Shown: in pieces, positions 1 to 12,689 of the stretch
Numbering within the stretch: the first letter of the stretch is position 1
Layout: every line of letters starts with the position of its first letter
Assembly: GCA_026391215.1 (NCBI GenBank)
Contig: JAPLDX010000093.1
Location: 1-12,689, forward strand
From: Bacteroidia bacterium
Lineage (GTDB): Bacteria > Bacteroidota > Bacteroidia > Bacteroidales > VadinHA17
Direction: 5' to 3'
Length of the DNA: 12,689 nt
Notes under the pieces: model-generated
What the model saw: only the letters and a program-made list of their open reading frames with translations
Databases searched by the model: none
Told to the model about the DNA's origin: nothing
Translations under genes and position numbers: made by a program

Positions 1-555
1 GAAGAAAGTAGGATGCATTATTATAGCTTTCTTAATTTTCAATAAAGGAATTCTGCCATCCGGATCACCATGCCATCCGCTTTCATTCAAGCTGTATGCA
101 AATCCGTATGAAAAAACCCGTTCCATCCACCCCTTCATTATCGCGGGAAAATGCATCCAGATCACCTGAGTTATAAATACCAGCACATCTGCTTCTGCTA
201 CTTTCTTTTGCTGTGCCAGCACATCACTGGGCTTTTGAGAACCAATAAGCTTGCGTAGATCATCATCACTCTTGTTCCGAATATACAATTTTGCAATCAA
301 CCTCCTAATAGGCCCACCCGCAAGCTCGATTATCATCTTCCTCATGTCCATTTGCCTGAAAAGCCATTCAGGCATATCTTTATCCACAAAAAAAGCAGAA
401 TCCTTATCCTGCAATACAGGATTGAACTTTATTTTATACAAATCGACAATTTCGTATTGATGTCCAGCCTCATTAAGGCCTCTTACAAAATTGTCAAGAA
501 TAGCATGAGTAAATGACATTGGATTAGGATTAGCATAAATGATTAATACTTTCAT
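1..555 (-). CDS. NAD(P)H-dependent oxidoreductase, flavodoxin-like fold (NAD(P)H:quinone dehydrogenase family); runs off the left window edge
   Basis: Not in the ORF track. Hand translation from ATG at 555 (alternative in-frame ATG at 561): MKVLIIYANPNPMSFTHAIL...GHQYEIVDLYKIKFNPVL...DVLAQQKKVAEADVLVFITQVIWMHFPAIMKGWMERVFSYGFAY. These are typical Flavodoxin_2/KefF-like motifs. The frame stays open to position 1. Confidence 0.9.
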   Translation of the reverse strand, partial: MKVLIIYANPNPMSFTHAILDNFVRGLNEAGHQYEIVDLYKIKFNPVLQDKDSAFFVDKDMPEWLFRQMDMRKMIIELAGGPIRRLIAKLYIRNKSDDDLRKLIGSQKPSDVLAQQKKVAEADVLVFITQVIWMHFPAIMKGWMERVFSYGFAYSLNESGWHGDPDGRIPLLKIKKAIIMHPTFF

Positions 556-676
556 AGTCATTTAGTTTAAAAGTTATCTGAAGTTAATTAATTTTATATA
601 TACAATATACTAATTAAGGAAATTAAATCAAATTGAGATTAAGAATCCGAAATTGGTACCTACAGCATTTGGACGC

Positions 677-715
677 AAAATCCGTAAGATCAAAGTCTTG
701 CGGATTTTTGTTTTT
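677..715. terminator. Probable intrinsic terminator hairpin downstream of the amidohydrolase gene
   Basis: AAAATCCGTAAGA (677-689) / TCTTGCGGATTTT (696-708): 13-bp arms with one mismatch and a 6-nt loop, with T-runs possible on both strands. Confidence 0.6.
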
Positions 716-727
716 GAGAAGGTGACG

Positions 728-747
728 CCTGCCTGCCGGCAGGCAGG
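728..747. repeat. Perfect 20-bp REP-like palindrome CCTGCCTGCCGGCAGGCAGG
   Basis: Exact self-reverse-complement. GC-rich, in an AT-rich intergenic region just past the amidohydrolase stop codon. Confidence 0.75.
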
Positions 748-773
748 GAATTGGCGATGAAGTATATTGGAGA

Positions 774-1706
774 CTAATCCACAGTATCCTTCAACTTCAG
801 GAAGCGCGCAGCATTGTTGTAAAAAATATCACGCTTTTCTTCTTTGGAGAGAAACTTTGCTGATTCAATTCCTTCAATGGCCATGCCAATAGCCTCCGGC
901 CATATCATTTGATCGGATCCGAACATTAATCGTTTTCCAAAACCTGCTCTAATCAAATCTTTGAGATATTCATGGAATTCTTCCTGTGGAATGATCCAGT
1001 CAATAGTTGCAAGATCAGCATACACTTGCGGGTAGACAGACATAATTGCCTTTGTTTCTTCCAGGTACGGCCAACCACCATGCATAATGTATAATCTCAG
1101 CTTTGGATGTCTCACCAGGACTTCTTCAAGAAGAATAGGATTGCCATATGTTACACGGAATTCAGGACAACATGTATATGGAGTTTCCGCAGGCCCAAGA
1201 CCTGAATGAACTCCTACCGGTATGTCCAGTTCTTCAGCAAGAGCCAGGTATGGTTCAAATAGCGAATCTGTAAGAGTAAGTCCGGCATATTGCGCCACCA
1301 GTTCTCCAAGTGCTCCAAGTCGGCCATCAGTAAATTGCTCCCGTAATTGTTCCAAATCTGGCAGTAAAGTTACTTCATCGAAATGTACTCCTCCTATTAT
1401 GCGTTCAGGTTCTTTAGATTTCCAGCGATATAAGACCTCTAAAGGTCCACTCGTTACAGCTAAAGTAATATTATAACGGCGCATTTCCGCTAGAGTTGCC
1501 TCCATAATTGCTTCGTCACTTGTCGAAGAGGATGACCTTCCTGTGATTGGATTGGGTATGCCTGATTCACCCATATACCCTGCAGGCCAGGAGTGCAAGT
1601 GCATATCAATAATTGGAAGGTTCTTATTTTTAGAGGTTTGACAAGATATCAAACAGAAGATTCCCACAAGTCCAATAACGATAGGCAGCAAGTTTTTTTT
1701 CGTCAT
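774..1706 (-). CDS. Amidohydrolase family protein (Amidohydro_2-like TIM barrel), probable lipoprotein
   Basis: IIDMHLH (HxH metal motif), LGE, PVGVHSG, IMHGG, RLMFGSD and IFYNNAARFL. Hydrophobic signal peptide ending in LISC. Confidence 0.9.
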   Translation of the reverse strand: MTKKNLLPIVIGLVGIFCLISCQTSKNKNLPIIDMHLHSWPAGYMGESGIPNPITGRSSSSTSDEAIMEATLAEMRRYNITLAVTSGPLEVLYRWKSKEPERIIGGVHFDEVTLLPDLEQLREQFTDGRLGALGELVAQYAGLTLTDSLFEPYLALAEELDIPVGVHSGLGPAETPYTCCPEFRVTYGNPILLEEVLVRHPKLRLYIMHGGWPYLEETKAIMSVYPQVYADLATIDWIIPQEEFHEYLKDLIRAGFGKRLMFGSDQMIWPEAIGMAIEGIESAKFLSKEEKRDIFYNNAARFLKLKDTVD

Positions 1707-1803
1707 AAGTCACGGATAAGTTATTTAGTCAAGTTACGAAATTTTTACAAGTCGACATAGAAATAATTGCTACTGCTTGTAAGATCAATGATCTGCGGGA
1801 TAC

Positions 1804-1902
1804 GGTCATGCAGGTTGAGGAGCGTAGCGACGAAATCCCGAGAACGAAGTGAATCGGGATCGTGCAAGTCGTGCAGGTCGTGCTGGTCATGCAGGTCGTG
1901 CA
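1804..1902 (+). repeat. 9-bp tandem repeat (GGTCRTGCA consensus) interrupted by a REP-like insert
   Basis: ggtcatgca-ggt[1816-1860 insert]cgtgca-agtcgtgca-ggtcgtgct-ggtcatgca-ggtcgtgca. The insert contains the hairpin ATCCCGA (1835-1841) / TCGGGAT (1854-1860). Confidence 0.75.
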
Positions 1903-1905
1903 ATT

Positions 1906-1985
1906 GTATGAGCGTTCGATCGTTTGAGCGTTCGAGCGTTTTACCTTCATACCTTCGTACCGTCATACCGTTGAACCGTTGAGCC
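1906..1985 (+). repeat. Bipartite octamer array, copy 1: 4 x GTTYGAKC-like, hinge GTTTTACC, then TTCRTACC-like units
   Basis: gtatgagc gttcgatc gtttgagc gttcgagc gttttacc ttcatacc ttcgtacc gtcatacc gttgaacc gttgagcc. Confidence 0.9.
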
Positions 1986-2049
1986 GTATAGTCTTGGTTC
2001 CCTTGTAACTCATTTTTCCCTTCGCAATATTTTTCTAAGGATTTTTTGT

Positions 2050-2057
2050 TATATTTG
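2050..2057 (+). promoter_or_regulatory. Bacteroidota -7 promoter box (TATATTTG) for ORF6N gene 1
   Basis: Matches TAnnTTTG and ends 47 bp before the ATG at 2105. No clear -33 TTTG. Confidence 0.45.
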
Positions 2058-2104
2058 GTATGCATTTCCTATAGATCCTACGTTAAGGTTTTTGTGCTAA
2101 ACTA

Positions 2105-2647
2105 ATGAAGGGGTTAATTCATCAGAGAGAAATTATTTCCCAGATATATTTTATCAGAGGGAAAAAAGTCATGCTGGATTTTCATCTGGCAATGCTCTAC
2201 AATGTTGAGACCAGGGTACTGAAACAACAAGTCAGAAGGAATATTGACAGATTCCCGGATGACTTTATGTTCCAATTGGCTGTTTCTGAATGGAAGGAGC
2301 TTATCACAAATTGTGATAACCTTGGAGCGATGAAATATTCTCCTTCGCTTCCATATGCATTTACCGAACAGGGAATAGCCATGCTTTCAGGAGTTTTGCG
2401 CAGCTCCAGAGCGATTAAAATAAATATCTCAATCATGCGTGCTTTTATCAGAATGCGTGAAATAATTGATGAAAACAAGGAATTAAGGAATAAACTTGAC
2501 GCTCTGGAAGCCAGATATGATGAACAATTCAGGATTGTTTTTGAAGCAATGAGAGAATTAATCACAACTAAACAAAAGCCTGTTCCTCCGGTTGGTTTCA
2601 GAATTAACAAACAAAGCAAAAACGAAGGAGATTCAGATAATGACTGA
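2105..2647 (+). CDS. ORF6N domain-containing DNA-binding protein (paralog 1)
   Basis: IRGKKVMLDFHLAMLYNVETRVLKQQVRRNIDRFPDDFMFQL...PYAFTEQGIAMLSGVLRS...IMRAF, followed by a coiled-coil and a C-terminal PVGF. Confidence 0.92.
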   Translation: MKGLIHQREIISQIYFIRGKKVMLDFHLAMLYNVETRVLKQQVRRNIDRFPDDFMFQLAVSEWKELITNCDNLGAMKYSPSLPYAFTEQGIAMLSGVLRSSRAIKINISIMRAFIRMREIIDENKELRNKLDALEARYDEQFRIVFEAMRELITTKQKPVPPVGFRINKQSKNEGDSDND

Positions 2648-2654
2648 TTGAAAA

Positions 2655-2674
2655 TCTCCCCCTCCCGCCCTCAC
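2655..2674 (-). repeat. Inverted partial copy of the purine-rich GGAGGGCG octamer family
   Basis: tctccccctcccgccctcac is the reverse complement of gtgagggcgggagggggaga. It lies directly after the ORF6N-1 stop codon. Confidence 0.7.
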
Positions 2675-2689
2675 TACTCATTTCTTCCC

Positions 2690-2919
2690 GCAGGTCGTGC
2701 AATTGTTTGACCGTTCGATCGTTTGATCGTTTGAGCGTTTGATCGTTTGAGCGTTTGATCGTTCGATCGTTCGATCGTTTGAGCGTTCGAGCGTACGATC
2801 GTTTGAGCGTTTGAGCGTTTGAGCGTTTGACAGTTCGAGCGTTTTACCTTCATACCTTCGTACCTTCGAACCTTCATACCTTCGAAATTCGTACCTTCAA
2901 ACCTTCATACGATCAAACC
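2690..2919 (+). repeat. Bipartite octamer array, copy 2 (expanded): GCAGGTCGTGCAATT lead-in, 17 x GTTYGAKC-like, hinge GTTTTACC, about 9 x TTCRWACC
   Basis: Units counted by hand: block A 2705-2840, hinge 2841-2848, block B 2849-2919. It shares an exact 17-bp lead-in (2690-2706 = 1891-1907) and an exact 32-bp junction (2833-2864 = 1930-1961) with copy 1. Confidence 0.95.
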
Positions 2920-2947
2920 ATTATTTGCAGGTAACTGGATTGACCAG

Positions 2948-3118
2948 CTACTTATCGTCCTGAGTCTTCTTTGGGAAACGAAGGTTCAGGAAGATCGTTG
3001 TCTTTCCTTCCCATTCCGCTGTGACATCAATAATTTTCAGATCAGGATACTTTTTTTGGAGTGCAGCTCTCCAGTCAGGTGAGCTTTCTGCCTGTTTCTT
3101 TTCTTCTTCGTTTTCCAT
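2948..3118 (-). CDS. Small hypothetical protein, 56 aa (not in the ORF track)
   Basis: MENEEEKKQAESSPDWRAALQKKYPDLKIIDVTAEWEGKTTIFLNLRFPKKTQDDK*. A/T-rich region before the ATG and a consensus promoter upstream. Confidence 0.65.
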   Translation of the reverse strand: MENEEEKKQAESSPDWRAALQKKYPDLKIIDVTAEWEGKTTIFLNLRFPKKTQDDK

Positions 3119-3158
3119 AATGCAAAGTGTTTTAGTTAAACAATAAGTAACTTTTTCG

Positions 3159-3274
3159 CATCAGGAACAATCCGGAAAGTCTGAATTCTGCTTTAACATT
3201 TTTGACAAGACTGCCCACATCGCTTTACCACCGTGGTGTCAACTCGGTTGGTATCCATTTAAGGATTCCTGATG
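3159..3274 (-). ncRNA. Candidate structured 5' leader or cis-regulatory RNA of the 56-aa ORF
   Basis: Closing stem CATCAGGAA (3159-3167) / TTCCTGATG (3266-3274), inner stem TTGACA (3202-3207) / TGTCAA (3237-3242), and short hairpins at 3227-3237 and 3240-3250. No RNA family recognised. Confidence 0.4.
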
Positions 3275-3281
3275 TATAATG

Positions 3282-3312
3282 CAAAGATACGAAGAATTTG
3301 CTACAAAACAAA
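3282..3312 (-). promoter_or_regulatory. Bacteroidota sigma-A-type promoter TTTG-N19-TATCTTTG
   Basis: On the minus strand: TTTG (3312-3309), a 19-nt spacer, then TATCTTTG (3289-3282). Confidence 0.75.
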
Positions 3313-3315
3313 AGA

Positions 3316-3384
3316 GGCTACCGGCTACCAGAAAAAGGAGGGCGGGATGGCGGGAGGGCGGGAGGGCAAGAGAGCGTGAGGGTG
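3316..3384 (+). repeat. Purine-rich repeat block, left copy: (GGCTACC)2, A-run, 6 x GGAGGGCG-like octamer
   Basis: ggagggcg ggatggcg ggagggcg ggagggca agagagcg tgagggtg (3337-3384). Positions 3320-3366 match 4211-4257 at 44 of 47 bases. Confidence 0.9.
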
Positions 3385-3443
3385 GTTTGCCTGATCAATT
3401 ATTTTCTATAAAGCTTTTGCACTACAAAGAGCATCATTTTTAG

Positions 3444-3451
3444 TATCTTTG
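3444..3451 (+). promoter_or_regulatory. Bacteroidota -7 promoter box (TATCTTTG) for ORF6N gene 2
   Basis: TAnnTTTG ending 80 bp before the ATG at 3532. The nearest TTTG (3416-3419) is 24 nt upstream, longer than the usual spacing. Confidence 0.55.
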
Positions 3452-3492
3452 TTAATGTAGTCTCGCTTTGCTTTTAATTAACATTTATTGAT

Positions 3493-3521
3493 AGAACTGG
3501 CCACAGATAGTGACCCCTTAA
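3493..3521 (+). promoter_or_regulatory. Candidate operator: degenerate copy of the intragenic palindrome of ORF6N gene 2
   Basis: agaactggccacagatagtgaccccttaa versus agaactggtcacaaattgtgaccggttaa (3723-3751): 24 of 29 bases identical with no gaps. It lies between the -7 box and the ATG. Confidence 0.5.
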
Positions 3522-3531
3522 CTTAGGAATC

Positions 3532-4044
3532 ATGAGCACAGATATCCTTAAAGCGGAATATGAAATCCTGATCTTTACAATCCGCGGAAGAAAGGTGATG
3601 ATAGATTATGACCTTGCAGCGCTCTACGAAGTATCGACAAAAGCCCTTAAGCAACAGGTTAAGAGAAACAGAACCAGATTCCCCGAGGATTTCATGTTTA
3701 TACTTAATCCGGCAGAAAAGGAAGAACTGGTCACAAATTGTGACCGGTTAAAAAGTCTGCAGCACTCTTCAGTTAATCCTATGGCATTCACCGAACAGGG
3801 AGTCGCAATGCTTTCAACAGTCTTAAGATCTGAAAAAGCAATAAGTATAAACATTGAAATAATGAGAGCTTTTGCCCGTTACAGAGCAATTCTCAGGGAA
3901 AATGAAGAACTCAGGAAAGACGTTAAGAAACTCGATGAAAAGCTAAACGAGGCCATCAAGTTCCTTATTGAACGAATCGATGAATTACACCAGGGTAAAG
4001 ATGAACCGTTAAAGCCCATCGGATTCAAATATAAAAAGTCATAG
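3532..4044 (+). CDS. ORF6N domain-containing DNA-binding protein (paralog 2)
   Basis: IRGRKVMIDYDLAALYEVSTKALKQQVKRNRTRFPEDFMFIL...ELVTNCDR...PMAFTEQGVAMLSTVLRS...IMRAF, followed by a coiled-coil and a C-terminal PIGF. Confidence 0.92.
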   Translation: MSTDILKAEYEILIFTIRGRKVMIDYDLAALYEVSTKALKQQVKRNRTRFPEDFMFILNPAEKEELVTNCDRLKSLQHSSVNPMAFTEQGVAMLSTVLRSEKAISINIEIMRAFARYRAILRENEELRKDVKKLDEKLNEAIKFLIERIDELHQGKDEPLKPIGFKYKKS

Positions 4045-4132
4045 AATAAAATAACAATTAAGTTGCCTGAGATTTTGTTCAGAGACAGGAAGGAAGATTT
4101 TATTGAAATGATCTTCTTGTTCAAATGACACA

Positions 4133-4155
4133 GGATGCTGCGACATCCGTTTTTT
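4133..4155 (+). terminator. Possible weak intrinsic terminator after ORF6N gene 2
   Basis: GGATG-ctgcga-CATCC followed by GTTTTTT. The stem is only 5 bp. Confidence 0.35.
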
Positions 4156-4161
4156 AATATA

Positions 4162-4290
4162 TCCCCCACTCTCCCATTCTCCCCATCCTTTTTGATCCAT
4201 GATCCATGCCACCGGCTACCATAAAAAGGAGGGCGAGATGGCGAGAGGGCGGGAGGGTGGGATGATGGTATGACGGTACGATGGTGCGAC
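4162..4290. repeat. Composite repeat block: pyrimidine octamers, (TGATCCA)2, right copy of the purine-rich block, inverted block-B octamers
   Basis: tcccccactctcccattctccccatcc (4162-4188); tgatcca x2 (4193-4206); 47-bp direct repeat (4211-4257); ggtatgac ggtacgat ggtgcgac (4267-4290). Confidence 0.85.
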
Positions 4291-4302
4291 AGTGTGTTAT
4301 GG

Positions 4303-4992
4303 TTAGTTCTGTTTGTTTAAACTATCTATATGTAAAACATTAACACCCCTGTTTTTAAAAACTGTCATCATGCTATCTTTCATTCCGGTTGATTCAGATA
4401 AAATTGCTTCTTCAATAAGATTAACTGTATAGTTTCTATTCTGCGAGGCTTCAACAGTTGCATTTATACATTCAGCAGCATCCAGACCCACTAAATACAA
4501 TTCACTTACTTTATTGCCGGTCAGGATACTATCGAGATTTGTATTTTTAAAAGAATCTTTTGCTCTTTTAATAACCACTAAACCAGAAGTTGTTTTTATC
4601 CGTTTATCAAATTGTGCCCCCGGACTACCTTTTGCGTAAGAACTATTTAATAAATTAATTAATGGATTTGATATTTCACTTCGAATATGAATTACCAGAA
4701 TGTTGTGATCATTAAAACAATCAACTATCCAGTTTATGTTTTTTATCAATTCATCTGAATTCTTCCGGAAGAATGGATACATAGAAAGATGTCCGGTTGT
4801 AGCCTCCTGGATATCAATAACTAAAAGGGCGGATTTACGTTTGCTGTAATTTTCTATAGGTTGCCCTTTAGTTACAACAGATTCATATTGCCCTGAAATT
4901 ATCAGGTTAATAAAAACAATTAAAACGAAAAGAATTATTGTTCCCAGAATTCCAAAGATAATTTTCTTTACCAGTCCTTTTTTCTTAGTCAA
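4303..4992 (-). CDS. Cysteine hydrolase (isochorismatase-like family) with an N-terminal membrane anchor
   Basis: ALLVIDIQE, IKRAKDSF and LVGLDAAECINAT provide the Asp-Lys-Cys triad. Start moved to the in-frame TTG at 4992 (MTKKKGLVKKIIFGILG...) because the track start at 5106 overlaps the upstream gene. The start position is uncertain. Confidence 0.85.
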   Translation of the reverse strand: MTKKKGLVKKIIFGILGTIILFVLIVFINLIISGQYESVVTKGQPIENYSKRKSALLVIDIQEATTGHLSMYPFFRKNSDELIKNINWIVDCFNDHNILVIHIRSEISNPLINLLNSSYAKGSPGAQFDKRIKTTSGLVVIKRAKDSFKNTNLDSILTGNKVSELYLVGLDAAECINATVEASQNRNYTVNLIEEAILSESTGMKDSMMTVFKNRGVNVLHIDSLNKQN

Positions 4993-5041
4993 AGTTTTAT
5001 TTTTACTTACAAATCCCGATAGCTGAGAAGTAATTGTCCGG

Positions 5042-5878
5042 TTAATGCTCAATCCTGACAATCCAATCCTGAACTTCGGGAAACTTAGAAAAGACTTTAT
5101 CATCATGACCCGGAATTATCAGATCAGGATCCGGGACTAAAGTTTTGATTCTTTTCATGGCTTCAACATAAGCCAGAGGATCCATGCAAACACTTACCGG
5201 CAGTAATTTTTCATAATTCAGATAGAACCAGATTGCATCAGATGCAAGTAAAATTTCGTTCTTTTTTGAATCCGGATTGACTAAAAGATATTGATTTTCA
5301 AAAGTGTGTCGGGATCCTGTAAATACCTTAATGCCGGGCATAATTTCCACATCATCACCATCAATGAGGTTTAGTCTGCCTTGTAAATTGATTTCAATAA
5401 TATTGTGTACGTCATTTTTCTCAAATCCCACTGAATAGCCGTTCTCCTGCCAGGCTGCTCCCGTGAAATAATCATAGTCATCTTTCTGCATCCAGATCTG
5501 TGCTTTGGGAAACAGATTAATTCCTCCTATGTGATCATTATGAGGGTGTGTTAAAATAATATCAGAAATGTCTTGCGGGGATATGTTGATCCTTTGTAAA
5601 ACCAGGTCTGGTCTTATGTAATTTGCATTTGCATTCGCAGAATCGAGAAATCCGGCATCGACAAGGATATTCTTGCCATTTTGACCTTTTATCAGCCAGA
5701 ACATATCACAAACGTTGATGCTATCATTTGGATCTGCTCCAACAACCCAGTCTTTGGCCTGAATTTTATATCCACCATTGAATTTGACAGCATAGACCTG
5801 ATATTCATCATTATGCCTACAGTTTGTCAGTAAGGCAAAGATGAAGAAGGCTGAGATCAGTGTGAGTTTTTTTGGCAT
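5042..5878 (-). CDS. MBL-fold metallo-hydrolase, N-acyl homoserine lactonase-like family, probable lipoprotein
   Basis: ILVDAG, THPHNDHIGG (HxHxDH), LLASDA and IIPGHD. Signal peptide ending in LLTNC. The substrate cannot be determined from sequence. Confidence 0.88.
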   Translation of the reverse strand: MPKKLTLISAFFIFALLTNCRHNDEYQVYAVKFNGGYKIQAKDWVVGADPNDSINVCDMFWLIKGQNGKNILVDAGFLDSANANANYIRPDLVLQRINISPQDISDIILTHPHNDHIGGINLFPKAQIWMQKDDYDYFTGAAWQENGYSVGFEKNDVHNIIEINLQGRLNLIDGDDVEIMPGIKVFTGSRHTFENQYLLVNPDSKKNEILLASDAIWFYLNYEKLLPVSVCMDPLAYVEAMKRIKTLVPDPDLIIPGHDDKVFSKFPEVQDWIVRIEH

Positions 5879-6022
5879 ATTAATTTATTTGTTTAATGTA
5901 ATCCGAATTTACACTCCCGTCCCGGCAGCCACAAAACAGAATACCCGGCTAACAACAAGCTGCCTGCCCGTTTATTGCGATGCTCCCGCCAGAAGAATTC
6001 CCCCGGAAATTGCGTTGCAGAA

Positions 6023-6054
6023 CAAAGGTAGGAAACGTAGCAATTAAAGTCAAA
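6023..6054 (-). promoter_or_regulatory. Bacteroidota promoter TTTG-N20-TACCTTTG for the MBL hydrolase gene
   Basis: On the minus strand: TTTG (6054-6051), a 20-nt spacer, then TACCTTTG (6030-6023). Confidence 0.75.
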
Positions 6055-6097
6055 TAAATAATATGGCGTCAGGCGACCGGCAAAGGATGGGTTGAAA

Positions 6098-6172
6098 GTG
6101 TGATCGTTCGATCGTTTGATCGTTTGAGCGTTTGAGCGTTCTACCTTCATACCTTCGAACCTTCGAACCTTC
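6098..6172 (+). repeat. Bipartite octamer array, copy 3 (no adjacent ORF6N gene)
   Basis: gtgtgatc gttcgatc gtttgatc gtttgagc gtttgagc gttctacc ttcatacc ttcgaacc ttcgaacc ttc. Same orientation and A-hinge-B order as copies 1 and 2. Confidence 0.9.
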
Positions 6173-6298
6173 TTCCGTTGCGCCTTTCTTTACTGACAGA
6201 TATACTATGGTTTTTTGCCAGGGCCAGCCATTCCGGGCTTTCAGACTTTAGACCAGAAAATACCTTTGAATAAACGTGATTGAGTCAAAACATTTATT

Positions 6299-6306
6299 TA
6301 ACTTTG
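6299..6306 (+). promoter_or_regulatory. -7 box TAACTTTG immediately before the ATG at 6311 (possible leaderless transcript)
   Basis: TAnnTTTG ends 4 nt before the start codon. A second TACCTTTG lies at 6261-6268. Confidence 0.5.
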
Positions 6307-6310
6307 TTTT

Positions 6311-6724
6311 ATGGAAAACTGTAAAGAAGATACCAGCCAGAATTTCGAGACTTTATTTTTCCTGATTCTATTCTCGCTTTTTGTATTTGCTTCTTCACGT
6401 AATCCGGATAGTAATACTTCATCTTCAGCAAAATTCCCTTCACAAAATAACCTGGTATCTGGAGATATTTCAAGTCAACGCAATGCCATTATATTACCCT
6501 CTGTTGGTTTACCGGATCTTCAAAAATATTGTGAATGTGCTCTCCGCAATACCAGCCTTAATCCATTTTCAATCCAAAATAGAATATCGGACTACAACCG
6601 CAGAATAACTCAAAGTTTTATTCTAATTCAAAAAACAAGGCTTTCAATAGAACCTGTTCTTCCCTGGAGGTTATATTATCATCTTCCTTTAAACGAAGAT
6701 GATAACCTGCCGGTTTTAAGTTAA
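6311..6724 (+). CDS. Hypothetical protein with an N-terminal hydrophobic segment
   Basis: 137-aa ORF with the segment LFFLILFSLFVFA, a promoter box upstream, and the same orientation as the next gene. No family recognised. Confidence 0.6.
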   Translation: MENCKEDTSQNFETLFFLILFSLFVFASSRNPDSNTSSSAKFPSQNNLVSGDISSQRNAIILPSVGLPDLQKYCECALRNTSLNPFSIQNRISDYNRRITQSFILIQKTRLSIEPVLPWRLYYHLPLNEDDNLPVLS

Positions 6725-6796
6725 ATTTTTATCAGGTTTATTTTCCCCCTTCCCTTACCAGGGAGGTGATTATTCTTTAACTTAAAACTTATTATT

Positions 6797-7807
6797 ATGA
6801 AAACAAATTTTATTATTGTTGCCATCATTATTGCAGCATTTTCGTCCGGAGGATGTACGACGAAAGAAAACTTTGATTATAAAGTTACAGTTGTACCTGA
6901 ATCAAAAAGTTCTGTTATAATACCAAATGATATGAATACAGCCGCTGAGATAATTAGCAAGAGGCTGAATAACTCTTTTGGTATCCCGCAAGAAAGTATG
7001 AAACTTGATGTTACTGAGAATCAAATTTCATTGACTATATCAAAAGTTGATACCAGTAAAATAGCCTCGATTAAAGAAATAATAACCGGCTACGTCAGAA
7101 TGGAATTCTGGGAAACATATGAGAACGCGGAAATCATGGGATATCTGTCGAAAGCAAACGATTTACTGAGAGAAATGAAGACTGTTGCTGATGTTAAAAA
7201 TGCTAATACGCAGAATGAATTTATCGCTCAGAATCCATTGCTTGGAATACTAAAACCCAGGATAACTGATCAGGGTGAACCAATACCTTCATGTATGATA
7301 GGGCTTGCCAGCGGAACAGATACTGCAAAAGTTAACAGATATTTGCAAATGCCAGAGATAAAAGCTTTGTTGCCTCGCGAACTTAAGTTAATCTGGAGTC
7401 TGAATCCGTATAAATATGATCCTTCAACAACATTATATGAACTCCATGCAATCAAAGTGACAACTCAGGATGGGAAAGCTCCTCTTGACGGGAGTGTAAT
7501 TATTTCTGCTAAACCAATTACAGGACCTTCTGAATCAGATATTAAAATCGATTTAGCGATGAGTGCTGAAGGGGCCGGCAAGTGGGCAGGAATAACTCGA
7601 GAAAATGTTAACCGATGCATCGCAATTGTTCTTAACGGCTATGTCAGATCCTACCCCAGGGTCATGAATGAAATTTCCGGAGGAAGTACCGAAATCACAG
7701 GAGATTTTACAGCTGAAGAAGCAAATGATCTTGCCAGCATTCTTAATTCAGGGAGTTTGCCATTTGAACTTAAAATCGTTGAAGAACAAATTATAAAAAG
7801 GCAATAA
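6797..7807 (+). CDS. Lipoprotein made of a SecD/SecDF P1 periplasmic (base + head) domain only
   Basis: EFWETYEN, YELHAIK, APLDGSVI and MSAEGAGKWAGIT...IAIVLNGYVRSYPRVMNEISGGSTEITGDFTAEEANDLASILNSGSLPFELKIVEEQ match the SecD P1 pattern. Signal peptide ending in SSGGC. No transmembrane domain follows. Confidence 0.82.
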   Translation: MKTNFIIVAIIIAAFSSGGCTTKENFDYKVTVVPESKSSVIIPNDMNTAAEIISKRLNNSFGIPQESMKLDVTENQISLTISKVDTSKIASIKEIITGYVRMEFWETYENAEIMGYLSKANDLLREMKTVADVKNANTQNEFIAQNPLLGILKPRITDQGEPIPSCMIGLASGTDTAKVNRYLQMPEIKALLPRELKLIWSLNPYKYDPSTTLYELHAIKVTTQDGKAPLDGSVIISAKPITGPSESDIKIDLAMSAEGAGKWAGITRENVNRCIAIVLNGYVRSYPRVMNEISGGSTEITGDFTAEEANDLASILNSGSLPFELKIVEEQIIKRQ

Positions 7808-7897
7808 ATTCCAGGCAGCAGATGGATTAGAAAAATGGTCAGGCATGTATCTGATCAGATGGTTGTGAGGTAAACAGCCGGAAAACCTTAATTATGT

Positions 7898-8070
7898 TTA
7901 TTCATGCTTCAGGGAATCAACAGGATTCCCTGAGGCTGCTTTATGCGATTGATAACCTGTCGATAAAATCGCAATTAATACAGATAAAATTCCTCCTGCA
8001 ATAAAAGATAAAACACCAATGTTAGTTTTATATGCAAAATTATTCAACCGCCAGTTTAAAATTATACACG
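7898..8070 (-). pseudogene. C-terminal remnant of a MacB/FtsX-type ABC permease
   Basis: LNNFAYKTNIG...FIAGGILSVLIAILSTGYQSHKAASGNPVDSLKHE parallels the C-terminus of 8294-10684 (WLKFLAF...SQTIKAANSNPIDILKYE). The rest of the gene is missing. Confidence 0.8.
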
Positions 8071-8293
8071 AAAGCAGCAAAACAAATTGTCTGTTTAATA
8101 TCTGGTAAAGCAACCTGATCTGATAATCAATAACAAACGAAATAAATGATATGCAGCAATTGTATTAACATGCCGTCTTTAAAACAAAGGTTACAGGCTG
8201 GAAGAATGTAACTCACGATTATTTTAATCGTCAAAAAACATAGAGGAAGAGGTGAATTTTCATTTAACATTAAAACATTAAAACCTCATTACC

Positions 8294-10684
8294 ATGATCA
8301 AAAGTTACTTTCTTACAGCGTTCAGGAATATATTGAAACACAGGAACTTTTCAATAATCAATATTTTCGGACTATCAATAAGTCTGGCCGTATGCATGCT
8401 TATTATTTTAGTAGTCCAGGATCAGCTTTCTTATGATAACTTTCATAAGAATCGCGACCGCATTTTCAGAATTCAATCGAAAGATAATCTTAGCAAAATA
8501 GCCATAAGCAAATATGCAACAACCACCTGGCCCCTTGCAAAGGAGTTAAAAGATAATTATCCTTTCACGGAGGATGTTGTTGCTTTGTATAACAATTTTA
8601 ATGGTGAAGGTATCTGCGATGAAAAAAGATTTCAGGTTTCAGGTTTTTTTGCAACACCTTCGTTTTTCAATCTTTTTGATTTCAAACTAAATAACAACCT
8701 GGCATCAAATCCCCTTGATGAACCTAATTCTATAGTTTTAACAGAGGAGGTGGCAAATAAGTTTTTTGGTGAAAATGACCCTGTCGGGAAAGTAATAATT
8801 TTCGAGAGATATGGTAACTTAAAAGTAACCGGTGTCATTCCCAAAATGGAGCAAAAATCTCATATTCAATTCGAAGCCCTGATATCATCTGCAACGCTGC
8901 CGGTTCTGGAAAAAGAGGATAAGATGGCCGATATTACTGATAACTGGGAAGAATTTGGTTCAAGCTTTGTTTACATATTGCTTAATGAAAATGCCAGGCA
9001 AAGTGATCTTGACTCTGCACTGGTAAATATAGGGAAACTAAAATATCCTGAAAACGGGAAGGTAAATATCTCATTTTACAGCACTCCGATTTCGAAGATC
9101 GTTCCTGGACCATTGCTTGCAAACGAAAACGGTGTGTTCCTGCCGAAGGCATTTGTAATCTTCTTTGCAGGACTTGCTATTGTGATTATGCTTTCGGCAG
9201 CATTCAATTACACAAGCCTTTCAATTGCACGATCTCTAATGAGGGCAAAAGAATACGGAATACGAAAATCCTTTGGAGCGTCAAGAGGTCAGCTTGTCTC
9301 ACAGATCCTGACAGAAGCAGTTATCCTTGCATTGATCTCGCTTTTCTTTGCATTTATAATTCTTCAATTACTTGTTCCTGCATTTTGCGGAATGAAGTTT
9401 ATGACAGCTTTGAAAATTGATCCGCATCAGAATCTTACAAGTTACCTGGCCTACTTCATTTTTGCCCTTGCCACCGGGTTACTTGCCGGTCTGATCCCTG
9501 CCATATATGTATCATCCATAAATCCGGTTAAAGTATTTAAAGCCTCTTCAAACATCAGGTTATTGAAGAGAGTTACCTTCAGGAAGATACTGCTTGTGGC
9601 CCAGTACACATTCTCTATTATTTTCATAATATCAATTATTTTATTATACAGACAGATGAGCTTTATGTTAAACAGTGAGCTGGGGTTTGACAAGGATGTT
9701 GTCTATGACATCCGGCTTAATGGCCAGCAGTTCTCCAAGGTTAAGGATCAATTCAGCCAGTTGCCGGAGGTTGCCTCAATTTCGGCAGGATCTCATATTC
9801 CGGGAATTGGCAATTATTGGGGTACTAACGTAAAAATCAAGCCGGAAGATGAATCATACGATGCTGCCTATTTTTCTGTCGATCCAAACTACCTCAGTAC
9901 TATGGGGATAAAGATTATTGCCGGTGAAGATTTTCCAAAAGATCCCGTCCCGAATACCAGTTTAGTGGTTATAAACAGAAAGGCAGTTGATTATTTTAAA
10001 TTTAAATCCTTGCAAGATGCAGTAGGCCAAACCATATTAATTTATGATACTGTGCCAGTCAGGGTCATAGGTGTGGTTGAGAATTATAAATATGTTGCGC
10101 TGTTTCTGCCTCTTAAACCGCTTATCCTGAGGATGAATCCTGAGCAATACAGAATCGCAGTTCTCAGGATCAATTCACAGGACAGGGAAGCCACCCTGGC
10201 TAAATTTAAGAGTGTCTGGACTTCAATTGATCCATATCATGATCTTGGGGGCTCATTCCTTGAGTTTGAAATAAAGGATTACTATGGCCTGTTTGGAGAT
10301 GTTTTATATACAGTCGGCTTTGCGACAATACTGGCAATTGTTGTAGCATGTCTTGGACTTTTTGGAATGGCAACTTACAGCATTCAGACAAGACTGAAGG
10401 AAGTTGGAGTCAGAAAGGTTTTTGGTTCACAATCACAAAGTGTTGCACTGCTCATCGGCAGGTCATTTATTATAATGCTGATAATTGCTGCTGTTATAGC
10501 TGCTCCGCTTGCATATTTAATAAATTCAGCCTGGCTTAAGTTTCTTGCTTTCCATGTTACATTTGGCGCAGGCACTCTCTTCACCGGTATTATAATTGTG
10601 TTTATAACAGGCATTCTGACAGTTCTTTCTCAAACCATTAAAGCGGCTAACTCAAATCCTATCGATATTTTAAAATATGAGTAG
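8294..10684 (+). CDS. ABC transporter permease, MacB/FtsX family (duplicated periplasmic + FtsX architecture)
   Basis: FSIINIFGLSISLA, SYDNFH, RAKEYGIRKSFGA, RLKEVGVRKVFGS and NPIDILKYE. About 800 aa with two transmembrane clusters. Confidence 0.93.
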   Translation: MIKSYFLTAFRNILKHRNFSIINIFGLSISLAVCMLIILVVQDQLSYDNFHKNRDRIFRIQSKDNLSKIAISKYATTTWPLAKELKDNYPFTEDVVALYNNFNGEGICDEKRFQVSGFFATPSFFNLFDFKLNNNLASNPLDEPNSIVLTEEVANKFFGENDPVGKVIIFERYGNLKVTGVIPKMEQKSHIQFEALISSATLPVLEKEDKMADITDNWEEFGSSFVYILLNENARQSDLDSALVNIGKLKYPENGKVNISFYSTPISKIVPGPLLANENGVFLPKAFVIFFAGLAIVIMLSAAFNYTSLSIARSLMRAKEYGIRKSFGASRGQLVSQILTEAVILALISLFFAFIILQLLVPAFCGMKFMTALKIDPHQNLTSYLAYFIFALATGLLAGLIPAIYVSSINPVKVFKASSNIRLLKRVTFRKILLVAQYTFSIIFIISIILLYRQMSFMLNSELGFDKDVVYDIRLNGQQFSKVKDQFSQLPEVASISAGSHIPGIGNYWGTNVKIKPEDESYDAAYFSVDPNYLSTMGIKIIAGEDFPKDPVPNTSLVVINRKAVDYFKFKSLQDAVGQTILIYDTVPVRVIGVVENYKYVALFLPLKPLILRMNPEQYRIAVLRINSQDREATLAKFKSVWTSIDPYHDLGGSFLEFEIKDYYGLFGDVLYTVGFATILAIVVACLGLFGMATYSIQTRLKEVGVRKVFGSQSQSVALLIGRSFIIMLIIAAVIAAPLAYLINSAWLKFLAFHVTFGAGTLFTGIIIVFITGILTVLSQTIKAANSNPIDILKYE

Positions 10685-10730
10685 GAAGCGTTGAGTTGTT
10701 TGACACAAAAGTGACAAAAGCGAAGTTTTT

Positions 10731-11747
10731 CTAATTTGTCAGGGGGGGCTTATCTTCTGAAATAAACTTGGAATCAACCCAATAGATGGAAGAGTTACCG
10801 TTCCCCGGCTTGTTAAACATTTCTTTCAAAAGTGAAAAGGTCAGTTCCTCAGGCCATTTTTCCTTCTCAGGTATCCTTGAGGACATGAAGAAAAAGTACT
10901 TACCGTCGGGTGACACGTATGGTGAAAATTCAAGACCGCTTACTGTATTTATTTTATTCCCCATGTTAATGGGTTCGGTCCATGTATCGTCAGGATTCCG
11001 GTATACCAGGTAATAATCAGTACTTCCAAAAGTATCTTTTCTTCCATTCACCGGGACTATTAAATACTTTTCGTCAGGATCAATAAAAGCATTATACTGA
11101 GTCAGCCCGGAGTTTACCTGAGGTGGAAGCTTTTCAGGTTCCTGATATTTTCCGTCAATCAATTTAGAACGAAAAATATAATTTACGCGGCTTTCATTTT
11201 CAGATCTCGTAAAATAAAGAGTACCTTCTTTTGTAACAGAAGGGAAGAATTCTGAAGATTGAGAATTGACAGGTTCACCAAGATTATAAGGTTCACTCCA
11301 TTCATTACCATTTCTATCCATCACCCATATATCCTCATCTCCTGCAGTTTCATTCCCTGCCAGATCAGGCCGGTTTGAAAGAAAAAAGAACTTTTTCCCA
11401 TCAGGAGATATGCAAGGTTCCAGATTCATGTATTGGGGATCCCTCATATGTTCCATCACTTCAGGCTGAGTCCACTTGCCATTTATCTCTTTGGTTACCA
11501 GGATAGTAGCAAAGGTATAATTAGCGAGGGAAATGCAAAAATAGATCTCCTTGCCATCAGGTGTCATGGCTATATCGCGCGTAAACATACCTGTTGAGAC
11601 AATTCCCGGGGCAAAGACTTCCGGTACATCTCCCGGCGTTTTCTGGCCTATATATGCGTTAACTGGAACTAAGGATTCCTCTTGTGGAGAACTTGTGCAT
11701 CCTGCAATTAATAACAATAGTGACACAAAGATTAAATTCTTCTTCAT
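10731..11747 (-). CDS. PD40 (TolB-like beta-propeller) repeat lipoprotein
   Basis: Repeated MTPDGKEIYF, ISPDGKKFFFLSNR, VSPDGKYFFFMSSR and WSEPYNLGEPVNS motifs. Lipobox IAGC. Confidence 0.88.
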   Translation of the reverse strand: MKKNLIFVSLLLLIAGCTSSPQEESLVPVNAYIGQKTPGDVPEVFAPGIVSTGMFTRDIAMTPDGKEIYFCISLANYTFATILVTKEINGKWTQPEVMEHMRDPQYMNLEPCISPDGKKFFFLSNRPDLAGNETAGDEDIWVMDRNGNEWSEPYNLGEPVNSQSSEFFPSVTKEGTLYFTRSENESRVNYIFRSKLIDGKYQEPEKLPPQVNSGLTQYNAFIDPDEKYLIVPVNGRKDTFGSTDYYLVYRNPDDTWTEPINMGNKINTVSGLEFSPYVSPDGKYFFFMSSRIPEKEKWPEELTFSLLKEMFNKPGNGNSSIYWVDSKFISEDKPPLTN

Positions 11748-11831
11748 TTTGCGTTTGTTATTGCTTATCAGATAAGTTAACTTTATTTGATATATTTAAT
11801 AAAAATAATCAATTATATTTAAGCAGACAAT

Positions 11832-12689
11832 ATGATCTCAAAATCCTCATTCCTTTTTTGTTTCTTTTTTATCCCTTTTCTTTTTGGCTCAAACCAAATC
11901 AATTCTCAGGATAGGAACTGGACTCACTTCAGGGGAAGCAATCTGAACAGTATAGCAGTAACTGATAGTATACCGCTGAAATGGGATGAATCCAATATAA
12001 AATGGAAAACTCAAATTCATGACAATGGCTATTCTTCGCCTGTTGTTTATGACAACCAGATATGGGTAACTACAGCAAAACCTGATGGGAAGGAGCTTTA
12101 TGCTGTTTGCATCAATTTTCAAACAGGGGAAATAATTTATGACATAAAGGTTTTTACTCCCGGTGAAGTTGAAGGGAAGCACTCTTTAAATACTTATGCC
12201 TCTCCTACCCCATGTATCGAAGAGGGCTTTGTATATGTTCATTACGGAAGCATTGGTACAGCCTGCATAAATACTACAAATGGTTTAATTGTGTGGAAAC
12301 GTGCTGATTTCAAATGTAAGCACATCCAGGGTCCGGCATCATCTCCTGTAATTTATAAAAACCTTATTATTCTTCACTTCGAAGGCACTGATGTCAGGTA
12401 TATAGTTGCTCTCGATAAATCGAACGGAAAGCTGATCTGGAGGAGTGACAGACCTGCAGAGCCTTATGAACCATTATCAGAAATCGGCAGAAAAGCATAT
12501 ATAACCCCAATAATAATAAATGTAAAAGGACGCAATATGTTGATCTCCAACGGTTCCGCCGTCTCTATAGCTTACGATCCCAATACCGGCAAGGAAATAT
12601 GGAGAGTGGTGGATGGTGCCGAATCGACAGTGGCTATGCCCTTTACAGAAAAAGGAGTATTATTCTGGTACACCGGATATATGGTTGCC
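11832..12689 (+). CDS. PQQ-binding-like beta-propeller repeat protein (BamB-like), secreted; runs off the right window edge
   Basis: Not in the ORF track. Hand translation: MISKSSFLFCFFFIPFLFGSNQINSQDRNWTHFRGSNLN...PLKWDESNIKWKTQIHDNGYSSPVVYDNQIWVTTA...NTYASPTP...GPASSPVIYKN...ALDKSNGKLIWR. Confidence 0.88.
   Translation, partial: MISKSSFLFCFFFIPFLFGSNQINSQDRNWTHFRGSNLNSIAVTDSIPLKWDESNIKWKTQIHDNGYSSPVVYDNQIWVTTAKPDGKELYAVCINFQTGEIIYDIKVFTPGEVEGKHSLNTYASPTPCIEEGFVYVHYGSIGTACINTTNGLIVWKRADFKCKHIQGPASSPVIYKNLIILHFEGTDVRYIVALDKSNGKLIWRSDRPAEPYEPLSEIGRKAYITPIIINVKGRNMLISNGSAVSIAYDPNTGKEIWRVVDGAESTVAMPFTEKGVLFWYTGYMVA

Follow-up and report, generated by a model that had tools for sequence, protein, structure and literature searches.

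The two ORF6N genes between 1.8 and 4.3 kb of the window (the whole stretch of DNA analysed, 12,689 nt, which is contig C60 of a metagenome-assembled genome (MAG) of 135 contigs and 3.39 Mb) are, in our judgement, probably better described as accessory defence genes lying among generic spacer arrays than as cassettes inserted at landing pads. The latter view, possible in itself, had been put forward in the initial annotation. The source genome is that of an uncultured freshwater-sediment Bacteroidales, and the ORF6N pair sits in a strain-variable stretch. On the left, the island is bounded by an Amidohydro_2 gene (774-1706), on the right by an isochorismatase-family gene (4303-5106), each identified by a family profile match. 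Both are on the minus strand, as described initially; the right-hand "hydrolases", however, turned out to be part of the variable segment. Among the 13 main ORFs of the 12.7-kb window there is no match to a recombinase or transposase family, in agreement with the description of the island as free of integrases and transposases.

ORF6N-1 (2105-2647, plus strand, 180 aa) and ORF6N-2 (3532-4044, plus strand, 170 aa) match the Pfam family ORF6N (PF10543) above its gathering score, with E-values of 2.2e-30 and 3.9e-31, respectively; the family has no other match in the whole genome. ORF6N is a predicted DNA-binding domain according to its Pfam description, and its PHROG annotation is "anti-repressor". 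Each protein is also matched by three PADLOC models of PDC-S05, a single-gene defence candidate of the ORF6N/RhuM type (E 3.5e-56 for ORF6N-1 and 2.1e-55 for ORF6N-2; the best matches, at about 1e-55, cover residues 6-167 of a 177-position model). Like PDC-S05, the two are stand-alone genes in a variable region. In the accessible part of the preprint (bioRxiv 10.1101/2024.09.26.614923), one PDC-S05 representative reportedly lowered the plating of T7 and T5 about 1000-fold, and a representative with a Virulence_RhuM domain was reported as active against T7, T5 and T4, whereas the window proteins match only ORF6N in Pfam. These matches make both genes candidates for an anti-phage role. They are distant paralogues of a roaming family: they share 52% identity and are not sisters in a quick tree of 100 rows, in which ORF6N-2 falls within a 14-row Bacteroidota clade (SH-aLRT 100) and ORF6N-1 is paired with a genus relative (support 95). 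A palindrome conserved across the family lies inside each coding sequence (2298-2322 and 3725-3749).

A plus-strand TAnnTTTG box, which we take to be the Bacteroidetes-type -7 consensus, precedes each gene: TATATTTG at 2050-2057, 48 nt ahead of the ORF6N-1 start, and TATCTTTG at 3444-3451, 81 nt ahead of the ORF6N-2 start. The assignment of a separate promoter box to each module stands as far as position is concerned, but with 16 occurrences in the window versus 14 expected, the motif does not exceed chance. Behind ORF6N-2, a terminator-like plus-strand hairpin is followed by a T run (4133-4154). On the preferred reading, the two genes are transcribed separately, each from a candidate -7 box, and ORF6N-2 also has a putative terminator. 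The pyrimidine-rich block noted initially behind each gene was recovered as plus-strand C-rich blocks just past the ORF6N-1 stop codon (2651-2689, complementary to 4245-4263) and after ORF6N-2 (4162-4190). Both are complementary to the G-rich array described below, and the second pairs with the next such array (fold of 4145-4290 on the plus strand: MFE -53 kcal/mol, z -2.0). An orphan ORF of 56 codons between the two modules (2948-3118, minus strand) matches nothing in Pfam, NCBIfam, PADLOC or PHROG and retrieved only itself among the 30-98-residue proteins in 5.8 billion clusters; it is probably not a gene.

A TRF scan of the window for period-8 and period-9 arrays resolved the repeats around the genes into composites, all on the plus strand unless noted. 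Ahead of ORF6N-1, a nonamer array (TCGTGCAGG, about 5 units, 1860-1904, of which TRF reports 1860-1902) is followed by octamer array A (GAKCGTTY, 4 units, 1909-1941, within the direct repeat DR1-left) and octamer array B (WACCDTCR, about 5 units, 1942-1987). B corresponds to A in inverted and diverged form: read from the sequence, its unit agrees with the reverse-complemented A unit at six of eight positions. Behind the gene, DR1-right (2690-2919) consists of the nonamer tail, CAATTGT, an A array of 17.5 units (2705-2844) and a B array of 8 units (2845-2919). The bracketing by one same-orientation repeat family was borne out, since three exact blocks are common to 1891-1961 and 2690-2864, of 32 nt (1930-1961 and 2833-2864), 27 nt (1913-1939 and 2768-2794) and 17 nt (1891-1907 and 2690-2706). 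Since each array is succeeded by its own inverted, diverged copy, the composites form imperfect hairpins, a long one in the case of DR1-right: the RNA fold of 2700-2925 has an MFE of -87 kcal/mol versus -53 +/- 4.4 in shuffles (z -7.7), and the minus strand gives z -4.7. A third A/B composite, at 6098-6172 (TRF array 6101-6172), has no adjoining ORF6N gene and is 90% identical to 1910-1961 over 52 nt (fold of 6098-6176, z -3.3); it had been missing from the initial list of repeats.

The second bracketing repeat was confirmed as well, with 44 of 47 positions identical between 3320-3366 and 4211-4257, and it extends to 50 nt at 92% identity (3317-3366 versus 4208-4257). DR2-left (3317-3382) comprises two GCTACCR heptamers, AAAAAGGA and a G-rich octamer array (3337-3382); DR2-right (4208-4262) contains its array at 4228-4262. 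The 50-mer occurs at only two places in the genome, both of them here. An inverted B-type octamer array on the minus strand follows (4258-4285), 18 nt from the isochorismatase stop codon. The copies have unique junctions in common (CAATTGT in DR1, and the two GCTACCR heptamers with AAAAAGGA in DR2), so they are true duplicates rather than independent arrays. Since the gene pair is only 52% identical and non-sister, while the bracketing repeats are 91-92% identical, the repeats are much younger than the gene pair.

We consider it very improbable that this arrangement is an assembly artefact, that is, a MAG contig misjoined through shared arrays. Similar A/B composites do occur elsewhere in the genome (for example on contig C80, 1945-2207), and no listed contig of the runs X1 to X4 reads through the middle of the long A array (about 2734-2835). 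However, independent Logan contigs with 0-1 differences bridge 1809-2303 (X4), 1932-2734 (X2), 2835-3749 (X1), 3316-4243 (X2) and 3720-4474 (X1), the last of which crosses DR2-right with 0 differences. The runs may, however, be the MAG's own source samples.

The arrays are not peculiar to the island. The 3.39-Mb genome contains 117 composite arrays with periods of 6-10, of which 84 are intergenic by crude ORF calls that cover 93% of the genome, and only five of the 117 are in or beside the island. Family A accounts for 16 arrays on 9 contigs, family B for 35 on 16 contigs, the 9-mer family for 15 on 11 contigs and the G-rich octamer for three arrays, compared with 0, 1, 0 and 0, respectively, in a block-shuffled genome. 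Among the intergenic arrays, 67 of 84 lie at most 50 nt from the nearest gene end (47 stop codons and 20 start codons). No rule for a G-rich strand after stop codons emerged from the arrays of this genome (32 G-rich versus 28 C-rich). The genes with an array on either side include queA, murB, yceG, a GHMP kinase, a glycosyltransferase, KDPG aldolase, FKBP, PAP2 and a two-component pair, and the unit sequences vary from genome to genome. Thus, the notion that the octamer arrays are dedicated landing pads was not supported. As arrays fill intergenic gaps all over the genome, it is probable that those beside the ORF6N genes are common spacer DNA and do not delimit a new mobile cassette.

The arrays are long-simple-sequence-repeat DNA, a type already known from other bacteria. 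Prokaryotic long simple sequence repeats have 5-11-nt units (Mrazek et al., 2007, as summarised in PMC4679880); GGGNATC heptamers were described in Xanthomonas and Nostoc (Rehm et al., 2015, PMC4692102) and TAACTGA heptamers in Beggiatoaceae, cyanobacteria and five Bacteroidetes (PMC4679880). As far as the accessible portions of these sources go, the likeness extends to head-to-tail units of 7-9 nt, many dispersed loci, an excess in intergenic DNA and near start and stop codons, varying copy number and the lack of a known function. In contrast, the window strings several unrelated unit families together in a fixed order, and an array is often followed by its diverged inverted copy, so that the composite folds as a long hairpin.

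Arrays are enriched beside ORF6N genes of the genus: 12 of 29 loci have arrays within 600 nt, versus 0 of 11 control loci and 191 of 2,641 genes of this genome. Together with the predicted DNA binding and the "anti-repressor" label, the enrichment could indicate that the arrays are iteron-like operators bound by the ORF6N proteins, gene and array forming one functional unit. This seems hardly credible, given that two ORF6N genes face 117 arrays with many unrelated units, that only 10 of 80 ORF6N loci of other lineages have any such array nearby, and that the units differ around closely related ORF6N genes (CTCAAC in locus L027, ACTGAAAC in L029). The conserved in-gene palindrome is a more likely self-site.

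The bracketing of an ORF6N gene by a local composite duplicate is unusual in this genome; together with the unique junctions of the repeats, the arrays near genus ORF6N loci and the strain breakpoints at the island edges, it counts against the spacer-array reading. With bracketing defined as a same-strand repeat of at least 40 nt in both 500-nt flanks, 13 of 2,423 genes are bracketed, both ORF6N genes included (78 and 61 nt); six of the other eleven encode mobile-type proteins, namely three IS200-type Y1 transposases, two DUF559 proteins and one GIY-YIG protein. When both spacers are at least 150 nt (108 genes), repeats are found at six: the two ORF6N genes, three Y1 transposases and one BNR gene. 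Ten single genes have arrays within 300 nt on both sides, and the same composite stands on either side of only three of them, ORF6N-1, ORF6N-2 and a DUF4468 gene on contig C121; a neighbour gene in the relative locus L017 is likewise bracketed by one composite. Flanking repeats of at least 40 nt were found at 3 of the 29 genus loci. Segments between direct repeats can be amplified or deleted by homologous recombination, and single-crossover insertion of the Campbell type is equally familiar. The window shares with such segments a gene between two same-orientation repeats of 50-80 nt, and in the relative locus L014 about 124 nt of ordinary flanking sequence is duplicated, with a gene end and the beginning of a different gene inside the repeat, the pattern expected from single-crossover insertion. 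Unlike in such systems, an amplified, deleted or circular form was not observed here.

These observations bear on the proposal of non-autonomous cassettes, in which the repeat copies recombine to give a circle of gene plus one array that re-inserts by homology at arrays of the same family, without a dedicated recombinase. Both ORF6N genes are bracketed by true composite duplicates, the layout recurs with other units in L014, L027 and L029, and array families on 9-16 contigs would offer many possible targets; as the two genes are not recent duplicates, they would represent two separate events, also in favour of the proposal. On the other hand, most arrays flank housekeeping genes, and in the relatives' loci non-ORF6N genes are bracketed too (3 of about 50, versus 5 of about 25 ORF6N genes). 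The unit differences between L027 and L029 further imply that array homology cannot explain transfer between species. Neither junctions joining 1961 to 2865 or 3366 to 4258 nor circular forms were reported for the contigs of the four runs, and an empty allele with one repeat and no ORF6N gene was not found among 80 metagenome loci of the neighbouring amidohydrolase, both being data of low power. We therefore regard this cycle as unlikely. What remains of the proposal is that the ORF6N genes are roaming single-gene accessory units with a rare bracketing; the arrays around them are generic, not dedicated.

The mobility itself is supported by comparisons across relatives. ORF6N is present in 35 of the 61 genus genomes searched, in many as fragments, and its close homologues extend to other orders and phyla. 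Of 13 close orthologue pairs from different genomes, 12 share nothing beyond the gene and up to 340 nt next to it, and the edges of homology are not fixed, which speaks against the cassette cycle. The segment around the pair is also variable. Its left edge is marked at 1799-1801, where contigs from X1, X2 and X3 depart from the window sequence, and a loose end lies at 4294 in X2 (one contig, 15 letters); these breakpoints coincide with the island edges, which would fit an inserted block. Homology to metagenome contig L058 (93.5% identical) ends at 1757. In the nearest relatives the difference extends beyond the ORF6N pair to the whole segment of 1.8-8.3 kb: contig L059 retains the amidohydrolase (87% aa) and MacB (89% aa), separated by 4.7 kb of different genes (glyoxalase, EcsC, ATPase). 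ORF6N was found in none of the available flanks of the 80 amidohydrolase loci, and synteny was kept in none. An MBL-fold gene, whose best curated matches are lactonase families far under the cut-offs, is present in 10 of 150 genus genomes and never beside the isochorismatase or ORF6N genes. A strain-specific accessory block between genes that relatives keep (amidohydrolase, MacB) resembles defence islands and variable hotspots, but only the two ORF6N genes are defence candidates in this block.

On contig C24 of the same genome, a tyrosine recombinase precedes five sites, each about 400 nt long. This is an integron-like gene-cassette array of the Bacteroidota type with a Xer-type recombinase, related to rAID-1 (bioRxiv 10.1101/471110). 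The window resembles these in its small co-oriented accessory genes and in a hairpin-forming repeat that follows each gene and recurs before the next; moreover, the relative G063 (locus L023) contains an ORF6N cassette, whose gene (1453-1977) lies between two such sites, with the box ACGGACAATAAA at 990 and at 1992. The modules might thus be decayed cassettes in which arrays overwrote the hairpin sites, the C-rich block and G-rich array being remnants of the arms. This is quite improbable: the three conserved boxes of the C24 sites are absent from the window at up to three mismatches, the 12.7-kb contig has no recombinase, its repeats are tandem octamers, and the box turned up at only one of the 29 ORF6N loci of the genus and at none of 80 from other lineages.

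Under the preferred reading, accessory defence genes among generic spacer arrays, the region of 1.8-4.3 kb would be the left part of a strain-specific accessory segment of about 6.5 kb (about 1800-8280). ORF6N genes would move from genome to genome in pieces of about 0.55-0.9 kb, comprising gene and promoter region, by any available vehicle, in one relative as a cassette of an integron-like array. The repeats would be copies of short-period spacer arrays native to this genome, most of which lie no more than 50 nt from a gene end and which may lengthen and shorten by slippage. The bracketing direct repeats would have arisen through the copying of a composite array into the adjacent spacer, possibly by gene conversion or unequal recombination of nearby arrays, or by single-crossover insertion; this origin is inferred. 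Although no such event was observed, the repeats make each ORF6N gene deletable via ordinary homologous recombination.

The genome that carries the two ORF6N genes (MAG G000) comprises 3.39 Mb in 135 contigs, has a G+C content of 41% and is 98.9% complete. The window corresponds to its entire contig C60 (12,689 bp); the runs containing the window sequence are freshwater-sediment metagenomes. ORF6N-1 (2105–2647) and ORF6N-2 (3532–4044), both on the plus strand, match the Pfam ORF6N domain (PF10543) with E values of 2.2e-30 and 3.9e-31 (105.2 and 107.6 bits, model positions 1–86 and 3–86 of 86), exceeding the curated gathering cut-off of 27.8 bits, and no further ORF6N matches were found in this genome. 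The pair is flanked by two minus-strand genes, an Amidohydro_2 gene on the left (774–1706) and an isochorismatase-family gene on the right (4303–5106). Each ORF6N gene is preceded by its own candidate promoter box, and ORF6N-2 is also followed by a candidate terminator; the −7 box was discarded as evidence because the motif is not enriched. A small ORF at 2948–3118 was likewise not retained as a gene, having neither a family match nor a homologue among proteins of 30–98 residues.

Both ORF6N proteins match the PHROG "anti-repressor" family. They are the only proteins here with a PHROG match, their neighbours being metabolic or transport genes, and a prophage antirepressor module was therefore rejected. 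Both also match, as stand-alone genes and over nearly their full length, the PADLOC defence candidate PDC-S05 (model PDLC04856; E values of 3.5e-56 and 2.1e-55), while NCBIfam contains no model for either protein. Another PDC-S05 representative, which carries a RhuM domain, is reported in a preprint to reduce plating about 1000-fold for T7 and T5 and about 10-fold for T4 (bioRxiv 10.1101/2024.09.26.614923). The two ORF6N genes of the window are thus candidate anti-phage genes, as judged from these profile matches.

The direct repeats described in the initial annotation do bracket each ORF6N gene. Around ORF6N-1, the segments 1891–1961 and 2690–2864 have exact blocks of 32, 27, and 17 nt in common, and around ORF6N-2, the segments 3320–3366 and 4211–4257 are identical at 44 of 47 positions, with an extended match of 50 nt at 92% that has no other occurrence in the genome. 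TRF resolved the spacers into arrays of period 8 and period 9 with up to 17.5 copies: a nonamer array (1860–1902), arrays of the A octamer GAKCGTTY (1909–1941 and, with 17.5 copies, 2705–2844), arrays of the B octamer WACCDTCR (1942–1987, 2845–2919 and, inverted, 4258–4285), and arrays of a G-rich octamer (3337–3382 and 4228–4262). A third composite of A and B arrays, absent from the initial annotation, lies at 6098–6172 with no ORF6N gene adjoining. The repeat copies also share junctions that do not belong to the arrays, namely CAATTGT in one case and two GCTACCR heptamers plus AAAAAGGA in the other, and the bracketing repeats are therefore true local duplicates. An IS or MITE-type element was rejected, since the repeats of each gene are direct and 50–78 nt long and no transposase is present. 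At 6 of 8 positions the B unit agrees with the reverse-complemented A unit; where a B array comes after an A array, the two thus form an imperfect inverted repeat. The predicted RNA fold of 2700–2925 reaches −87 kcal/mol, compared with −53 ± 4.4 kcal/mol in shuffled sequences (z −7.7; opposite strand, z −4.7), and weaker z scores were obtained for 6098–6176 (−3.3), for 4145–4290, where a C-rich block pairs with the G-rich array (−2.0), and for 1905–1990 (−1.6). The whole island is framed by a 19-nt inverted pair (1951–1969 and 4267–4285, 95% complementary), which is made up of two oppositely oriented B-type arrays; throughout the genome, B arrays are found in either orientation. Binding of the arrays by the ORF6N protein itself would be another way to relate gene and repeats, and we regard it as extremely improbable.

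Arrays of this kind are widespread in the genome. Merged whole-genome TRF predictions yielded 117 composite arrays with periods of 6–10, of which 84 are intergenic according to crude ORF calls that cover 93% of the genome bases. Searches with degenerate unit patterns recovered 16 A arrays on 9 contigs, 35 B arrays on 16, 15 nonamer arrays on 11, and 3 G-rich octamer arrays, whereas a block-shuffled genome contained a single B array and none of the other three types. For 67 of the 84 intergenic arrays the nearest gene end is at most 50 nt away, in 47 cases at a stop codon; 52 of the spacers are tandem, 17 convergent, and 15 divergent, and the intergenic arrays of the genome follow no rule as to whether the G-rich or the C-rich strand is used. 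Within 3.5 kb of each other, 25 pairs of arrays were found, and most of the genes they enclose are ordinary (queA, murB, yceG, and genes for a GHMP kinase, a glycosyltransferase, a KDPG aldolase, a nitroreductase, FKBP, PAP2, and a two-component pair), with a few accessory genes as well (HipA with an HTH partner, DUF4468, a 23S-rRNA-IVS protein, and an AAA/DUF4143 ATPase). The proposal that the arrays are special as landing pads is not sustained by 117 arrays across the genome and mostly ordinary genes between paired ones.

The arrays and their hairpin composites match a published class, the long simple sequence repeats with units of 5–11 nt (Mrazek et al., 2007, as summarised in PMC4679880; Rehm et al., 2015, PMC4692102). 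Like these, the window arrays consist of short head-to-tail units beyond chance expectation, and the genome has them at many loci, over-represented in non-coding DNA and close to gene ends. TAACTGA repeats with five Bacteroidetes among the carriers are also mentioned in PMC4679880. The most economical account, which we consider probable, is one of generic spacer arrays beside defence-candidate genes of accessory character. On this account, a composite array would have been copied locally to give the bracketing repeats, which might have arisen by gene conversion between nearby arrays, by unequal recombination, or by single-crossover insertion. Array copy number may vary between strains: two joints in assembled contigs, both with short sides, connect position 2779 to 2854 (runs X1–X3, side of 20 nt) and position 1903 to 1860 with 10 extra letters (X1 and X2), which suggests contraction and expansion.

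The initial annotation had instead proposed that each array–ORF6N–array unit is a non-autonomous cassette, and the rarity of such bracketing lends this view some support. Among all ORFs of at least 80 codons, a same-strand repeat of at least 40 nt (about 85% identity or more) common to both 500-nt flanks was found for 13 of 2,423, including ORF6N-1 (78 nt) and ORF6N-2 (61 nt). Genes of mobile type share this arrangement: the other eleven comprise three IS200-type Y1 transposase genes, two DUF559 genes, a GIY-YIG gene, a MacB gene beside DUF559, a BNR gene, a DUF4468 gene, a gene with no family match, and a gene between tRNA-like repeats. The three Y1_Tnp genes (C101 10655–11089, C62 6929–7495, and C100 45451–45897), each enclosed by direct repeats of 68–258 nt, may be REP-associated (RAYT-like) elements. 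Among the 108 genes with both spacers of at least 150 nt, 6 are bracketed. Arrays stand within 300 nt on either side of 10 single genes, and the composite is the same on the two sides only for ORF6N-1, ORF6N-2, and the DUF4468 gene. This DUF4468 gene, flanked by a 70-nt direct repeat, lies on contig C121 (2538–5139; L043), where copies of the A/B composite in inverted orientation separate it from a HipA/HTH pair.

In the genus, arrays occur within 600 nt at 12 of 29 ORF6N loci; for comparison, arrays accompany none of 11 control loci and 191 of 2,641 genes in G000. Flanking repeats of at least 40 nt (at least 30 nt) were found at 3 (5) of the 29 genus loci and at 3 (7) of 71 loci from other lineages, some of the latter arising from REP-like elements or tandem gene copies. 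Within the loci of the relatives, 5 of about 25 ORF6N genes and 3 of about 50 non-ORF6N genes are bracketed, and all these bracketing counts rest on crude gene calls and on related genomes, which are non-independent samples. At L014, a genus locus, a repeat of about 124 nt takes in a gene end, a 10-mer array, and the initial codons of the following gene, a layout that would be expected after a single-crossover insertion or a partial duplication. Array-bracketed ORF6N genes were not described in any paper retrieved by our literature search.

The surroundings of the ORF6N pair are variable as a whole. In the closest metagenome contig (L058, 93.5% nucleotide identity over the amidohydrolase gene), homology ends at window position 1757, and a different array lies upstream. 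A second metagenome contig (L059) encodes the amidohydrolase (87% amino acid identity) and MacB (89%), separated by 4.7 kb with genes for a glyoxalase, EcsC, an ATPase, and hypothetical proteins, compared with 6.6 kb in the window. The variable segment of the window includes a gene (6797–7807) for a 336-aa protein that has the SecDF P1-head domain only and no membrane domains. Other strains diverge from the window at 1799–1801 (contigs of X1–X3; four runs of one study), and in one X2 contig the match begins at 4294 after 15 unrelated letters, which have no match within the window. The segment after the amidohydrolase gene (679–760) contains a bidirectional terminator-like hairpin as well as the perfect 20-nt palindrome CCTGCCTGCCGGCAGGCAGG; in other strains from these samples, sequence resembling it comes after position 1801, and in L058 a copy lies upstream of the amidohydrolase gene. 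Among 40 relatives the amidohydrolase had a single good match, at 40% identity. Of 80 metagenome loci that encode a relative of the amidohydrolase, none has an ORF6N gene in its available flanks, and none shares a neighbour with the window or with another locus, except for L059 and L060, which are identical. The MBL-fold gene is present in 10 of 150 genus genomes, lacks synteny, and never adjoins an isochorismatase or ORF6N gene.

Contigs bridge 1809–2303, 1932–2734, 2835–3749, 3316–4243, and 3720–4474 with 0–1 differences, supporting the order of the parts except in the interior of the long A array. An assembly artefact, with the contig joined wrongly through shared arrays, could in principle generate such a layout, and with most junctions bridged in this way it is hardly credible. 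Depth in X1 is about 8 along 2005–6700, and contig depth cannot rank genes. Joints expected for the loss of a single module (1961 to 2865, or 3366 to 4258) are absent from those listed for X1–X4, which says little, because assembled contigs drop rare variants. A joint from 2883 to 6142 (one X1 contig, depth 3.8, side of 27 nt) was rejected as a deletion between two B arrays because its side is below the word length of the assembler and lies inside repeat DNA; one from 747 to 7769 (X4, side of 20 nt) was rejected on the same grounds. Thus, neither the assembled contigs of the four runs nor the 80 amidohydrolase loci provided an empty site, a junction, or a circle for the cassette view, which also leaves transfer between genomes with differing arrays unexplained. 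What stands of it is the rare bracketing common to mobile-type genes; the arrays proposed as landing pads are generic and genome-wide, and we judge the array-mediated cassette unlikely, though still worth reckoning with.

The ORF6N genes could also be decayed cassettes of an integron-like system. Such a system exists in the same genome: on contig C24 (L236 3169–9661), an integron-like array of five sites, each about 400 nt long, with the outer boxes CTAACACGGACAATAAAGG and CCTTTATTGCCGGGCCGTTAG, lies downstream of a tyrosine recombinase. In the genus relative G063 (L023 990–2003), an ORF6N gene is located between two sites of this type. However, three boxes taken from the C24 sites gave no match in the window even with 3 mismatches allowed, and, compared with the Xer-type integron-like cassette arrays of Bacteroidota, the window lacks both the conserved hairpin site at the cassette boundaries and the tyrosine recombinase at the array head. 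This makes decayed integron-like cassettes very unlikely. As the initial annotation had read it, no integrase or transposase is encoded here: none of the 13 main ORFs of the contig matches a recombinase or transposase family. The genome has six tyrosine recombinases elsewhere, and the contig covers just 12.7 kb, so there is room for a distant recombinase.

The ORF6N genes behave like accessory units of a single gene that roam between genomes. ORF6N-1 and ORF6N-2 are 52% identical and are not sisters in a quick 100-row tree, in which phyla are intermixed. In this tree, the closest partner of ORF6N-1 is a genus relative (SH-aLRT 95, 62–64% identity), and ORF6N-2 falls into a 14-row Bacteroidota clade (SH-aLRT 100) with Saprospiraceae and Flavobacteriaceae rows (best match 76% identical). 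The family is patchy, with a match in 35 of the 61 genus genomes searched, many of them fragmentary. In 12 of 13 close orthologue pairs from different genomes, DNA homology is confined to the gene and no more than 340 nt of further sequence, the single syntenic pair being L147/L149. With their nearest relatives, the window genes have only the coding sequence in common (69–77% nucleotide identity), and hence no conserved module ends can be defined. ORF6N genes often occur as neighbouring pairs (L177, L188, L185, L173, and L175), which are sister paralogues in the tree at 4 of these 5 loci.

Within the coding sequences, both genes contain a palindrome, at 2298–2322 in ORF6N-1 and at 3725–3749 in ORF6N-2. 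Among 100 ORF6N genes from many phyla (loci L014–L042 and L138–L217), the best palindrome has at least 9 pairs with at most 1 mismatch in 88, compared with 15 of 100 codon-shuffled controls. Its centre lies 30–75 nt upstream of an FTEQG-like motif in 76 of the 93 genes with this motif (median 49.5). The arms show compensatory changes (GTCACAA/TTGTGAC, GTCGCAA/TTGCGAC, ATCACAA/TTGTGAT, and ATTCCAA/TTGGAAT), and the same palindrome is translated in two frames, as xTNCDx in 30 genes and as an RSQxVT-like sequence in 60. The kept position, the compensatory changes, and the two reading frames point to a putative cis-acting site, conserved across phyla, inside a defence-candidate gene. No description of an internal ORF6N palindrome was retrieved in our literature search, and the palindrome is possibly a more testable lead than the bracketing repeats.

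As it stands, the locus is another case of two known things side by side, namely unexplained simple-repeat arrays between genes and a candidate anti-phage gene that roams. That the arrays, or the hairpin composites built from them, serve as substrates for the insertion, duplication, and loss of ORF6N/PDC-S05-like genes via the homologous recombination of the cell appears doubtful. If true, it would amount to a recombinase-free, array-mediated cassette economy and would give a function to unexplained bacterial repeats. If the bracketing repeats are recombination substrates, the 7–9-nt arrays of environmental Bacteroidales would act in gene turnover, and single-gene defence modules would be gained and lost without an integrase.
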